Source of the DNA: Candidatus Dojkabacteria bacterium
GTDB lineage: Bacteria > Patescibacteriota > Dojkabacteria > SC72 > JAFGCJ01
NCBI GenBank assembly: GCA_016932785.1
Contig: JAFGCJ010000002.1
Coordinates: 465,777 to 529,776, forward strand
Direction: 5' to 3'
Length of the DNA stretch: 64,000 nt
Shown here: piece after piece, positions 1 through 64,000 of the stretch
Layout: each line of letters begins with the position of its first letter
Numbering within the stretch: position 1 is the first letter of the stretch
Program-made: the position numbers and the translations under genes
The notes under the pieces: generated by a model
Database searches by the model: none
What the model was told of the DNA's origin: nothing
What the model saw: only the letters and a program-made list of their open reading frames with translations

Positions 1-5
1 GGTGA

Positions 6-37
6 GTGAACGCCACATATTGGTGGCGTTCACTTTT
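6..37 (+). terminator. Rho-independent terminator of a gene lying upstream of the window
   Basis: Perfect 11-bp stem GTGAACGCCAC(6-16)/GTGGCGTTCAC(23-33), 6-nt loop, then TTTT(34-37) on the + strand; convergent with thrS. Confidence 0.55.
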
Positions 38-60
38 CCGTTTTTGCATTCACCGTGTAA

Positions 61-1401
61 CTAGACCCTAACCTGCTCACTAACCCTCAAAGGCCATGAG
101 TAATTTAGGAATACTTTCTCAGAATTTTCCCTTGCAACTCTATTAAGTACTGGCTTCAGTGACACCCGTGGATCCTTTTGACTAAGTTCCTTTTCCCCAA
201 ACACTACAATCTCAGGAACAAGATCCTCCTTAGCCATCTTTATCCTCTTCGATACACTTTCATTTCTATCATCTAACTCTATCCTTGCGACACCAGGCCC
301 CAGGTCACGGACTAACTTAACAGCAGAATCAAAATACTTTTCGCTTACTGGAATAACACGTGCCTGAATAGGATTTAGCCAAAGAGGAAAGTTCTCAGGA
401 AGACCATCTATCGCCATATACAGATATCTCTCAATTCCTCCAGGAACAGCAGAATGAATAATAGCCGGATACTTGTAATCTCCGTCATCATCCAGATATT
501 TAATTCCAAGCCGCTTAGCATTACCAACATCTATCTGAATACAGCATATTTCACGCGACTGACCAAGTTTATCAACAATCTTATAATCGGCATTGATGAT
601 CCAGTATTTATCTTTTTTATCCTGATCTATCTCAATAAGAACGTCACGACCGAAATTCTTAGCAACAGCCTTAATCTGACTCTTATATTCTTCCCATACC
701 TTATCAGATGCAACTTCAATCAGGAACTGGTATTCCCTCCCAACTGCTCTACCCGCCTCAATAAGCTTTTTTTCTATTTTCGGATACCACCGAAAAGCCT
801 CCTCAACATCCCTAAAATACGGATGGAGGTCAGGCATGAAAAACCTTCTCAGGCGGTACATAAGCATGCATTCCCCACTCTGCTCGTACCTATAACAGTC
901 AGAGAGAGAAAAATGCGCAAAAGGAAGACCATTCTTGCTTAATTGATACCTGGAAGCCAAGTTAAACTGAGGATAACTGGCATCATAGCTCATTACCATT
1001 TCTTTCTTACCAGGTTTAAGCTTGAAGAGACGCCCACCGAATAGTCCAGCATAGCTCCGTACGACAGGATATGACATGTCAAACATATTCGAGCCTCTAA
1101 CCTCAAATACCGGAAAACCAATTTCACTGACAAGCTTTCGTGCATATTCCTTAACAAGCTCCATCATGAGATTAGCTTTATAGTCGGACCTCATGAATCC
1201 TATTTCTGCATTGTCCTCCCAGTCGAACCCGAATTTTTTAGCATACCTAAGATAATCAGATTTTCTATCAGGATCTTTCTTACCATTTATCTCAGCTTCA
1301 AGAAAGACCTTAAAATCAGGATTTACAGACGAAGAACCAAGGAGTTCTGACGGCCGATACTCCTTACCTTTGTCATCTATAACAATATATTTACCTTTCA
1401 T
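61..1401 (-). CDS. thrS: threonine--tRNA ligase, catalytic and anticodon-binding domains only (no TGS/editing N-terminus)
   Basis: 446-aa ORF. Class II aaRS motifs match ThrRS: 'LSDCYRYEQSGE' (cf. E. coli 'GSCHRNEPSG', zinc Cys), 'PDLH' (cf. 'DDAH'), 'IIHSAVPGGIERYLYMAI' (motif 3 with zinc His), and a C-terminal anticodon-binding fold 'IQARVIPVSEKY'. Confidence 0.8.
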   Translation of the reverse strand: MKGKYIVIDDKGKEYRPSELLGSSSVNPDFKVFLEAEINGKKDPDRKSDYLRYAKKFGFDWEDNAEIGFMRSDYKANLMMELVKEYARKLVSEIGFPVFEVRGSNMFDMSYPVVRSYAGLFGGRLFKLKPGKKEMVMSYDASYPQFNLASRYQLSKNGLPFAHFSLSDCYRYEQSGECMLMYRLRRFFMPDLHPYFRDVEEAFRWYPKIEKKLIEAGRAVGREYQFLIEVASDKVWEEYKSQIKAVAKNFGRDVLIEIDQDKKDKYWIINADYKIVDKLGQSREICCIQIDVGNAKRLGIKYLDDDGDYKYPAIIHSAVPGGIERYLYMAIDGLPENFPLWLNPIQARVIPVSEKYFDSAVKLVRDLGPGVARIELDDRNESVSKRIKMAKEDLVPEIVVFGEKELSQKDPRVSLKPVLNRVARENSEKVFLNYSWPLRVSEQVRV

Positions 1402-1485
1402 TATATTAACAATAAAAAATTATCAAACCTTCTACGGTAGATGCCGCTGCATGAGCCTTGATATTGATAGAAAAACTAGAGACAA

Positions 1486-1510
1486 TAAAAAAGCTCCCTG
1501 TCGGGAGCTC
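1486..1510 (-). terminator. intrinsic terminator inside the thrS leader (attenuator segments 3:4)
   Basis: Minus-strand RNA GAGCUCCC-GACA-GGGAGCUU followed by a U6 run, 85 nt upstream of the thrS ATG. Confidence 0.8.
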
Positions 1511-1551
1511 AAATTACAAAGGAAAATCTAGCACATACCCCGACAGGCCAC

Positions 1552-1608
1552 TTACGTGGTCGTTGTCGTGGATGAAACTAGATTTTGTCCGAATACATAT
1601 TTATACAT
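1552..1608 (-). CDS. putative thrS leader peptide MYKYVFGQNLVSSTTTTT (18 aa)
   Basis: ATG TAT AAA TAT GTA TTC GGA CAA AAT CTA GTT TCA TCC ACG ACA ACG ACC ACG TAA read on the minus strand. Five consecutive Thr codons end at the stop. The ORF overlaps the 5' arms of the leader hairpin and lies below the 60-aa cutoff of the ORF track. Confidence 0.6.
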   Translation of the reverse strand: MYKYVFGQNLVSSTTTTT

Positions 1609-1618
1609 ATCTATTTAC

Positions 1619-1627
1619 ATTATACCA
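1619..1627 (-). promoter_or_regulatory. extended -10 element TGgTATAAT for the thrS leader transcript
   Basis: Minus strand reads TGGTATAAT, ending 10 nt before the leader-peptide ATG. No good -35 at 17-nt spacing. Read-through from the HD gene is an alternative source of the transcript. Confidence 0.4.
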
Positions 1628-1642
1628 TAAGTCAACTATAGG

Positions 1643-2191
1643 CTACAATCCAAGATCCTCATTTATTCCTTTCATTGCGTCCAAAACCACCTCTACATGC
1701 TCATCAAAATCCACTCCAAGCTCCTCAGCACCTTTTATTAACTCCTCTCGGTTAATAGCTTTCGCAAATTCCTTCTTCTTCATAGATTTTTTAACAGACT
1801 TAAGGTCCACATTATCGAGATCTCCACCTCTAACCAAAGCACAAGCAACTATGAACCCGGTAAGTTCATCGACTGCCTGCAAAGCCTTCGAGATCCTGTT
1901 TTTGCGCTCTTCATACGCTGTACAGGGACCATGCTGCATAATAGCCTCTATGACATCATCTTCCACCCCAGCCTCTTCTAGCAGTTGTTTTCCCCATGGT
2001 GAAGGATGTCTTTCGCCCATTTTTTCGTAGTCGACGTCATGAAGAATCCCACAGACCTGCCATTTTTCTTCGTCTTCATTAAACCTAGCAGCATACGCCT
2101 TCATAGCAGCCGCTACTGCAAGCATGTGTTTAACAAGATTCTTATTTGAGGTATGTTGATTTACTAGGGTTAAAGCTTCCTGTTTTGTCAT
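1643..2191 (-). CDS. stand-alone HD-domain phosphohydrolase
   Basis: 182-aa ORF with HD signature 'CGILHDVDYEK' and an upstream His ('KHMLAVAA'). Confidence 0.7.
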   Translation of the reverse strand: MTKQEALTLVNQHTSNKNLVKHMLAVAAAMKAYAARFNEDEEKWQVCGILHDVDYEKMGERHPSPWGKQLLEEAGVEDDVIEAIMQHGPCTAYEERKNRISKALQAVDELTGFIVACALVRGGDLDNVDLKSVKKSMKKKEFAKAINREELIKGAEELGVDFDEHVEVVLDAMKGINEDLGL

Positions 2192-2303
2192 ATTGATAAA
2201 ATTACAATTAAATACTTAGTGTCTATATTACCTTACTAAATCTTGTTTTTCAAAGGGTTAAAATACCAACACTTGTTTTTGTTGATCACTATTGACAACA
2301 GCG

Positions 2304-2332
2304 TTGATCCAGTCTCAGATCTGTTGTATAAT
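2304..2332 (+). promoter_or_regulatory. sigma70-like promoter TTGATC-17nt-TATAAT
   Basis: TTGATC at 2304-2309 and TATAAT at 2327-2332. The -10 context TGTTGTATAAT recurs at 7727-7737. Confidence 0.45.
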
Positions 2333-2407
2333 ACACTATAGGATTAATAAGTAATAAGAAATTATTCTCATTAGTCCCTAGTTCATTAACAATCTGGGCG
2401 AAAATGC

Positions 2408-2459
2408 TTGCTCAGACAATGATTTCATGAATATTTCGTGGGATTTTTGTCTGAGCAAC
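2408..2459 (+). promoter_or_regulatory. 5' UTR hairpin (12-bp perfect inverted repeat, 28-nt loop)
   Basis: TTGCTCAGACAA (2408-2419) and TTGTCTGAGCAA (2448-2459); no U-tract follows, so it is not a terminator. Confidence 0.45.
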
Positions 2460-2524
2460 ATTAAGACCAAGTGCCACTCGGCACTCTGAAAAACAGTCTC
2501 TATTATTGTTTTACGGAGGAAAAA

Positions 2525-3439
2525 ATGACTAGCAATAAAAACCCACGCGTGGCGAGAACGTATTCTCGCCGGAGCAGAACGCTGTCTATGGGTCTGCTCT
2601 GTGGACTTTTTCTTTTGGTTGTAACAGCTTGCGTTTCACCAGTGTCAACAACATCACCGACCGAAGTGCCAATCGCGGCAAAGACTTCAACCGAGCAACC
2701 GGCTACATACGTTGCACCAACGACCGAGTATTACTATGAGGTCAAGGTCACCGGCAAAGATAAGGAGGGGGTAACAATCTACCAAGAGTTCAAGCATCTG
2801 AGCTTGGACACTCCCTCTCGGCTAGAAGACAAACCCGTCCGGGTCGCTACCCTAGAGGTAGCACTGGTCAATACGGATGGCGGGTACAACCAGCCATACC
2901 AGGCTCTTCCAGTGTTTATCCTCCTCAGCGTGCAGAAATGGGAAGACGAAGACACTAGCATGCATCTCATGACAAAAGCCGAGGAAGTTAATCACACTGT
3001 GTCTTTTGGAGACATCCCCATAACCCTTGCAGTGCTGAGGGTCATGGCAACAAAGAACGAGGAGACCATTGGAATACCAAGGCCTACTGACCCATCGGTC
3101 GAGACCGAGCCTCACTACGAGTGCGAGGTCCACATAGCCGGCTTCGACGAAATGGGCACTCAAGTGTATCGGCAGTACAAGTGGATGACAGCCGGTGCAA
3201 CCGTCCAACTCGAGCCGAAACCTGAAGGAATGATAGAGCTCAGCGTTGCTATCAATAAATGCACTGAGGGGTACAACACCCCATGGCCCGAAGGATTACC
3301 GCGGTGGGTCAACTTCCAGATCACCGACAAAGACAACAACACAACCCCTTACGGAGTCCAGGTCCTGTTATACCAACAATACTATAGTATTATCACAGAC
3401 TCAAAGGAAGGTGATCTGAAAATCACTCTCGATAAGTAA
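2525..3439 (+). CDS. lipoprotein of unknown function with an internal tandem domain duplication
   Basis: Strong SD GGAGG 5 nt upstream of ATG 2525 (the track start GTG 2471 is less likely). Signal peptide with lipobox 'LVVTAC'. Two related modules: 'YYYEVKVTGKDKEGVTIYQEFKHL...' and 'PHYECEVHIAGFDEMGTQVYRQYKWM...'. Confidence 0.7.
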   Translation: MTSNKNPRVARTYSRRSRTLSMGLLCGLFLLVVTACVSPVSTTSPTEVPIAAKTSTEQPATYVAPTTEYYYEVKVTGKDKEGVTIYQEFKHLSLDTPSRLEDKPVRVATLEVALVNTDGGYNQPYQALPVFILLSVQKWEDEDTSMHLMTKAEEVNHTVSFGDIPITLAVLRVMATKNEETIGIPRPTDPSVETEPHYECEVHIAGFDEMGTQVYRQYKWMTAGATVQLEPKPEGMIELSVAINKCTEGYNTPWPEGLPRWVNFQITDKDNNTTPYGVQVLLYQQYYSIITDSKEGDLKITLDK

Positions 3440-3471
3440 CCAACCCGATAATTCGCCCAGATCAGGAAAAT

Positions 3472-3520
3472 GGAGGACCCACAACACACCATGCTTTCAT
3501 CGAAGCACTGTGGGCCCTCC
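3472..3520. terminator. hairpin between convergent genes (likely terminator, better U-tract on the minus strand)
   Basis: GGAGGACCCACA (3472-3483) pairs with TGTGGGCCCTCC (3509-3520) with one mismatch. On the minus strand it is followed by AUUUUCC. Confidence 0.45.
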
Positions 3521-3558
3521 AATTCCAATAACCACAACAACAGCCCACGACCTTAGAC

Positions 3559-4338
3559 TCACCTACTCGCCCCACTGTAAAACCTCAATCCAAACCTCCA
3601 AAAAGTCTCCGCAAATACATTCCACATCAAAGCGAGCCCTATTCCAACAATTCCATACCACCATTCTAATTTTCCTACCAATATTGCCGCCGGAACAGTA
3701 GATAAAAATGCCATAGGTATGCCCCAATAGAAAATTTCTTTCGACTTCCCCCATAAATCTACCGGATACTTTGTAAGCACAACAAGAGGACTTGCAACAT
3801 GATCGAGATACGTCTCAGTAGTCCAAAACGCCAAAGAATTTACCATCAAAAAGATACACTTAACAATAGAGACACCGACAACAAGGGATAACACGACTCC
3901 AAACACTTCTAAAACACCAACTGTCAAATTCATCCCGCCAATATTTATTCCGACAAAAACCACACCAACCAATACATCAGAAATCCTGGAAACATCAGCC
4001 TCAAGATATGACACATAAAAAGACGAGCCTACTGGCCTCAGCAAGACTTCGTCCAAACTTCCTGAATTAATTTTCGATTCAAGATTACTAATACCTGTAC
4101 GATAAAGTACCCAGGCTAGCCCGTTTGATATGTAATAGAAACCAAGTATTAATATTGCTTCATTTTTCTTCCAACCTGCTATTTCATCTACATGTTCATA
4201 AGGCAAGGTTAAAACAACATACATAATTCCTGTCATAAGAATCATGGAGAAAAGCCTAAAAAGCATGTCAAAACGATAGACAGCAAACTGTTTGAGATAA
4301 AGAACCACAAATTGTATCCATACTTTTATTTTCCTCAT
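3559..4338 (-). CDS. ABC-2 family transporter permease (COG3694/COG4587-like)
   Basis: About 6 TM helices and the family hallmark 'GSLDEVLLRPV'. The likely start is MRKIKVW at 4338, forming an ATGA overlap with the upstream stop. Confidence 0.65.
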   Translation of the reverse strand: MRKIKVWIQFVVLYLKQFAVYRFDMLFRLFSMILMTGIMYVVLTLPYEHVDEIAGWKKNEAILILGFYYISNGLAWVLYRTGISNLESKINSGSLDEVLLRPVGSSFYVSYLEADVSRISDVLVGVVFVGINIGGMNLTVGVLEVFGVVLSLVVGVSIVKCIFLMVNSLAFWTTETYLDHVASPLVVLTKYPVDLWGKSKEIFYWGIPMAFLSTVPAAILVGKLEWWYGIVGIGLALMWNVFAETFWRFGLRFYSGASR

Positions 4339-5147
4339 GCTCCTACAGACTCGTAATTTTTTATTCCCACACGAAACACAACCTGCAAAGCTGCATACTC
4401 TACAATTATCCATGCCATGCAGATGATAAAGCCTCTGATAATCTCTTCATTTGAAATGAGCCCCTGAAAAACTTCAATTGGAAATGACACAACATATCTA
4501 AATGGCATAATCTTCGTTATCCCAAAGGCCCATGCGGGCAGTAACACTAAGGGAACAGTAATCCCTCCAAAAAGCCTATATGCTGACCAATAGACCGTGG
4601 AGAGTCCATCAAGTTTCACCCAAAACAGCGCAAGATGCGCAAGAAACATATCAAGGTAAAATCTAACAAACGTCGCAAGTATAACGGCAACAAAAAAAAG
4701 ACCAATATTGGATATCGTGACTTCAAACAAACCCTTCGACTGAAGTATAAACAGCCAGATAAACCAAAATGGGAGTAATGCCGCCAGTGTAACAACACGG
4801 TCAGACCAATCTGCACCGATTCTAAATCCAATAATACCTTTTGGCCACAGCAAATACTTAGTATATCGGCCTTCCCTAATCTCTTTACGAAGAGTATCAA
4901 ATGTCCACGACCGTGTAATCCTATTCATTAAGGCCGTCAGTAGATAGTAGCTTAGTATTTCGGCACCACTCATAACGAGGTCTGCGCTTTCCTGTGCCGT
5001 TACATACCACAATACCGACCAGATAATAGGCTCCAAGATACCTGAGATTATCCAAACAATCAGTTTCAATCTATACACTGACCACATATCCAGCTTCAGA
5101 AGAAACACCGACCAGATATATTTTAGCTCAATTACTATCTTTCCCAT
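4335..5147 (-). CDS. ABC-2 family transporter permease (paired subunit)
   Basis: 270-aa polytopic membrane ORF with 'IREGRYTKYLLWPKG' in the position of the family 'G..D..L.rP' motif; translationally coupled to the downstream permease. Confidence 0.6.
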   Translation of the reverse strand: MGKIVIELKYIWSVFLLKLDMWSVYRLKLIVWIISGILEPIIWSVLWYVTAQESADLVMSGAEILSYYLLTALMNRITRSWTFDTLRKEIREGRYTKYLLWPKGIIGFRIGADWSDRVVTLAALLPFWFIWLFILQSKGLFEVTISNIGLFFVAVILATFVRFYLDMFLAHLALFWVKLDGLSTVYWSAYRLFGGITVPLVLLPAWAFGITKIMPFRYVVSFPIEVFQGLISNEEIIRGFIICMAWIIVEYAALQVVFRVGIKNYESVGA

Positions 5148-5406
5148 TTTTCAATTCTTTCAACTTCCACATAAAAACCTTAGCCTTACTTTTTGCCTTA
5201 GGATAATCAAGTGCGAACATTAGCGCCTGTTCAAGAAGTGCCCTTTTCTCCTTCTTCGCCAATTTGATATAGAGTGATTTATGACTAAGATCATTCAGCT
5301 TTAATGCCAGCCGATAACCATAATCTTGAAACTCATGGGAAACATATTTATGACGGTCAAACAGCTCCTTCTGCTGTTTCTTTAGAAGGTCCTTTACTTT
5401 CTTCAT
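5128..5406 (-). CDS. small basic hypothetical protein
   Basis: 92-aa Lys-rich helical ORF, co-oriented, 57 nt downstream of lysS, overlapping the permease start by 20 nt; no recognisable motif. Confidence 0.4.
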   Translation of the reverse strand: MKKVKDLLKKQQKELFDRHKYVSHEFQDYGYRLALKLNDLSHKSLYIKLAKKEKRALLEQALMFALDYPKAKSKAKVFMWKLKELKNGKDSN

Positions 5407-5463
5407 ATAGCATATTCTCTCAAAAAGAGTACCCTAATAACAAGCACCGAATCCAAAAACAGA

Positions 5464-7353
5464 CTATTTATACAGCTTAAAATCCTTTGTCAGCTCGGTC
5501 ACTATCTCACTATTTCCGCACAGTGCTACTCCCCAATACTCCATTTTTTCATGTTTACTATTTTCAATTGCAGCATTGAGATCATCGTCAGTTCTTGTCG
5601 TAAACATCTCCGAGGGATAATCCACCATAATAACACTCTTATCTCTAGCCTCTTCTACAACCTTTTTTATATCTGCTTTCGAAGCTTTAAGTATTATTAC
5701 CGGATATCTAGAGATTCCTCGGTGAATATTTCCCTCGGAATCAACATAGGCATTCCGCCCCATTATGTCTCCACCCCTACGTCCAACAGCAACATCCAGA
5801 TGACCGACCACATTCATCGCTACACCGATATCAAGATCATCTGCAACCACTACTGTAATCTTCTGATCATCATAAGGATATCTCTCCTCCGGTTTCTTTT
5901 CGACATCTTCTTTCTTTTTCATTATAGGGAACCACAACACATCATCAATATTCTCCGTTTCAGTTAGCATCATTGCTATCCGTTCAATCCCAGGCCCAAG
6001 ACCTGTCGTAGGAGGCATACCAAATTCCATAGCCTCAAGGAAATCCATATCCATCGGATGTGCATCTTCCTCTCCCATCTCTTTCCTTCTTTGCTGTTCC
6101 TCAAACCTCTCACGAAGTTCAACCGGATCATTAAGCTCAGTCCAATTATCACCAGTCTCTATCCCTCCAATATAAAGCTCAAATCTTTCCACATACTTAT
6201 CACTGCCGGGAATTCTTTTGCAAAGAGGCGATATTTCAACAGGATGACCGTAAACAATTGTAGGCTGGATCAATTCAGGACCTACGACGGCTTCCATATA
6301 TACTACAAGAGCCTCGCCAACAGAGGGCTGTGGCTCAAGCTTTGCTTTCGTTAGGATCTCATTTGCTTCATCCTTTGTCATTTTGTCAAAGTCAAGACCA
6401 GTTTCCTCTCTTACAAGATCAACCATCATAACCCTCCTCCACTCCTGATCAAAATTCACTTTCTCTCCCTTGATTGTATATTCAAACCGTTTAAATACAT
6501 TCTCACAGATATACCTATACATCTCTTCCGTAAGGTCCATATTGTATTCATAGTTCTTATAGGCACTCATGGTTTCAAGCATGGAGAATTCAGGATTGTG
6601 GGCCCTATCAACACCCTCATTTCTGAATAGTCGCCCTATGGTAAAAACATTCTCAAAACCAGCAACAACTGCACGTTTCAAATAGAGCTCATTTGCAATA
6701 GCAAGATATACATCTACATCTAGGGCATTAATGTGAGTAATGAATGGCTCCGCATTAGTACCCCCATAGGTCGGTTGAAGGATAGGACAATCAACCTCAA
6801 TGAAATCTCGATCCCAAAGGAATTCACGAATTGCCTTTTCTATTCCTGTACGTTTAAGTATTCTATCTCTAGCTTCTTCATTAAGAAGAAAATCCAGATA
6901 TCTTCTGCGATATCGGGACTCAACATCCTTGAGACCTTTATTTTTTTCTGGCAAAGGTCTAACTGATTTAGTCAGAATCGAAATTTTCTCAGCCTCCACA
7001 GAAACCTCTCCGGTTTTACTTTTTACCACGGTTCCTGTCGCATCGATGAAATCTCCGACATCATAGAGCTTTAACTGATCATTAATACCCTCCAGATCTT
7101 CTTTTCTCAGCATAACCTGTATATCACCGGATTCATCACGTAATTTGATAAAACCTAGTTTCCCAAAATCTCTCCAGAACATGATTCTTCCAGCAACAGT
7201 AACCTTTTTACCCTGGTATTTAGAGTAATCACCGGTAATATCGCCGGCCATATCTGTCCGGCCAGACTTTGTAGCATACGGATCAATTCCGAGCTTACGA
7301 AAAGCTTCAGCTTTCTGAATTCTTTCTTCCATTATTTTTTCCAGCATTGCCAT
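5464..7353 (-). CDS. lysS: lysine--tRNA ligase (class II) fused to a C-terminal DUF2000/PTH2-like domain
   Basis: 629-aa ORF with an OB-fold N-domain, 'FRNEGVDRAHNPEFSMLE' (motif 2) and 'GLGPGIERIAMML' (motif 3), then a linker and an extra 132-aa domain (5467-5862). Confidence 0.9.
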   Translation of the reverse strand: MAMLEKIMEERIQKAEAFRKLGIDPYATKSGRTDMAGDITGDYSKYQGKKVTVAGRIMFWRDFGKLGFIKLRDESGDIQVMLRKEDLEGINDQLKLYDVGDFIDATGTVVKSKTGEVSVEAEKISILTKSVRPLPEKNKGLKDVESRYRRRYLDFLLNEEARDRILKRTGIEKAIREFLWDRDFIEVDCPILQPTYGGTNAEPFITHINALDVDVYLAIANELYLKRAVVAGFENVFTIGRLFRNEGVDRAHNPEFSMLETMSAYKNYEYNMDLTEEMYRYICENVFKRFEYTIKGEKVNFDQEWRRVMMVDLVREETGLDFDKMTKDEANEILTKAKLEPQPSVGEALVVYMEAVVGPELIQPTIVYGHPVEISPLCKRIPGSDKYVERFELYIGGIETGDNWTELNDPVELRERFEEQQRRKEMGEEDAHPMDMDFLEAMEFGMPPTTGLGPGIERIAMMLTETENIDDVLWFPIMKKKEDVEKKPEERYPYDDQKITVVVADDLDIGVAMNVVGHLDVAVGRRGGDIMGRNAYVDSEGNIHRGISRYPVIILKASKADIKKVVEEARDKSVIMVDYPSEMFTTRTDDDLNAAIENSKHEKMEYWGVALCGNSEIVTELTKDFKLYK

Positions 7354-7380
7354 ATCAATAGTATACTAAATTTAGACAAC

Positions 7381-7431
7381 AAAAAGCCCCTCACCAATAT
7401 TTACCAATTTTAGTAAACATTTGTGAAGGGC
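7381..7431 (-). terminator. intrinsic terminator in the lysS leader
   Basis: Minus-strand RNA GCCCUUCAC...GUGAGGGGC (9-bp stem, extended by AUGUUUAC/GUAAAUAU) followed by UUUUU; it ends 27 nt upstream of the lysS ATG. Confidence 0.7.
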
Positions 7432-7660
7432 GAAAATAGATTTCCACGAAATTCACACCAGTAACGCACCGGTGCAAAAACCACCTTCATTCCCCAAAAT
7501 CATTACTGATTCAGGCTTCTAGGCTGCCGCCATCGATATGACAGCGATAGTCTTGGTTCTGTGTCGGGAACTCCCGTCCGATTCTACTTGCCAGGAACGT
7601 CATTTCGAAAAAAGGCTTTCTTTCGGAGGCTCAGGGAACTTTGTAAAAATCTAATTTCCT
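7381..7660 (-). promoter_or_regulatory. structured lysS leader, candidate T-box-like or other riboswitch attenuator
   Basis: A roughly 300-nt untranslated region before lysS ends in a terminator. 'AAUGAAGGUGGU' (plus 7480-7491) resembles the T-box core, and its UGAAGG can pair with CCUUCA of the terminator 5' arm. The class is not resolved. Confidence 0.4.
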
Positions 7661-7726
7661 AATTTCACCATGCTTAAGAATCTCTTGTTTTGACTTTCAC
7701 CTATCCCTTCATCGCCTAGTATTTTT

Positions 7727-7737
7727 TGTTGTATAAT
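7727..7737 (+). promoter_or_regulatory. -10 region TGTTGTATAAT for the 7772 gene
   Basis: TATAAT at 7732-7737; same 11-mer as at 2322-2332. Confidence 0.4.
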
Positions 7738-7771
7738 GAATTTTAGCATAAGATAAGGAATACGGGCAACA

Positions 7772-8770
7772 ATGGGCATTATTTCAAAACTCACTTCAAT
7801 ACCACTAACACTTCTTTTTGTAATTATTTTCGTCATTTCATTGCCACTAACACTTGTATTTTTCCCTTTAGGACGATTCATAACTAATCCCGATAATATA
7901 AATAAAACAATCGACAACACCAACCTGGAAACATATTTTCTTGAAGAGACCGGGAACCTTATACTCGCCGACAAGATTGAGATAAATTTTCCGCTTTTAG
8001 ACTCTGATACAGACAAATATCTTGCAACTGAAGACCTGACAAACTGGGCAAAACAAGAAAGACGGAACATCGTTAATTCGTTCTACGAAGCAGTTGAGGA
8101 AAATAAAGAATTTAATTATGAACTCAAGTACAAGGGAAAGCCAAATGTCTTTATAAAGATGCTCAACTCCGTTATTGATAAAGCATATACCACTCTACCT
8201 TTTTGCGACGAATCAATGGAAGTCCCTATAGATGAATTTGAACCACTTAGCTACGGATGTAAACTAAATACCTTCTTTATTCCAGATTCACTGTTTGAGG
8301 AGAAGTTCACAACAAATACCGTCGATCTACCAGACCTGAAAATTGAGAAGGATAAGATGCAAACCCTTCACAACTATTATGTAATATTAAAGAACGCTCC
8401 AACCATTCTTGCAATTGTAACTATTGTCTCATTTTTTCTAATTCTCCTTTTATCTCCAGTGAAATCGATAACCTCGAATCTTACAGGAATATATTGTCTG
8501 ATTATGGGACTCTCTTCAATTACATTTTGGCTGTTTTTTGCAAGCCAGATTGACAAATATCTTCCACTAGATTTTTCCGCAAGCGAAGACTTTAAAAGTA
8601 TTGAAGAGCCTCTCAAAGAAATTATTGGGAGATTCGCAGTCGAACTTCTTAACCAGATGAAAGCAGACGCGCTTATCCTAGCAATTACAACAGCTGCTAT
8701 TGGTCTAATTACTATTATAGCAACAAAACTGATGACCAAGCCTGCTGAATACTCTGACATCGAGGTCTAG
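7772..8770 (+). CDS. membrane protein of unknown function
   Basis: 332-aa ORF with an N-terminal TM helix, a soluble middle region and several C-terminal TM helices. Confidence 0.5.
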   Translation: MGIISKLTSIPLTLLFVIIFVISLPLTLVFFPLGRFITNPDNINKTIDNTNLETYFLEETGNLILADKIEINFPLLDSDTDKYLATEDLTNWAKQERRNIVNSFYEAVEENKEFNYELKYKGKPNVFIKMLNSVIDKAYTTLPFCDESMEVPIDEFEPLSYGCKLNTFFIPDSLFEEKFTTNTVDLPDLKIEKDKMQTLHNYYVILKNAPTILAIVTIVSFFLILLLSPVKSITSNLTGIYCLIMGLSSITFWLFFASQIDKYLPLDFSASEDFKSIEEPLKEIIGRFAVELLNQMKADALILAITTAAIGLITIIATKLMTKPAEYSDIEV

Positions 8771-8811
8771 GATAAGAAGAAATTAAATCGAACTAACAAC
8801 CGAGAAGATAA

Positions 8812-8841
8812 TTGACACCGTGGATCTATAAAGATTATCAT
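8812..8841 (+). promoter_or_regulatory. sigma70-like promoter TTGACA-18nt-TATCAT for glyQS
   Basis: TTGACA at 8812-8817 and TATCAT at 8836-8841, about 30 nt upstream of the glyQ TTG start. Confidence 0.45.
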
Positions 8842-8870
8842 CTTAACAATATTTATTATACACACAGAAG

Positions 8871-9755
8871 TTGAAGGCACTCACATTTCAGCAAATACTA
8901 GATAAACTACAAGACTACTGGGAAGAACAGGGTTGTATAATAACCCAGCCATACGGTCTTGAAGTAGGAGCAGGTACATCAAATCCTCACACATTCTTCC
9001 GCGTTCTTGGTCCTGAGCCCTGGAAAGTCGCATACGTTGAACCGTCAAGAAGACCTGATGATAGCAGATTTGGTGAAAATCCGTACAGAATGCAGCATTA
9101 CTTCCAATTCCAGGTAATTCTTAAGCCGGCCCCACCGAACAACATTGATTTATACATGGGAAGCCTTGAGGCATTAGGAATCGAGACAGAAAAGCATGAC
9201 ATTCGTCTCGTAGAAGATAACTGGGAATCACCTTCTGTTGGAGCATGGGGACTTGGATGGGAAGTATGGCTTGATGGAATGGAAGTCTCGCAATATACAT
9301 ACTTTCAGCAGATGGGCGGACTCGATCTAGACCCTATCCCCATAGAGATAACATACGGACCGGAGAGAATAGCAATGTATCTTCAAGAAGTTGATGACTT
9401 CAAAGACATAATGTGGAATGAAAACGTAACCTACGGAGATATATTTGAAAGACAGGAATACTGGATGTCTGTTTTCAACATTGAAAAGGCTGATATCGAA
9501 AGGCATCAAACAATGTTCAAGCTTTTTCATGAGGAGGCACAAGACCAAATTGAAGAAGGTAATTATCTTGCTGCCTACGATAACCTTCTGAAGATGTCAC
9601 ACACATTTAATATTCTCGATGCTAGAGGTGCAGTAGGAATAAGCGAAAGAGCAAACACGTTTAGAAAGATGCTTCATCTATCATCTGAAATATCCTCTAA
9701 GTACCTGCAAGAAAGAAAACGACTAAATTATCCACTTATGAGCAAGAATGGCTGA
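8871..9755 (+). CDS. glyQ: glycine--tRNA ligase alpha subunit
   Basis: '[17 protein letters not shown]' and '[28 protein letters not shown]'; TTG start. Confidence 0.9.
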
Positions 9756-11757
9756 TTTTCTGCTTGAAATAGGAACAGAAGAACTACCCGCAAGACATTG
9801 CCAGAGTATCTTACGCCAGCTTAGCTCGTCACAGATAGACCAGCTTTCTCAAAAGCATAACCTTACATTTGATAAGCTAGAAATCTTCGTAACCCCACGA
9901 CGAATCGCTATTATTTCAAATCAAGTAAAACAATCACAAAGCAAATTAACAAAGAAGGGACCCCTCTACGATGTCGCCTTCACAAATGGAAAGCCAAATC
10001 AAATAGCACAAAAATTTGCTTCCTCAAACGGTATAAAAGTTGATAACATTGCAATCAAGGAAGAAAACGGGAGAAAATTCCTCTTCATAGAACAAGACAT
10101 CGCAGGAAACCTGAGCCAGAATATCAGAGATTTCACCAAGGATACAATCGAGAGACTTCACTTTGACAGGGCAATGAGATGGACTGAAAATACCCCACCT
10201 TTTTCCAGACCCATACGATGGTTTGTGTGTATAAACGGAAAAGATATTATGAAATTCGAACTATATGGACTGAAGTCCTCAAACATAACCTATGGGAACC
10301 GTTTCCAGAAATCACCAGAAATCAAAATTTCAAAAGCCGAAGAGTACTTAAACCTGCTTGAGAAAAACTTTGTTATTGTCGATCACCGAAAACGCAGAAA
10401 AATCATTGAGGATTCCCTTTCGGCCCTATCAAAACACGAACTCGAGAAAGCACCAGACCCCGACGACGCACTACTTAACGAGGTAGTATTTCTCGTGGAA
10501 AATCCTGTACCAATACTTTGTGAATTTGAAAAACAACTGCTCAGTCTCCCAGGAGAAGTCATTAACAGCGTTCTAAGCAAACATCAAAGATATTTTTCTC
10601 TAATAGACTCAAAAAAATCGAAGACTTCAAACAAGTTTCTAGTAATAGCCAATTTCGACAAGGATTCTCCCACCGTAAGAAAGGGAAACGAAAGGGTAAT
10701 CCTTGCACGTCTTAGGGATGCAGTATTCTTCAGCGAACAAGACCAAAAACACTCATTGAAAGACTTCATTCAAAAAACCAAAACCATAGCATTTCAGGAA
10801 AAACTAGGTTCTATGTTCGAAAAAGCTCAAAGAATAAAAACCATCGGTGTAAAACTAGCTGAAAAAATGAAAGGAGCAGACGTCAAAAAAGTTTCAGAAG
10901 CAGCAAAAATTTGCAAAGCCGATCTTGCATCGAGCATGGTAATGGAATTCACATCACTCGAAGGAATAATGGGTAGAATATATTTTAAGGAAAAAGCTAT
11001 TGAGGAACACTACAAACCCCGCTACTCTGGAGATTCTTTACCAGAAGGACCTACCGGCACAATACTTTCTCTTGCAGACAGAATAGACTCTATATACGGA
11101 CTTTTCAGTATAGGAAAAAAGCCGGAAAGAAATTCCGACCCATACGGACTCAGAAGAGAGGCAATCGGAATCGTGAGAATACTTTGGGAAAAAGAAATCC
11201 CTATAACCATAGACTATCTCATTTCTGCTGCTGAAAAAGCTCACAAAAACAAAGCCAACCAAGAAGAGGTCTCTGCTTTTATCAAATCAAGGCTTGACCA
11301 ATACCTTGAGGAATCTGAGAAATATTCGATTGACTACAACCTCCTAAAATCTGTCATCAACAATTCAGATCCTCTCCTAAGTAACAAGAAAAAACTTCTG
11401 GAAGAGGTAGTAAAAGAATCAGATTCAGGTGATCTCAAGCAACTTCTGGAATCACTGAAACGTATTTATAATATCGCGGTAAAGAATCGCTCACACACAA
11501 CCTGCACTATCAAATCCAGCAGTCTCAATGAATCAGAAAAAGCACTATTCGAGTCAGTTTCAAAGCTAGCAAAATTGCAAGACAAACGTAAGACACTACA
11601 CGACCTATTTCAATACACAGACCTTATCAATAAGTTTTTTGATGAAAACATGGTTATGTCAGAGAATACAGATGAGAGAAATCGCAGACTGGAAATTCTT
11701 AATCAGGCACATTCAGCCTTCGAAAAATACTTCAATATGGAATTTCTGCTTAGCTAG
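9748..11757 (+). CDS. glyS: glycine--tRNA ligase beta subunit
   Basis: 669-aa ORF with N-terminal '[13 protein letters not shown]'; 8-nt overlap with glyQ. Confidence 0.9.
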
Positions 11758-12230
11758 CTTATTGATTCGACCTTGACCTTCTTCTTCCCAGTTGGAGTAT
11801 CTATTGAAAACTCCTCACCAATCTTTCTTCCCATCAAAGCAGACCCCAGAGGTGAGTCTTCAGGAAGCCTACCCTCTTCAGGATCTGACTCCACCGGCGA
11901 AACAACAGTAAAGTCCCTTTTCTTGCCATCAACATCAATTGTAACTTCACAGCCAACCGATACCTTATCTTTTCCAGAGGGGCATCCTTCTGATACTTCT
12001 GCTGACTCGAGAATATCCGAAAGTTCTTTAATTCTGTCCTCCATAGCCATCTTCTCCTCAAGAACTGCACTGTAAGCAGAGCTGTCATCTTGCTCACTTT
12101 CTAATCGATACTGATCGAGTTTATCTGCAAGAAGTTTTCTTCCTATAGTCCTCAACTCATCATACTCATCCTTAAGAGCTTTATATTTCTTGGGTGTCAG
12201 TTGTACTTTTTTCTTAACAGCAGCGCACAT
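11754..12230 (-). CDS. GreA-family transcript cleavage factor, divergent paralog
   Basis: 158 aa with a coiled-coil N-domain and a C-terminal FKBP-like domain ('VSVGCEVTI', 'DSPLGSALMGRKIGEEF'). The tip motif is 'SEQDDSSAY' instead of 'GDLSENAxY'. Confidence 0.75.
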   Translation of the reverse strand: MCAAVKKKVQLTPKKYKALKDEYDELRTIGRKLLADKLDQYRLESEQDDSSAYSAVLEEKMAMEDRIKELSDILESAEVSEGCPSGKDKVSVGCEVTIDVDGKKRDFTVVSPVESDPEEGRLPEDSPLGSALMGRKIGEEFSIDTPTGKKKVKVESIS

Positions 12231-12301
12231 GATTATTTATTAAAACATCAAACTCTAATAAAAATTACACAAGCTTGATTTTAAACATAAAGTGCTATAC
12301 T

Positions 12302-12952
12302 TTACAACTTTCGACTTTTGCCGTTAGATCTAGCTTTTCTCCAGCGTCGTATTTTTTCATGATCACCGGATAGGAGTATTTCGGGAACCTTCCAACCCTT
12401 AAAATCTTCAGGTCGCGTATACTGAGGATATTCTTGCTCGATACCTTCCTCATGACTCTCTTCTTCGAGAGACTCAGGATTACCCAAAACAGAAGGGACA
12501 TGCCTCAACAAAGAATCGAGTACTACTAATGCAGGAAGTTCTCCCCCGGAAAGAACATAATTCCCAATAGAGATTTGTTTATCCGTAAGATGCTCCTTCA
12601 CGCGCTCATCTACACCCTCGTAATGGCCACAAATAAGAATTATATGTTTAAGCTTGGATAACTCTTTGGACAATTCCGAGCTAAGCATCTCACCTTTTGC
12701 ACTAGTAAGAATCACCGTGGATTTCGACGACTTGAGACTCTGAAGGGCCTTGAATATAGGCTCAACCTTCATGATCATCCCTGGGCCCCCACCAAACGGC
12801 CTGTCATCTATAGTCTTATGTTTATCTGTTGTCCAACCCCTTAAGTCATGCACATTTATCTCAACGCCTTGCTTCTGGGCCAAACGGAAAATTCCTTCAG
12901 ATAAGAACGAACTTACCTGATCTGGAAAGATTGTAAGAATATCTATTTTCAT
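12302..12952 (-). CDS. trmD: tRNA (guanine37-N1)-methyltransferase
   Basis: 'DDRPFGGGPGMIMK' and 'ICGHYEGVDERV'. Confidence 0.9.
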   Translation of the reverse strand: MKIDILTIFPDQVSSFLSEGIFRLAQKQGVEINVHDLRGWTTDKHKTIDDRPFGGGPGMIMKVEPIFKALQSLKSSKSTVILTSAKGEMLSSELSKELSKLKHIILICGHYEGVDERVKEHLTDKQISIGNYVLSGGELPALVVLDSLLRHVPSVLGNPESLEEESHEEGIEQEYPQYTRPEDFKGWKVPEILLSGDHEKIRRWRKARSNGKSRKL

Positions 12953-13037
12953 TGCTGATCAAATCAGAAGACCAGTTTAACATAGGCCAGACATTTCATC
13001 TGACTAACAAAACTACTTATTACTCGGTTAACAATAC

Positions 13038-13556
13038 CTAGTAAAGCTTTATTTCAACGTTATCATCTGATATCCAGCTTGGAGCAAACTGTATCTTGAA
13101 ATCTTCTGCGTCTTCTCCGACTTCAAAGGTAATCCACCCTCTTACTTTATCCCCAGCATTAACATTTCCACTGCCAAGATCTGGATCTTTAGCCGCAAAT
13201 GAAGGATCATAGCTATAACCCTCCGAATCGTATAGGGTCCAGTCATAAACATTATAATCCAGACTCTCATCATCTGTCTGGTTCTCATATACTACTTCAA
13301 CAGCAACATATCTATTACCTTCATCAGGCTGCAAAAACTCATTTGTTTCAACGTAAGGATCCTCAATATCGGCGACCATTACAACATAGTCATCCAGCTT
13401 CACCTTATCATTTATTCCTGGTTCCTCTGACGATTCAGAGTCTGACGAGCTGTCGTCATCGGAACTATCTTTTGTTCCGTTGCAAGCCGTAAGCATAAAT
13501 CCCGCTAGACCTAGAACAATTAGAAGAACAGTAAGAGTTTTTTTACTCTTCATCAT
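13038..13556 (-). CDS. DUF4352-like lipoprotein
   Basis: Lipobox 'MLTAC', an acidic low-complexity linker, then a beta-rich domain ('GNRYVAVEVVYENQ', 'GDKVRGWITFEV'). Confidence 0.6.
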   Translation of the reverse strand: MMKSKKTLTVLLIVLGLAGFMLTACNGTKDSSDDDSSSDSESSEEPGINDKVKLDDYVVMVADIEDPYVETNEFLQPDEGNRYVAVEVVYENQTDDESLDYNVYDWTLYDSEGYSYDPSFAAKDPDLGSGNVNAGDKVRGWITFEVGEDAEDFKIQFAPSWISDDNVEIKLY

Positions 13557-13667
13557 TATAAAAATAAAAAGTTAAATTGAGATGAATTTCTTCTACTAAT
13601 ACAAGCTTAACCTATATCGGAATTATATTCAATAAAGAAGACGTATGTGCCCTTATCCATAGAGAAT

Positions 13668-13740
13668 TGCCGCTACGGGGAATCGAACCCCGGTTCTAGG
13701 ATTGAGAATCCTATGTCCTGGTCCACTAGACGATAGCGGC
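13668..13740 (-). tRNA. tRNA-Glu (anticodon CUC)
   Basis: Cloverleaf by hand: acceptor GCCGCUA/UAGCGGC, D-arm GUCU..GGAC ('UCGUCUAGUGGACCAGGACA', like E. coli tRNA-Glu), anticodon stem UAGGA/UCCUA with loop UUCUCAA, T-arm CGGGG-UUCGAUU-CCCCG; no encoded CCA. Confidence 0.9.
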
Positions 13741-13751
13741 ACACCTCATGT

Positions 13752-14399
13752 TTAATCTATCACAACAACCAAATCTCCTACTTTCAGAATATCAAACAGC
13801 TCGATTATATCAGCATTATCGTGATAGATACAACCTAAACTCCAAGGTGTACCAAGAAGCTCAGGCCTGTTAGTTCCATGCAGTGCGACATTTGTCGCAA
13901 TCCAACCATCACCAACTTTTCTATCCAGCATCATAACCCGCGGACCGTAGAAATCAGAAAAAGGTCCGTCTAATTTACTCCTCACCCTCCATATACTCTC
14001 CTCCATTGCCCTTGACTGATATTCATAGTCATCATCACACTCCTCTCCTTCGCAAGGAACACTAACCTCACCAGCTCCAGTCGATACCTTGTAGAGATTA
14101 AACAATTTACCTTCGTGTGAAAAAACATACTCTCGTTGTTCAGATATATCCACCACGACAAGATAATCACCAAATTCAAGATCTCCAAGAATCTCTTTCG
14201 CGGCATCCATTTTACCGGTATAGCTAAGAGGTTCTACCTCAAACAGCAATTCTGTATCAACAGAATTTACACTTTCATCCAGGGATAATTTCTGCTCATT
14301 CCAATCACGATCCGAATTCAGATAATATAAAACACCAGCCCCGCCAGCAAGCAGGACCAAAAAAACAATTAAAACAGCATACACACGCTTTTTCTTCAT
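13752..14399 (-). CDS. L,D-transpeptidase (YkuD domain)
   Basis: Catalytic motif 'HGTNRPELLGTPWSLGC'. The likely start is MKKKRVYAV (14399), preceding the TM helix. Confidence 0.75.
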   Translation of the reverse strand: MKKKRVYAVLIVFLVLLAGGAGVLYYLNSDRDWNEQKLSLDESVNSVDTELLFEVEPLSYTGKMDAAKEILGDLEFGDYLVVVDISEQREYVFSHEGKLFNLYKVSTGAGEVSVPCEGEECDDDYEYQSRAMEESIWRVRSKLDGPFSDFYGPRVMMLDRKVGDGWIATNVALHGTNRPELLGTPWSLGCIYHDNADIIELFDILKVGDLVVVID

Positions 14400-14632
14400 A
14401 AAATTATTATGCCACAAACACACAGAAAATCCTACAATATCGACATTTTCCTGAATTGACACATAAATTGTAAAATAGTATCATCACTACGTTAATCTAC
14501 TTTTCTGTTTTTTCTAATGGATATTGCCAACCTACAACCGAATAAGCACTACGCAGGAGGCATTATCCGCTTTTCACTCTAGTTGCCTATTTTGGGGCAA
14601 TTTTCTCCGATTTTAACTATCTTAACCGTATT

Positions 14633-15109
14633 ATGAACACAAAAAAGAAACTGGAAATGACTCAAAAAGGCCTTGAAGATTTGAGAAAGGAACTCAAGGA
14701 CCGCAAAACAAAAATTAAAAAGAAGCTTCAGGATGAGCTCGATGAAGAGATGGGCTATGGCGATCTAAGCGAGAATGCAAATTACTATAGAATCCAGGAC
14801 GAGATCGCTTCGAACGATAAACGGATCAGCGAACTCGAGGACATGATAAAAAACTCATTTGTTGTGGAGGAAAAGGAATGTTCAACAGACAATTGTTCTG
14901 TCGGTATAGGATCGACTATCAAGGTCAAAAAAGATGAAAAGGAAATTACTTACGAACTAGTAGGTGCAACAGAAGCTGATCCAACAAAAAACAAGATCTC
15001 TATAGAATCTCCTATGGGTCAAGCGTTTGTCGATAAAAAGGTAGGAGAAACCGCCACCGTCACCACCCCTATAGGCTTAGCCAAATATGATATAATAGAT
15101 ATATCATAG
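14633..15109 (+). CDS. greA: transcription elongation factor GreA
   Basis: Canonical tip 'YGDLSENANYY' and C-terminal 'ISIESPMGQAFVDKKVGE'. Confidence 0.85.
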   Translation: MNTKKKLEMTQKGLEDLRKELKDRKTKIKKKLQDELDEEMGYGDLSENANYYRIQDEIASNDKRISELEDMIKNSFVVEEKECSTDNCSVGIGSTIKVKKDEKEITYELVGATEADPTKNKISIESPMGQAFVDKKVGETATVTTPIGLAKYDIIDIS

Positions 15110-15154
15110 GATTTTACTCCTTTCTGCCCCTGATAATCTGCCCGGGTAAAATAA

Positions 15155-15856
15155 CTCGGTAAAGCAATAAAAAAGGGTAAAAAATACTCAAAAATATTCC
15201 TTGGAATCATTGCTACAGCAGTCTTCCTGCTTTTATGGCCTTTCAATAAGGTCATTACAACAATAACTGCAGCTGAATACCAGGAAAATAAGGTCCAACA
15301 TGTAGAATACACAGATTCAACACCCACCCAATCACTAATAAATACTACAAACGAGCAGGAAACGAAATATATTACGTATTTACCGAACTCAAGTACTAAT
15401 ATACCGAATGATAACCTATTTTATATTGATATTCCGAAAATATCACTCAAAAGAGATATCGAACCCGAGGTAGATCCTATAAACCCGGAAAATTATCTAC
15501 CCATAATGGAGGAAAAAATTGCACACGGAAAAGGAACCCCTACTCCAGCAATCCCCGGTGGAAACACCTACCTTTTTGCACACAGTAAGAATGAATATAA
15601 TGGCTCAACACCAGAAGGTGCATGGTTTACAAGAATAGACGAGCTCAACGAAGGAGACCTCATATACATTCATTACCATTCAAAGGACTACACTTATGTA
15701 GTACGAGATACATTTACCGTAACTCCGGAAAAGACTAACGTTTACACCGCGACTTCACCCTTCGAATATAACAGATCATTAACTCTGCAGACTTGCTACC
15801 CAAGAGGTGATATATCAGGAAGACTTATCGTTCTAGCAGAAGCCCTGACGGAATAA
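15155..15856 (+). CDS. sortase-family transpeptidase; N-terminus encoded upstream of the first ATG, no canonical start codon
   Basis: 'LFAHS' His and 'TLQTCYP' Cys motifs. The frame is open from 15155 and encodes 'KKGKKYSKIFLGIIATAVFLLLWPF' (TM anchor) and 'IDIPKISLKRDI' before Met 15506. There is no ATG/GTG/TTG in frame between 15155 and 15505. Confidence 0.6.
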   Translation, partial: LGKAIKKGKKYSKIFLGIIATAVFLLLWPFNKVITTITAAEYQENKVQHVEYTDSTPTQSLINTTNEQETKYITYLPNSSTNIPNDNLFYIDIPKISLKRDIEPEVDPINPENYLPIMEEKIAHGKGTPTPAIPGGNTYLFAHSKNEYNGSTPEGAWFTRIDELNEGDLIYIHYHSKDYTYVVRDTFTVTPEKTNVYTATSPFEYNRSLTLQTCYPRGDISGRLIVLAEALTE

Positions 15857-15859
15857 CAA

Positions 15860-16624
15860 CTACGGATGAAGCAAAGTTCCAACAACATCCTTTCCCGCAA
15901 ATACGTCCCTTATGACCGTCGGATCTCTCCCATCCATAAGATGACAGGTAACATCATTCTCATCGGCAAGTCTAGCAGCAAGGGTATCAATAGGTATATG
16001 CGCACTTGGAATATGTGTCACATCATCTATACTCTGGCCAAAAAGTTGTAGGTAATCCTTCCACGATATGTCTTTTATCGGCTTAGAAACTTTGCTCTTG
16101 GCCGGATCTTCGGAATATACAAAATCAATATTGGTTAACTTATATATTTCGTCCAGGCCTATTTTTGAAGCGAGCAAGACTGCATTGAAATCTGTACTTG
16201 CTCCATTAACAAAGCCACCACTAATTAGAAGTTGTCCGTTACCCGAAAGCCAATCTTTAAAATCTTTTCCAATCCTCTCCTCACCCTCCTTTCTGTTCTC
16301 AGCGTAAACTCCGACACCAAGAACCCTCTTATAAGCCAGGTCATCCAGAAGGGACCGGAATAACTCAGCATTGAGCCATGTTGCTGTTATACCTATCCTA
16401 TGCTGGTCTACATCACTGTCCTCTCCACAATTCAATGCAGTCTCACGATATTCACGTGAGGCATTTCCCCCTCCGACTACCAAAATGACTCTTTTGTTAT
16501 CCTTATTCCGCTCCTCAAAGAAGCCACGAATCTCCTCTGTATAACCTTTAACAAGGTTATAATCTACAACTTTTTCCTCAGAAGATATCAGAGACCCCCC
16601 AAGTTTTATTACAATATAATCCAT
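15860..16624 (-). CDS. amino-acid-kinase-fold protein, possibly archaeal-type UMP kinase
   Basis: 'IVIKLGGSLIS' and 'VILVVGGGNASREY'; fits the Asp/Glu/uridylate kinase family, but the substrate is not certain. Confidence 0.5.
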   Translation of the reverse strand: MDYIVIKLGGSLISSEEKVVDYNLVKGYTEEIRGFFEERNKDNKRVILVVGGGNASREYRETALNCGEDSDVDQHRIGITATWLNAELFRSLLDDLAYKRVLGVGVYAENRKEGEERIGKDFKDWLSGNGQLLISGGFVNGASTDFNAVLLASKIGLDEIYKLTNIDFVYSEDPAKSKVSKPIKDISWKDYLQLFGQSIDDVTHIPSAHIPIDTLAARLADENDVTCHLMDGRDPTVIRDVFAGKDVVGTLLHP

Positions 16625-16627
16625 ATC

Positions 16628-17479
16628 TTATATATAAAGAAGTAATATTACTGCCATTACACCAAAAAGAGCATATTGAAGCATTATATCCCAATTAAAA
16701 GTTCCCTCAAGTTTATGATACCAATATACATCTACCAAATAAAATACCACTGCTATTACTAATGCTATTACGGCTATGTTAAATACTGGGATCATGAAAG
16801 CCAGAAATGAGGCTGCGGCAACAACGAGACCGGAAAATACAGTACTAAATATGGTAACTCGCGAGATTTGACGAGTTATCACCAACATAAGCCAAATGAG
16901 AAATACCGTCATTATACCCGAACCTATATAGATAATAAATTTGGACCAACCATTGTAAAAAACCAAATTTACAAGTACATCAACCGAAAAGTAAAAGATA
17001 ATTATATTAATAAAATCAAAAACGTATCTAGTTCGCCTGGTAACACTGTACTTTCGCCTGTATGCACAGGAAATATTGTAGAACAACAACATAAAAACCA
17101 CAGTTAATATGACAATCGCCACTTGATCTAAAGCTCTAATTCTATTAAAGAACAGGAAAAGAACACCAGAAAGATACATCAAACTAGGTAAGACAATATG
17201 ATGAATCATATGCTCAGTCTTCCTGCTACTTTTGAAAATATTGAAACTCAAGACAAACTGTATTTTTTGGTCAGTCTTGCGTGAAAAGAACAATTCAAGC
17301 AAAACAATCACATACCCAACAACCGAAAGCACCCAGAAAAGCGGATAATCCCGTTCCTGGAGAGGAATAAGAAGAACCTGGTACAAAACAAACATACATA
17401 CAGCATAAAAAACACTTCTTTTGAGCAGATCATCAATTTTCCCTTTCGAGGCATTACTTTTACTCTTTTTTGGTGCCAT
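16628..17479 (-). CDS. polytopic membrane protein of unknown function
   Basis: 283 aa with about 8 hydrophobic helices; 3-nt gap to the downstream kinase gene. Confidence 0.5.
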   Translation of the reverse strand: MAPKKSKSNASKGKIDDLLKRSVFYAVCMFVLYQVLLIPLQERDYPLFWVLSVVGYVIVLLELFFSRKTDQKIQFVLSFNIFKSSRKTEHMIHHIVLPSLMYLSGVLFLFFNRIRALDQVAIVILTVVFMLLFYNISCAYRRKYSVTRRTRYVFDFINIIIFYFSVDVLVNLVFYNGWSKFIIYIGSGIMTVFLIWLMLVITRQISRVTIFSTVFSGLVVAAASFLAFMIPVFNIAVIALVIAVVFYLVDVYWYHKLEGTFNWDIMLQYALFGVMAVILLLYI

Positions 17480-17494
17480 AAACTCAATCCTTAA

Positions 17495-18871
17495 TTAATA
17501 TATTGTTCCACCTGACCCAACCGCCAGACCAATACCCAAAACAAGTATCCAGATAGCCATTGGAAACAGCGTCCTCCCCCTTGTGGTAAAAATGTTTAAT
17601 TTGAAAAGGTAAACTGCGTCAAATAGAAGGAAAAGAAGAACTCCAATAACTACTACTTTATTAAAAACCTTTATTCCACTATTTAAATTTATACTACCCA
17701 GAACTGCGGATCCCTCACTAATTGAAGACACTCCCAATACGTAATCAGATATATCCATAACTGAATAGTTGCCAGCAGAGTCTGAGGCCATAATCTTTGC
17801 CTCACTACCCTCCTCAAAAGAAACGGCAGGAACCTCTCCAACAAAATGCCCAGAATCATTCTCAAGATTCTTAGAAACACCATTAATTACAACAAAAACC
17901 TCATCAGGATCACCAGAAATATCAACTTCAACCTTCAATTTGCTAAAAACACCGGTCTTTTGTGATACAGATATCGAATTCTGCTCTATTTTAGGGGCCA
18001 TAGTATCAATAACAAAATCGACAGAATCATTAACCTCAGAAACACTATCTACAGCCTTAACCTCATGATTACCCTCTTCCCAAGAACTTTCTGGGCGATA
18101 ATCCCAAACTCCGCCTTGAGGAATTATTCTTCCCTGTTTATCACCATTATCATAGATTTCGATGTTATTCACTCCATCACCCGAAACACCCTCTATTTCA
18201 AGAAAGTCATCACCAAGAATTTGACCATCAGATGGGTATATTATCTCTAACTTAGGATTCACAGAAGAAACACCCGGCGAAACTGATGATACGGTACTTG
18301 TAGCACTACTACCATCTCCTACAGATCCAAACATCTGAACTACAAGCAATATGTAACTCCCATTCAACTTTCCAGGAACAACTGCAATACCTATCTCATC
18401 GTATTTTGAGTTGAGAATATTCTCTCTGTGTGTCTTACTTGCCATCCAGGCACTATGTACCCCTTCTGACGAATTAAAGCCTTTTGCCAGATTCTCACCT
18501 GCATATACATAATCATATCCGCTTCCAGTAATAAACTGCCATGGCGTTTCACCACTGGGACCATAATGCGACCAATACTGTAATTCAAACATATTTTCAG
18601 CTTTCTCATACGCAGCAGCAACAAGGCGAGGATCGACAGCTAGTTCGTTCAAACCTCTTGCTCTTCTCTCACTGTTTGCATATTCAATTAGAGTAGAAGC
18701 ACTAACCTCTCCTGCATGTGCAACTCCTCCAATAGCACCGACTAAAACATTCAATCCCAATATTATGACCGTATAAAAAGCCAAAGCACCCTTCCTAAGA
18801 AAATATGGGTAGAAAGAGTTATGATATCTAGGTATAAAACAATTCTTAATAAAGCCTATCATAATATTCAT
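17495..18871 (-). CDS. CAP/SCP (YkwD-like) domain protein with Ig-like repeats and a C-terminal membrane anchor
   Basis: 'YAGENLAKGF' and 'SKTHRENILNSKYDEIGIAV', N-terminal TM, two C-terminal TM helices. Confidence 0.7.
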   Translation of the reverse strand: MNIMIGFIKNCFIPRYHNSFYPYFLRKGALAFYTVIILGLNVLVGAIGGVAHAGEVSASTLIEYANSERRARGLNELAVDPRLVAAAYEKAENMFELQYWSHYGPSGETPWQFITGSGYDYVYAGENLAKGFNSSEGVHSAWMASKTHRENILNSKYDEIGIAVVPGKLNGSYILLVVQMFGSVGDGSSATSTVSSVSPGVSSVNPKLEIIYPSDGQILGDDFLEIEGVSGDGVNNIEIYDNGDKQGRIIPQGGVWDYRPESSWEEGNHEVKAVDSVSEVNDSVDFVIDTMAPKIEQNSISVSQKTGVFSKLKVEVDISGDPDEVFVVINGVSKNLENDSGHFVGEVPAVSFEEGSEAKIMASDSAGNYSVMDISDYVLGVSSISEGSAVLGSINLNSGIKVFNKVVVIGVLLFLLFDAVYLFKLNIFTTRGRTLFPMAIWILVLGIGLAVGSGGTIY

Positions 18872-19520
18872 TTTACTTAATTATCCACACAATGCAAGGA
18901 TAATTGAAGTAGAATAAGTCTAAATAGTAAATTACCACACAGACATGTTGTGAAGTCTTATTCTCAAAGAGTAACCCCAAGTTTTGACTGGAACATAAAG
19001 AAATTTCAGCGAATCATTTCATATCATAAACCGGGTATTTATGAAAAAGATATATTTATTTCAATGTACCCCGTGTCATCCTATAGTACAAATTTTAATC
19101 AAAATCCACAATGAATCGACACTTTTACCGTTCACTATTATTATACACGTACTCCAAAAAGATACGACAACTAAAGTAGATTATTGGTATATTTTGAACA
19201 ATGACACTACCAACAAAGCCTATTTTGACAGGTATTGATAGGTGTAACCAATAGGGCCAATATCTTTTGTACAAATTTAATACTCTTTAAGTACTCCATT
19301 GACCGTGCACTTCACAAATACACGTTTAGGAACACAGACTAGACTTTGTAAACCCAGAAAGATACGTTTACACCATCAATATAATAACAAGTCGAGGATA
19401 CGATTAATATCATTATCGTAAAATAAAGAGATACGAAAGCTTTCAGCCGTGCCCCGCCCGTACTTACTATAGGATTACCGAGGAAGTGTTATTACAAGAA
19501 GATTTCAAAAACGACTAAAT

Positions 19521-19562
19521 ACTAAAGGTGGGCTCGGAATCTATACGATACCGAAACCCACC
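19521..19562 (-). terminator. putative hup terminator hairpin
   Basis: GGTGGG (19527-19532) pairs with CCCACC (19557-19562), with internal pairing in the loop. Only a short, interrupted U-tract follows on the minus strand. Confidence 0.4.
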
Positions 19563-19587
19563 CCTTATCCGTAAAAGTTACAGGCCG

Positions 19588-19860
19588 TTACTTAACAGCC
19601 ATCTTCAAAGCCTTTCCAGCCTTGAAAGCAGGAACTTTTGTTGCAGGAAGCTGGATCTTTTCCAAAGTCTTAGGATTGATTCCTGTTCTTGCAGCTCTCT
19701 GGCGAACCTCGAACTTTCCAAAACCAGTGATCAAAACAGAATCTCCACTCTTCAACGCACCGGTAACAGCGTCTAACATAGCCTCAACAGCATCAGATGC
19801 AGCTCTCTTTGTAAGACCAGTCTGCTCTGCAACAGCCTCAATTAGATCTTTCTTTAACAT
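19588..19860 (-). CDS. hup: HU family DNA-binding protein
   Basis: 90 aa, 'GFGKFEVRQRAARTGINPKT'; strong SD AGGAGG upstream. Confidence 0.9.
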   Translation of the reverse strand: MLKKDLIEAVAEQTGLTKRAASDAVEAMLDAVTGALKSGDSVLITGFGKFEVRQRAARTGINPKTLEKIQLPATKVPAFKAGKALKMAVK

Positions 19861-19963
19861 GATTGTATCCTCCTTTCCAAGTGATGCAAGAAGCTTATGC
19901 TTCCAGGATTAGATTAACTTATCCTTAGATAAACTTTATCTAAAATATCAATTAATGTCAATA

Positions 19964-20755
19964 CTAAAGCACTTTATTAATCCTCTTGATGGAAGTACAC
20001 GAGTCACGACTGTCAATCTCAAGCAGCACCGCATCGAATCTACGCTCTCCGTCCTCCTCTATATCATACGATGGGGCAAAAGGATATCTAAGCTGCTGCT
20101 GAACAATCTCCGCCTTAACCCAAAGAGATGAGTTCATTGGGCCAACCATTCCAATATCACTTATGAAAGCCGACCCATTTGGAAGTATCCTCTCATCAGC
20201 AGTAGGAACATGAGTGTGTGTACCAACAACGGCACTCAACTTACCATCGAAGTACAGAGCCGTAGCAACTTTCTCCGAGGTCGTCTCTGCATGAATCTCA
20301 AGAACAATACCCTCTAAGTTATCGTCTCGACTATTCTCGAGAATCTTCTCAATTGGTCTCAACATATCAGTCGTCACACTGTCATTCATGAGTTGCCTGC
20401 CCTGAACCATCATGAACATTACTCTACCCTTTCTCCCAAGATCAACAATGTCAAATCCTTTTCCTGGAATGTCCTCAGGATAATTAGCAGCACGTATTAT
20501 TGGAAACTCACCAGAAAGTAACTCCTCATAGTCTGGCCTTCTCCATATATGATTACCAGCCGTCATAAAATCTATTCCATAGGACATGACTTCCCTTACT
20601 GTCTTTACTGTAGCACCACGGCCATGAGCTAGGTTCTCAACATCCGCCACAACAATATCTGGTTTCTCTTTCTTTCTAAGTTCTGGTAATACTGAAGCAA
20701 CTGCCTCACGACCGGGTCTGCCACATATGTCACCTATATACAATATTTTTATCAT
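19964..20755 (-). CDS. ymdB: YmdB-like metallophosphoesterase
   Basis: 'ILYIGDICGRPGR' and 'DVENLAHGRG'; located downstream of rny, as in Bacillus. Confidence 0.8.
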   Translation of the reverse strand: MIKILYIGDICGRPGREAVASVLPELRKKEKPDIVVADVENLAHGRGATVKTVREVMSYGIDFMTAGNHIWRRPDYEELLSGEFPIIRAANYPEDIPGKGFDIVDLGRKGRVMFMMVQGRQLMNDSVTTDMLRPIEKILENSRDDNLEGIVLEIHAETTSEKVATALYFDGKLSAVVGTHTHVPTADERILPNGSAFISDIGMVGPMNSSLWVKAEIVQQQLRYPFAPSYDIEEDGERRFDAVLLEIDSRDSCTSIKRINKVL

Positions 20756-20768
20756 TAGCTGTTTTTTA

Positions 20769-22304
20769 CTACTTAGCTACACTCACAGCTCGACTCTCCC
20801 TAACTACCGTTACCTGAACAGTGCCTGGATACGTCTGACTCTTCTCTATTTCGTCAGTTATTTTCTTTGCCAGTACTACAGCTTCATCATCGTCAATCAT
20901 TTCCGGCTTTACAATGACTCTAACTTCTCTTCCAGCATGAATTGCATATATCTCAGATGCCTTTCCACCAGCCACCTTCGCAGCTGCGTCCTCAATACCT
21001 TTAACTCTTTTGATATAACTCTCATAGCTGTCTTTCCGGGCACCAGGTCTTGCACCAGAGATAGCATCAGCGAGATAGACTATTACAGCCTCAATAGACT
21101 GAGGTTCAATATCAAGGTGATGCGCCTCAATAGCATTTATCAGCTTCTCAGGAAGGGCATACTTACGTGCAACTTCACCACTCAGATGATGATGAGAACC
21201 TTCAACCTTATGAGTCAAGACCTTCCCAACGTCATGAAGCAAACACGCTTTCTTTACAAGATCTACGTCGGCACCAAGTTCCTGAGCAAGAGCCGCACCT
21301 ATTCTAATGACCTCAATAGTATGCGCCATCAGATTCTGCCCATAACTCGTTCTATACTTCATTTTTCCAACAAGCTTCAGCAATCCTGGATCAATTCCTG
21401 GCCAATCAGCCTCTTCTGCTAGCTCTTGACCACTTTCCTTAATCTCTTTTGCAACTTCACTCTTAGCTTTACTGACATGGTCCTCTATCATCCCAGGATG
21501 GATTCTCCCGTCAGCAATCAACTTTTTCATAGCAATAGAGGCGACCTCACGTCTTAACGGATCAAATGACGATAGTGCTATTGCATCGGGAGACTCGTCA
21601 ACGATTACATCTACTCCGGTTGCCTTTTCAAATGCCCTTATGTTTCTTCCTTCACGACCAATTATTCTCCCTTTCATCTTCTCATCGTCGAGTTTTACAG
21701 TTGCAACTGTGGTCTCACCAACATAATCAGTAGAGACCTTTTGCATAGTCTCGACTAGAATCTCTTTTGCCTTTTCGTCGGACTCCTCCACAACCTTTTT
21801 CTCGATCTCTCTGATCTTCTTCGCGTGGTACTCTTTCAAATCCTCCTCTATTTCCCTCATCAACTTTTCCTTAGCTTCCTCCTTAGAAAGGCCCGATATT
21901 TTCTCAAGTCTACCTTCAAGTTTTTTCCTGATTTTCTCGAGATTCTGCTTAGACTGTTGAAGATCCTCCTTTAGAGAGTTGGCCTCATCTACCCTCTTCT
22001 GAATAAGTCTTTCTCTTTTAAGAAGATTGGTCTCACGCTCTACTAACTGTGCGTCAAGCTTATTTGCTTCCTCGGTGACTTTGTTTGCTTTAGTCTTTGC
22101 TTTCGATAGAATTTCGTCTGCCTCATTTTCAGCATCTTCTATTCTCTTGCTGGCTTTGTCACTTGCCAACTTAATTGCTTCCTCCTCAGAAATATCCGGT
22201 TTGTCACTCTTGAGCTTCGTATTCTGAGTATATAGGTATACAGAAGCAGCAATACTAACAGCAGAAACAAGCCCCAGAATTATTAATCCTGCCATTTCTG
22301 CCAA
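20769..22304 (-). CDS. rny: ribonuclease Y
   Basis: N-terminal TM, coiled coil, KH 'GRIIGREGRNIRAFE', HD 'LLHDVGK'. Confidence 0.9.
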   Translation of the reverse strand: MAEMAGLIILGLVSAVSIAASVYLYTQNTKLKSDKPDISEEEAIKLASDKASKRIEDAENEADEILSKAKTKANKVTEEANKLDAQLVERETNLLKRERLIQKRVDEANSLKEDLQQSKQNLEKIRKKLEGRLEKISGLSKEEAKEKLMREIEEDLKEYHAKKIREIEKKVVEESDEKAKEILVETMQKVSTDYVGETTVATVKLDDEKMKGRIIGREGRNIRAFEKATGVDVIVDESPDAIALSSFDPLRREVASIAMKKLIADGRIHPGMIEDHVSKAKSEVAKEIKESGQELAEEADWPGIDPGLLKLVGKMKYRTSYGQNLMAHTIEVIRIGAALAQELGADVDLVKKACLLHDVGKVLTHKVEGSHHHLSGEVARKYALPEKLINAIEAHHLDIEPQSIEAVIVYLADAISGARPGARKDSYESYIKRVKGIEDAAAKVAGGKASEIYAIHAGREVRVIVKPEMIDDDEAVVLAKKITDEIEKSQTYPGTVQVTVVRESRAVSVAK

Positions 22305-22570
22305 TAAAAAAATTAGAGGCTGAATAACATCACGAAAAACTATACCCCAAGCAATACCCTAATAACTCCCTTGAGTAGAAAATGCGAAGTTCCAAGTATT
22401 ATGATAGCCTTGTCATAAGAAACCCTTGCTCTATCGGAAATTACATTCTTTTGTGAAGTATTTTTTCGGATCATCAATTTTTACAGTTACATTATTCAGC
22501 TAGTTATGAATGATACCATTACATCAATTTTTTGGTCAATGACTAAAAATAAATCCCGTTAAAATAACGT

Positions 22571-24611
<2,041 letters not shown>

Positions 24612-24614
24612 AGG

Positions 24615-26972
24615 CTATAAACATTCTCCAAAATTACATCCTATCGCCCTTAATAAAGCCTCAGCATCAACAAATTTCCCTGATTGATCCTCAACATGCG
24701 TGTGAAGGTGAGGATTAGTCCAACACTCATTCCATGTAGCCGTTGCAGGACCATCAATTGTCCCAAGCAGATCTCCAGCATTAACATATTGCCCCACACT
24801 CACAGCGGGGTGAACATGGATGAAATTCCAGGTAAACCCTGGCGACCCATCTGCATTGATTTCCCTAAGCACTATCCAGCCGCCATAGCTCGTACCACTT
24901 CCATCCCCACAAATATTTACAGAATTGGCAAGAAGTATTACCCCATCGTGCGGTGCAACTACTGGGGTACCGGCGACAACGCCAAAGTCCACTGCCAAAG
25001 TCTGCTGATGATATATACTGTCATCGCCATCATGGCCCTGAGTACAACGCAGCATGCTCCCCGGTAATGGACATGATCCACTATAGTCATCCGGAATTAC
25101 CACGTCAGACCAAAGATCAGGATCAACTTCACCTATTTGCTCATAGTCCGAAACCGAACCGGAGATAGGATAATTATATGTACGATGGATGAAATCTGTA
25201 CCTCCATGAGACCCACCAAAAAATTCTGCTACACCGGCGACACCGAGAAGGAGTAGCGCTAGAAGGCCAAGTACAACAATGGCAACAATCTTGAAGAGCA
25301 GTTTTAAAAGCTTCTCGCCGAGAAAATTTACAACCATAAGTGCCAGATCAACCAGGATTGCAGCAATATTCCCTATTCCCGGAACTGTAGACCCTATTAT
25401 TTGACTTATGGCTTGTGTAACAAATCCCACTAGAGCCTCTCTGACAGACGTTTTTACAATAACCTCCAATGACCCTTTAAAAATTGCCTCATATCCTTTC
25501 TGTATTCCTTTTACAATGAGAGCCTTTGCCCTATCAGTAATTCTGGTCCTGAACTTCTCAATAAATCCCTGCATCACAACCCCGGGCATTCTCTGATAAA
25601 TTTGCCAAGCTAAAAGATCTTTCCTTATTTTCCCTGTGATTTTATCTATGGACCACCTTTTCCAGTGTCTTCCATCCCAAAGAAAACCCTTCACCACATT
25701 TGCCGGATGCCAGTAATACAATCCGTGAAGAAGTTTGCCCTGTCCAGTATCCCTACCAAACCACACAGATGATGCCTTTGTAGGATCTGCACTCCCATCC
25801 GTAAAACCTAATTGTTTGCTATAAGAAATACCATAAAGATCGCTCACAGGACCACCGAATAGATCACCTGTCAGCGCATGCATTATGATCTCGCCACCCG
25901 CGAAATTGTCTTTAAAATATCTGCCTAAAAATCCCAACCTTCCAACGATCTGCCCCAAATTAGCTGGAACCCCCTTCCTTCCAAATCCCCAACTATTGTT
26001 AAGACTTGCTATTGCTCTACTTACATTTCTAATTCTCTGATATGTCCTGTTGTCACCCGCAAGTCTTGCCTCAGCAGCTGCCCGTCGAAGCTTATCCAAT
26101 AAAACTCGTTTTGCCGATTGCTGCACTGTCTTACCCATAAACCCAAGATCATCACTATCAAGTCTGCTTCCCCAAAACTTCTGGGCCATAACACTTGCTG
26201 TCCTAGAGCTATACCCATGAGACACCAACTCGTCCGTAAAAACCTGAAGTTTTTTATCCTTCTTCCATCCTATATCTGCCTCTGAAGCATTCGCTGCAGC
26301 TCTTAAATGAGCCTCGTCAATATCAAACCGACCTCTACTATAGTCTACCGCTGCATTATATGCGGCTCTTTTAACCTTCGGATCCTTTATTACACTATCA
26401 GAAATAATATTCGCGCCCCCAGAAACAATCGAAGAAACCTGACCTGCCGTAGCGCTATCAAGACCAGACCACTTTGCATATAAACCAAGCTGGGCGGCAC
26501 TCATGGACCTCGTAATTGCTCCAAAACGAGCCCAATTCTGTTCAGTTCTGTATTTCTTAAAGGCAGCATCAATATATTTGTTTGGATTTGCAATGAAACT
26601 TGATAAATCACCAAGCCTTACTCTTACAGTCCTAGTCTTCGTCGCACCGACTTCACCATAAGCCCCTTCCTCACCTTTTTCACCACTTACCAGTCCATAC
26701 ATATCTTCTTGTCCCAACGACCCAAGCTCATATCTCCAGTCAATAATTCCGCCAAGATTCTGGAACTGCTGGTTAATATTTCCCATTATCATATTCACGG
26801 GATAGAGGGTTAGATTCCCTGCCATCTCAGCAAACGCTCCTGCAGCACCAGAAAGATTGGGTATATTTACCCCAGGACCGGTAGGCTTCTTTCCACCCTT
26901 CTTCTGTGGCTTAGAAGCAAAGAAAAAATCAAAAACTGTATCGTATGGATTTTGTTGTCTTTTAGGTGGCAT
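24615..26972 (-). CDS. large membrane protein with a C-terminal M23 (LytM-type) peptidase domain
   Basis: 785 aa with no signal peptide, a roughly 520-aa N-domain and central TM helices ('IAAILVDLALMVV', 'IVAIVVLGLLALLLLGVAGV'). M23 motifs: 'LAVDFGVVAGTPVVAPHDG', 'HVHPAVSVGQYVNAGDLLG', 'NPHLHTHVE'. Confidence 0.7.
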   Translation of the reverse strand: MPPKRQQNPYDTVFDFFFASKPQKKGGKKPTGPGVNIPNLSGAAGAFAEMAGNLTLYPVNMIMGNINQQFQNLGGIIDWRYELGSLGQEDMYGLVSGEKGEEGAYGEVGATKTRTVRVRLGDLSSFIANPNKYIDAAFKKYRTEQNWARFGAITRSMSAAQLGLYAKWSGLDSATAGQVSSIVSGGANIISDSVIKDPKVKRAAYNAAVDYSRGRFDIDEAHLRAAANASEADIGWKKDKKLQVFTDELVSHGYSSRTASVMAQKFWGSRLDSDDLGFMGKTVQQSAKRVLLDKLRRAAAEARLAGDNRTYQRIRNVSRAIASLNNSWGFGRKGVPANLGQIVGRLGFLGRYFKDNFAGGEIIMHALTGDLFGGPVSDLYGISYSKQLGFTDGSADPTKASSVWFGRDTGQGKLLHGLYYWHPANVVKGFLWDGRHWKRWSIDKITGKIRKDLLAWQIYQRMPGVVMQGFIEKFRTRITDRAKALIVKGIQKGYEAIFKGSLEVIVKTSVREALVGFVTQAISQIIGSTVPGIGNIAAILVDLALMVVNFLGEKLLKLLFKIVAIVVLGLLALLLLGVAGVAEFFGGSHGGTDFIHRTYNYPISGSVSDYEQIGEVDPDLWSDVVIPDDYSGSCPLPGSMLRCTQGHDGDDSIYHQQTLAVDFGVVAGTPVVAPHDGVILLANSVNICGDGSGTSYGGWIVLREINADGSPGFTWNFIHVHPAVSVGQYVNAGDLLGTIDGPATATWNECWTNPHLHTHVEDQSGKFVDAEALLRAIGCNFGECL

Positions 26973-27003
26973 AGTTTCTCCTACAAAATATCAACATTAG
27001 GTT

Positions 27004-28455
27004 CTAGCCACTGAATAGTCCTCCAATTAAAGGTATCTTTCCAGCAGTCTTCTTGACACCCTCTACGGCAGCGGCAATACCCTTAGACTCAACGACTGAC
27101 AGAGCTTCATTTATTATTCCAGGAGCACCAGCCGCCATGAGATAACCGACAATTACCAGTATTGGCTTTAATAGCAAGATTCCTTCAGGTGAATCATCTC
27201 CTCCTCCAAGAAAAGATATAGGTGTAACATTGCCAAAGTCTGCTGAATGACCTACATATCTTGCCAGATTAACAAGAAATAGAACTACAGGGAAAACCAA
27301 TGTACTTGAGACCACCCTCTTAAGCCATTCAATAATAGAAGAAGATTTTCCAGGTAGAGAGCCAAAAAGGATAAATACAGGACCAAAGATCAAGTCTATT
27401 AACAGCTTGAAATATGCCATAACAAGAGTAACATAGACTTTGATCGCAGCGTAAAGAGCAATTAGAGCTATAATCAAAAGCATTAGTAGAGGAAGAATTC
27501 CGCCAATAGCGGTACCTATCAATGCTCCAGGAACGTTACCTATAATAGCACCTACGATTGCCCCACCAACAAGTCCGACTCCTAGACCTATTCCCACAGC
27601 ACCAACACCAGGAACTGCTGTAAATGCATCCAAAAACATACCCAGGAAGGAAGGGGGTAAAGCAGAAGGCTGAAAACCTCCCAAATAGCTAACATTTCCC
27701 ATATAGTTAATAATCATCAGTGATAACAGCCTACCAAAGTCCATGATGACGCCTACGAGCGCAAAACTAAAGGTCACAAGAATAAGTCCAATTACAACTC
27801 CAGGGATTGTGTTCATTATTCCCACAGTAACCTGACCACCAATCTTGGAGCGGAACATTATCATAAAACCAGCAACGATAAGAATAACTACAAAACCCGC
27901 ATACGCTATATTTCTAAACATTTCCCACAGACCTTCAACTCCAGCTTCGTCTCTAAGATAGGTATATCCCTGCATCTGAGCATATACTGAACCATTTGTA
28001 TCCTGTCCAGGAACCCATTGTCTTGCAAGATGACCAGGAAGATCCATTCCAGGAGGGTCATAAAGAAGAGCACTTACATTATCATCAACAATGGCGATCC
28101 CACCCCTTCTTGTAAAAGTAGACACGCCCTCTCCATCCGCACCAGCGAAAGAATCAGATCCAAATAGAAGCATAGATGCTGTGATCATAGATGCTAAAGA
28201 GTTACCTGAGTTCAAGTTCTGGAGACTAGGCCCCGAATCAGTTATGTCCTCAACAGCACTGGTCATATCACCATAAGTACCCACCGCGTCAATCTGTATA
28301 GTGTCATCAGCCAAAACTGATGAAAGCACGCCAATAAAGAGGAACTGCGATACAACTATTGTAAAAAAAATCGCAATCTTATCCCTACTTTTATCCAGCC
28401 ACGTCACAAAGGCGGAAAGTCTGTCAATCGACCTCGAAAATTTCGATAATTTCAT
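27004..28455 (-). CDS. polytopic glycine-rich membrane protein of unknown function
   Basis: 483 aa with an N-terminal signal/anchor, a roughly 130-aa outside loop, then multiple TM helices with Gly-zipper runs ('GVGAVGIGLGVGLVGGAIVGAIIG'). Confidence 0.55.
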   Translation of the reverse strand: MKLSKFSRSIDRLSAFVTWLDKSRDKIAIFFTIVVSQFLFIGVLSSVLADDTIQIDAVGTYGDMTSAVEDITDSGPSLQNLNSGNSLASMITASMLLFGSDSFAGADGEGVSTFTRRGGIAIVDDNVSALLYDPPGMDLPGHLARQWVPGQDTNGSVYAQMQGYTYLRDEAGVEGLWEMFRNIAYAGFVVILIVAGFMIMFRSKIGGQVTVGIMNTIPGVVIGLILVTFSFALVGVIMDFGRLLSLMIINYMGNVSYLGGFQPSALPPSFLGMFLDAFTAVPGVGAVGIGLGVGLVGGAIVGAIIGNVPGALIGTAIGGILPLLMLLIIALIALYAAIKVYVTLVMAYFKLLIDLIFGPVFILFGSLPGKSSSIIEWLKRVVSSTLVFPVVLFLVNLARYVGHSADFGNVTPISFLGGGDDSPEGILLLKPILVIVGYLMAAGAPGIINEALSVVESKGIAAAVEGVKKTAGKIPLIGGLFSG

Positions 28456-28473
28456 TTCTTATCTATTTTAAAA

Positions 28474-29949
28474 TTAAATCGCAACATCTGCGCCCCAAAC
28501 TTGTTTAAGATAGTAATTTGGATCACAGCATGGATCTTCTTCTACGTTACAGGGAGGACTCTCAAGAAGCTCCTCCTGATGTTTGTACCAGTCCGAGGAC
28601 CACCAAACACAATATGTATCTATAAGTTTTCCGCAAACTCTCGCCGTACACTCTGATGCAACAGGAAAATCCGGCATATTCGGAAGTATTTCAGGAACGG
28701 TACCATCTGCATACACACTGCGGAGGAATTCATCACTTGGAGGTGTTCCTAGTGCAACCAATGTATCATGCGCCATATCAAGAGATTTTGGAGGCGCCTC
28801 CTGGTTGAAACCAAAAGGATTCATTATATTAATAACTACCTGATAACTGGCTTTGCAACTTCCCTTCTCACTACAGTCTTCATATGATTCCGGTGAGAAA
28901 ATTTTCTTAAATGTGTAGGATATACCACCAAAAAGCTTCTCAAACCAATTCATGCATACTGTCCTTCCTTCAACCACAGCCACAGGAACGATACACTCCT
29001 GATCTTCTGTATTTACTCGTGCATATGGAAAATCCCCCATAGGTGGATTCAGAAGCGTCACTACCTTATCCTTCGGAGCATTTTCGGCTAACTGTCCCCA
29101 AGGATTAGGACAACCTGTATTAATTGTACCTAAATTTGTACCCTCACATCCCGGGGTTGCAGCCTTTACCGTTGCATCACCGCCCTCTGTGGGACCCTCT
29201 ACATCTTCCCCAACTGCTTGGGCATACATATGAAACTCATAGGGCGAGATTCCCTTGGTAGAAACGCCCATAGTAGGAACTAAATCAGGAGTAAGCAAAT
29301 GATCTCCAAAATTATTACCCTGAGCATCATACTCAAATACACTCTCCTCTGCATTCCATTTAGCATACACATTTCCACCTCCACCAAGATCCTTGTTAAT
29401 ATCAGAATATTCACAGGCCTTGGTCATACTTATGTTATAGGGATTACCATCATTATCTGCCAATCCAGCCCAGTGCTCAGGAATAGTCACAGACACAACT
29501 TCAACAGGACAATCCCGGCTCCCATAATACATCCCAACATCAGGATCTAAAGATGCGTGACCGGTCATATTTACCTTTTCTTCCTGTCTTGAGCAAACAT
29601 AGGGTACTCCTCCAATTGTCGTCCCGCCACAGTAAGGACTTACATCGGAAAGAATCCCCAACACATCACCTGAATCACTGGATCCTGCAGATGTTGAACC
29701 AGATGTCACTCGAACTGGCGTAAGTTCAACTGTATCTGTGTTCTGCAGTACTGACAAAGGGCCTTCATCACTTGCATTTTGATCATCAAAGCTATCACCC
29801 GTTCCCTCTTTTTTCCCTTGGAAATTTACTACAAATACAATTACAAGTGAAAAAAATATCATGAACAACAGAACATAAAGGCCATGATATTCTTCAGTCC
29901 GTTTAACAAAATTGCCTAATTTTCCTAAAGAAATCTTCATCAAAAACAT
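28474..29949 (-). CDS. membrane-anchored, cysteine-rich extracytoplasmic protein of unknown function
   Basis: 491 aa with N-terminal TM 'LYVLLFMIFFSLVIVFVV' and 16 Cys, all in the predicted external part. Confidence 0.55.
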   Translation of the reverse strand: MFLMKISLGKLGNFVKRTEEYHGLYVLLFMIFFSLVIVFVVNFQGKKEGTGDSFDDQNASDEGPLSVLQNTDTVELTPVRVTSGSTSAGSSDSGDVLGILSDVSPYCGGTTIGGVPYVCSRQEEKVNMTGHASLDPDVGMYYGSRDCPVEVVSVTIPEHWAGLADNDGNPYNISMTKACEYSDINKDLGGGGNVYAKWNAEESVFEYDAQGNNFGDHLLTPDLVPTMGVSTKGISPYEFHMYAQAVGEDVEGPTEGGDATVKAATPGCEGTNLGTINTGCPNPWGQLAENAPKDKVVTLLNPPMGDFPYARVNTEDQECIVPVAVVEGRTVCMNWFEKLFGGISYTFKKIFSPESYEDCSEKGSCKASYQVVINIMNPFGFNQEAPPKSLDMAHDTLVALGTPPSDEFLRSVYADGTVPEILPNMPDFPVASECTARVCGKLIDTYCVWWSSDWYKHQEELLESPPCNVEEDPCCDPNYYLKQVWGADVAI

Positions 29950-30006
29950 TCTAAACTAACTAATTATCGAATACAAGCTTTTGCTAAGTTAATAATGTAA
30001 TCCTCC

Positions 30007-31062
30007 TCACAAGATCAGCATGCTATCACCATAACTAAGAAATCTGTAGCCTTTCTCAATCGCCTCTCTATACGCCTCCAAAATAAAGTCTGTTCCAGCA
30101 AATGCACAAACAAGAACCAGCAAACTAGATCTCGGCCGATGAAAATTCGTAATAAGAGCATCAGTAATCTTAAAATTATACCCTGGATACACATAAAGAT
30201 CCGTCTCGCCGCTATAGATGTTCACCTTTCGGCTGGAAACAGCCGATGTCTCGATAGCTCTCAAGGCCGTAGTACCAAATACAAACACACGTCCATCACA
30301 ACTATTCACCATTCTGGCCGCCTCGTCTTTTACCTCCATGAACTCTTCATGGATTTTAAAGTCTTCAATCTGTTCAGTATTAACTGGAGCAAATGTTCCC
30401 CATCCGACAACAAGGTTCACATACGTTGTGTCAACTCCTTTTGCCGCAAACTTACCAAGAAGCTCTTTTGTGACATTAAGACTTGCTGTATTCGAAGCGA
30501 CAGACCCTTCCTTTCGAGCAAAGACCGTATTATATCGCACCTTATCCTCTTTACTATCAGGCCTGTCAATATATGGAGGAAGAGGAACATGACCATATTT
30601 TTCCATTATTTCCTTAGCATCACGTGTCGCAATAATAAATCCAGACTCACCCTCCTTCCTGTTTACAACAAATATTTCAAGACCACCAATCTTCAACTTA
30701 TCACCGATCTTTACATGTCGAGCCCTACCCACAAGACAATACCAAAACTCCATACCTTCATAATCATTTTTGTTTAGATCTCCAGAGATACCCGCACCTG
30801 CAATCTTATTCAAAAAGAAAACTTCGACTTTTCTTCCCGTTCTGGCAACAACGGGATATGTTCTTGCCCAGATAACCTTGGTCTCGTTTAGTACCGCCAA
30901 GTCACCACTAGTCATATACTCCACTATATCGGCATATTTTCGGTGTTTTATTGTCCTGTTCTTCCTATCTAAAACCATCAATCTGCTATCGCCTCTAGTT
31001 TCCGGAGGATACTGGGCAATTAATTCTTCTGGCAGGTCATACTCAAAAGTTGAAGTCTTCAC
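30007..31062 (-). CDS. queA: S-adenosylmethionine:tRNA ribosyltransferase-isomerase
   Basis: 'FEYDLPEELIAQYP', 'RGDSRLMVL', 'VPLPPYI'. Confidence 0.9.
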   Translation of the reverse strand: MKTSTFEYDLPEELIAQYPPETRGDSRLMVLDRKNRTIKHRKYADIVEYMTSGDLAVLNETKVIWARTYPVVARTGRKVEVFFLNKIAGAGISGDLNKNDYEGMEFWYCLVGRARHVKIGDKLKIGGLEIFVVNRKEGESGFIIATRDAKEIMEKYGHVPLPPYIDRPDSKEDKVRYNTVFARKEGSVASNTASLNVTKELLGKFAAKGVDTTYVNLVVGWGTFAPVNTEQIEDFKIHEEFMEVKDEAARMVNSCDGRVFVFGTTALRAIETSAVSSRKVNIYSGETDLYVYPGYNFKITDALITNFHRPRSSLLVLVCAFAGTDFILEAYREAIEKGYRFLSYGDSMLIL

Positions 31063-31130
31063 AGATTCTTTATAAGAATAAAATCTAATGCTACAATTAG
31101 TACATTAATTCAGGTCAAGATTATATTACA

Positions 31131-32108
31131 ATGGAGCCAATAAGAACAGTTTTCATAGGAACATCAGAAGAAGGAGTGTCTTCTCTTGAAGGCATAATCG
31201 CCCATAAAGATTTCGATGTTGTAGGTGTTGTCACACAGCCAGACAAACCAGTAGGAAGGAAACAAGAACTAACTCCAACTCCAATTAAAACAATTGCTCT
31301 ATCAAAAAAAATCAAGCTATACACGCCACAGAACAAACTTCAATCATACAAAGATATGCTTGAAGAAACCGACCCCGAACTGATAGTTACAATAGCCTTT
31401 GGCGAATTCTTACCAAGAATTGTTATTGATTACCCAAAATATAAATGCATTAATATTCACTATTCCCTCTTACCTCAGCTCAGAGGCGCCGTCCCTGTTC
31501 AAATGGCCATACTGGAAGGTCTAGAAAAAACCGGAGTAACAATTCAGATAATGGAGGTAGAATGTGATACTGGACCAATCCTAGCCCAGAAAGAAATTTC
31601 CATAGAACCAAAAGACACAACACCTACTCTAAAAGAAAAGCTTATTGAGTCAGGCCAGAATCTCCTAATTGAAACACTAGTTCCATGGGTTAATGGCAAA
31701 ATAACCCCAACGAAACAGAAATGCGATTGTCCTGAATATTGCTTCAAAAAAGATATCTCAAAGGAAAATGCTGAAATAGATTGGGAAAGAATGGATCCCG
31801 AATACATTGAACGCATGGTACGGGCACTGCTTCCCTGGCCGGTAGCATGGACTACTCACAATGGAAAAAGGATCAAGATTTACGAAGCTGAACTTGCAGA
31901 GCTAAATATAGAATCTTCTCCGGGTGAGATTATTATTATGAACAAAGAAATATACTTCACAACTAAAGATCCTAATAAGTCACTCAAGGTCACTTCACTA
32001 CAACCTGAAGGGAAGAATATCATGAAGGCAGAACAATTTATCTGCGGCTGGAAGGGAAAAGGATATAGCACATCCCCGAACAATAACGATCAAGGCTGTC
32101 CTGATTAG
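31131..32108 (+). CDS. fmt: methionyl-tRNA formyltransferase
   Basis: 'VVTQPDKPVGRKQELTPTPIK' and 'INIHYSLLPQLRGAVPV'. Confidence 0.9.
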   Translation: MEPIRTVFIGTSEEGVSSLEGIIAHKDFDVVGVVTQPDKPVGRKQELTPTPIKTIALSKKIKLYTPQNKLQSYKDMLEETDPELIVTIAFGEFLPRIVIDYPKYKCINIHYSLLPQLRGAVPVQMAILEGLEKTGVTIQIMEVECDTGPILAQKEISIEPKDTTPTLKEKLIESGQNLLIETLVPWVNGKITPTKQKCDCPEYCFKKDISKENAEIDWERMDPEYIERMVRALLPWPVAWTTHNGKRIKIYEAELAELNIESSPGEIIIMNKEIYFTTKDPNKSLKVTSLQPEGKNIMKAEQFICGWKGKGYSTSPNNNDQGCPD

Positions 32109-32556
32109 GGGACTAAGCAGCTCATAAGCCGGATTCTGTTTCAGATGACTATCTCTCTTCCCGCTAACCCCTAGCACAAAATTTCGTATAAACATATCTT
32201 ATGCCACAAGTTAGCGGGACCCATAATCGCACTAGACTTTACAAGCAAAGCGCGAAATAGGATGCAGCAGTATATTTGCCTTGCTCCGAACGGGGGTTGC
32301 AATGCATCTGACCATTACTGATCAGACCGGTGGTCTCTTACACCACCATTTCACCCTCACCCCGCTAACTTACAGTACGCAGCGCATATTGCAAGCAAGC
32401 GGGGCGGTTTACTTTCTGTTGCCCTTTTATCCGAAAGATCACTCCCTCCCTGCTCTCGCAGGCGTCCACCCCGATTAAGTCGGGGCCACTTGGAGTCCGG
32501 ACTTTCCTCATAGCATTCAAAAAGAAAGCCATGCAGTCATCTGAGATACTTAGTCC
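32108..32556 (-). ncRNA. rnpB: RNase P RNA (bacterial type A-like)
   Basis: Minus strand carries CR-I GAGGAAAGUCCGGACUCC (plus 32492-32509) and ACAGAAUCCGGCUUAUGAG (plus 32121-32139). P1 helix is GGACUAAG (5', 32549-32556) with CUUAGUCC (3', 32110-32117). The ends are approximate. Confidence 0.85.
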
Positions 32557-32563
32557 TTAACAA

Positions 32564-32569
32564 TTATAC
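32564..32569 (-). promoter_or_regulatory. -10 box TATAAT of rnpB
   Basis: Minus strand TATAAT lies 7 nt upstream of the predicted RNase P RNA 5' G. Confidence 0.45.
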
Positions 32570-32656
32570 CATAATACACTATAGGATTCATTCGCGGCGA
32601 CAAGATATTATTTGGTAATTAAGAAATATTTAACATTTAAAGAATAAACTACATAT

Positions 32657-34162
32657 ATGTACTCAAGAGTCTTTTCCGCTTCAAATATTGGAATACAAGG
32701 TTATCCTGTCATCGTTGAAACACATATAGCCCGAGGGCTACCCAGATTCAGCATTATAGGACTTCCCGATAAAACTGTTAAAGAGGCAAAGGAAAGAGTC
32801 TCTACGGCAATCAAAAGCTCAGGTTTTACTTTACCCCTACGAAGAATAACTGTTAACCTGGCTCCACCCAATATACCTAAGCACGGAAACAACTTTGATC
32901 TTGCAATAGCAGTAGGAATTCTTATTGCAAGCAATCAAATAAAGCTTCAACTGACAATCAATATGAAGAGAGTTGTATTTATAGGAGGTCTTAGTCTTAA
33001 TGGCACTGTTGAACCCACAAGAGGTACCCCTATCCTTGTAGAGGCAGCAGCGCAAGAAGGATACACCAATATACTTATTTCTTCTAGCGAGGAACAAATC
33101 ACAACAAAGCCTGATAATACGAAAGTCTTCTATCAGAAATCACTAAACAGTACTGTCCAGTTTCTGCAAGGAAATAGATCTCACCTACGTACAACACCAA
33201 AAATAGTACCAGTCCCGAAAAATGCTCCAAAAGCCGATATTGCAAATATATATGGGAAAGAATGTGCCAAGAGAGCACTTATTATTTCTGCAGCAGGAAG
33301 ACACAACATATCTCTGTCAGGTCCACCAGGATGCGGAAAAACAATTGTCGCACGATCTCTCTCAGATATAATGCCCAATCTTACTCCAGAAGAGAAGTTG
33401 GAACTGCACAAAATATATAGCCTATGCAATGAAAAATTACCCCTGGCTCGTCCATTTAGATCACCCCACCACACGATAACAATCAATTCTTTAATAGGAG
33501 GAGGAGCAATTCCTACTCCGGGAGAAATCAGCCTAGCTGATAAAGGCGTACTTTTCCTAGATGAATTTCCTCTGTTCGGTACTAAATTGATAAACTCACT
33601 AAGACAACCATTAGAAGATAGATCAGTTCTAATCTCAAGAAAATCAGGCACGATTATTTTTCCCGCTGACTTCATTCTTGTCACAGCAATGAATCTATGT
33701 CCTTGCGGATTTCTAAATCACCCAACAAAGAAATGTACCTGTCGAGTACATGAAATCAAGAATTTTCAGAATAAAATATCAAATGCAATATGGGACAGAA
33801 TGGACATAAATATCACATTGGCATCCGAAAAATGCTCAAGTGTCTTTAAACACGATAGCACTAAAGGTTCTGATATTCTAAGAAAAACAGTAGAATCGAC
33901 CTGGCAAACACAGTCCATTCGAGGCATCATGAACTCTCAGATTCAAATGAGTCAGATAAGAGATCTCTGTCCAATGACGTCAGGAGCCAAAAGCCTCATT
34001 CGGGACAGCTCAGAACGGCTTGGTCTCTCAACAAGGGGTACCCTCAGAACGATACGATTATCAAGAACTATCGCAGATATTGAGAATCGAAGAATAATAG
34101 ATGAAAATCATATGGCTGAGGCAATTTCATACCGAAGAAATATAGTCTCTGCAATAGGCTAA
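32657..34162 (+). CDS. comM: YifB/ComM family Mg-chelatase-like AAA+ ATPase
   Basis: 'GLPDKTVKEAKERV', Walker A 'LSGPPGCGKT', 'VLFLDEFPLF'. Confidence 0.85.
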   Translation: MYSRVFSASNIGIQGYPVIVETHIARGLPRFSIIGLPDKTVKEAKERVSTAIKSSGFTLPLRRITVNLAPPNIPKHGNNFDLAIAVGILIASNQIKLQLTINMKRVVFIGGLSLNGTVEPTRGTPILVEAAAQEGYTNILISSSEEQITTKPDNTKVFYQKSLNSTVQFLQGNRSHLRTTPKIVPVPKNAPKADIANIYGKECAKRALIISAAGRHNISLSGPPGCGKTIVARSLSDIMPNLTPEEKLELHKIYSLCNEKLPLARPFRSPHHTITINSLIGGGAIPTPGEISLADKGVLFLDEFPLFGTKLINSLRQPLEDRSVLISRKSGTIIFPADFILVTAMNLCPCGFLNHPTKKCTCRVHEIKNFQNKISNAIWDRMDINITLASEKCSSVFKHDSTKGSDILRKTVESTWQTQSIRGIMNSQIQMSQIRDLCPMTSGAKSLIRDSSERLGLSTRGTLRTIRLSRTIADIENRRIIDENHMAEAISYRRNIVSAIG

Positions 34163-34560
34163 CGCTTAGAGAATTGAGGTCTCTTCCTAGCTTTGATAAG
34201 GAAATACTTTTTCCTCTCCTTCATCCGTGGATCACGACTCATCAGGTTCTCTTTACTTAGAGCTTCTCTCTTATCTGCGTCCCACTCAACAAGGGCTCTA
34301 GCTAACCCTAGCTTAATAGCATCTAACTGACCTACAATACCCCCTCCACTAACATGCGCAGAGAAATGAAACTTATCAACGGCACCCGTGACCACAAGAG
34401 GTCTCAGAAGATCTTTTTGCTGTTGGTCATCTTTAAAAACTTCCTCATAAGGTTTGTCATTAACAACTGAAGCACCTTTACCCTCGTAAATTCTTACTCG
34501 AGCCTTAGAGGTCTTTCTTGTTCCTGTTCCTTCAAAGTATTTCTTAGTTGCCTTTGCCAT
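34159..34560 (-). CDS. rpsI: 30S ribosomal protein S9
   Basis: 'GGGIVGQLDAIKLGLARAL' and C-terminal 'KARKRPQFSKR'. Confidence 0.9.
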   Translation of the reverse strand: MAKATKKYFEGTGTRKTSKARVRIYEGKGASVVNDKPYEEVFKDDQQQKDLLRPLVVTGAVDKFHFSAHVSGGGIVGQLDAIKLGLARALVEWDADKREALSKENLMSRDPRMKERKKYFLIKARKRPQFSKR

Positions 34561-34576
34561 AGTTTTTTACAAAAAT

Positions 34577-35014
34577 TTATTTCTCAAGCTCATAAACTTC
34601 AGGTTTCTGAGCACTATGTTTGTGATCACTTCCAGCATAGGTAAAAAGCCGTGTAAACATGCTCGCACGCAGTTTATTGTTCGGAAGCATATTCTTTACC
34701 GCAAGTTCTACTACCTCACAAGGGTTTTTCTTCATCATTTCTTCGAGAGTTCTTTCCCGAAAACCATCCGGATATCCACTGTGCCGATAATACATCTTAT
34801 CCGTCATCTTCTTCCCAGACACCTCTAATTCAGAACAATTAATAACAATTACATAGTCTCCACAATCCATGTTTGGTACACGATTTACCTTAGATTTTCC
34901 AATAAGCAAACTCGCTATTTGAGTTGCGGCACGACCAAGGGTCTGACCAGCAATATCAACAAGATACCATTTTCTTTTTATTTCTTTTTCTCTTAACCAA
35001 GACGTCCTCACCAA
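34577..35014 (-). CDS. rplM: 50S ribosomal protein L13
   Basis: 'KWYLVDIAGQTLGRAATQIASLL' and 'YYRHSGYPGG'-like 'YYRHSGYPDG'. Confidence 0.9.
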   Translation of the reverse strand: MVRTSWLREKEIKRKWYLVDIAGQTLGRAATQIASLLIGKSKVNRVPNMDCGDYVIVINCSELEVSGKKMTDKMYYRHSGYPDGFRERTLEEMMKKNPCEVVELAVKNMLPNNKLRASMFTRLFTYAGSDHKHSAQKPEVYELEK

Positions 35015-35027
35015 ACTTTAAATAAAA

Positions 35028-35690
35028 TTATATCCCCGACCGGGCTCTGGTACGAACCTTATTGTCAGAAGCACGTGTATCAATATTTTTCCTCCCGAGA
35101 AGTCTACCCCTAAGCATAGCCAAAAGCCCTTCTTTTCTTTCCTTAACTGGCTCGGCCGTACTTTTGGGTTTCTTTTCCTCCTTTTTAGGTACAGTTTTGC
35201 CTTTTTTCTGAGTTTTTGCAGTAGACTCCTTTGCTGGTTGCTTTGGAGTAGCTTTCTTAGGTTTCTTAACGGTCTTTCTAGCCTTCGGCTTACGATCCTT
35301 CTCAAATGACTTCAAAAAATCCTCAAAAAGATACAACGATACCTCTGACATCTCTGAGTTATCCCCATCTCTAAATCTCGTACGGACAATACTTACAAAC
35401 CCAGCAATTTTCTCCGGATCATTAGCTTTAACAAAGTCTGAGTATTTACATACCATCTCAGATGCTTTATTGCTGGCAAGCCTTCTCTGCAAAGCCAGTT
35501 TTCTTGTCCGTCCTTCACTTTTTGCACAAAAAGACAACTGGTCATCAGCAAAACTCTTAAGTATTTTTGCCTTAGCTGAGACCGTCTCAATCTTGCCATA
35601 CTTAACAAGAGAAGAAAACATATTTCTTAAGAGAATCTTGCTATGGCCACTCTTGTTATTTAGCTTTCTTTTTGAAATTCCCTTTTTCAT
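35028..35690 (-). CDS. rplQ: 50S ribosomal protein L17 with a roughly 100-aa Lys-rich C-terminal extension
   Basis: 'KLNNKSGHSKILLRNMFSSLVKYGKIETVSAKAK'; follows rpoA as in the alpha operon. Confidence 0.85.
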   Translation of the reverse strand: MKKGISKRKLNNKSGHSKILLRNMFSSLVKYGKIETVSAKAKILKSFADDQLSFCAKSEGRTRKLALQRRLASNKASEMVCKYSDFVKANDPEKIAGFVSIVRTRFRDGDNSEMSEVSLYLFEDFLKSFEKDRKPKARKTVKKPKKATPKQPAKESTAKTQKKGKTVPKKEEKKPKSTAEPVKERKEGLLAMLRGRLLGRKNIDTRASDNKVRTRARSGI

Positions 35691-36619
35691 TAACCTAATT
35701 CAACCCCCAATTTTTTCAAGTATGCTTTGAGCTCATCCAAACCCTTAGCACCAAATCCAGAAATATCAAGTAGATCCTCTGGAGTCTTGCCAACAAGATC
35801 CTTGACCTGCTTGTATCCCGCATCAACCAGACTAGATTTTGACCTTGTCGAAATATCAAGATCTTCAACCAACATTTCACCTACATCTTCTCCCTCCTTC
35901 GCAGGCTTTTGTTCTTTAGATGAAGAAGGAGCAGATTCTCCTCCAGATAGCAAAAACACCTGAGAAAACGCATCCCTCAAAACCTGAGAAGCATATGCTA
36001 CCGCCTCTCTTGAATCTATCGACCCATCTGTAAAAACAGTCATTGTTGCTTGGTCAAGGTTCATCTTCTCACCTTTTCTTGTTTCCTCAATATTGTACAT
36101 AACTCTCTCAACCGGACTGAAGCTTGCATCCATTGGTAACCTACCAGCTTCAGATCTAACATCCTCATCCGCAAGCCTGTAACCAACACCACGCTCAACA
36201 ACAAGCTCCATCTCTACGGCTGACCCTTTATCTGTAATAGTTGCAATCTTAGCGTTCTTATCCATCACCTCCACCGATTCGGTAAGGTCAAGATCGCCGG
36301 CTATGATTTCTCCTTCACCCTTCTTAGTTAGCCGTACAATTTGAGGTTCATCACTCTTACATGAGAATCTTATACCTTTAAGATTCATCATTATCTCAAC
36401 AACATTTTCCTTAACTCCTTCAACAGTGGAATATTCATGCTCAATTCCAGCAACTCTTATGCTTGTCACTGCAGCACCAGGAAGAGATGACAGAAGAACC
36501 CTTCTCAAAGAGTTAGCTACAGTATTTCCATATCCTCTGGGAAGAGGGCCTATTTTATAAACACCCTTCTTTCCATCGTTTTCTAATTCTTCTACGTTCA
36601 AATCTTTAAAATCGATCAT
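35690..36619 (-). CDS. rpoA: DNA-directed RNA polymerase alpha subunit
   Basis: 'GYGNTVANSLRRVLLSSLPGAAVTSIRV' and a C-terminal HhH domain. Confidence 0.9.
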   Translation of the reverse strand: MIDFKDLNVEELENDGKKGVYKIGPLPRGYGNTVANSLRRVLLSSLPGAAVTSIRVAGIEHEYSTVEGVKENVVEIMMNLKGIRFSCKSDEPQIVRLTKKGEGEIIAGDLDLTESVEVMDKNAKIATITDKGSAVEMELVVERGVGYRLADEDVRSEAGRLPMDASFSPVERVMYNIEETRKGEKMNLDQATMTVFTDGSIDSREAVAYASQVLRDAFSQVFLLSGGESAPSSSKEQKPAKEGEDVGEMLVEDLDISTRSKSSLVDAGYKQVKDLVGKTPEDLLDISGFGAKGLDELKAYLKKLGVELG

Positions 36620-36646
36620 TATGGACGAATTTATAAAAATTTATTA

Positions 36647-37246
36647 CTATCTCGAGTAGTACTCAATTATTAGATACTCCTTTATTTCCTCATCCATCAT
36701 ATCTCTTGTAGGTTCACTCGTAACTTCACCACCCTTGGAGCTCTTCTTGAGCCATTTAGGTGGCTTTACTGAAGGAGCAGCACCACGACTAAATTTTGAA
36801 TCAGATACCTCAATAGTCTCACCCACGGTTACGATATAGGATGGCACTCTTACCTTCCTACCTGAAACCTTTATTTTTCCATGACTAACTAACTGCCTGG
36901 CTGAAGCCCTAGAGGGCGCTAGACCAAGTAAATAAACGACATTGTCAAGTCTCATTTCAAGATACTGCAACAGTTTCAAACCTTTATCCCCTCCAGATTC
37001 AGCTGCTTTTTTAAAGTAATTTTTCATCTGTCTCTCGGTTATGCCATACATTCTCTTTACTTTCTGTTTCTCCCTAAGACGAACCGCATAGTTGGACATT
37101 CTTGGCATAAATGCAGTAGATTTTCCAGGTAATGACTGGCGTCTTGAAAGAGAGCATTTATCGGTGTAGCAACGCTCACCTTTAAGGAAAAGCTTTGTCT
37201 GCTCTCTTCTACACAGCTTACATTTTGAACCAATTTCTCTAGCCAT
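36647..37246 (-). CDS. rpsD: 30S ribosomal protein S4
   Basis: 'CKLCRREQTKLFLKGERC' and an S4 RNA-binding domain. Confidence 0.9.
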   Translation of the reverse strand: MAREIGSKCKLCRREQTKLFLKGERCYTDKCSLSRRQSLPGKSTAFMPRMSNYAVRLREKQKVKRMYGITERQMKNYFKKAAESGGDKGLKLLQYLEMRLDNVVYLLGLAPSRASARQLVSHGKIKVSGRKVRVPSYIVTVGETIEVSDSKFSRGAAPSVKPPKWLKKSSKGGEVTSEPTRDMMDEEIKEYLIIEYYSR

Positions 37247-37263
37247 AGTATTATTAATAAATT

Positions 37264-37695
37264 CTAATTTCTTGGCGGTCTACGCGGACGACAGCCATTA
37301 TGTGGAATAGGAGTTAAATCGGATAATAAAGTAACACGAATTCCCGCAGAATCAATTCCCTTAACAGCGGCATTTCTGCCTTGACCGGGTCCTTTTAGGT
37401 ATATCTTAACCTCTTTAACCCCACACTTTAATGCCTTAAGAGCCGCATCTTCTGCTGCTTTCGTTGCAGCAAAGGCCGTACTTTTCTTCGTTCCCTTAAA
37501 CCCTACCATCCCAGGGCTGCTTGAAGCCAATACATTACCATCAAGATCAGTAAAAGTTACAATTGTATTATTAAATGTGGCCCAAACATAAACCAAAGCC
37601 TCTGGAGCATTAGTTTTAACTTTCTTACTTTTAGTCTTCTTGTCACTAGACTTGGGACTCTCTTTTGGCTTTGTTTCCTTTTTCTTTTCTGCCAT
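37264..37695 (-). CDS. rpsK: 30S ribosomal protein S11 (Lys-rich N-terminal extension)
   Basis: 'NNTIVTFTDLDGNVLASSS' and 'TPIPHNGCRPRRPPR'. Confidence 0.9.
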   Translation of the reverse strand: MAEKKKETKPKESPKSSDKKTKSKKVKTNAPEALVYVWATFNNTIVTFTDLDGNVLASSSPGMVGFKGTKKSTAFAATKAAEDAALKALKCGVKEVKIYLKGPGQGRNAAVKGIDSAGIRVTLLSDLTPIPHNGCRPRRPPRN

Positions 37696-37719
37696 AAAAA
37701 AAGTAATTATATTAAAAAA

Positions 37720-38100
37720 TCATGTCTTCTCAAGTTTCCTCTTCAATCCTCCAACTGGAAGACTCTTTCCCTTCCTTGTACGAGCGTTATGTCTTGTTCT
37801 CTGCCCTCTGACAGGTAAACCAAGCTTGTGTCTTAGACCACGATAACATCGGATATCCTTCAATCTCTTAACATTTCTAAAAACTTCCTGCCTCAACTCT
37901 CCCTCAAGTTTCATATTTTCAAGTACAGATCTTAACCTTGTCTCCTCATTCGATGTAAGATCTTTTAAATCTTTATCAGGATCAATATTTGCCTTTTCCA
38001 AAATGTTCTTTGACCTAGCTTCCCCAATACCATGAATATAGGTAAGAGATACCCATATCCTCTTATCATCTGGTATTTCGACTCCAACGTATCTTGCCAC
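37720..38100 (-). CDS. rpsM: 30S ribosomal protein S13
   Basis: '[10 protein letters not shown]', 'YIHGIG', '[17 protein letters not shown]'. Confidence 0.9.
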
Positions 38101-38121
38101 TAAAATTGCGATTAAATAATT

Positions 38122-38241
38122 TTATTTATCCTGCCTCTGTTTATGCTTCGGGTTCTTTTTGCAATATACATACACCTTACCCTTGCGGCGAACCACATAG
38201 CACCACTCGCATCTTTTTTTAACAGAAGCTTTAACCTTCAT
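38122..38241 (-). CDS. rpmJ: 50S ribosomal protein L36
   Basis: Hand translation of the minus strand gives [39 protein letters not shown]; below the ORF-track size cutoff; canonical position between infA and rpsM. Confidence 0.85.
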
Positions 38242-38246
38242 CAGAT

Positions 38247-38495
38247 CTATTTCCTATATCTATAAACAATTCTTGCTTTTGTGGGATCGTAAGGGCTTAT
38301 TTCTACTTTAACCTGATCACCTTTTACGATCCTTACGTAGTGCAATCTCATTTTTCCTGAAAGATGTCCCAAAACTTCATGTTTATCACCATTCAGATCT
38401 AAAACAACCTTAAACAAAGCATTAGGAAGGCATTCTTCAACAACGCCCTCCGCCTCGATCTTTTTTCTTTTCTGGTCTTGAGTCAATTCAGGCAT
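38247..38495 (-). CDS. infA: translation initiation factor IF-1
   Basis: '[14 protein letters not shown]', '[28 protein letters not shown]'. Confidence 0.9.
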
Positions 38496-38570
38496 ATTTC
38501 TACACTATCCGGAGTATCAAATTTTCCTTTTAGTTCGCTGGATTATAGCAAACAACTCGATCGGTTGCAA

Positions 38571-39311
38571 TCAGACAGGAGTCAAAATTTCCGGCTTTTC
38601 GAGAACAACCACAGTATTTTCAAAAAGCGCAGAAAGCTTACCATCCTTTGTCTTTGTTGTCCAGCCATCTTTTCTCGATATCGTGATCTCATAGGAACCT
38701 TGATTTACTATAGCTTCAATTGCTAAAGTTTGGCCTTCATAAAGCGCTTCGCCTTCTCCAGGATTACCATATCCCGGAATCATAGGTTCCTCGTGAAGTT
38801 TATAGCCTACTCCATGACCAACCATTTCCCTTACCACCGAATAACCTTGTTCCTCTACAGTAGATTGAATTTCATAGCCTATATCACCTACTGTATTACC
38901 CGGTTTAGCTTCTTCTATAGCATTTTCAAGAGCTTTTCCTACAGTTTCAATAAATTTCTCTGCATTCGAAGATATTTTCCCAACTCCAACTGTTCGTGCC
39001 ATATCAAGATAAACACCTTCATACTTAATTCCAAAATCTATGCTAACAATATCTCCTTCCTTAAGCCCTGTTGTTCCTGGAATACCATGAACAACAGTAT
39101 CATTAGGACCTACACAAAGTGTGGCTGGAAAGTCCTGATATCCTTTAAATGCAGGCAAAACCCCCTCCTTATGGCACAAGTCCTCTGCGTATTTATCAAG
39201 TTCCTGTGTAGTAACACCCGGTTTCACAGACACCAGAACCTTTCTAAGGATAGAGGCCGCAATTCTGCCTCCTTCACGCATTTTCTTTATTTTTTCTTCA
39301 TCCTTTCGCAC
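38571..39311 (-). CDS. map: type I methionine aminopeptidase
   Basis: 'VVHGIPG', 'GDIVSIDFG', 'VREMVGHGVG'. The GTG start at 39311 (VRKDEEKIKKMREGG) fits the family N-terminus better than ATG 39365, which overlaps adk by 68 nt. Confidence 0.85.
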   Translation of the reverse strand: MRKDEEKIKKMREGGRIAASILRKVLVSVKPGVTTQELDKYAEDLCHKEGVLPAFKGYQDFPATLCVGPNDTVVHGIPGTTGLKEGDIVSIDFGIKYEGVYLDMARTVGVGKISSNAEKFIETVGKALENAIEEAKPGNTVGDIGYEIQSTVEEQGYSVVREMVGHGVGYKLHEEPMIPGYGNPGEGEALYEGQTLAIEAIVNQGSYEITISRKDGWTTKTKDGKLSALFENTVVVLEKPEILTPV

Positions 39312-39978
39312 CTGTAAGCCTTTCCAAAAGTGTTTTATGAATTTCTTGAATAGACGGTGATGCATCGATTTCGATTAGAATACCGCGCTTTTTATAGATA
39401 TCTAAGACAGGTTTGACTTTATTCTCATACTCTTCCATTCTCTGCATAATTGCCTCAGGATAGTCATCGTCCCTAGTCTCAAGTTTTACCCCACAGTCAT
39501 CACATAATTCATCAATTTTGGGCTTATCGAACTTTAAATGGAAGTCTCTTCCACATTTAGGACAAACACGTCGTAGAGACATTCTCTCAACTGCTGCCTC
39601 TTTAGAAAGAGCAAAATGCACGACTGAATCAAGGGTTCTCCCAACTGACTCCATAAGACCGTCAAAAAGAGGAACCTGTTCAGGTGTTCTTACGACTTGA
39701 GAGAAATACCAGTTTTCCTCTCTATCAAACCTCTTCAGCCATTCCGAAAATAACCTGTAGACCAATTCGTCCGGAACCCATATTCCCTTTTTTACATATT
39801 CATATGCCTCAACACTCCCATCAACCTTCTCTTCGTACAGAGTTCTAAACATGTCACCAGTACCAATATTTTTCCCACCGCATTTTTCAGCCAGAAGGTC
39901 TATCTGAGTATCTTTTCCACTACCAGAAGGTCCAAGAAATAGTATTGTTTTAGGAATTTTCTTACAAATAGCTTTCAT
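39298..39978 (-). CDS. adk: adenylate kinase (zinc-lid type)
   Basis: P-loop 'LGPSGSGKDT' and lid 'CPKCGRDFH...CDDCG'. Confidence 0.9.
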   Translation of the reverse strand: MKAICKKIPKTILFLGPSGSGKDTQIDLLAEKCGGKNIGTGDMFRTLYEEKVDGSVEAYEYVKKGIWVPDELVYRLFSEWLKRFDREENWYFSQVVRTPEQVPLFDGLMESVGRTLDSVVHFALSKEAAVERMSLRRVCPKCGRDFHLKFDKPKIDELCDDCGVKLETRDDDYPEAIMQRMEEYENKVKPVLDIYKKRGILIEIDASPSIQEIHKTLLERLTGAKG

Positions 39979-41239
39979 AACTCCTTGTTACTACCATAGA
40001 TTCAACCTGTCGCTTCATATCAAGCATTGTTCCAACAACAATCAATAGTCCGGTGCCGCTAATAATATTACTGGATATAATATCAAGTTCTTTGGCAATA
40101 GAAGGTAAAACAGCTATTACGGCAAGAAAAACTGCACCCGATATAGAAAGTCTCGCAGCTGATGCCGTCAGATATTGCACTGTGCTATGCCCTGGCCTTA
40201 CACCCGGAATAAAAGCAGCTTGTTTTTGAAGATTTTCAGCAATTTTGGCAGGATTAAATACAATGAAGGTGTAAAACATTGAGAAGACGATTATCAAAAT
40301 AACCAATGTAACATTGTATATATAGGGATTATCAAGTTGAGTAACAAGCCATTCAGAAGTATTCTTTATGAAATCGGGAATTTTATCACTGGTCAAAAAT
40401 CTAGCTATTAATTGAGGAAAGGACAACATTGAAATCGCGAATATTACAGGCATGACTCCGGATTGATTAAGTTTTAACGGTATATGACTCTCTGCTGCAG
40501 CACCAATTGATCTCACCCTTCTAGCAAACTGTATTGGTACCTGCCTTTCTGCCTGTGTAATAAATACTATTGCCAGAACCAAAATTATGGCAGAGACAAC
40601 AAGAATAAGGACCTCCAATTCGTCCATCGCTGCAACATTGTTTTTAACACTTCCTGGAATCCCAGCAAGGATACCGAGTGCAATTATTAGAGAGCTTCCC
40701 CCTCCAAGCCCAGACTCAGAAATAAGCTCCCCCAGCCACATCATAATCAACGCGCCACCTGTCAGCGTAGCTACCATCAAGGTAAGATCAAGAGCCCCAA
40801 GTTCCTCCATAATTCCAAACTGTCTCAGACCTGTATAAATAACAAAAGATTGAAGAACAGCCAAAGGAACTGTCAAAAAACGCGTGTACATATTTATCAT
40901 CTTTCGCCCCTGCTCACCTTCCTTCTGAAGCTCCTCAAGTTTAGGTATCACAGAACTCAGTAATTGAAGAATTACTGATGCATTAATGTATGGTCCTAAA
41001 CCTATCGCTACAATAGTAGCATTCTCAAGAACTCCACCTGAGACCATAGACAGAACCTCACCAAATCCCAGATCACCGAACAGATCCTTAAGGGAATCTA
41101 GCGGAACACCTGGTACCGGAACGGCTGCCATCAACCGAAAAACTACAAGAATAATAAGGGAAAACCAGATTTTGTCTCGTATTTCCTTATTTTTCCAGAT
41201 CGATACAATTTTTTCTCGAAATTTTGAGAGGTCCGACAA
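39962..41239 (-). CDS. secY: preprotein translocase subunit SecY
   Basis: 425-aa, 10-TM protein in the canonical spc-operon position. Confidence 0.9.
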   Translation of the reverse strand: MSDLSKFREKIVSIWKNKEIRDKIWFSLIILVVFRLMAAVPVPGVPLDSLKDLFGDLGFGEVLSMVSGGVLENATIVAIGLGPYINASVILQLLSSVIPKLEELQKEGEQGRKMINMYTRFLTVPLAVLQSFVIYTGLRQFGIMEELGALDLTLMVATLTGGALIMMWLGELISESGLGGGSSLIIALGILAGIPGSVKNNVAAMDELEVLILVVSAIILVLAIVFITQAERQVPIQFARRVRSIGAAAESHIPLKLNQSGVMPVIFAISMLSFPQLIARFLTSDKIPDFIKNTSEWLVTQLDNPYIYNVTLVILIIVFSMFYTFIVFNPAKIAENLQKQAAFIPGVRPGHSTVQYLTASAARLSISGAVFLAVIAVLPSIAKELDIISSNIISGTGLLIVVGTMLDMKRQVESMVVTRSYESYL

Positions 41240-41256
41240 AATAATGCCGATTTATT

Positions 41257-41703
41257 TTACTTGCTCTTTTTCGCCTTTTTCTCGTGAGTTCTCTTAAATG
41301 CTGCTTCTGAGAACTCTACATCCTTAAATTTCAAACTCTTCTTCAAATCACCTTTAGCCAAAATCTTTACATTCTTTGTTCTTTTTTTGATAAGTCCTTT
41401 ATCACGCAAAGTCTTGAGTGAAACAGTCTCTCCTGCCTTATAGTTCTGCTCAAGTGTAGATAAATTAACCGGCTCATACTCAACCCTGGTAACATTTCTG
41501 AATCCCCTAAACTTCGGAATTCTTCTATACAGCGGGACATTACCACCCTCAAATCCGACCTTCTTCGAATATCCAGCTCTCGTCTTCTGTCCTTTCTGCC
41601 CAAAACTACAGGTATGACCACCTTTTCCTGAGCCATAACCTCTTCCTACCCTTTTTGAAGGCATAGTCCTATTTTTTCTCTTTTTTAGCGCGTGAAGCTC
41701 CAT
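41257..41703 (-). CDS. rplO: 50S ribosomal protein L15
   Basis: 'KRVGRGYGSGKGGHT'. Confidence 0.9.
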   Translation of the reverse strand: MELHALKKRKNRTMPSKRVGRGYGSGKGGHTCSFGQKGQKTRAGYSKKVGFEGGNVPLYRRIPKFRGFRNVTRVEYEPVNLSTLEQNYKAGETVSLKTLRDKGLIKKRTKNVKILAKGDLKKSLKFKDVEFSEAAFKRTHEKKAKKSK

Positions 41704-42274
41704 CTTTCTTTGAATTATCTAATTTTCTTTTCAGATTTTTGGATTTTCTTTCAATGATTCTTGTTTTATCAAGCATTTTCAAAGCCTTGAAGGCACAGTA
41801 GGCGTTAGTTATGGGATTTCTACTACCAAGCTGCTTAGAGAGAACGTTTCGAACACCTGCCAGCTCAAGAACTGATCTCACTGCATTGCTCGCAATAACA
41901 CCTGTACCAGGACCCGCTGGCTTAATAATAAGCTTTGAAGCCCTGTACTTAGCATAAACCTCATGAGGAATAGTATCTCCAATAAGATCTACGCGAACAA
42001 CATCGGAGCTTGCACGTTTTGTCGCTTTTTCAAGCGCACTACGAGGATCGACACCTCGGCCAAGAGCTACTCCAACCCGTCCCTTCCTGTCTCCCACAGC
42101 AACAACCGCGCTGAATCGCAACCTTTTGGCACCGGCTCGAACTTTAGCAACCCTTCTTAGTTTAATCAACTTCCTTTCAAACTCGCCCTCTCTCTGCCGT
42201 CTCCTATTATCTCTACCCTTTTTCCGGTCACGAGATCCTCTATTTATTCTTTGGTTTCTTCTCTGTTCAGGCAT
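41669..42274 (-). CDS. rpsE: 30S ribosomal protein S5 (Arg-rich N-terminal and Lys-rich C-terminal extensions)
   Basis: 'RRVAKVRAGAKRLRFSAVVAVGD' and 'IIKPAGPGTGVIA'. It overlaps rplO by 35 nt, leaving no room for rpmD. Confidence 0.9.
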   Translation of the reverse strand: MPEQRRNQRINRGSRDRKKGRDNRRRQREGEFERKLIKLRRVAKVRAGAKRLRFSAVVAVGDRKGRVGVALGRGVDPRSALEKATKRASSDVVRVDLIGDTIPHEVYAKYRASKLIIKPAGPGTGVIASNAVRSVLELAGVRNVLSKQLGSRNPITNAYCAFKALKMLDKTRIIERKSKNLKRKLDNSKKDGASRAKKEKK

Positions 42275-42284
42275 TACCTAGAAA

Positions 42285-42638
42285 TTAAAACTTAAATCCT
42301 GATTTTCTAAGCCCTTCGGCAAAGGCCTTTATTCTACCATGATACTTATAGCCCGCCCTATCAAAAACAAGAGTTTCCACTTTATTCTTTTTTATCAACT
42401 TGCCAAATTCAACTCCCATCCTCTCTGCTCTATCAACCGGTTTCTCATCTTTTTCAGGTTTAATAACCTTCTCTGAAAGGCCACAGCACACTTTCATCTC
42501 TTCGTCGTTAACTAGCTGAGCAAACAAATAACGATTGCTCTTATAAATAGAGACTCTCGGCTTTTCTGATGTCCCTTCAATATTTTTTCTAATATGAAGC
42601 TTTCTTCTATTTCTTTTTTCTCTTCTCGTCTTAGTCAT
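42285..42638 (-). CDS. rplR: 50S ribosomal protein L18
   Basis: 'PRVSIYKSNRYLFAQL' and 'FDRAGYKYHGRIKAFAEG'. Confidence 0.9.
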   Translation of the reverse strand: MTKTRREKRNRRKLHIRKNIEGTSEKPRVSIYKSNRYLFAQLVNDEEMKVCCGLSEKVIKPEKDEKPVDRAERMGVEFGKLIKKNKVETLVFDRAGYKYHGRIKAFAEGLRKSGFKF

Positions 42639-42639
42639 T

Positions 42640-43194
42640 CTAGGATTCCTCCTTTACAGTTTTACTTGTTTTTCTTCTAATAATTTCATCAACATATTTA
42701 ATACCTTTACCTTTGTATGGCTCTGGTTTCCTTATTGATCGTATTTTTGCAGCCCACAAACCGACTAATTGCTTGTCTATGCCAGAGACCTCGACAAAAA
42801 CAGTATCTTTCACAGCAAATTTTATCCCCTCTGGGGGTTCTACTTTTATTGGATGGGTCCAGCCAAGGTGCATAACTAGTGTATCCCCTTCCATATTGGC
42901 ACGATAACCCATACCAACAAGCTCCAGCTCCTTCTTATAACCATTCTTAACACCATAAATCATATTACTGATAAGCATCCTAATAGTGCCATGGTCCGAT
43001 CCAGCCTGTTTACCACCTCGCTTGGTCTCAACGATTACCTCATCGTTCTCTGCTTTTACAGAGACTGTGCTTGGAGTTCTGAGCTTAAGTTCACCCAGCG
43101 GTCCCTTAACATCAACCTCATGAGTACTAACCTTTACCTCAACTCCATCTTCAATTTTGATTGGTTTAATTCCAATTCTTGACATATTTACCAA
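42640..43194 (-). CDS. rplF: 50S ribosomal protein L6
   Basis: 'MSRIGIKPIKI' (alternative start at 43185) and 'GYRANMEGDTL'. Confidence 0.9.
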   Translation of the reverse strand: MVNMSRIGIKPIKIEDGVEVKVSTHEVDVKGPLGELKLRTPSTVSVKAENDEVIVETKRGGKQAGSDHGTIRMLISNMIYGVKNGYKKELELVGMGYRANMEGDTLVMHLGWTHPIKVEPPEGIKFAVKDTVFVEVSGIDKQLVGLWAAKIRSIRKPEPYKGKGIKYVDEIIRRKTSKTVKEES

Positions 43195-43571
43195 ATTTCA
43201 CATAAATATTCTCCGCCAAGTTTTTCATTCCTTGCCTTGGACCCTGTCATTAGTCCTCTAGATGTACTTACTATCGCTATTCCCCGTCCTCCCATTACTA
43301 GAGAGAGCTCACGCCAGCCTACGTATATTCTCTGTCCAGTTTTGGAAACCCTCTTGAGTTCAGTTATCCCAGGTTTCCTACCGTCATATCTAAGCTCAAC
43401 CTCAATCTCATCATCTTTATCCTTATAATCCCTAATGAATTCTTCCTCTTTTAATATCTTCAAGATATCTTCAGTTATCTTATTCTTGTGCAACATAACA
43501 GCCTCTTTCCGAACCATAGACGCATTTCTTATTTGTGTAAGCATATCGGCTATTCGATCCATAAAAATCAA
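43188..43571 (-). CDS. rpsH: 30S ribosomal protein S8
   Basis: 'DRIADMLTQIRNA' (start 43571 or 43562). Confidence 0.9.
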   Translation of the reverse strand: MIFMDRIADMLTQIRNASMVRKEAVMLHKNKITEDILKILKEEEFIRDYKDKDDEIEVELRYDGRKPGITELKRVSKTGQRIYVGWRELSLVMGGRGIAIVSTSRGLMTGSKARNEKLGGEYLCEIW

Positions 43572-43582
43572 CCTAAATTAAT

Positions 43583-43777
43583 TTACCAACTTGACTTAAC
43601 TACACCGGGTATATGTCCCTTATGCGCGAGCTGCCTAAAACAGATCCTGCACAAGCCGAATTTTCTCATATATCCTCTTGCTCTTCCACATCTTTTACAT
43701 CTTGTGTATGAACGTGTAGAAAATTTCGATTTTTTCTGTAATTTCTTCTGCTTTGCAATACTAGCTTTTCTTGCCAT
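43583..43777 (-). CDS. rpsN: 30S ribosomal protein S14 (zinc-binding type Z)
   Basis: '[12 protein letters not shown]' and '[22 protein letters not shown]'. Confidence 0.9.
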
Positions 43778-44324
43778 TTTCTTTAAAAGGAAAACCAAAC
43801 TTATCTAGAAGAGCTTTTGAGTGTTCATCGGAAATAGAATTTATTTCCATAGTAATTTCCAATCCCCTCAATGCAGTAACATCATTGGGATTAATTTCTG
43901 GAAAAACTGTCTGTTCCTTGATTCCTATATTAAGGTTCCCGCTACCATCAAAAGAATCGGCAGAAATACCACGAAAGTCCTTGGTTCTGGGAAAAATAAC
44001 ATTAATAAGCTTGTCTATAAATTCCCACATTCTTCTACCTCTAAGTGTAACCTTCATACCGACAACATCACCTTTTCTCACCTTAAAACCTGCTACAGCC
44101 TTTCTTGCAAGGGTTCTAACTGGCTTCTGCCCAGCGATTAGAGCCATCTCCTTCTCGATCTCATCCACCACGCCTTTATCGCCCCCTGCTGAACCAATTC
44201 CCATATTGAAAACAACCTTCTCGAACCTAGGAACCATCATGGCATTATCAAGACCCAGCTCTTTCTGTAGCTGTGCCCTAACTTCTTTATCATATTTTTC
44301 TTTAAGTCTCGGCTCGTTCTTCAT
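43761..44324 (-). CDS. rplE: 50S ribosomal protein L5
   Basis: '[13 protein letters not shown]' and '[15 protein letters not shown]'. Confidence 0.9.
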
Positions 44325-44328
44325 TTAA

Positions 44329-44793
44329 TTATTTCTTAGATTTTTTAGAATTAGAAGCTTTCTTTGACTTTTTTGAACTCTTAACGGCCTTACCCTTCTT
44401 CGCAGAAGACTTTCTGGCGGTTCGCCTTCCGGTTTTCTTTTTCGGGGTAGATTCTTTTTTCTGCTTACCCGTTTGTTTGTTTCCATCAATACTCTTCTTA
44501 CATTTTTTACATACTCTCTGTTTTCCACCTTTTTCATCAATTTCAAACCCTATCCTTGAAGTCTCCCCACAGGCTGGACAGACAAGTTGAACATTCGAAA
44601 CAGAAATCGGCTTTGATATTTCGACAATAGCAGACTCTTTCTTTTGTCCATCGCCTTTAATATGTTTTTTATAAACATTACAGCCTTCCACGACAACCAC
44701 ACTCTCGGAAGGAAGAACCCTCAAAACTTTACCAGTTCTCCCAGAATCCTTACCAATAGCAATCTTAACTGTATCTCCTTTTCTTATTTTCAT
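44329..44793 (-). CDS. rplX: 50S ribosomal protein L24 with a Cys4 motif and a Lys-rich C-terminal tail
   Basis: KOW 'IRKGDTVKIAIGKDSGRTGKV', 'CPAC...CKKC', then about 50 aa of K/S-rich tail. Confidence 0.85.
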   Translation of the reverse strand: MKIRKGDTVKIAIGKDSGRTGKVLRVLPSESVVVVEGCNVYKKHIKGDGQKKESAIVEISKPISVSNVQLVCPACGETSRIGFEIDEKGGKQRVCKKCKKSIDGNKQTGKQKKESTPKKKTGRRTARKSSAKKGKAVKSSKKSKKASNSKKSKK

Positions 44794-45164
44794 AATACCT
44801 CCGGTGCAAGAGAAATTATCTTATCATAACCAAGTTCCTTTAACTCACGAGCCACAGGGCCGAAAATTCTTGTACCCTTAGGCAGCTTGCTTCCAGGACT
44901 CTGAAGGATTACTCCTGCATTGTCATCAAATCTCACATACGATCCATCTTTTCTCCTAAATTCCTTGCTTACACGAACTATTACCGCAACCTCTTTTGAA
45001 TGTTCCTCAGAAAGGCCCTTGGGTATAGCCTTTACAATAGTAACTCTTACCACATCCCCAATACTGGCAAACCTTCGTGAAGAACTGCCAGGTATTCCAA
45101 TTACCATTGCCCTTCTTGCTCCTGTATTATCAGTTATTTTTAAAACTGTTCCTTTTTGAATCAC
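44790..45164 (-). CDS. rplN: 50S ribosomal protein L14
   Basis: 'MIQKGTVLKITDNTGAR'. Confidence 0.9.
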   Translation of the reverse strand: MIQKGTVLKITDNTGARRAMVIGIPGSSSRRFASIGDVVRVTIVKAIPKGLSEEHSKEVAVIVRVSKEFRRKDGSYVRFDDNAGVILQSPGSKLPKGTRIFGPVARELKELGYDKIISLAPEVL

Positions 45165-45412
45165 TTTTTTTCCTCTTTTTCATCTAAAACACGAACAACT
45201 CTCCATCTTTTTGTCTTCGATATTGGTTTCATTTCTTCTATCTCAACAGACTTTCCTACCTCAACCGGCTCCCTAGTATCAGCGTAATATGTTTTATGTA
45301 CAGTTATTCTTTTATGATACTTCTCATGAGCCCTAACTGACTGAACTCTAACCCTCACTGTATTTTGGGACTTTGACCCAATCACTTCTCCAATAAGCCT
45401 AGTTTTTGGCAT
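45161..45412 (-). CDS. rpsQ: 30S ribosomal protein S17
   Basis: 'HEKYHKRITVHKTYYA' and operon order. Confidence 0.9.
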   Translation of the reverse strand: MPKTRLIGEVIGSKSQNTVRVRVQSVRAHEKYHKRITVHKTYYADTREPVEVGKSVEIEEMKPISKTKRWRVVRVLDEKEEKK

Positions 45413-45626
45413 CTTTTTTGTCTTTCTTTAAGTTATCTGCTTCCTTTTTTTCTTCAATAATTGTCTTTAAAACAGCAAGTTCTTTTCTCTTACTCCTAGG
45501 TTCACGTACATTCTGAACTTTGCCCATTCTTAAATCCAGATAAAGTTTGGACACTTCATCTTCCATCTCCTTGACCATCTTCTCCAATTCTTCAGTTTTC
45601 TTCGATCTTAATTCATCAAATTTCAT
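45399..45626 (-). CDS. rpmC: 50S ribosomal protein L29
   Basis: 'LRSKKTEELEKMVKEMEDEVSKL' and operon order. Confidence 0.85.
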   Translation of the reverse strand: MKFDELRSKKTEELEKMVKEMEDEVSKLYLDLRMGKVQNVREPRSKRKELAVLKTIIEEKKEADNLKKDKKDAKN

Positions 45627-46039
45627 TATATTTCTGTCTTTTTAATAATTCTTGTTTTAATAGGAAGCTTATGAGAAGCCAACCTGAAGGCCTCCCTGGC
45701 AATAGATTCTATTACCCCTCCAAGCTCAAAGAGTACTCTTCCCGGTCTAACTACTGCCACATAACCTTCTATATCTCCTTTTCCTTTACCCATCTTCACA
45801 TCATTTGGTTTCTTGGTAAAAGGCTTATCAGGGAAAACTCTCAGCCAGACTTTTCCTCTTCTCTTAATGTGCCCGGTAATAACTCGTCTCGCCGATTCCA
45901 ACTGCCTATCCGTTACCCAACCGCACTCCTTACTCTGCAAACCATACTCCCCAAAATCAACACTGTTCGCGGCTGAGGATATCCCGCCCATCTTTCCCCT
46001 AAACTGTTTTCTATATTTTGACTTCTTTGGTTGTAGCAT
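45626..46039 (-). CDS. rplP: 50S ribosomal protein L16
   Basis: 'MLQPKKSKYRKQFRG' and 'RMGKGKG'-like 'KMGKGKGDIEGYVA'. Confidence 0.9.
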   Translation of the reverse strand: MLQPKKSKYRKQFRGKMGGISSAANSVDFGEYGLQSKECGWVTDRQLESARRVITGHIKRRGKVWLRVFPDKPFTKKPNDVKMGKGKGDIEGYVAVVRPGRVLFELGGVIESIAREAFRLASHKLPIKTRIIKKTEI

Positions 46040-46040
46040 T

Positions 46041-46697
46041 TTATTCTACTGATTCACTTTTATTATCTTCCTCTTGATCCTCCCTATAAACCCAAACACG
46101 AACCCCCCTCAGCCCCTCATTTCTTATAGGAACGGCAACTGTTGCAAAATCGATATTCGACCTCAATGTTTGTAAAGGTATATTACCCTCGGTAAGCTTC
46201 ATTGTTCTGCTCTGTTTAGGAACACCAAAGTCACCCGAGACCCAAATCCTTACACCTTTTGCACCAGCCTGTATCGCTTTATCTTTTTCTATACTCATCA
46301 TTTTCTTTGGTGACTGACCTCTTTGCATTCCTTCGGCAACACTGTTAGCAATAATTCTGGCAGACAGTTCCGGCTTTCTAACTTCATTAATTTTTATATC
46401 AATGTTCGACTTGATCTTCCTGGAAAGATACTTCTTTATCTCATCTATTCCCTCCCCGCCTCGTCCAATAGCTACTCCGGGTCTTGCAACGTAAGCATTT
46501 ACCTGTATGTTATTTGTAGAACGAGCTATCTCAACACGGTCAAGGCCTGCCATTTTAAGTTTTTGAGTAACATATTCACGTATCTTAATGTCTTCATGAA
46601 GCTTATCTTTATAGTTCTTATCATCGGCATACCACATTGACTTCCAAGTCTTTCCTATACCCAGTCTCATTGCATTAGGGTTCATCTTTTGTCCCAT
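46041..46697 (-). CDS. rpsC: 30S ribosomal protein S3
   Basis: 'MGQKMNPNAMRLG' (start 46697 preferred over 46712) and KH domain 'RPGVAIGRGGEGI'. Confidence 0.9.
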   Translation of the reverse strand: MGQKMNPNAMRLGIGKTWKSMWYADDKNYKDKLHEDIKIREYVTQKLKMAGLDRVEIARSTNNIQVNAYVARPGVAIGRGGEGIDEIKKYLSRKIKSNIDIKINEVRKPELSARIIANSVAEGMQRGQSPKKMMSIEKDKAIQAGAKGVRIWVSGDFGVPKQSRTMKLTEGNIPLQTLRSNIDFATVAVPIRNEGLRGVRVWVYREDQEEDNKSESVE

Positions 46698-46698
46698 T

Positions 46699-47124
46699 CT
46701 AAACTTCCTCACTCAACTCAATTAAAACGTGAGATCTTCTTCTCACATATTTATGGACTCTACCACGAGAAGCAAATCTATATCTCGGCATCTTGATACC
46801 CTCATCTACAGTAAGTTTACTTACCACCAAAGACTTGGGGTCAAGATCAAAATTGTGTTCTGCATTCGCGACAGCCGATTTTAGCAGTTTTTTCAATTCT
46901 TTAGCACCTCTTTTATTCGTATACTCAAGAATCTCCTGAGCCTTTTCCACTCTTTCACCCCTTATCAGATCTGCGACAAGACGAAGTTTTTGAGGTGAGG
47001 ATATGATATTCTTACCTCTCGCAGAAACAACTACGGAACCTGATTCAATAGTTCTATTTACTGCCGGTTTCGCCTGTGCTTCTTCTTTTCTTTTGGTTGT
47101 TTTTGTAGTCTTTTTCTCAGCCAC
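46699..47124 (-). CDS. rplV: 50S ribosomal protein L22 (basic N-terminal extension)
   Basis: 'SPQKLRLVADLIRG' and 'ASRGRVHKYVRRRSHV'. Confidence 0.9.
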   Translation of the reverse strand: MAEKKTTKTTKRKEEAQAKPAVNRTIESGSVVVSARGKNIISSPQKLRLVADLIRGERVEKAQEILEYTNKRGAKELKKLLKSAVANAEHNFDLDPKSLVVSKLTVDEGIKMPRYRFASRGRVHKYVRRRSHVLIELSEEV

Positions 47125-47141
47125 AATTATTTATTAAATAT

Positions 47142-47447
47142 TTATTCTTCAAAACGTCCAGATCCACCATAAACCTTCGAAAGCTTACCTTTCTTGGCAT
47201 GCCCTTTCCATGTTCTGGTAGGTGCGAATTCTCCTAGCTTATGTCCAACCATTGATTCATTAATAAAGACAGGTACATGTTTCTTTCCGTCATGAACCGA
47301 TATTGTAAGGCCAACCATCTCTGGAGTAATAGTAGATCTTCTCGACCAAGTCTTTATTTCAGCAGATCCACCAGACTCGCGAGCCTTTGTCACTTTTTTT
47401 ATTAACTTTTCATCTACAAATGGTCCTTTTTTTAGTGATCTAGACAT
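47142..47447 (-). CDS. rpsS: 30S ribosomal protein S19
   Basis: '[11 protein letters not shown]' and '[23 protein letters not shown]'. Confidence 0.9.
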
Positions 47448-47464
47448 TACTTATTTGTTTAAAA

Positions 47465-48325
47465 CTAAATCTTTGCATATGGTCTACGCTTAGTTCTTTT
47501 TCTTCTAACAATATACTTATTTGTTTTCTTATTCTTTCTTGTACGAGTGCCAATTCTATTTCCCCAAATATCTTTTGCGCCGCTGTAACCACCACCTATA
47601 ACTCCTTTTCCTTCACCTCCGCCGTGAGGATGTTGCACTGCATGCATTGCCATACCTCTAACTGCGGGACGCCGCCCAAGTCTTCTCTTTCTACCAGCTT
47701 TTCCGAGTTTTACATTCATATGCTCCTCGTTACCGACTTGACCGATAGTCGCATAGTTGTCTATAGGAACAAGCCTAATCTCACCGGAGGACATTTTAAT
47801 CTGCATATACTTTCCTGTAGGGTCCTCTCCTTGTATATAGACTGCTACTCCAGCGGATCTACCTAGCTGTCCGCCTTTACCTCTATTTAATTCCACGTCA
47901 TGGACCGGGGTACCAGAAGGAATATACCTCATCATCATAGTGTTTCCAACCTTCGGGTCCAGTTTCTCTCCCGACATAATCTCCTGGCCAACAGTCATGC
48001 CCCTCGGCGCAAGAACGTAACGCCTCTCACCGTCCGCATATTTTATAAGAGCCAAATTCGCAGAGATGTTAGGATCATACTCTAAAGAGATAACAGTTCC
48101 AGGAACGTCATATTTATCTTTTTTATGATCTATTACTCTTAGTCTTCTCTTAACTCCACCTCCACGATGTCTTACCGTTACTCTCCCCTGAACATTCCTT
48201 CCCGCCTTCTTTGTTTTTCCCTTACTTAATGACTTAACTGGACCACTACAAGATAGCTTTGATCTGTCCTCTAACTGGGTATGTCTTCTTGTTGATGTTG
48301 TTGGTTTATAGTCCTTAACAGCCAC
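47465..48325 (-). CDS. rplB: 50S ribosomal protein L2
   Basis: 'VRHRGGGVKR' and 'RGMAMHAVQHPHGGGEG'. Confidence 0.9.
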   Translation of the reverse strand: MAVKDYKPTTSTRRHTQLEDRSKLSCSGPVKSLSKGKTKKAGRNVQGRVTVRHRGGGVKRRLRVIDHKKDKYDVPGTVISLEYDPNISANLALIKYADGERRYVLAPRGMTVGQEIMSGEKLDPKVGNTMMMRYIPSGTPVHDVELNRGKGGQLGRSAGVAVYIQGEDPTGKYMQIKMSSGEIRLVPIDNYATIGQVGNEEHMNVKLGKAGRKRRLGRRPAVRGMAMHAVQHPHGGGEGKGVIGGGYSGAKDIWGNRIGTRTRKNKKTNKYIVRRKRTKRRPYAKI

Positions 48326-48333
48326 TTTATGAA

Positions 48334-48624
48334 TTAAGTATTAAATAAATCTATGGTATCTCCAGATTTCAGTGTTACAATGGCAATTTTATAATCCTGC
48401 CTTCTCGATAAGTTTCTACCTCTTCTCCAATCCATTCTCACCTTACCTTTTCTATTTATTGTATTAACTTTTTCAACCTTGACCTTAAAATGCTTCTCAA
48501 CTTCCCGCTTAACATCAACCTTATTTGCATCTCTCGAAACTCTGAACATATAGGTTCCAGTATCAGCTCGGGCAAAGCTTTTTTCGGAAACAACTGGTTG
48601 TATTATTACATTGGTTCCTTTCAT
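48334..48624 (-). CDS. rplW: 50S ribosomal protein L23
   Basis: 'PVVSEKS', 'FRVSRDANKVDVKREVE', operon order. Confidence 0.9.
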   Translation of the reverse strand: MKGTNVIIQPVVSEKSFARADTGTYMFRVSRDANKVDVKREVEKHFKVKVEKVNTINRKGKVRMDWRRGRNLSRRQDYKIAIVTLKSGDTIDLFNT

Positions 48625-49259
48625 GAGAGTCGTTCCTCCACTTCTTTAATTGAGCTCTTACTAACAATCATATTCTTGGCGTTAACAACATCATAGACAT
48701 TGAGATCCCGAGCAGAACGAACTTCAACATTCTTCAAATTACTTATAGCTTTTGCTGTTTCCTTATCTTTACTTTCCCCGGAAGATAACATTATTATTGT
48801 CAGACCTTTTTTAAAACCGACTTTACTAAGAAAATCCGCCGCCTTAGTTGTTAATTTATCTGATCCAAATCCAAGACTATCAACTACCCTGAAATTGTCT
48901 CCGGATACCATGTGGGAAAGAACACACTTCAAAGCAAGATTGTTCATTTTTTTGGGAATTCGCTTATACTTCTTATATGTTCTCGGCCCAAAAGCAACTC
49001 CACCTTTTCTCCAAAGTGGAGATCTTATTGAACCATGTCTCGCTCGTCCTGTCCCCTTCTGTCGCCAAGGTTTCTTACCACCACCCCTTACCTCTCCCCT
49101 GGTTTTAGCATGCGCTGTTCCTTTTCTTTGATTATCAAGGTACACATTTATTACCTGAGTTACAAGATCACCATTCATAGGTACCTTCCACACCTCATCG
49201 TTTAGATCAACTTTCGTGCTCGCCTTATTACCTGTTTTAGTTATCAAATCAACCTTCAT
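48621..49259 (-). CDS. rplD: 50S ribosomal protein L4
   Basis: 'RGEVRGGGKKPWRQKGTGRARHGSIRSP'. Confidence 0.9.
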   Translation of the reverse strand: MKVDLITKTGNKASTKVDLNDEVWKVPMNGDLVTQVINVYLDNQRKGTAHAKTRGEVRGGGKKPWRQKGTGRARHGSIRSPLWRKGGVAFGPRTYKKYKRIPKKMNNLALKCVLSHMVSGDNFRVVDSLGFGSDKLTTKAADFLSKVGFKKGLTIIMLSSGESKDKETAKAISNLKNVEVRSARDLNVYDVVNAKNMIVSKSSIKEVEERLS

Positions 49260-49854
49260 TTTTCTTTGTTACATGAATTTTTACTAAACTTCCAACGTTA
49301 CCTGGCAGGGAACCGGAAATCAAAATATAATCATCACCCACCCCCATAATTTTCCTCTTCCTAAAAGACCTTCTCACTCCTCCCATCCTTCCTGGCATTT
49401 TTTTACCCGGAAGAACTCTTCCAGGATCAGTGCCTGCCCCAATAGATCCAGGAGCCCTTTGCCTATCAGATTGTCCGTGTGTTCTCTGTCCACCATGAAA
49501 ACCCCATCTCTTCATAACTCCCGCAAATCCCTTTGACTTAGTTATCGCAGTAACCTTAACAACATCTCCGTTACCAAGGTTCTCAGCATTAAACTTATCT
49601 CCAGCTTTCTGCTCTTCTTCCGACCAGAAATCCCAAGTATCCACCGGAACCAAATTTGCATCTTTATACATACCCTGCTCCGCTTTGTTTGGTCTCTTTT
49701 TCTTGCCTATACCAAGTCGTACAAGCATCTTATTGTTTTCTTTTTTTATAAGAACGACAACATTCTCAGGTATCTCAACGATGGTTACAGGAACCACCCT
49801 TTCCCCCTTGTAAACCTGCGTCATTCCTTTTTTGTAGCCAATAAAGTGATCCAT
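49249..49854 (-). CDS. rplC: 50S ribosomal protein L3
   Basis: 'GYKKGMTQVY' and 'TKSKGFAGVMKRWGFHGG'; start at Met 49854 preferred over 49899. Confidence 0.9.
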   Translation of the reverse strand: MDHFIGYKKGMTQVYKGERVVPVTIVEIPENVVVLIKKENNKMLVRLGIGKKKRPNKAEQGMYKDANLVPVDTWDFWSEEEQKAGDKFNAENLGNGDVVKVTAITKSKGFAGVMKRWGFHGGQRTHGQSDRQRAPGSIGAGTDPGRVLPGKKMPGRMGGVRRSFRKRKIMGVGDDYILISGSLPGNVGSLVKIHVTKKNEG

Positions 49855-49931
49855 AAACAAAAAAACAAAGTCAAAAAACAAACGCCTCAAAATGGGCATT
49901 TGTTTAAAAGGATTTTTCTTTTCTTGCAGAC

Positions 49932-50243
49932 TTAAAGAATCTCCACCCCGACACCGGCAGGCACCTGAAGATGCTGAAGAGCATCAATCGTCTGTGCCGT
50001 TGGTTCGAGAATATCTATCAACCTCTTATGAGTACGTAACTCAAAGTGTTCCATCGACCGCTTGTATACATGAGGCGATCTGTTTACAGCGAAACGCTGC
50101 ATTCTGGTAGGAAGAGGGATAGGTCCGGACACTTTTGCACCAGTCCTTATTGCTGTTTCTATTATGCTTTTGGATGATCTATCAACAACCCTTGCATCAT
50201 ATCCCTTAAGCTTTACTCTAATTCTTTGCGGTGCACCTACCAT
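49932..50243 (-). CDS. rpsJ: 30S ribosomal protein S10
   Basis: '[15 protein letters not shown]', 'GPIPLPT', 'HKRLIDI'. Confidence 0.9.
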
Positions 50244-50261
50244 ACTAATTAAAAGAGCAAA

Positions 50262-50301
50262 ATTAAAATATAATTTCTTGAGAGGGGCTTACGCCCCCCT
50301 C
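50262..50301 (-). promoter_or_regulatory. GC-rich hairpin between tuf and rpsJ (terminator or S10-operon leader element)
   Basis: Minus-strand GAGGGGGGC-GUAA-GCCCCUCUC (plus 50280-50301). The following tract is A/U-rich but is not a clean U-run. Confidence 0.4.
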
Positions 50302-50309
50302 AATTTCAA

Positions 50310-51491
50310 TTACTTGATCAGCTTTGTTACCACTCCGGCTCCAACCGTCTTGCTGCCTTCGCGGAGAGCAAACTTCATTCCCTCCTCAACAACGACGGGA
50401 ACAATAAGTTTGCAGGTAATTTCAGTATTATCTCCCGGCATAATCATCTCTGTACCCTTCGGAAGCTCTATTTCCCCAGTAACATCTGCTGTACCAACAT
50501 AAAACTGTGGTTTATACCCTGTTACAAAAGGAGTATGTCTTCCACCTTCATCCTTGGTAAGTATATAAACCTTACCAACAAATTCTGTATGAGGTTTCAC
50601 AGATCCGGGCTTTGCGATTACCTGACCTCTCTCTACATCTGTTCTCTTAAAACCTCTCAAAAGAACTCCGACATTATCACCGGCCTGACCTTGTTCAAGT
50701 GTTTTATTGAACATCTCAACTCCAGTAACTGTTGTCTTCTGATCTTTTCTTCCCATTCCAAGTACATCAACCTCGTCTCCAACATTTACAACACCTCTCT
50801 CAATTCTTCCTGTTACAACAGTTCCCCTACCTTCGATCGAGAAAACATCCTCAACTGGCATCAAGAATGGTTTGTCTATATCTCTCTCAGGAAGAGGAAT
50901 ATATTCGTCAACAGCCTTCATTAACTCCCTGATTGCTTTCATTCCTTCCTCATCACCATCCTCTGCCTTTTTAGCATCTCCAATTATTACTGGGCATTTA
51001 TCATCATACTCATACTTCTTAAGAAGCTCTCTGACCTCTCCCTCAATAAGTTCAAGTATTTCAGGATCAGCCTCTCCAAAGGTATTGATGAAAACAACAA
51101 TCTTGGGAACACCAACCTGCCTTGCAAGAAGAATATGCTCTCTTGTCTGAGGCATAGGTCCATCTGCTGAGCTGACTACTAGAATTGCACCATCCATCTG
51201 TGCAGCACCTGTGATCATGTTCTTGACATAGTCTCTATGTCCAGGACAGTCAACATGTGCGTAGTGACGGTTTTCTGTCTCGTACTCAACATGAGCAACT
51301 GAAATCGTAAGGCTCTTTTCTCTCGATTCAGGAGAGTTATCAAGCTTACTTGCCCATTTATCAAAATTATCAGCGGCAAATGTCTTCAAAATACCTCTAA
51401 CTAAGGTTGTTTTGCCATGATCAACGTGACCAATTGTACCTATATTAAGGTGGGGTTTGGTCCTCTCAAATGTTTTCTGATCGCCTGCCAT
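50310..51491 (-). CDS. tuf: elongation factor Tu
   Basis: '[10 protein letters not shown]', 'DCPGHRDY', 'NTFGEAD'-region NKxD equivalent; 393 aa. Confidence 0.95.
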
Positions 51492-51612
51492 TTTTATTTA
51501 TTTTATAAGTTATATTTAACATTCTGCGACTAGAGTCGCTGGGTATAATATCAAAAAAGTTTGACGCTTTCAAGCGGTAAACAAGGATTGTACCAGAAGG
51601 TTTTATCCTTTG

Positions 51613-53736
51613 CTACTTGCTCTTTCCTGTACCGCTCTCTTTATTACCAACAATTTCTTCTGCAACACTCTTGGGAACCTTATCATAATGGGAAAATTCG
51701 ACATTGGGAACCCCCCGACCGGAGGTCATAGACCTAAGACTATTTGTAAAGCCAAACAGCTCCGCAAGAGGGACTTTAGCAGAAATCACCTGCAAATTTC
51801 CTCTGGTATCTGTTTCCTCAATTCTTCCTCTTTTACTACTAAGAAATCCTGTAACATCTCCCACATATTCTTCTGGTGTGACAACCTCTACATCCATAAT
51901 GGGTTCAAGCAAAACAGGATCCGCCATCTTCGATCCACCTCGAAATGCCTGAGCAGCTGCAATTTTGAAAGCAGCTTCTGAAGAGTCAACCTCATGAAAT
52001 GAACCATCATACACCGCTACTTTTACATCAACAACGGGATAGCCCGCCAATACTCCTGACAACATAGCCTCCTTTACACCCTTCTGAATAGCGGGAATAT
52101 ATTCCTTAGGTATAACTCCGCCCTTTATTTCGTCTTCAAATACAAAACCGGAGCCAGGCTCCCCTGGCTCAAGCCTGAGCCAGCAGTGTCCATACTGTCC
52201 ACGGCCTCCAGATTGATGCACATATCTTCCCTCAAACTCAACCGTCTTTTGAATAGTCTCCTTGTAGGCAACCTGGGGTTTACCTACATTTGCTTCAACA
52301 TTAAACTCTCTCTTCATTCTATCGACAATAATCTCCAAGTGAAGCTCTCCCATACCAGAAATAATAGTCTGACCTGTTTCTTCATTTGAAGAGACCTTAA
52401 AGGTTGGATCCTCAGCCGAAAGTCTATTAAGTGCAATCCCCATCTTCTCCTGATCTGCAGAAGTCTTAGGTTCGATTGCAACATTAACGACTGGATCAGG
52501 AAATTCAATTTTCTCAAGAATTATCGGACTATTCTCGTCGCAAAGAGTATCACCGGTTGAGGTATCCTTCAATCCGACAAGAGCAGCAATATCACCAGTT
52601 CTAATACTCTCAACTTCTTCCCTTTCATTTGCATGCATTAGAACAACCCTTCCAACTCGCTCTTTTACATTCTTTGAGGAATTCAATACATATGAGCCAG
52701 CATTAAGAATACCAGAATAGACCCTGACATATGCAAGATTTCCTATATGAGGATCGTTAGCAAGTTTGAACATTAAGCCACAGAAGGGATCCTCGTCGCT
52801 AGCCTTGCGCACTATCTTTTTCGAAAGGTCGTTAACATCCATACCCTCGACTTCTCCTATGTCTGCAGGTGAAGGGAGAAGTCTCACGACTAAATCAAGA
52901 ATCTTAGGAACAACGTTTCCCTTTCGGGAGTCACCCCCAGAGATAGGGAAAAAGGTACCAGTAACAACAGCCTTTCTCATAGCAGACCAAATTTCATCAG
53001 TGGAAAGCTCCTCGCCTTCTAGATACTTTTCCATAAACTCATCATCATATTCGGAAATAGCCTCAATAAGCTCTACTCTCATTTTCTCAACCTTTTCCTT
53101 CATATCATCAGGGATATCGGTTTCCTCGAGAGTCTCTTTTTCTGAATTGGGATCATATTTAAACGCCTTCATTTCAACAATATCTATTATTCCATGAAGA
53201 TCTTTTTCAAAGCCAAGCGGTAAATGAACGGCATATGCTTTTGGCGACAATCTCTCACGAATCGACGCCAGAGACATTTCAAAATCACCGCCAACAAGGT
53301 TCAGCTTGTTAATGAAGCATATTCTTGGTACCTTATACTTATCGGCTTGTCTCCATACAGTCTCAGATTGAGGTTCAACCCCCATCTTACCGTCAAAAAT
53401 CACTACAGCTCCATCCAGAACACGAAGCGATCTTTCAACCTCAGCGGTGAAATCGACATGTCCAGGTGTATCAATAATATTTATCCTATGTTTTACGTCA
53501 CCAACAGACCAAAAACAGGTTGTAGCTGCAGATTGTATAGTAATTCCTCTCTCTTTTTCCTGCTCCATCCAGTCCATCTGAGTGTTACCATCATCAATCT
53601 TTCCGATTTTATGAACTTTGCCCGTATAATATAGAACAGATTCCGTAGTCGTTGTTTTTCCAGCATCGATATGCGCAATTATTCCAATATTACGAATCTT
53701 GTCCAGATCAAATTTTATGTTTTCTCCTTTAGCCAT
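51613..53736 (-). CDS. fusA: elongation factor G
   Basis: '[14 protein letters not shown]', 'DTPGHVDF', full five-domain length; start at MAKGEN. Confidence 0.95.
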
Positions 53737-53769
53737 AAACAAACGCTAAAAATATAAAATGCCTGAGGG

Positions 53770-53775
53770 ATTATA
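53770..53775 (-). promoter_or_regulatory. -10 box TATAAT upstream of fusA
   Basis: Minus strand reads TTGTATATAATCCC, about 30 nt upstream of the fusA ATG and immediately after the TPR gene stop. Confidence 0.35.
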
Positions 53776-53784
53776 TACAAACTT

Positions 53785-55257
53785 TTAGATTCTGTCCAAA
53801 AGCTTCAAAGCCTCGGCAGACACATCACCTTGCAGGTCCAAATCTATAGCTTTCTCCAAATATTCCTTTGTCTCACTCACATTACCTTCCTCGAACTCAA
53901 TCTGCCCCCTAAGTAAATATACACTTGCCGAATACGGATCCAAGTCCAGAGATTCCTCAACCCACTGAATGGCCTTTTGCTTATCGCCTCCATCAAATTC
54001 TACTACAGCTTTAAGATAATAGTATCTAGCTAGGAGTTCATCGGAAATAGACTCTTGTCTAATACCTCCCAGAATATCACCAATTTTATCGGTTAATCCT
54101 CGGTCGATATATGACTCAGCAAGCATAATCCTATACTTGTCTGCATTCTCTTCGTCTTCCTTTATTAAAGAATTATACTGATCCTCCGCCTCAGAATATT
54201 GACCATTATTTAACAGCTCCTCAGCAAACTCCGTTCTAATTTCGACTTTGATCTCTGACGGTGCAATTTCAACTGCCCTTCTATAACTATCTACCATAGA
54301 ATTTTCCTCAGACAACTCTTTATAATTTCGGGCCTGCAACCAGGCACCAACATAATCAACAGGATTCAATGTTGACGCCCGATTAAGATACTCCTCCGAC
54401 TTCTCATTATCTCCATCCAAGAAATAAGCATGTCCAAGGTATAAATTTAACTCCCAGTACTCCTTTTCAACATCTTTATATTTCTCAAGAAGATCAAGCG
54501 TTACATCCTCATAGCCTAAAGAAAGGGCACCCGAAGCAAGAATTACGTCTACATACTTATCTGTTTTTTCCTCCTCATCGAGCGAATCTATCTTTTCAAG
54601 CAGTTCCCCATAGCCCTCAATATCTTCAAGTAATTCCTCTGATTCTGACTCATAATCATCGACTTTGCTAATCTCTTTTTTCGCATCCTCGACCCTATCA
54701 CCCATCAAGACACTTCTAAGAAGTTGCGAGCGGGCATAGTCGTCTCCAGCATCGCTGGGAATATCTAACTGCTTTCTTGCCTCTTCAAATTCACCTTTTT
54801 CCATGCAGGCTAAAGCGAGATTATATTTTGCAGAATAGTTCTCCTCGTCTTTTTTTACAGCCTGACTCAAATTATCAATTGCCTCATCTGTATCACCCTC
54901 CTCCAGCTGAAGCCTTCCAAGAAGTTCATATGCCTGGCTCGAATTCCTGGCAGTACGGGAACCAACCTTAAGAACATCAACGGCATCACTTTCACGATTC
55001 TTTAATAAATATATATCAGCAATACCTATATATATGTCTACATTTCCTTCGTAGACCTCCCGTGCCTCTCCATACTTGTCCAAGGCGTCAGCATATTTAT
55101 GCTCGTTTACAAGTTCATCCGCGTCCGCAACAAGACCCTCGGCCTTTTTCATGACTTCCTTGCTTGGAGTACATGCTGAAAGTAGAAGTCCACAAGACAC
55201 AAGCACGACGGCCCCTATTAGAAGTTCTTTTCTCATTAATAATTTATTAACCAACAA
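53785..55257 (-). CDS. TPR-repeat lipoprotein
   Basis: Signal peptide with 'LLLSAC' lipobox and repeated 34-aa A/Y/L patterns ('YELLGRLQLEEGDTDEAI', 'YNLALACMEKGEFEEA'). Confidence 0.7.
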   Translation of the reverse strand: MLVNKLLMRKELLIGAVVLVSCGLLLSACTPSKEVMKKAEGLVADADELVNEHKYADALDKYGEAREVYEGNVDIYIGIADIYLLKNRESDAVDVLKVGSRTARNSSQAYELLGRLQLEEGDTDEAIDNLSQAVKKDEENYSAKYNLALACMEKGEFEEARKQLDIPSDAGDDYARSQLLRSVLMGDRVEDAKKEISKVDDYESESEELLEDIEGYGELLEKIDSLDEEEKTDKYVDVILASGALSLGYEDVTLDLLEKYKDVEKEYWELNLYLGHAYFLDGDNEKSEEYLNRASTLNPVDYVGAWLQARNYKELSEENSMVDSYRRAVEIAPSEIKVEIRTEFAEELLNNGQYSEAEDQYNSLIKEDEENADKYRIMLAESYIDRGLTDKIGDILGGIRQESISDELLARYYYLKAVVEFDGGDKQKAIQWVEESLDLDPYSASVYLLRGQIEFEEGNVSETKEYLEKAIDLDLQGDVSAEALKLLDRI

Positions 55258-55780
55258 ACTTTTTCTTAAAATTACTGATTGCCTCTTCTATATGTTTCTT
55301 TGCCACTGAAGAGCTTGACCACCCCTCACCTTCAGTACCCTTTCCAGGAGTTAGATTTTTATAATTCTCCCAGAAAAACTCCACTTTTTTAAGCTGCTGA
55401 CTTGACAGATCCTTTACATCTTTTACATCAGCAAATGCTCCATCATGAGCACAAACAGCGAGAATTTTATTATCTTGTTGCCCTGAATCGATGAGTCTAT
55501 ACATTCCAATAACCCTTATATACAGCAGACACCCAGGAAATGTAGCTCCTGTCATCAATGCCATAACATCAACCGGATCATCATCAGGATCACTCCAGGT
55601 TCCAGGAATAAACCCATATTCAAAAGGAAACGGCATCGGTGTATCCAAGGTTCTATCCATACCAATTATTCCATATTCCTCATCCACTTCATACTTATTG
55701 GAGACGCCCTTTGGTGTCTCAACAATCATTCTATATGTACCATCTCCCGCTACAGGATTAATATCTCGAATTAGATGCAT
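55247..55780 (-). CDS. ppa: inorganic pyrophosphatase (family I)
   Basis: 'VETPKGVSNKYEVDEE', 'YGFIPGT', 'DDDPVDVMAL', 'DNKILAV'. Confidence 0.9.
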   Translation of the reverse strand: MHLIRDINPVAGDGTYRMIVETPKGVSNKYEVDEEYGIIGMDRTLDTPMPFPFEYGFIPGTWSDPDDDPVDVMALMTGATFPGCLLYIRVIGMYRLIDSGQQDNKILAVCAHDGAFADVKDVKDLSSQQLKKVEFFWENYKNLTPGKGTEGEGWSSSSVAKKHIEEAISNFKKKFVG

Positions 55781-55940
55781 ATAAAAATCATAAATTTAAA
55801 TCCTAAACTAGTATAGCCTAAACCTAGCAAAATTTGTAATAACCCTTTGCTAAGCCGGTAAAAACAGCTATTGCACACAGATGAAATGTATCTTATACTA
55901 GAAATTGTCCCAAATGGGACTTAAGTTTGACACCTAAGGT

Positions 55941-56864
55941 ATGATACCCCAACGGGGTACCAGAAGCCTAAAGGCCCTAAGAACAACAATTTTAATACTA
56001 CTTTTTTCCTTCCCTCTTTTTTTCTTCGCAACTTTGGCTTTTGCAAAGGAAGACACATCAGAAGGAAAGATGTTCAAACCAAGACCAAGCGTTCAGGTCC
56101 TAGAGTCTTATTACTCTATTGATTCAACTTTTCACCCACGTATTGTTAATCTAAAAATGGAAAACGAAGAATTCTCGGTTATTACTTATTGTGTAACCGT
56201 AAAGGATCTCCTTACAGAGCTTGGTCTTACAAATATAGATGAATATAAAGTTAAACCCGATCTCGATTTCAAACTGACCTCTAACACAACAATAAGCGTT
56301 AAGAAGTTTTCTACTGACAGAAAAATTGAAATCGAATCAATCCCCTATTCATCCATCACTGTACGTGACAATAATATAGAAATAGATACAACCCAAGTTC
56401 TTCAATCCGGGAGAGATGGCCAAAGGAAAGTAGTATACGAGTACAGATATGTAGATGGTGTACTCGTAGAAAAAGTACCTGTAAGAGAGGAGACCCTATC
56501 TCAGGTACAGAATGAAATAATTGGCTACGGGACAAAAAAGGTCTTTCGTGAAATTACAATTGGTGGAGATACATTCAAATACTGGAAGAAGATAAGAGTT
56601 TATGCTACATCCTACGACTCAAGCTGTGCCGGCTGCAGCAATACCACTGCTACTGGAGCCAAACTTACGAAAGGTGTCGTTGCCGTAGACCCATCGGTAA
56701 TTCCTTTATTCACAAACATGTATGTTCCAGGCTACGGCTACGGTAAGGCTCTAGATGTTGGAGGTGCTATTAAAGGTAATAAGATAGACTTGGGCTTCGA
56801 GGATTTGTCACTGGTTCAAGGTCAATGGAGTGCAAGATATGTGGATATCTACATACTGGACTAA
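55941..56864 (+). CDS. G5 and 3D domain cell-wall protein (YabE/RpfB-like architecture)
   Basis: G5: 'VLQSGRDGQRKVVYEYRYVDG...IGYGTK'. 3D: 'YATSYDSSCAGCSNTTATGAKL...VAVDPSVIP...DVGGAIKGNKIDL'. Confidence 0.75.
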   Translation: MIPQRGTRSLKALRTTILILLFSFPLFFFATLAFAKEDTSEGKMFKPRPSVQVLESYYSIDSTFHPRIVNLKMENEEFSVITYCVTVKDLLTELGLTNIDEYKVKPDLDFKLTSNTTISVKKFSTDRKIEIESIPYSSITVRDNNIEIDTTQVLQSGRDGQRKVVYEYRYVDGVLVEKVPVREETLSQVQNEIIGYGTKKVFREITIGGDTFKYWKKIRVYATSYDSSCAGCSNTTATGAKLTKGVVAVDPSVIPLFTNMYVPGYGYGKALDVGGAIKGNKIDLGFEDLSLVQGQWSARYVDIYILD

Positions 56865-56917
56865 ACAATTAGTTATTGATTTTTCAAAATTTTCGCACTC
56901 TTTTTCCTGATTTCCAT

Positions 56918-58969
56918 CTATTTAGTAACAAAATCCACCAATTCCATCGGAATTTCGGAAATAAACCTTGATGGAATTCTATCAGTCAATCCTCCGTATG
57001 TTTTTCTACAGTCAGCAAAACTCAAAAATAGATACTTCCTGGCGCGAGTAATCCCCACATAACAAAGTCTTCTCTCTTCCTCAAGTTCAGATGGACTTGT
57101 AAACGACAAAGAATGCGGGAACAAGCCCTCCTCCATTCCGACCATGAATATTGCATCATATTCGAGACCCTTTGCCGAGTGAAGAGTCATCAATGTCACA
57201 GCGTCCTCTTCTTTCCTTTCATCATCAAGGTCTTGTTCAACAAGAGAAACATCTGACAAAAATTCAATAAGTGAGTCACGTGGGCCAAGTTCTACATACT
57301 TCTCTGCAACAACCTTCATCTCAAAGAGATTCTCTTTTCTTGCCTGCGCTTGAGGTGTCCCGTCATCAATCCAGCTTTCATACTTAGTTACTTCGAGTAT
57401 TTCATCAATCAGAAATCGAACGTCTTCTCGCAGAGACGTTTCATACAATTTTCCAAACAGAGAAATGAGACCCGAGTATTTTTCCTTTAATACTTTTACT
57501 TTCTCACTTTTCTCAATCTCTATCAAAAGATCATCCGAGACCTCAATACCTGGAAGATATTCCCTCCAGTTTTTAAGCTTTTCTGTCGTCCCCCAAATAA
57601 TAAGAAACATTAGTCCTGATCCAATACCCCCATCACCAATACTCTCTGCAGCACCAGCTATCTCTTCAATGGATTTCTGTCCAACCTTCCTCGGTGGAAC
57701 ATTTATTACTCTCTGAAAAGAGAGCTCATCCTGCGGATTTGCAAAGAATCTTAGGTAAGCCAACATATCTTTAATTTCTCTTCTTTCATAAAATCTCACC
57801 CCGCCCACCAGTTTATATGGAATAGCATTTCGAAGTAGTTCCTCTTCAAAGATACGAGATTGCGCGTTCGTCCGGTACAATACACACATCTCAGATAAGG
57901 CCGTCTCTTCTGTTTTCAATTCGTTAATTTTTTCTCTAACAAACCTCGCTTCTTCTCTTTCATTTTCTGCCTCAAACATTGTCACCTTCGGGCCTGCATC
58001 TGTATCTGTCCATAGTTTTTTTTCTACTCGCTCGTTGTTTCGGGATATAACCGAATGGGCAGCATCCAAAATATTCTTTGTTGAACGGTAATTCTTCTCA
58101 AGCTTGATCACTTTAGCATCAGGATAATCTCTCTCAAATGAAAGAATGTTTTTAATTGTCGCACCACGCCAGGAATATATTCCCTGGTCCTCATCTCCAA
58201 CAACACACAAATTCCGATTCTTACCGGCAAGAAGATTCACCAGTTTGTACTGAACCATATTCGTATCCTGGTATTCATCTATTAGAAGGTATCTGTATCT
58301 TTTTTGATACTTGTCCAGTACATCCTTATACTCAGTAAAAATCATTAACGGGAGAATCTGAAGGTCATCGAAATCAACGGCGCCCTGAGACCTTAGTCCC
58401 TCTTCATACTTTGGATACACCTCAGCAACAACTTCCTCGAAAGGTCCCTGAGCAAACTTGGGATATTCCTCTGGACCGACAAGCTCATTTTTTGCAGAGG
58501 ATATAAGATTCTGAATTCTAGAGGGATTAAACTGTTTCTTATCAATATTCAAATCGTCAAGAATACCTTTTATCAGATGGGTAACATCATCAGGATCATA
58601 AATTGAAAAGCCTCTTGGTACTCCAAGTTTTTCCCCGTCCATCCTTAAGACATAAGCCCCAAATGAATGAAAGGTCCCAATATACGGAAGACGCGACGCA
58701 AATTTCTTTTTATCATCAGAAGCACTAAGCAGATCCCGGACACGCTCCTTCATCTCTCCAGCGGCTTTCCTTGTAAAAGTAACAGCAAGAATCTCTTCAG
58801 GCTCAGCCTTCCGATCAGAAATAAGTCTCGCAATTCTATACGTTATTACACGCGTTTTTCCAGAGCCAGCTCCGGCAAAAATTAACAAAGGTCCTTTATC
58901 ATGAAGCACTGCTTCTTTCTGTTGAGGATTGAGTTTCTCTAACACGAGGTCATTATATATCCTTGACAT
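56918..58969 (-). CDS. pcrA: UvrD/PcrA-type SF1 DNA helicase
   Basis: 'AGAGSGKT', 'LLIDEYQDTN', 'VGDEDQGIYSWRGA', 'LEKNYRS', 'TLHSAKGLEYD', 'CYVGITRA'. Confidence 0.9.
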   Translation of the reverse strand: MSRIYNDLVLEKLNPQQKEAVLHDKGPLLIFAGAGSGKTRVITYRIARLISDRKAEPEEILAVTFTRKAAGEMKERVRDLLSASDDKKKFASRLPYIGTFHSFGAYVLRMDGEKLGVPRGFSIYDPDDVTHLIKGILDDLNIDKKQFNPSRIQNLISSAKNELVGPEEYPKFAQGPFEEVVAEVYPKYEEGLRSQGAVDFDDLQILPLMIFTEYKDVLDKYQKRYRYLLIDEYQDTNMVQYKLVNLLAGKNRNLCVVGDEDQGIYSWRGATIKNILSFERDYPDAKVIKLEKNYRSTKNILDAAHSVISRNNERVEKKLWTDTDAGPKVTMFEAENEREEARFVREKINELKTEETALSEMCVLYRTNAQSRIFEEELLRNAIPYKLVGGVRFYERREIKDMLAYLRFFANPQDELSFQRVINVPPRKVGQKSIEEIAGAAESIGDGGIGSGLMFLIIWGTTEKLKNWREYLPGIEVSDDLLIEIEKSEKVKVLKEKYSGLISLFGKLYETSLREDVRFLIDEILEVTKYESWIDDGTPQAQARKENLFEMKVVAEKYVELGPRDSLIEFLSDVSLVEQDLDDERKEEDAVTLMTLHSAKGLEYDAIFMVGMEEGLFPHSLSFTSPSELEEERRLCYVGITRARKYLFLSFADCRKTYGGLTDRIPSRFISEIPMELVDFVTK

Positions 58970-60212
58970 ACTTTCCGTACACCCATCCTTCTTTGTTGCT
59001 CGAGAATTTCACTTTGTACCAGTTCCCATTTCTTTCTATCTTTATAAGGATATCTCCAGGTATAACCTTCCCAACCTCTTTACAACTAAGCGCAGGACAT
59101 TCTCGTACATTTAGATACCCAGTTTCCGTATCCTTTATCTCTACCAGGTCATAATCTCCTTTTCCGACATTAAATTTCACCTCAAATTGAGTTCCTCCAA
59201 CCCAAGTATCAGGCAACACCAGCAGTTCAAATTTCTCGGAATATTCTCCGGCTATCAATGGAGTGTCAATTTCAAATTCAAACTCCGCTTCTTCCCCAGG
59301 GAGAACCCACTTTTCCTCAGACGTCACTACACGGCTAAAACTATCCCATTTGTCTGAAACGTATAGACCACTATCCCTGTTACGGGGATCGGAGGTAGCA
59401 ATATAGGCCGCATTACTTCCACTGTTATACCATGGAAAGTCCCCTTCATTCTTGATTTTCACTTTTACAGTAAAATTTTCACCCGAACCAATTTTTTCTG
59501 GAACTTCGACGCTCACAATGGAGCCCTTATATGTTAGATCTATATCCCTTTTGGTAACATTCCGCTTAACATCCATGACGGTATAGTTCCAATCTGTATC
59601 CCCAGTTTTATTAAGTATAAGCTTTGATAAAGAAACCTCTCCCTCGGGTTCGCTAACAGATAGATCAGCCGCTATAATTTTGCTGCTATCCAAATCGTAT
59701 ATACTCAACACCTCGGACAAGACATCTGATAATTTCTGTTTCCCCGAATTTGTCACCTCACGGTTATTATCAAAATAAACAACTACAACACAGTTATTCA
59801 GCGACTCATCGCTCGATTCCCAGTCTACTATTGGAAGTACATCGTAACCTCCTGCCTTTCCAACATAACTTTTTCCATCCCATGAAACAATATAGTTGAA
59901 CGGAATATCAGAAAATTTAAGCTTGGTTATTGAATAATAGAACAGCCCCCTAACCCATTCATTGGAATCGCCATATTGAACACCAGCAGGAGGAGATATT
60001 TTTGCTACCGCGATTTTCTCAGGCCGATTATATTCGTTCTGTTCCTGATCAGAGAGACTCGAATCATATGGAATCGCATCTCTGTCTATAATTTGTCCAG
60101 ACACCCGACCAGCAAAGCAAAGTGCCAAAAGCACGGGCAAGAAACAAACAACCAATTTTGATACTTTAGCAGAGTTACTGTACATATCCTTTCTATGTCC
60201 AGATTTAATCAA
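58953..60212 (-). CDS. secreted protein with a degenerate amidase-like region, an Ig-like domain and a C-terminal SH3b domain
   Basis: Signal peptide; 'FNYIVSWDGKSYVGKAGG'; 'ENFTVKVKIKNEGDFPW...AEFEFEI'; SH3b 'GYLNVRECPALSCKEVGKVIPGD...WYKV...GWVYGKYV'. Confidence 0.55.
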   Translation of the reverse strand: MIKSGHRKDMYSNSAKVSKLVVCFLPVLLALCFAGRVSGQIIDRDAIPYDSSLSDQEQNEYNRPEKIAVAKISPPAGVQYGDSNEWVRGLFYYSITKLKFSDIPFNYIVSWDGKSYVGKAGGYDVLPIVDWESSDESLNNCVVVVYFDNNREVTNSGKQKLSDVLSEVLSIYDLDSSKIIAADLSVSEPEGEVSLSKLILNKTGDTDWNYTVMDVKRNVTKRDIDLTYKGSIVSVEVPEKIGSGENFTVKVKIKNEGDFPWYNSGSNAAYIATSDPRNRDSGLYVSDKWDSFSRVVTSEEKWVLPGEEAEFEFEIDTPLIAGEYSEKFELLVLPDTWVGGTQFEVKFNVGKGDYDLVEIKDTETGYLNVRECPALSCKEVGKVIPGDILIKIERNGNWYKVKFSSNKEGWVYGKYVKDI

Positions 60213-61987
60213 ATATCTAAATCATCTATTACCGTCTTCTCCCACCTATTTCGTTTTTCAGACGAGTAAGATCGATACAATAAGTATATACCATACACTA
60301 TCATCAAAACAGCAACAGTGATTCCCGCAGCAGCTATCCTATTAATTGCAGTCTCAGGCAGATTGTCTAAAGTACCTTCTATAGAAGCATAAAGTCCACG
60401 AACAAAGCTCTCGGACGACCCAGCTCCTTCAGGCTCTATCATATCCAACGAAATTGAGACAGTCTCATCCTCAAGATCCCCAATCTTATATGTAACAGAT
60501 TCTTCATCTCCCTTTGAATAGCCTGTTATCTCTATATCATCCTCCGAAGAATAGTCATAATATCCCGAGTAATCCTGCTTGCGAATTCCACCTATGCTTA
60601 AAACCCACTTTCCCTCCTCATCGGTAACAGCAGAAACCTCTGACGACTCGCCATCATCGTTAGAAATCGTAGCAACTACTACTGAATCCCCAGCGCCCGT
60701 TCCAGTAACCTCTCCTAGAATAGAATCTAAACCGGGAGGAGAGTCCTGAGTTGCAGGAGTTGTTATCTGGTAAGGGTCACCATCATCATTGTATACCTCA
60801 GTACCAGAATGAATTTCGTAATAGTAAGTGGTCTCAGGAATTAGATTTTTAACAGAAATATGATGCATATAATAGCTACTTCGCGAAGAGACCCCGTCCC
60901 TGTCATCATTTGCTGTTTCCATGAGATTATCAGAAACTACACCATAGTTGACATATCCTTGCTCTTTGATAGAACTCTCCCATATCACAGCGAAGGAGTT
61001 CTCAGTAACGTTTGTTACTTTTATATTACTAATACCGGTTTCTGACGTAGATGAGCCCAATATTAGCGCGGTAAGAGGAATATCTCTGACATCCCTTGGG
61101 CCTTGCTCCTCCTCTTCCTCTTCTTCCTCCTCCTCTGGTTCCTCCTCAGACCCATCAGTATCGTCATCAGATGGAGTTTGATCATCATCATCACCAGCAT
61201 CAACCCCAGAAGAGTCGGCAAAAACATCAGTAATGCTGTAATCTAAATCCATAGTAATAGAAACCCCCTCTGATTCTCCCACAGAGGTCCTAAGCACAGC
61301 ACCACCCTTATCTCCCCCCTGTGCAAAAAATGTCAGTTCTGTAGAATCATCGTACTCAAACGCACTTGATAAAGAAGAATTTTGTACATGAGACAGATCA
61401 ATCTCAAAGTTCCCGGAGTCATTGGTTAATGCGGAAACAGGAGATGACTTTTCACCACTCTCGGCAAGAGTTACATAAACGATTGCACTCTGACTACCTC
61501 CATTTGTGATTGATCCATAAACTGGATCAGGAGTAGGTACCGATCCCGAACTAGCTGCCGCTGCCGTCTCAAAACTAAACGGATCACCCTCAGAATCCTT
61601 ATAACTCTTTGACCCTGATCCTATAACAAAAGCATAGGACATTTGGGACTCCAGATTTGATATTGTCACATAATGAGTTGTTCTCCTTTCTGTAGATCCT
61701 GAACTTTCATCCCTGTCATCCAGAGCAAGAGGAGAAGCATCATTTACATCTGAGCCAGCTTCGTATCTAACCCAGCCTTCAGTCTCAAGATCAGGAGTAA
61801 CCCAAGATATAACAACAGAACTTGAGGTAAGATCACTTATCCTTACATCTTCCGGCTTTGCCGTTGCAGTAGCTCCTGTTCTCCAATCTTGATACAAATA
61901 AACGGCAATCACACTTACTGGTATAAGAACAGCAAAAACAATTGCTGCAATTGTATATTGTTTCTTTCTTTTTGGAGATATATACAT
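60209..61987 (-). CDS. surface protein with two FN3-like modules, a poly-Glu linker and a C-terminal LPETA-TM-basic tail
   Basis: N-terminal TM; 'VRISDLTSSSVVISWVT...GWVRY' and 'IKVTNVTENSFAVIWES...GYVNY'; 'EEEPEEEEEEEEEEQ'; C-terminal 'LPETAINRIAAAGITVAVLMIVYGIYLLYRSYSSEKRNR'. Confidence 0.6.
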   Translation of the reverse strand: MYISPKRKKQYTIAAIVFAVLIPVSVIAVYLYQDWRTGATATAKPEDVRISDLTSSSVVISWVTPDLETEGWVRYEAGSDVNDASPLALDDRDESSGSTERRTTHYVTISNLESQMSYAFVIGSGSKSYKDSEGDPFSFETAAAASSGSVPTPDPVYGSITNGGSQSAIVYVTLAESGEKSSPVSALTNDSGNFEIDLSHVQNSSLSSAFEYDDSTELTFFAQGGDKGGAVLRTSVGESEGVSITMDLDYSITDVFADSSGVDAGDDDDQTPSDDDTDGSEEEPEEEEEEEEEEQGPRDVRDIPLTALILGSSTSETGISNIKVTNVTENSFAVIWESSIKEQGYVNYGVVSDNLMETANDDRDGVSSRSSYYMHHISVKNLIPETTYYYEIHSGTEVYNDDGDPYQITTPATQDSPPGLDSILGEVTGTGAGDSVVVATISNDDGESSEVSAVTDEEGKWVLSIGGIRKQDYSGYYDYSSEDDIEITGYSKGDEESVTYKIGDLEDETVSISLDMIEPEGAGSSESFVRGLYASIEGTLDNLPETAINRIAAAGITVAVLMIVYGIYLLYRSYSSEKRNRWEKTVIDDLDI

Positions 61988-62195
61988 TTATGCAAAGTAT
62001 AAACAGGTATTGACTATAGAGCAAGTACCCTCAGGCTATAGATATATTTTGAGCCTATATGAACCCAGGTCAATTTCCTGCTAAATCTAAAAAATGCTCT
62101 TTCTGTAACTCTCATTTCCTTCAGACACCTTGACATCATGTGTATCGTGGTGTATTTTTCGCCTAGTATTGAACTTAATTAAATATTAATAATAT

Positions 62196-62840
62196 ATGGC
62201 AAAAAAACAAAAAGGCAAGCAACAGGACAGCGAACCATCAGTTATTGAGCTTTCAGTCCCAGATAACTTTGGAGCATTTGCGACACCCATAGCAATAATT
62301 TTGAGCGCAGTAATTGTTTCTGCAGCGGTAATTTACGCCGGATCAAAACTTGATGGTTCCTCAAACACACTTGGTGCCGAAGACACAAGTAACAATTCTT
62401 CGGCAGACGACTCCGGAACCACCGGTGACAATACAGAAGAACCGGGAGAAATAGTTAGAGCCTATGAAACATTCACGGAATACGATACCGATATATGTAA
62501 AGATGATGGAAAGCCAATAGTTTACCTATTCTCAACAACTTGGTGTTCACACTGTCAATGGATCGCAGATACTTTTGATAAGTGGGCAAAAGATAACTCA
62601 GACAAGGTAAAAGCTTATCACTGGCAAATAGACACTGGTGACAATACACTTACAGATAAAGAGGAGACCGAAATTCCTCAGGAACATATGGACGTATATG
62701 AAAAGTTCAACCCGGGAGGATCAATTCCTACATTCGTATTCGGATGCAGATATTCAAGAATCGGTAATGGCTACGAATCAGAAGATGATCTAGATAAGGA
62801 AATTGATAGCTTCGATAAGGTCATTGACGAACTCATTTAG
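62196..62840 (+). CDS. membrane-anchored thioredoxin-fold thiol:disulfide oxidoreductase
   Basis: N-terminal TM and a CxxC active site in 'FSTTWCSHCQW'. Confidence 0.7.
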   Translation: MAKKQKGKQQDSEPSVIELSVPDNFGAFATPIAIILSAVIVSAAVIYAGSKLDGSSNTLGAEDTSNNSSADDSGTTGDNTEEPGEIVRAYETFTEYDTDICKDDGKPIVYLFSTTWCSHCQWIADTFDKWAKDNSDKVKAYHWQIDTGDNTLTDKEETEIPQEHMDVYEKFNPGGSIPTFVFGCRYSRIGNGYESEDDLDKEIDSFDKVIDELI

Positions 62841-62862
62841 ACCATTGGGATATAGCACGAAA

Positions 62863-62895
62863 TAAAAAATCCCGTCTCTTGACGGGATTTTTATT
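62863..62895. terminator. bidirectional Rho-independent terminator
   Basis: AAAAAATCCCGTC-TCTT-GACGGGATTTTTAT: 8-bp stem flanked by an A-run and a T-run, between convergent genes. Confidence 0.8.
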
Positions 62896-62915
62896 TACTT
62901 AGCTGAACTCAGGAT

Positions 62916-63155
62916 CTACTTATTCGAAAATTTCTTCTGTATATCCTTCTTTGCCTTCTCTATCTTCGGACCAATATCCTTTTTAAAATCTTCAAAGTCG
63001 TCTCCCAACTCTTCCGCTTTTTTCTTTATTATTTTCCTTGTTTCTTCACCTGACCTTGGGGCAAAAAGTAAAGCAACACCGGCACCAACAACACCCCCTA
63101 TTACAGCACCAGCAAGAAAAGAAGCTACTCCCATTGATCTGTTATCTCTAGACAT
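62916..63155 (-). CDS. YtxH-like small membrane/stress protein
   Basis: 'GAVIGGVVGAGVALLFAPRSGEETR', followed by a charged helix. Confidence 0.65.
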   Translation of the reverse strand: MSRDNRSMGVASFLAGAVIGGVVGAGVALLFAPRSGEETRKIIKKKAEELGDDFEDFKKDIGPKIEKAKKDIQKKFSNK

Positions 63156-63183
63156 TGTAAGTACATTAAAAAGTTAACTTTCA

Positions 63184-63519
63184 CTAATCAATTTCATCAT
63201 CGACTTCCTCACCACTGAATTTCGAGGTAAAGCCTTTTATCCTATTAAACAATGCACCAATGGCTGCTACAGGTTTCAAAATGGTTTCGGATATAGCATC
63301 TAATGTCGTACTTACTGTGTCAACAATTTTCTTACTCTTCTGAACGATCTCCTTAGCAGTATCCATAACATCGTGCATATCCATGAGCATAAACCGGAAT
63401 TCTCTGACGGTCATCATACTCTCTCTTAAAAGCATAGCAACATAAAAAAGAATAAGACCAAACATACCAGAAAGGCCTGCAATAATAAGCATCCAATACC
63501 AAGCCGGAATCTCTGACAT
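63184..63519 (-). CDS. DUF948-like membrane protein
   Basis: N-terminal TM plus a long helical region; commonly paired with YtxH-type genes. Confidence 0.5.
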   Translation of the reverse strand: MSEIPAWYWMLIIAGLSGMFGLILFYVAMLLRESMMTVREFRFMLMDMHDVMDTAKEIVQKSKKIVDTVSTTLDAISETILKPVAAIGALFNRIKGFTSKFSGEEVDDEID

Positions 63520-63626
63520 CGACTAAATAACCTCAATTTAACCTGCTAAAAGTATCGCACAAGTTTTCTCTTCAGTCAAACCTACATGTCGAAATTCAAT
63601 ATCTCAATACCCAAAAACAAAACTCC

Positions 63627-64000
63627 CTAAATCTCTTTCTCCAGAATTATCTCGTGATCATTAAAACCGTTCTTTTTGTAGAAACTGGTTGCTGCAAGAT
63701 TTCCTACCAAAGCTCCAACCTTAATTCTTTGTACCCCAATATCTTTTACATATGAAATGAATTCATTCAAAAGGGCTGTGCCTATACCCTTCCTTCTATA
63801 GAGTTTTTCTACAAACATGTTCTCAACCTCTGCCATTATCTGACTGGACCTACACGGATGGAAGAATTTCAATCCACAGATATATCCGACATGAACTTCT
63901 CCTACCCGTGCAAGAAGAACAACACCAGAATCCCCAGAAAGTCTGTTAATAAAATATTCCCGACCATATCTCGAGTTGGTCCACTTCATCGAATAACTAT
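63627..64000 (-). CDS. GNAT family N-acetyltransferase (probably 5'-truncated by the window edge)
   Basis: Acetyl-CoA motif 'RRKGIGTALL'. The frame stays open upstream of Met 63989 to the window end. Confidence 0.6.
   Translation of the reverse strand, partial: SYSMKWTNSRYGREYFINRLSGDSGVVLLARVGEVHVGYICGLKFFHPCRSSQIMAEVENMFVEKLYRRKGIGTALLNEFISYVKDIGVQRIKVGALVGNLAATSFYKKNGFNDHEIILEKEI

Follow-up and report, generated by a model that had tools for sequence, protein, structure and literature searches.

The window analysed here is the whole 64-kb stretch of Candidatus Dojkabacteria DNA, and the element under study lies on its minus strand, between the stop codon of an HD-domain gene (position 1643) and the start codon of a threonyl-tRNA synthetase (ThrRS) gene (ATG at 1401). 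Translation of this interval reveals an 18-codon leader open reading frame (ORF), MYKYVFGQNLVSSTTTTT*, whose ATG occupies positions 1608-1606 and whose TAA occupies positions 1554-1552, placed 150 nt upstream of thrS and ending in five consecutive Thr codons. When the minus strand was read again, the leader ORF, its Thr codons, and the boundaries of the two flanking genes proved to be exactly those given in the preliminary description of this DNA. That description had also named the downstream gene thrS. The ThrRS identity holds, and the gene product matches a Candidatus Dojkabacteria protein at 100% identity; however, it is not the product of a standard bacterial thrS but a 446-aa archaeal-type enzyme that possesses the catalytic and anticodon-binding domains only. 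PF00587 and PF03129 (HGTP anticodon-binding) were both detected above their cut-offs in the protein encoded at 61-1401, and its best NCBIfam matches were ThrRS models, namely NF003068 (373 bits) and TIGR00418, both of which scored under the cut-offs set for full-length proteins, as the protein lacks the N-terminal third of ThrRS. The NF003068 alignment covers model positions 154-568 of 613, and the N-terminal editing and TGS domains are absent from the 446-aa protein according to the Pfam and NCBIfam alignments. The window also encodes an RNase P RNA of the bacterial class A type; together with the protein match, this places the organism in Patescibacteria (CPR). The coordinates of all features discussed below are collected in Table 1.

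Table 1. Features of the thrS leader region and of the regulated gene (window positions)
Feature	Position	Strand	Basis
Extended -10 element, TGGTATAAT	1619..1627	-	Sequence reading; TGnTATAAT in about 35/56 relatives
Leader ORF, 18 codons plus TAA	1552..1608	-	Translation; Thr-rich ORFs at the same position in 56/56 related loci
Regulatory codons (attenuator segment 1), ACG ACA ACG ACC ACG	1555..1569	-	Translation
Hairpin 1:2 (anti-antiterminator, possibly a pause hairpin), -27.6 kcal/mol	1521..1590	-	Minimum-energy folds
Segment 2, CCUGUCGGGG	1538..1547	-	Sequence reading and folds; begins 5 nt past the stop codon
Segment 3, UCCCGACAGG	1497..1506	-	Folds; covariation of 2:3 in relatives
Intrinsic terminator (3:4), GAGCUCCC-GACA-GGGAGCUU, -14.1 kcal/mol	1487..1510	-	Terminator scans
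Segment 5, CAAUAUCAAGGCUC	1453..1466	-	Constrained minimum-energy folds; 4:5 helix of relatives has pair-count support
Archaeal-type threonyl-tRNA synthetase, 446 aa, class II core and anticodon-binding domain	61..1401	-	Pfam PF00587 and PF03129; NCBIfam NF003068

The extended -10 element TGGTATAAT (1627-1619) ends 10 nt from the leader ATG, and no -35 element at proper spacing to it is present in the window. From its position, transcription is predicted to start at approximately 1612-1611, which would leave a 5' untranslated region of 3-4 nt before the leader ATG. In approximately 35 of 56 related loci (described below) TGnTATAAT is found 6-7 nt ahead of the leader ATG, compared with 10 nt in the window, so that the transcripts of these relatives should begin at or adjoining the leader AUG; judged by this -10 spacing, the leader ORF should be leaderless in most relatives. 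No Shine-Dalgarno sequence was detected in the window ahead of either the leader ORF or thrS, which is normal here because this genome rarely uses such sequences (they precede only 7 of the 39 genes examined). The earlier remark that the leader ORF may be read from a nearly leaderless transcript is thus supported both by the promoter spacing in relatives and by the scarcity of Shine-Dalgarno sequences in this genome.

The RNA that would be transcribed from this promoter contains segments with alternative pairing partners. Segment 2 may pair either with the Thr codons, forming hairpin 1:2, or with segment 3, forming an antiterminator. The outer stem of hairpin 1:2 consists of GGA..AAAUCUAG paired with CUAGAUUU..UCC, its inner stem of CGACA paired with UGUCG, and its apex of CCAC-GUAA-GUGG, with the stop codon inside the GUAA tetraloop. 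In the antiterminator, a helix of 9-10 bp, every base of CCUGUCGGG (1547-1539) finds its complement in CCCGACAGG (1505-1497). Segment 3 comprises most of the 5' arm of the intrinsic terminator, its loop, and the first two bases of its 3' arm. The terminator stem (1510-1491) has 8 bp and is GC-rich, and six U residues follow at 1492-1487, the first two of which form the end of the stem; in a terminator scan it ranks among the best of the first 20 kb. Hairpin 1:2, the 9-bp complementarity of 2:3, and the terminator with its U-tract had all been proposed from the letters, and folding and the terminator scan reproduced each of them. The 142-nt stretch that contains these elements folds at -47.4 kcal/mol, compared with -29.4 +/- 3.8 kcal/mol for shuffled sequences (z = -4.8; none of 200 shuffles was as good), and the energy of the antiterminator in the window (-20.9 to -24.3 kcal/mol) falls between those of hairpin 1:2 and the terminator. 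Further downstream, segment 5 may be able to pair with the 3' arm and U-tract of the terminator (1483-1496) once the antiterminator has formed, a role in the window that is predicted from constrained folds.

We examined how these structures depend on the position of a ribosome by means of a model in which everything up to 13 nt beyond the first base of the A-site codon is blocked. The minimum-energy fold of the window leader without ribosome contains hairpin 1:2 and the terminator; with the A site on any of Thr1 to Thr3 it is the antiterminator, and with the A site on Thr5 or on the stop codon it is again the terminator, which is the switch with ribosome position that the preliminary description had predicted. 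No codon separates the Thr run from the stop codon, so a ribosome held at Thr4-5 would already hide part of segment 2, and clean antitermination would be expected from Thr1-3 only. Among the 52 distinct leader sequences of the related loci, the terminator is obtained as the minimum-energy fold for 51 when no ribosome is present and for all 52 when one sits at the stop codon. With the ribosome at Thr1, the antiterminator is obtained in 22 of the 52 (the window included) and the terminator is still obtained in 30. These 30 leaders would need a kinetic route, in which 2:3 is formed before segment 4 has been made; antitermination in the E. coli trp leader is likewise kinetic. When only a 28-nt footprint was blocked, the outer stem of hairpin 1:2 remained intact and the terminator was kept in some relatives, and blocking all RNA 5' of the ribosome altered the outcome in only part of those relatives, which reflects a limit of equilibrium folding.

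For a comparison with relatives, a scan of metagenomes based on an alignment of 38 homologues was used, from which 67 loci were fetched; 55 of them contained the 5' end of the gene together with upstream DNA, and addition of the window gave 56 bacterial loci with 52 distinct leader sequences. A scan of genome contigs with the single protein had yielded four DPANN archaeal loci and none from Patescibacteria, because its peptide patterns were too specific. An ORF of 10-23 codons with a Thr cluster lies upstream of the ThrRS gene in all 56 bacterial loci, and no such ORF was found at the four DPANN ThrRS loci (36-41% identity), which served as negative controls. When we searched the 400 nt upstream for ATG-initiated ORFs, 10-30 codons long, in which one amino acid is specified three or more times in a row, 47 of the 56 loci were positive for Thr, mostly with an ORF that ends approximately 110-150 nt ahead of the ThrRS start, and any one of the remaining 19 amino acids gave 0-3 loci; in the controls, Thr runs were met at 0.4 loci in shuffled sequence and in 5% of random 400-nt pieces from the same loci. 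The remaining nine loci carry interrupted clusters (TTPTT, TSTLT, TRTLT, TMTT, TTST, and TTAT) followed by the same terminator. The number of Thr codons is variable: runs reach 8 codons in some leaders, and just two or three Thr codons, interspersed with Ala, are found in others, such as a Dojkabacteria relative (ATAT, L073) and the loci of a member of Saccharimonadia and of a 'Patescibacteria group' organism (TATAT, L076 and L077, respectively). Saccharimonadia include cultivated, genetically tractable members.

A terminator with the core CUCCCG-loop-CGGGAG and a U-run, called by a script as well as by eye and motif, is present in nearly all leaders (CCCCC/GGGGG in some lineages) and begins 22-41 nt past the leader stop codon where this distance was measured by the script. 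Of the conservation that the preliminary description had asked about, Thr-codon ORFs are observed in 56/56 loci and the 2:3 pairs covary (see below). The least used Thr codon in the genes of the window is ACG (14%), which provides three of the five Thr codons of the window leader and 56% of those across the 52 leaders, a preference that would suit the sensing of a minor tRNA as well as CGACG/CGUCG pairing.

The conserved position and length of the ORF might also be explained if its product were a functional micropeptide and the RNA structures had nothing to do with translation. However, outside the Thr cluster the peptide of one lineage bears no relation to that of another (for example, MYKYVFGQNLVSSTTTTT, MVKSIAKFATITTTTTTDSAVG, and MNLIRIPNNQTTTTTKA), and conservation resides instead in RNA pairing, which makes the micropeptide explanation extremely improbable. 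The bases just past the stop codon, or the last ORF codons in one lineage, are complementary to the 5' arm and loop of the terminator, and the two sides of this 2:3 helix differ by lineage: CCGUCGGG/CCCGACGG, CCGUUGGG/CCCAACGG, CCAUCGGG/CCCGAUGG, and UGCUGG/CCAGCA, next to the pair described above for the window. In an alignment-free comparison of 42 leaders, cognate 2:3 duplexes had an energy of -15.75 kcal/mol and non-cognate ones -12.13 kcal/mol (permutation p<1e-4). The outer stem of hairpin 1:2 is wholly different in sequence between lineages and retains its pairing (cognate -10.55 vs non-cognate -5.97 kcal/mol). Both permutation tests ignore relatedness, and the lineages that count as independent may number about ten, far below 52.

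In an alignment of 28 sequences with a hand-defined structure (A3), 92.7% of the cells are paired, compared with 39-53% in controls with slid partners, and seven pairs are changed on both sides, compared with 2.0 +/- 1.2 in shuffles (0 of 500 reached this number); compensatory changes in 2:3 are among them. The consensus of per-sequence minimum-energy folds on the same alignment did not recover 1:2 and 2:3, because the repetition of ACG lets the pairing slip in register and the alignment columns do not agree from one subgroup to the next, and RNAalifold yielded the terminator and a long-range helix only, without 1:2 or 2:3. Alignment-free duplex energies and a hand-defined structure were therefore used for the results given above.

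It is also conceivable that the terminator is constitutive, serving as an insulator or as the end of a small RNA, in which case the ORF would be incidental and thrS would have its own promoter further downstream. A terminated RNA of approximately 125 nt could act in trans, as has been reported for rnTrpL (PMC6614838). We consider this very unlikely. The upstream neighbors are not syntenic among the related loci, and approximately 40% of them lie on the opposite strand; being variable and often divergent, they cannot be the genes that the terminator serves, and it therefore belongs to the thrS leader. No convincing promoter was found between 1490 and 1401, where the sole hexamer match overlaps the start codon of thrS, and a constitutive terminator would leave unexplained both the enrichment of Thr alone and a covarying antiterminator that overlaps the terminator.

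Synthetase genes are often controlled by RNA switches that need no translation, and the Thr codons might accordingly be specifiers of a T-box-like element that binds uncharged tRNA-Thr, or part of a leader bound by ThrRS itself. T-boxes do occur in this genome and among the relatives: a divergent one lies before lysS at 7423-7721 and was detected with the same search settings that were applied to the thrS leader, and T-boxes resembling Thr-specific ones are found directly upstream of the Thr leaders of some relatives (L005, L067, and L074, as full-length matches below the threshold with those settings, and L075 by eye), where the specifier in this sub-lineage is probably ACC. In those relatives, however, the T-box forms a module of its own, placed upstream and equipped with a separate terminator. 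At 1300-1800 of the window, neither a T-box (RF00230) nor any other Rfam family was detected, and the three matches reported by cmscan at E<=10 were unrelated and at chance level. The loops of the window leader are the 4-nt GUAA and GACA rather than anticodon-like 7-nt loops. By inspection of the folds, the hairpins that mark the E. coli-type thrS translational operator, which mimic the tRNA-Thr anticodon arm beside the ribosome-binding site, are likewise absent from the window, given these 4-nt loops and the lack of a Shine-Dalgarno sequence before thrS. An untranslated switch would also not account for the facts that an ATG at leaderless distance from the -10 element always sets the frame in which the Thr codons are read, that the ORF is held at 10-23 codons with its stop fixed relative to segment 2, and that the third positions of the Thr codons vary (ACG, ACA, ACC, and ACU) while Thr itself is kept. 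There is thus very little probability that the leader works as an untranslated switch. The thrS leader and T-box leaders would be alike in sensing tRNA charging and in controlling a synthetase gene by antitermination; however, a T-box senses uncharged tRNA by direct binding, independently of translation, and the thrS leader of the window has no T-box features.

In light of the sequence elements observed in the window, their conservation in all 56 loci, the enrichment of Thr alone, the covariation of 2:3, and the dependence of the folds on ribosome position, which together support the trp/pheST-like logic put forward in the preliminary description, the element is very likely a ribosome-mediated transcription attenuator that matches thrS expression to the supply of charged tRNA-Thr. 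Transcription would start a few bases 5' of the leader AUG, giving a leaderless or nearly leaderless transcript, and a ribosome would read the 18-codon ORF while RNA polymerase advances. When Thr-tRNA is ample, the ribosome would reach the UAA and its footprint would cover approximately six bases of segment 2; with segment 2 masked in this way, segment 3 would therefore pair with segment 4, and the terminator hairpin and U-tract would lead to release of a transcript of approximately 125 nt. If the ORF is not translated at all, segment 2 would be held in hairpin 1:2 and the terminator would again be formed. When Thr-tRNA is scarce, a ribosome stalled at the first Thr codons would disrupt hairpin 1:2 and leave segment 2 free to pair with segment 3; the resulting 10-bp antiterminator would prevent the terminator, and the polymerase would continue into thrS. 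We infer that the leader ORF is translated, that its translation is coupled to transcription, and that the system responds to threonine. No second leader-peptide attenuator was found in the 64-kb window, the present one being its sole short ORF with a run of a single amino acid followed by a terminator.

The mechanism is a classical one. The E. coli pheM-pheST, trp, his, and thr leaders each combine an ORF rich in cognate codons, 1:2, 2:3, and 3:4 segments, and an intrinsic terminator before the regulated gene, and attenuation of a cognate aminoacyl-tRNA synthetase is established for pheST. The window element resembles pheM-pheST in all of these respects, including a cognate synthetase as its target, and differs from the pheST, trp, his, and thr leaders in that its ORF is (nearly) leaderless and without Shine-Dalgarno sequence, its host belongs to Patescibacteria, and its target is an archaeal-type ThrRS. 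Relatives of the element add a 4:5 helix, a 5:6 helix, and a closing helix, which are not part of the enterobacterial leaders. The enterobacterial Thr operon leader (RF00506) gave no match at 1300-1800 (cmscan, E<=10), and no homology of sequence or structure to it was found.

It had been stated earlier that no leader peptide was known to control thrS. This holds for Patescibacteria, for which none was found, but needs qualification for bacteria in general, since a leader peptide on thrS has been proposed in Streptomyces lividans. Leader peptides are predicted for Streptomyces trpS and leuS, with pheST cited as a parallel (PMC1262725), and for Bacillus hisS paralogues (PMC2965389), and leader peptides of Streptomyces lividans are listed for alaS (alaL), leuS (leuL), trpS (trpL), and thrS (thrL) (PMC8079986). 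S. lividans thrL, MKRVRPFLETTPGFVPAR, is described there as leaderless, with two Thr codons, and as a proposed attenuator with no clear Rho-independent terminator, and the sections covered contain no covariation analysis (PMC8079986). It is similar to the Patescibacteria leaders in being a leaderless Thr-codon ORF upstream of thrS, and different from them in that they have a strong terminator, a covarying antiterminator, longer runs of Thr, and an unrelated sequence. In Deinococcus deserti, leaderless leader peptides are predicted for synthetase genes, with transcription starting at the AUG of a short ORF rich in the cognate amino acid; cysS is the example shown, and 14 genes are listed with such leaders (PMC4007540). 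These leaders belong to another phylum, and no alternative structures are presented for them in the sections covered (PMC4007540). Full-text literature searches found no earlier description of the present element in Patescibacteria/CPR, and for a case of this known mechanism it is unusually well supported.

Patescibacteria (CPR) have tiny genomes with few recognisable regulators and mostly lack amino-acid biosynthesis, and regulation in them is largely unexplored. If the proposed attenuation is true, it would provide a clear case of control by a cis-regulatory RNA in this group, and it would imply coupling of transcription to translation in these bacteria, with leaderless initiation quick enough to keep up with RNA polymerase. 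Low Thr-tRNA would then lead to more synthetase, which is one response left to an organism unable to make threonine. For annotators, the order of a -10 box, an ATG, a Thr-codon run, CCGUCGGG, CUCCCG..CGGGAG, and a U-run may serve as the signature of a CPR attenuator.

Additional helices were observed in relatives. Many leaders carry AACAAAACUCC 3' of the terminator, which can pair either with the 3' arm and U-tract of the terminator (4:5) or, via ACUCC, with the thrS Shine-Dalgarno sequence GGAGU (5:6). The long-range helix found by RNAalifold is a closing helix between the last leader codons with the stop codon and UAGGNC just past segment 5, and it shows compensatory changes across lineages (GGCUUA/UAAGCC, GACCUA/UAGGUC, GCUCUA/UAGAGC, and GAUCUGA/UCAGAUC). 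Neither the closing helix nor sequestration of a Shine-Dalgarno sequence occurs in the window, for which only 4:5 is predicted. When the ORF was blocked, several leaders adopted a three-way junction of the closing helix, 2:3, and 4:5 with a less paired Shine-Dalgarno sequence (minimum-energy folds of L018, L038, L065, and L008), which suggests that transcriptional and translational control may be combined in those lineages. It is therefore conceivable that there is a Patescibacteria-wide class of regulatory RNAs with six segments acting as a relay, set in motion by a leaderless Thr leader peptide, so that one stall controls both transcription and translation of thrS, although we would give this broader reading slightly less than an even chance. 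In the OFF state of many relatives, 1:2 and the terminator 3:4 would be formed and ACUCC would sequester GGAGU in 5:6; in the ON state, the junction of the closing helix (with UAGGNC approximately 90 nt downstream), 2:3, and 4:5 would free the Shine-Dalgarno sequence. In one sub-lineage, where the Thr leader lies behind a probably Thr-specific T-box, the same reading would place two sensors of tRNA charging in series.

Control of aminoacyl-tRNA synthetase genes in this genome does not appear to be of a single kind. A divergent but full-length T-box leader, in which the AGAGA, GGUGAAA, AGUA, and GGUGGU boxes were found and whose specifier is probably AAA, is placed 5' of lysS and is followed on its 3' side by the terminator-like sequence GAGGGGCUUUUUGUUG. 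Together with the proposed Thr-codon leader peptide 5' of thrS (the threonyl-tRNA synthetase, ThrRS, gene), this gives two synthetase genes with two types of control in one genome. An unusual fusion is seen in the lysyl-tRNA synthetase, which carries a DUF2000 domain at its C-terminal end (residues 497-629).

Features in the window and in bacterial relatives (L-numbers, loci with homologous ThrRS genes)
Feature	Location	Strand	Score or basis
T-box leader (RF00230)	window 7423-7721	-	30 bits, below the gathering score of 93; E = 5.9e-5 (451-nt search)
lysS, class II lysyl-tRNA synthetase	window 5464-7353	-	NF001756, 569 bits
RNase P RNA, bacterial class A	window 32110-32552	-	162 bits
tRNA-Glu(CUC)	window 13667-13741	-	
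thrS	window 61-1401	-	
Hairpin 3' of thrS	window 4-35		
Sub-threshold T-boxes	L074 1087-1276; L005 189-377; L067 293-496		36-59 bits
T-box	L075		by eye
Extra helices	L018, L038, L065, L008		columns 51-56 with 147-152, and 109-143, of the 28-sequence leader alignment A3
Thr/Ala-alternating leader ORFs	L073 1300-1355; L076 205-262; L077 425-482		

Both types of control meet in one sub-lineage of relatives (L074, L005, L067, and L075), where a T-box with its own terminator, the specifier of which is probably Thr (ACC), lies immediately 5' of the Thr leader and a second terminator. In this tandem arrangement, two unlike sensors of tRNA charging would act in series 5' of thrS.

Additional pairings were detected in many relatives. 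The region of the leader stop codon forms a long-range helix, with covariation, with UAGGNC approximately 90 nt downstream; there are also helix 4:5 (the terminator 3' arm and U-tract paired with downstream segment 5) and a hairpin in which the anti-SD ACUCC pairs with the SD GGAGU. Taken together, these pairings suggest a three-way junction in the ON state and, in addition, control of thrS at the level of translation. In the second Dojkabacteria genome (L073) and in Saccharimonadia-type genomes, Thr codons form no run and are interleaved with Ala codons (…ATATLKA*, …TATATF*), an alternation that may be a mere product of pairing constraints.

The window ThrRS lacks the editing domain, and a scan of genome contigs with this protein, in which the peptide patterns were very specific, matched only four DPANN archaeal loci (L001-L004, 36-41% identity); there are hints of an archaeal-type origin or inter-domain transfer. 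The RNase P RNA and tRNA-Glu(CUC) place the organism itself among bacteria. Approximately 25 nt 3' of the thrS stop codon lies a strong 13-bp hairpin (GAGTGAACGCCAC…GTGGCGTTCACT), which is probably the terminator of the thrS transcript, although the U-tract in the scan belongs to the plus strand and the side relevant to the minus strand falls outside the window; if the hairpin does terminate thrS, the gene would be monocistronic. Of 39 long ORFs in the window, only seven are preceded by a Shine-Dalgarno-like sequence no more than 20 nt from the start codon, and several have a TATAAT-like hexamer directly 5' of the ATG. In this genome, translation appears to be initiated for the most part without an SD sequence or on leaderless transcripts.

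Follow-up and report, generated by a model that had tools for sequence, protein, structure and literature searches.

How can lysS, the gene for lysyl-tRNA synthetase (LysRS), be expressed in a member of the Dojkabacteria in which a strong intrinsic terminator is placed directly ahead of its start codon? The question arises from a 418-bp gap (7354-7771) upstream of this gene, bounded on its far side by a divergent open reading frame (ORF) of 332 amino acids, in the window, i.e., the whole stretch of 64,000 nucleotides that was analysed here. A preliminary description of this DNA had considered the gap unusually long and, indeed, it ranks fifth in length among the 69 gaps of a crude gene model of the window, whose median is 28 bp. 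The strong terminator that the same description had placed 27 nt before the ATG is also there, at 7431-7386, with a folding energy of about -27 kcal/mol. Such a structure in front of a presumably essential gene suggests a read-through mechanism, and a T-box-like leader had been proposed. The core of this proposal held, as attested by a match to the T-box family of Rfam (RF00230), by homologous leaders upstream of lysS in relatives, by covariation and by a lysine AAG specifier, whereas the anatomy assigned to the leader had to be redrawn. The lysS leader is a genuine member of the T-box family, and we estimate at roughly 0.8 the probability that it acts as a transcription-attenuating riboswitch that is specific for, and responds to, tRNA-Lys. 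Its 5' two thirds are more canonical than the preliminary description had supposed, and it is non-canonical in the discriminator only.

The regulated gene and the site from which its transcript may start are the following:

5464-7353, minus strand: lysS, the regulated gene, encoding a class II LysRS that ends in a DUF2000 domain (Pfam)
7740-7769, minus strand: promoter-like site, composed of TTGCCC (7769-7764), an 18-nt spacer and TG-n-TAAAAT, with the -10 at 7745-7740 (consensus scan)

The LysRS is 629 amino acids long and includes an OB anticodon-binding domain in addition to the C-terminal DUF2000, the Pfam matches being tRNA-synt_2 (5e-74), tRNA_anti-codon and DUF2000 (8e-36). The promoter-like site agrees with the consensus at 9 of 12 positions and has a TG preceding its -10; the TAAAAT and the subsequent AUUAUACAACAAAA are also kept in the relative L018. 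From this site, a transcription start near 7733 is predicted, and the 5' untranslated leader of lysS would then measure about 380 nt on the minus strand, roughly from 7733 to 7354. The preliminary description had let the feature begin at 7660; it begins instead at about 7721-7733, and 56 nt of Stem I lie upstream of 7660. The leader is more structured than shuffled versions of itself (z = -3.45), and an independent public assembly is 100% identical across 4.2 kb, leader included.

The assignment to the T-box family relies on covariance models. A search with RF00230, the lysine riboswitch RF00168 and all other Rfam families had been proposed in the preliminary description, and was done as a permissive scan of 7300-7850. 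RF00230 aligned end to end (model positions 1-219) at 7721-7423 of the minus strand, on the strand of lysS and directly upstream of it, with 30 bits and an E-value of 7.2e-5 for the 551 nt searched, and no other family, RF00168 included, gave a meaningful match in this region at E-values up to 10. The score is far short of the gathering score of the family, which is 93 bits. No T-box was called when the whole window was scanned at the Rfam gathering thresholds, and an E-value scan of the whole window lost the match of the lysS leader too; since both scans miss this element, they are uninformative on further T-boxes in the window.

A second model, R1, covers Stem I and was built from five relatives only, the window sequence being left out. 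It found Stem I of the window at exactly 7628-7716, with 30.3 bits and an E-value of 1e-4 in 185 kb. At E-values up to 1, R1 found nothing in 1.42 Mb of unrelated control DNA, which had been preselected for the T-box core string and comprised 161 loci from viral-contig scans. These 161 loci with a T-box core, in which R1 finds no Stem I, are apparently chance matches. As for a second Stem I in the window, R1 gave only a weak match at 34163-34279 (E 0.2), which was taken as noise, and a targeted scan found no T-box upstream of the class II aminoacyl-tRNA synthetase gene at 61-1401. The gap upstream of glyQ is merely 100 nt.

The closest relatives of this LysRS are encoded by metagenome-assembled genomes of Candidatus Dojkabacteria (candidate division WS6) and by some that are labelled Saccharibacteria; judged by this one protein, the candidate phyla radiation is the most likely origin of the window. 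RF00230 was matched directly upstream of lysS in L002 (69.6 bits), L003 (55.3 bits), L004 (49.3 bits) and L005 (47.4 bits), partially in L006, and in L018 (50.1 bits) and L024 (41.7 bits). The E-values of these matches range from 2e-6 to 5e-13, and their scores of 41.7-69.6 bits are still under the gathering score; the window leader scores lowest of the set (30 vs 42-70 bits). The same leader was recognized by inspection in L007, L017, and L026, and by the Stem I model as well in L026 and L007. Homologous leaders always adjoin lysS on its upstream side and in its orientation, and a T-box leader is present at 10 of the approximately 20 lysS loci sampled, in many Dojkabacteria lineages. On the contrary, L001, L019, and L020, whose LysRS is equally close (68-70% identical), have no T-box and only a short promoter-bearing gap, so that the element is dispensable within the clade. 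From a metagenome scan came nothing beyond duplicates and distant lysS loci lacking a T-box. As all 11 of 11 Dojkabacteria lysS leaders fall below the Rfam gathering score, standard pipelines would leave them unannotated.

Alignment with RF00230 and comparison with the relatives place the elements upstream of the T-box core as follows, in the order of transcription:

7628-7716, minus strand: complete Stem I, 89 nt (RF00230 alignment, R1, covariation, per-sequence folds)
7639-7641, minus strand: specifier codon AAG (Lys), unchanged in sequence and register across 9 of 9 leaders
7577-7627, minus strand: Stem II, with the base helix UCCGA/UCGGA (RNAalifold, RF00230 alignment)
7556-7576, minus strand: Stem IIA/B pseudoknot, IIA being CGG/CCG and IIB being GUUC (7571-7568) with GAAC (7559-7556) (pair counts on the alignment)
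7526-7545, minus strand: extra hairpin located after the pseudoknot and before Stem III, GCUGUCAU-AUCG-AUGGCGGC (minimum free energy folds)
7493-7515, minus strand: Stem III, CCUGAAUCA-GUAA-UGAUUUUGGG (RF00230 alignment; relatives have hairpins there)

Stem I had been thought to look short, which does not apply to the full 89 nt at 7716-7628. At its base, a K-turn is formed by GGC-GAU-GA and GA-GCC (7716-7709 and 7633-7628), and three pairs of the K-turn and lower stem covary, with seven GC and two AU in the first, six AU and three GC in the second, and six GC and three AU in the third. Above the K-turn follow a lower stem (GGGA/UCCC), the specifier loop, a middle stem of 9 bp, an AG bulge, an upper stem of 7 bp, which also covaries (helix 5 of the model-based alignment), and a distal loop. 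The AG bulge reads AGAGA at 7685-7681, its AG.GA being invariant across all leaders, and the distal loop of 11 nt, GCAUGGUGAAA (7673-7663), closely resembles the Rfam consensus GgUUGGUGaaA. AG bulge and distal loop together are predicted to form a platform for the tRNA elbow.

In a model-based alignment of eight leaders, 82.7% of the Stem I cells are paired, compared to 36-55% in controls with slid partners, these figures coming from an alignment that is fitted to the model and thereby biased toward the structure. In the same alignment, 18 of the 26 pairs of Stem I show compensatory changes, and no shuffle (0) equals the observed score. MAFFT and RNAalifold misregister the variable hairpins when applied to full Stem I and to the variant antiterminator, and were replaced there by the model-based alignment and by constrained folds of each sequence.

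The register of the AAG specifier is fixed relative to the lower stem and the K-turn in 9 of 9 leaders, and the codon matches the regulated gene. In the window it is followed by U 7638 and then by UCCC, the 3' strand of the lower stem, whereas 8 of 8 relatives have a purine (A or G) at this position; the conserved purine 3' of the specifier is thus missing from the window. An alternative AAA-G frame, one base upstream and still encoding Lys, is possible in the window, L024, and L026, and would provide a purine after the specifier at the cost of a one-base shift in register. No tRNA-Lys gene was found in the window or in the 19 loci fetched.

The preliminary description had searched for the specifier further downstream. 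The AGUA that it read as the S-turn of the specifier loop (7588-7585) belongs to the S-turn of Stem II. Its GAA-CC-AAG-A (7559-7551) falls on the 3' strand of IIB in the pseudoknot and on the linker that follows, the real AAG being located at 7641-7639; GAACCAAGA was rejected as the specifier for the same reason, since it corresponds to this 3' strand of IIB. Stem II has conserved internal-loop motifs, AAGAAA on its 5' side and AGUAGAA (the S-turn) on its 3' side, and all nine pairs predicted by RNAalifold in nine leaders (9/9) exhibit compensatory changes. Similarly, the pseudoknot is paired in 84.1% of cases vs 27-54% in slid controls, and 3 of the 4 pairs of IIB are compensatory, different leaders presenting GUUC/GAAC, GCUC/GAGU, GCUU/GAGC, or ACUU/GAGU. 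The covariation analysis across lysS leaders of relatives that the preliminary description had suggested thus revealed compensatory changes in Stem I, Stem II, and Stem IIA/B. The extra hairpin before Stem III is found at the same place, with another sequence, in L017, L018, L024, L026, and L007.

The 3' third of the leader holds the T-box core, the discriminator and the terminator:

7480-7488, minus strand: T-box core, composed of the A1 5' strand GAAGG (7488-7484) and UGGU (7483-7480) (conservation, RF00230 alignment)
7454-7476, minus strand: hairpin inserted in the T-box bulge, with the core GCACCGGU-GCGUU-ACUGGUGU (folds of the antiterminator segment)
7430-7447, minus strand: A2'-like helix GUGGAAA-UCUA-UUUUCGC, which stacks directly on the A1 3' strand (folds)
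7386-7431, minus strand: intrinsic terminator hairpin, GCCCUUCAC...GUGAGGGGC (sequence, folds)
7377-7385, minus strand: U-run UUUUUGUUG after the terminator stem (sequence)

The T-box core is spanned by AAUGAAGGUGGU at 7491-7480 and is set against GGGUGGU in the RF00230 alignment. Of the 11 leaders, 10 carry the string GAAGGUGGU unchanged. The exception is L018, where AAAGG is offset by CCUUU and the terminator partner is adjusted too, making a triple change (AAAGG/CCUUU/AGGGGG). The UGGU is the predicted pairing partner of the 3' ACCA end of the tRNA, and its presence at 7483-7480 predicts a discriminator A73 in the cognate tRNA. Bacterial tRNA-Lys usually has A73.

The bulge itself departs from the textbook. 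As the preliminary description had noticed, it has no ACC, reading UGGUUUUU in place of the canonical 7-nt UGGNACC, and the extra hairpin that was said to intervene is present at 7476-7454. This inserted hairpin of 23 nt, together with A1 and A2', is predicted to form a three-way junction, and the same junction is predicted in five leaders (the window, L017, L018, L024, and L026) when the segment is folded alone. In these five variant leaders, the stems of the inserted hairpins are of unrelated sequence and of 4-12 bp. The order of elements is shared: UGGU(U/A), the hairpin, a short linker that is conserved, being UUC in most leaders, with UUUC in the window and GAAC in L017, and a 5'-GYG...CGC-3' helix abutting CCUU. 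This last helix, A2', is kept in 5 of 5 variant leaders, its fourth pair being G-U in three and U-A in two. On the contrary, L002 to L007 are without inserted hairpin and present a textbook antiterminator, GAAGG-UGGUACC-GUGU...ACAC-CCUUC. Removal of the hairpin from the variant form would leave UGGUU-UUC-GCG, which is why we take the hairpin for an insertion that entered the bulge and probably cost the ACC. The discriminator is thus a lineage-specific variant, in which UGGU(U), an inserted hairpin and UUC stand instead of the canonical UGGNACC.

The terminator stem has nine outer and 11 inner pairs, separated by a 1x1 mismatch, and is capped by a loop of 4 nt; the UUUUU that follows ends 27 nt ahead of the lysS ATG. 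A simple terminator scan did not list this hairpin, and we suspect that the mismatch within its stem and the AU-richness of the inner part were responsible. The preliminary description had also seen an antiterminator alternative of the UGAAGG type, which is borne out: the 3' strand of A1, CCUUC (7429-7425), is complementary to GAAGG and lies within the 5' arm of the terminator, and this overlap occurs in 10 of 10 leaders. Because the 5' arm of the terminator holds both CCUUC and the end of A2', terminator and antiterminator are mutually exclusive. The terminator is the more stable of the two (-27.3 kcal/mol vs -20.3 kcal/mol for the antiterminator junction), as it is in 10 of 10 leaders, which is expected of a switch that is off by default. 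A1, terminator, and UGGU are conserved in 10-11 leaders.

A mechanism can be modelled on characterised T-boxes, as summarised in PMC2916919 and PMC9177973. Transcription would start at the promoter-like site near 7769-7740, and Stem I would capture tRNA-Lys, the anticodon pairing with AAG at 7641-7639 while the platform formed by AG bulge and distal loop docks the elbow. If the tRNA-Lys is uncharged, its 3' ACCA could pair with UGGU at 7483-7480 and stabilise the antiterminator (A1, i.e., GAAGG/CCUUC, and A2'), which would sequester the 5' arm of the terminator and permit read-through into lysS. A charged tRNA-Lys could not pair in this way, the more stable terminator would form, and transcription would stop at the U-run (7385-7377). 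What the analysis shows is the homology of sequence, the structural elements, the covariation and the mutually exclusive hairpins; in the predicted interplay, binding of the tRNA, sensing of its charge and read-through are all drawn by analogy with such T-boxes. With no ACC and with a bulge broken by a hairpin, the leader may have an altered charge sensing or none.

The latter point leads to the question whether the leader still senses tRNA. A T-box in decay would have lost this ability, its terminator acting as a constitutive partial attenuator or being bypassed, and would be heading to the loss seen in sister lineages. The U that follows the specifier where relatives have a purine, the lack of an ACC, the broken bulge, the lowest Rfam score of the set and the complete loss of the leader in L001, L019, and L020 would all suit such a relic. 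However, all helices of the window are intact and show compensatory changes relative to those of relatives, the UGGU, the AAG and the overlap of A1 with the terminator are retained, and an unregulated terminator of -27 kcal/mol before lysS would be costly. Moreover, the three-way-junction discriminator is kept in four other lineages, whose LysRS is merely 43-72% identical, which argues for selection, and we regard decay as unlikely. The scaffold might otherwise have been put to another use, the inserted hairpin or the junction binding another factor, such as LysRS or a small molecule, that would control the terminator instead of, or alongside, the 3' end of the tRNA. E. coli ThrRS, for instance, autoregulates on its own mRNA. 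The insertion sits exactly at the site that reads the 3' end of the tRNA, conservation is seen in the junction strands (UGGUU ... UUC) and variation in the stem of the hairpin, and binding of small molecules is known for stem Sa of S. aureus (PMC9177973). Nevertheless, with a stem of 4-12 bp, neither loop nor stem of the hairpin has the sequence conservation of a ligand or protein site, and the parts that would bind tRNA (Stem I, specifier, and UGGU) are all maintained, which makes a re-purposing of this kind very improbable.

Hardly credible, finally, is an RNA of another class altogether, be it a riboswitch for lysine, an attenuator that works through a leader peptide, or a small RNA of its own that ends at the terminator. 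A long structured leader with a terminator (z -3.45) and several short ORFs inside it would be compatible with these, but T-box is the only family matched and the homologous leaders always adjoin lysS in the same orientation. The lysine riboswitch was rejected, since RF00168 has no match in 7300-7850 at E-values up to 10. Leader-peptide attenuation was rejected as well: the minus-strand ORFs of the leader (21-30 amino acids) hold 0-2 Lys codons each and no run of them, in agreement with the preliminary description, which had already dismissed a leader peptide on the ground of short ORFs without a Lys run.

Several features are common to the leader and to canonical transcriptional T-boxes (RF00230; e.g., tyrS and glyQS of B. 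subtilis). The order of domains and the motifs are the same, from the K-turn through the GGUGGU core, A1 shares its 3' strand with the intrinsic terminator, and the element is positioned upstream of an aminoacyl-tRNA synthetase gene. Unlike these T-boxes, the window leader has a bulge without ACC, with a hairpin between UGGU(U) and (U)UC and thus a three-way junction, a specifier loop without the AGUA/GAA S-turn on its 5' side (UAG only), a pyrimidine after the specifier and an extra hairpin before Stem III, and its host is a bacterium of the candidate phyla radiation instead of a Firmicute or an Actinobacterium. The lysine riboswitch (L-box, RF00168) likewise acts in cis from a leader and links the lysine status of the cell to a terminator, but it senses free lysine instead of tRNA and has an unrelated five-helix fold. 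We know of no characterised T-box with an interrupted bulge that lacks the ACC.

The nearest precedent for the insertion is stem Sa of the staphylococcal glyS T-box, a lineage-specific insertion in a working antiterminator (PMC9177973). Like stem Sa of S. aureus glyS, the hairpin of the Dojkabacteria varies in length and sequence while its position is conserved (PMC9177973). Stem Sa, however, is described as appended to, or part of, A2, with a conserved bulge (PMC9177973), whereas in the window the hairpin interrupts the bulge on the 5' side of A2' and no ACC remains. The T-box of glyS in S. aureus also concerns another amino acid, gene, and phylum. We would tentatively propose, at slightly less than even odds, that the Dojkabacteria possess an undescribed working subclass of T-boxes, in which a three-way junction, in place of the near-invariant 7-nt bulge, still reads the 3' end of tRNA-Lys, and which controls the sole, housekeeping LysRS of a reduced genome. 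What sets the leader apart is a bulge that is interrupted, its specificity for Lys (AAG), its host phylum and a score short of the threshold of the curated family. If this subclass proves to be real, it would give the candidate phyla radiation its first documented T-box family and provide a natural test case for the part of the discriminator core that is needed in charge sensing. A functional hairpin-interrupted bulge would mean that the charge-sensing core tolerates far more remodelling than the solved Bacillus-type structures suggest, and the occurrence of canonical and variant leaders within one clade makes a direct swap comparison possible. In the open-access literature, we found no paper combining T-boxes with the candidate phyla radiation, Patescibacteria or member phyla, which is an absence of evidence.

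Lysine-specific T-boxes have been reported for lysK of B. cereus and B. thuringiensis, lysS2 of C. beijerinckii, and lysS of S. thermophilum (Foy et al., 2010, PMC2916919). In a survey of 891 genomes, they turned up in four species, each time together with another LysRS that is unregulated, and the authors considered this rarity puzzling; a T-box on a sole housekeeping LysRS was absent from the 891 genomes and suggested to be perhaps unsuitable (PMC2916919). For the B. cereus element, experiments demonstrated a response to uncharged tRNA-Lys (PMC2916919). Compared to these four species, the Dojkabacteria element recurs in many lineages (10 of about 20 loci). A T-box that is found on lysS repeatedly in one clade, and possibly on the sole copy, bears on the question of why Lys T-boxes are rare, and it would raise the interest of this leader further if the LysRS were the only one of its genome, or if the remodelled discriminator did sense aminoacylation. 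In TBDB, Lys counts as one of the rarest specifiers, and families of two codons are reported to prefer the one that ends in A (PMC7778990); contrary to this trend, 9 of 9 Dojkabacteria leaders carry AAG. The presence of a T-box correlates imperfectly with the C-terminal fusions of LysRS, as L022, L023, and L025 have the fusion and no T-box.

The lysS T-box leader and glyQ are divergently arranged in two Dojkabacteria relatives, at loci L024 (449-1000) and L026 (425-1000), and in the window an unannotated ORF of 332 aa (7772-8770), for which no Pfam match was found, stands between the lysS leader and glyQS. The features of this neighbourhood are the following:

8871-11757, plus strand, glyQS
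7651-8070, minus strand, ORF of 139 aa overlapping Stem I of the leader and, on the other strand, the divergent gene
5464-5865, minus strand, C-terminal DUF2000 part of LysRS

The 139-aa ORF likewise has no match in Pfam and is probably spurious. The DUF2000 copy matches a hypothetical protein of known structure (PDB 2gax, E 5e-11). Across the clade, as represented by the window and the LysRS homologues P0002-P0086, such C-terminal fusions vary, consisting of DUF2000, B3_4, HD, or combinations of them; among these homologues fused proteins reach 962 aa, and plain LysRS of about 476 aa are encoded by close relatives. The distribution of the T-box leader in the clade is patchy and its association with LysRS fusions only loose.

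The window harbors a second class II aminoacyl-tRNA synthetase (aaRS), presumably the gene called thrS in the preliminary description:

61-1401, minus strand, class II aaRS of 446 aa with tRNA-synt_2b and HGTP_anticodon domains
1643-2191, minus strand, ORF of 182 aa upstream of this aaRS

Neither a T-box nor any other Rfam family was detected in its upstream region (1402-2470) at E values up to 1. Other long gaps, whose lengths derive from a crude gene model of the window, are:

18872-19621, 750 bp
39366-39961, 596 bp
32109-32656, 548 bp, accounted for by RNase P RNA (Rfam)
2031-2470, 440 bp
15110-15505, 396 bp

A sub-threshold Rfam match (37 bits, E 0.02) to RF03531 (n00280, "sRNA included into helicase gene") at 57003-57105 on the minus strand falls within a UvrD-type helicase ORF (56918-58969) and most likely reflects coding-sequence conservation. 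Our Stem I covariance model R1, built from five relatives and without the window copy, weakly matched 34163-34279 on the minus strand (17.4 bits, E 0.2), directly beyond the end of a Mg-chelatase-like gene, and this candidate second Stem I was taken as noise. At the lysS locus L007 of another relative, positions 877-944 on the plus strand, not called by ARAGORN, scored 45.7 bits as a tRNA in Rfam; the T-loop region is shortened.
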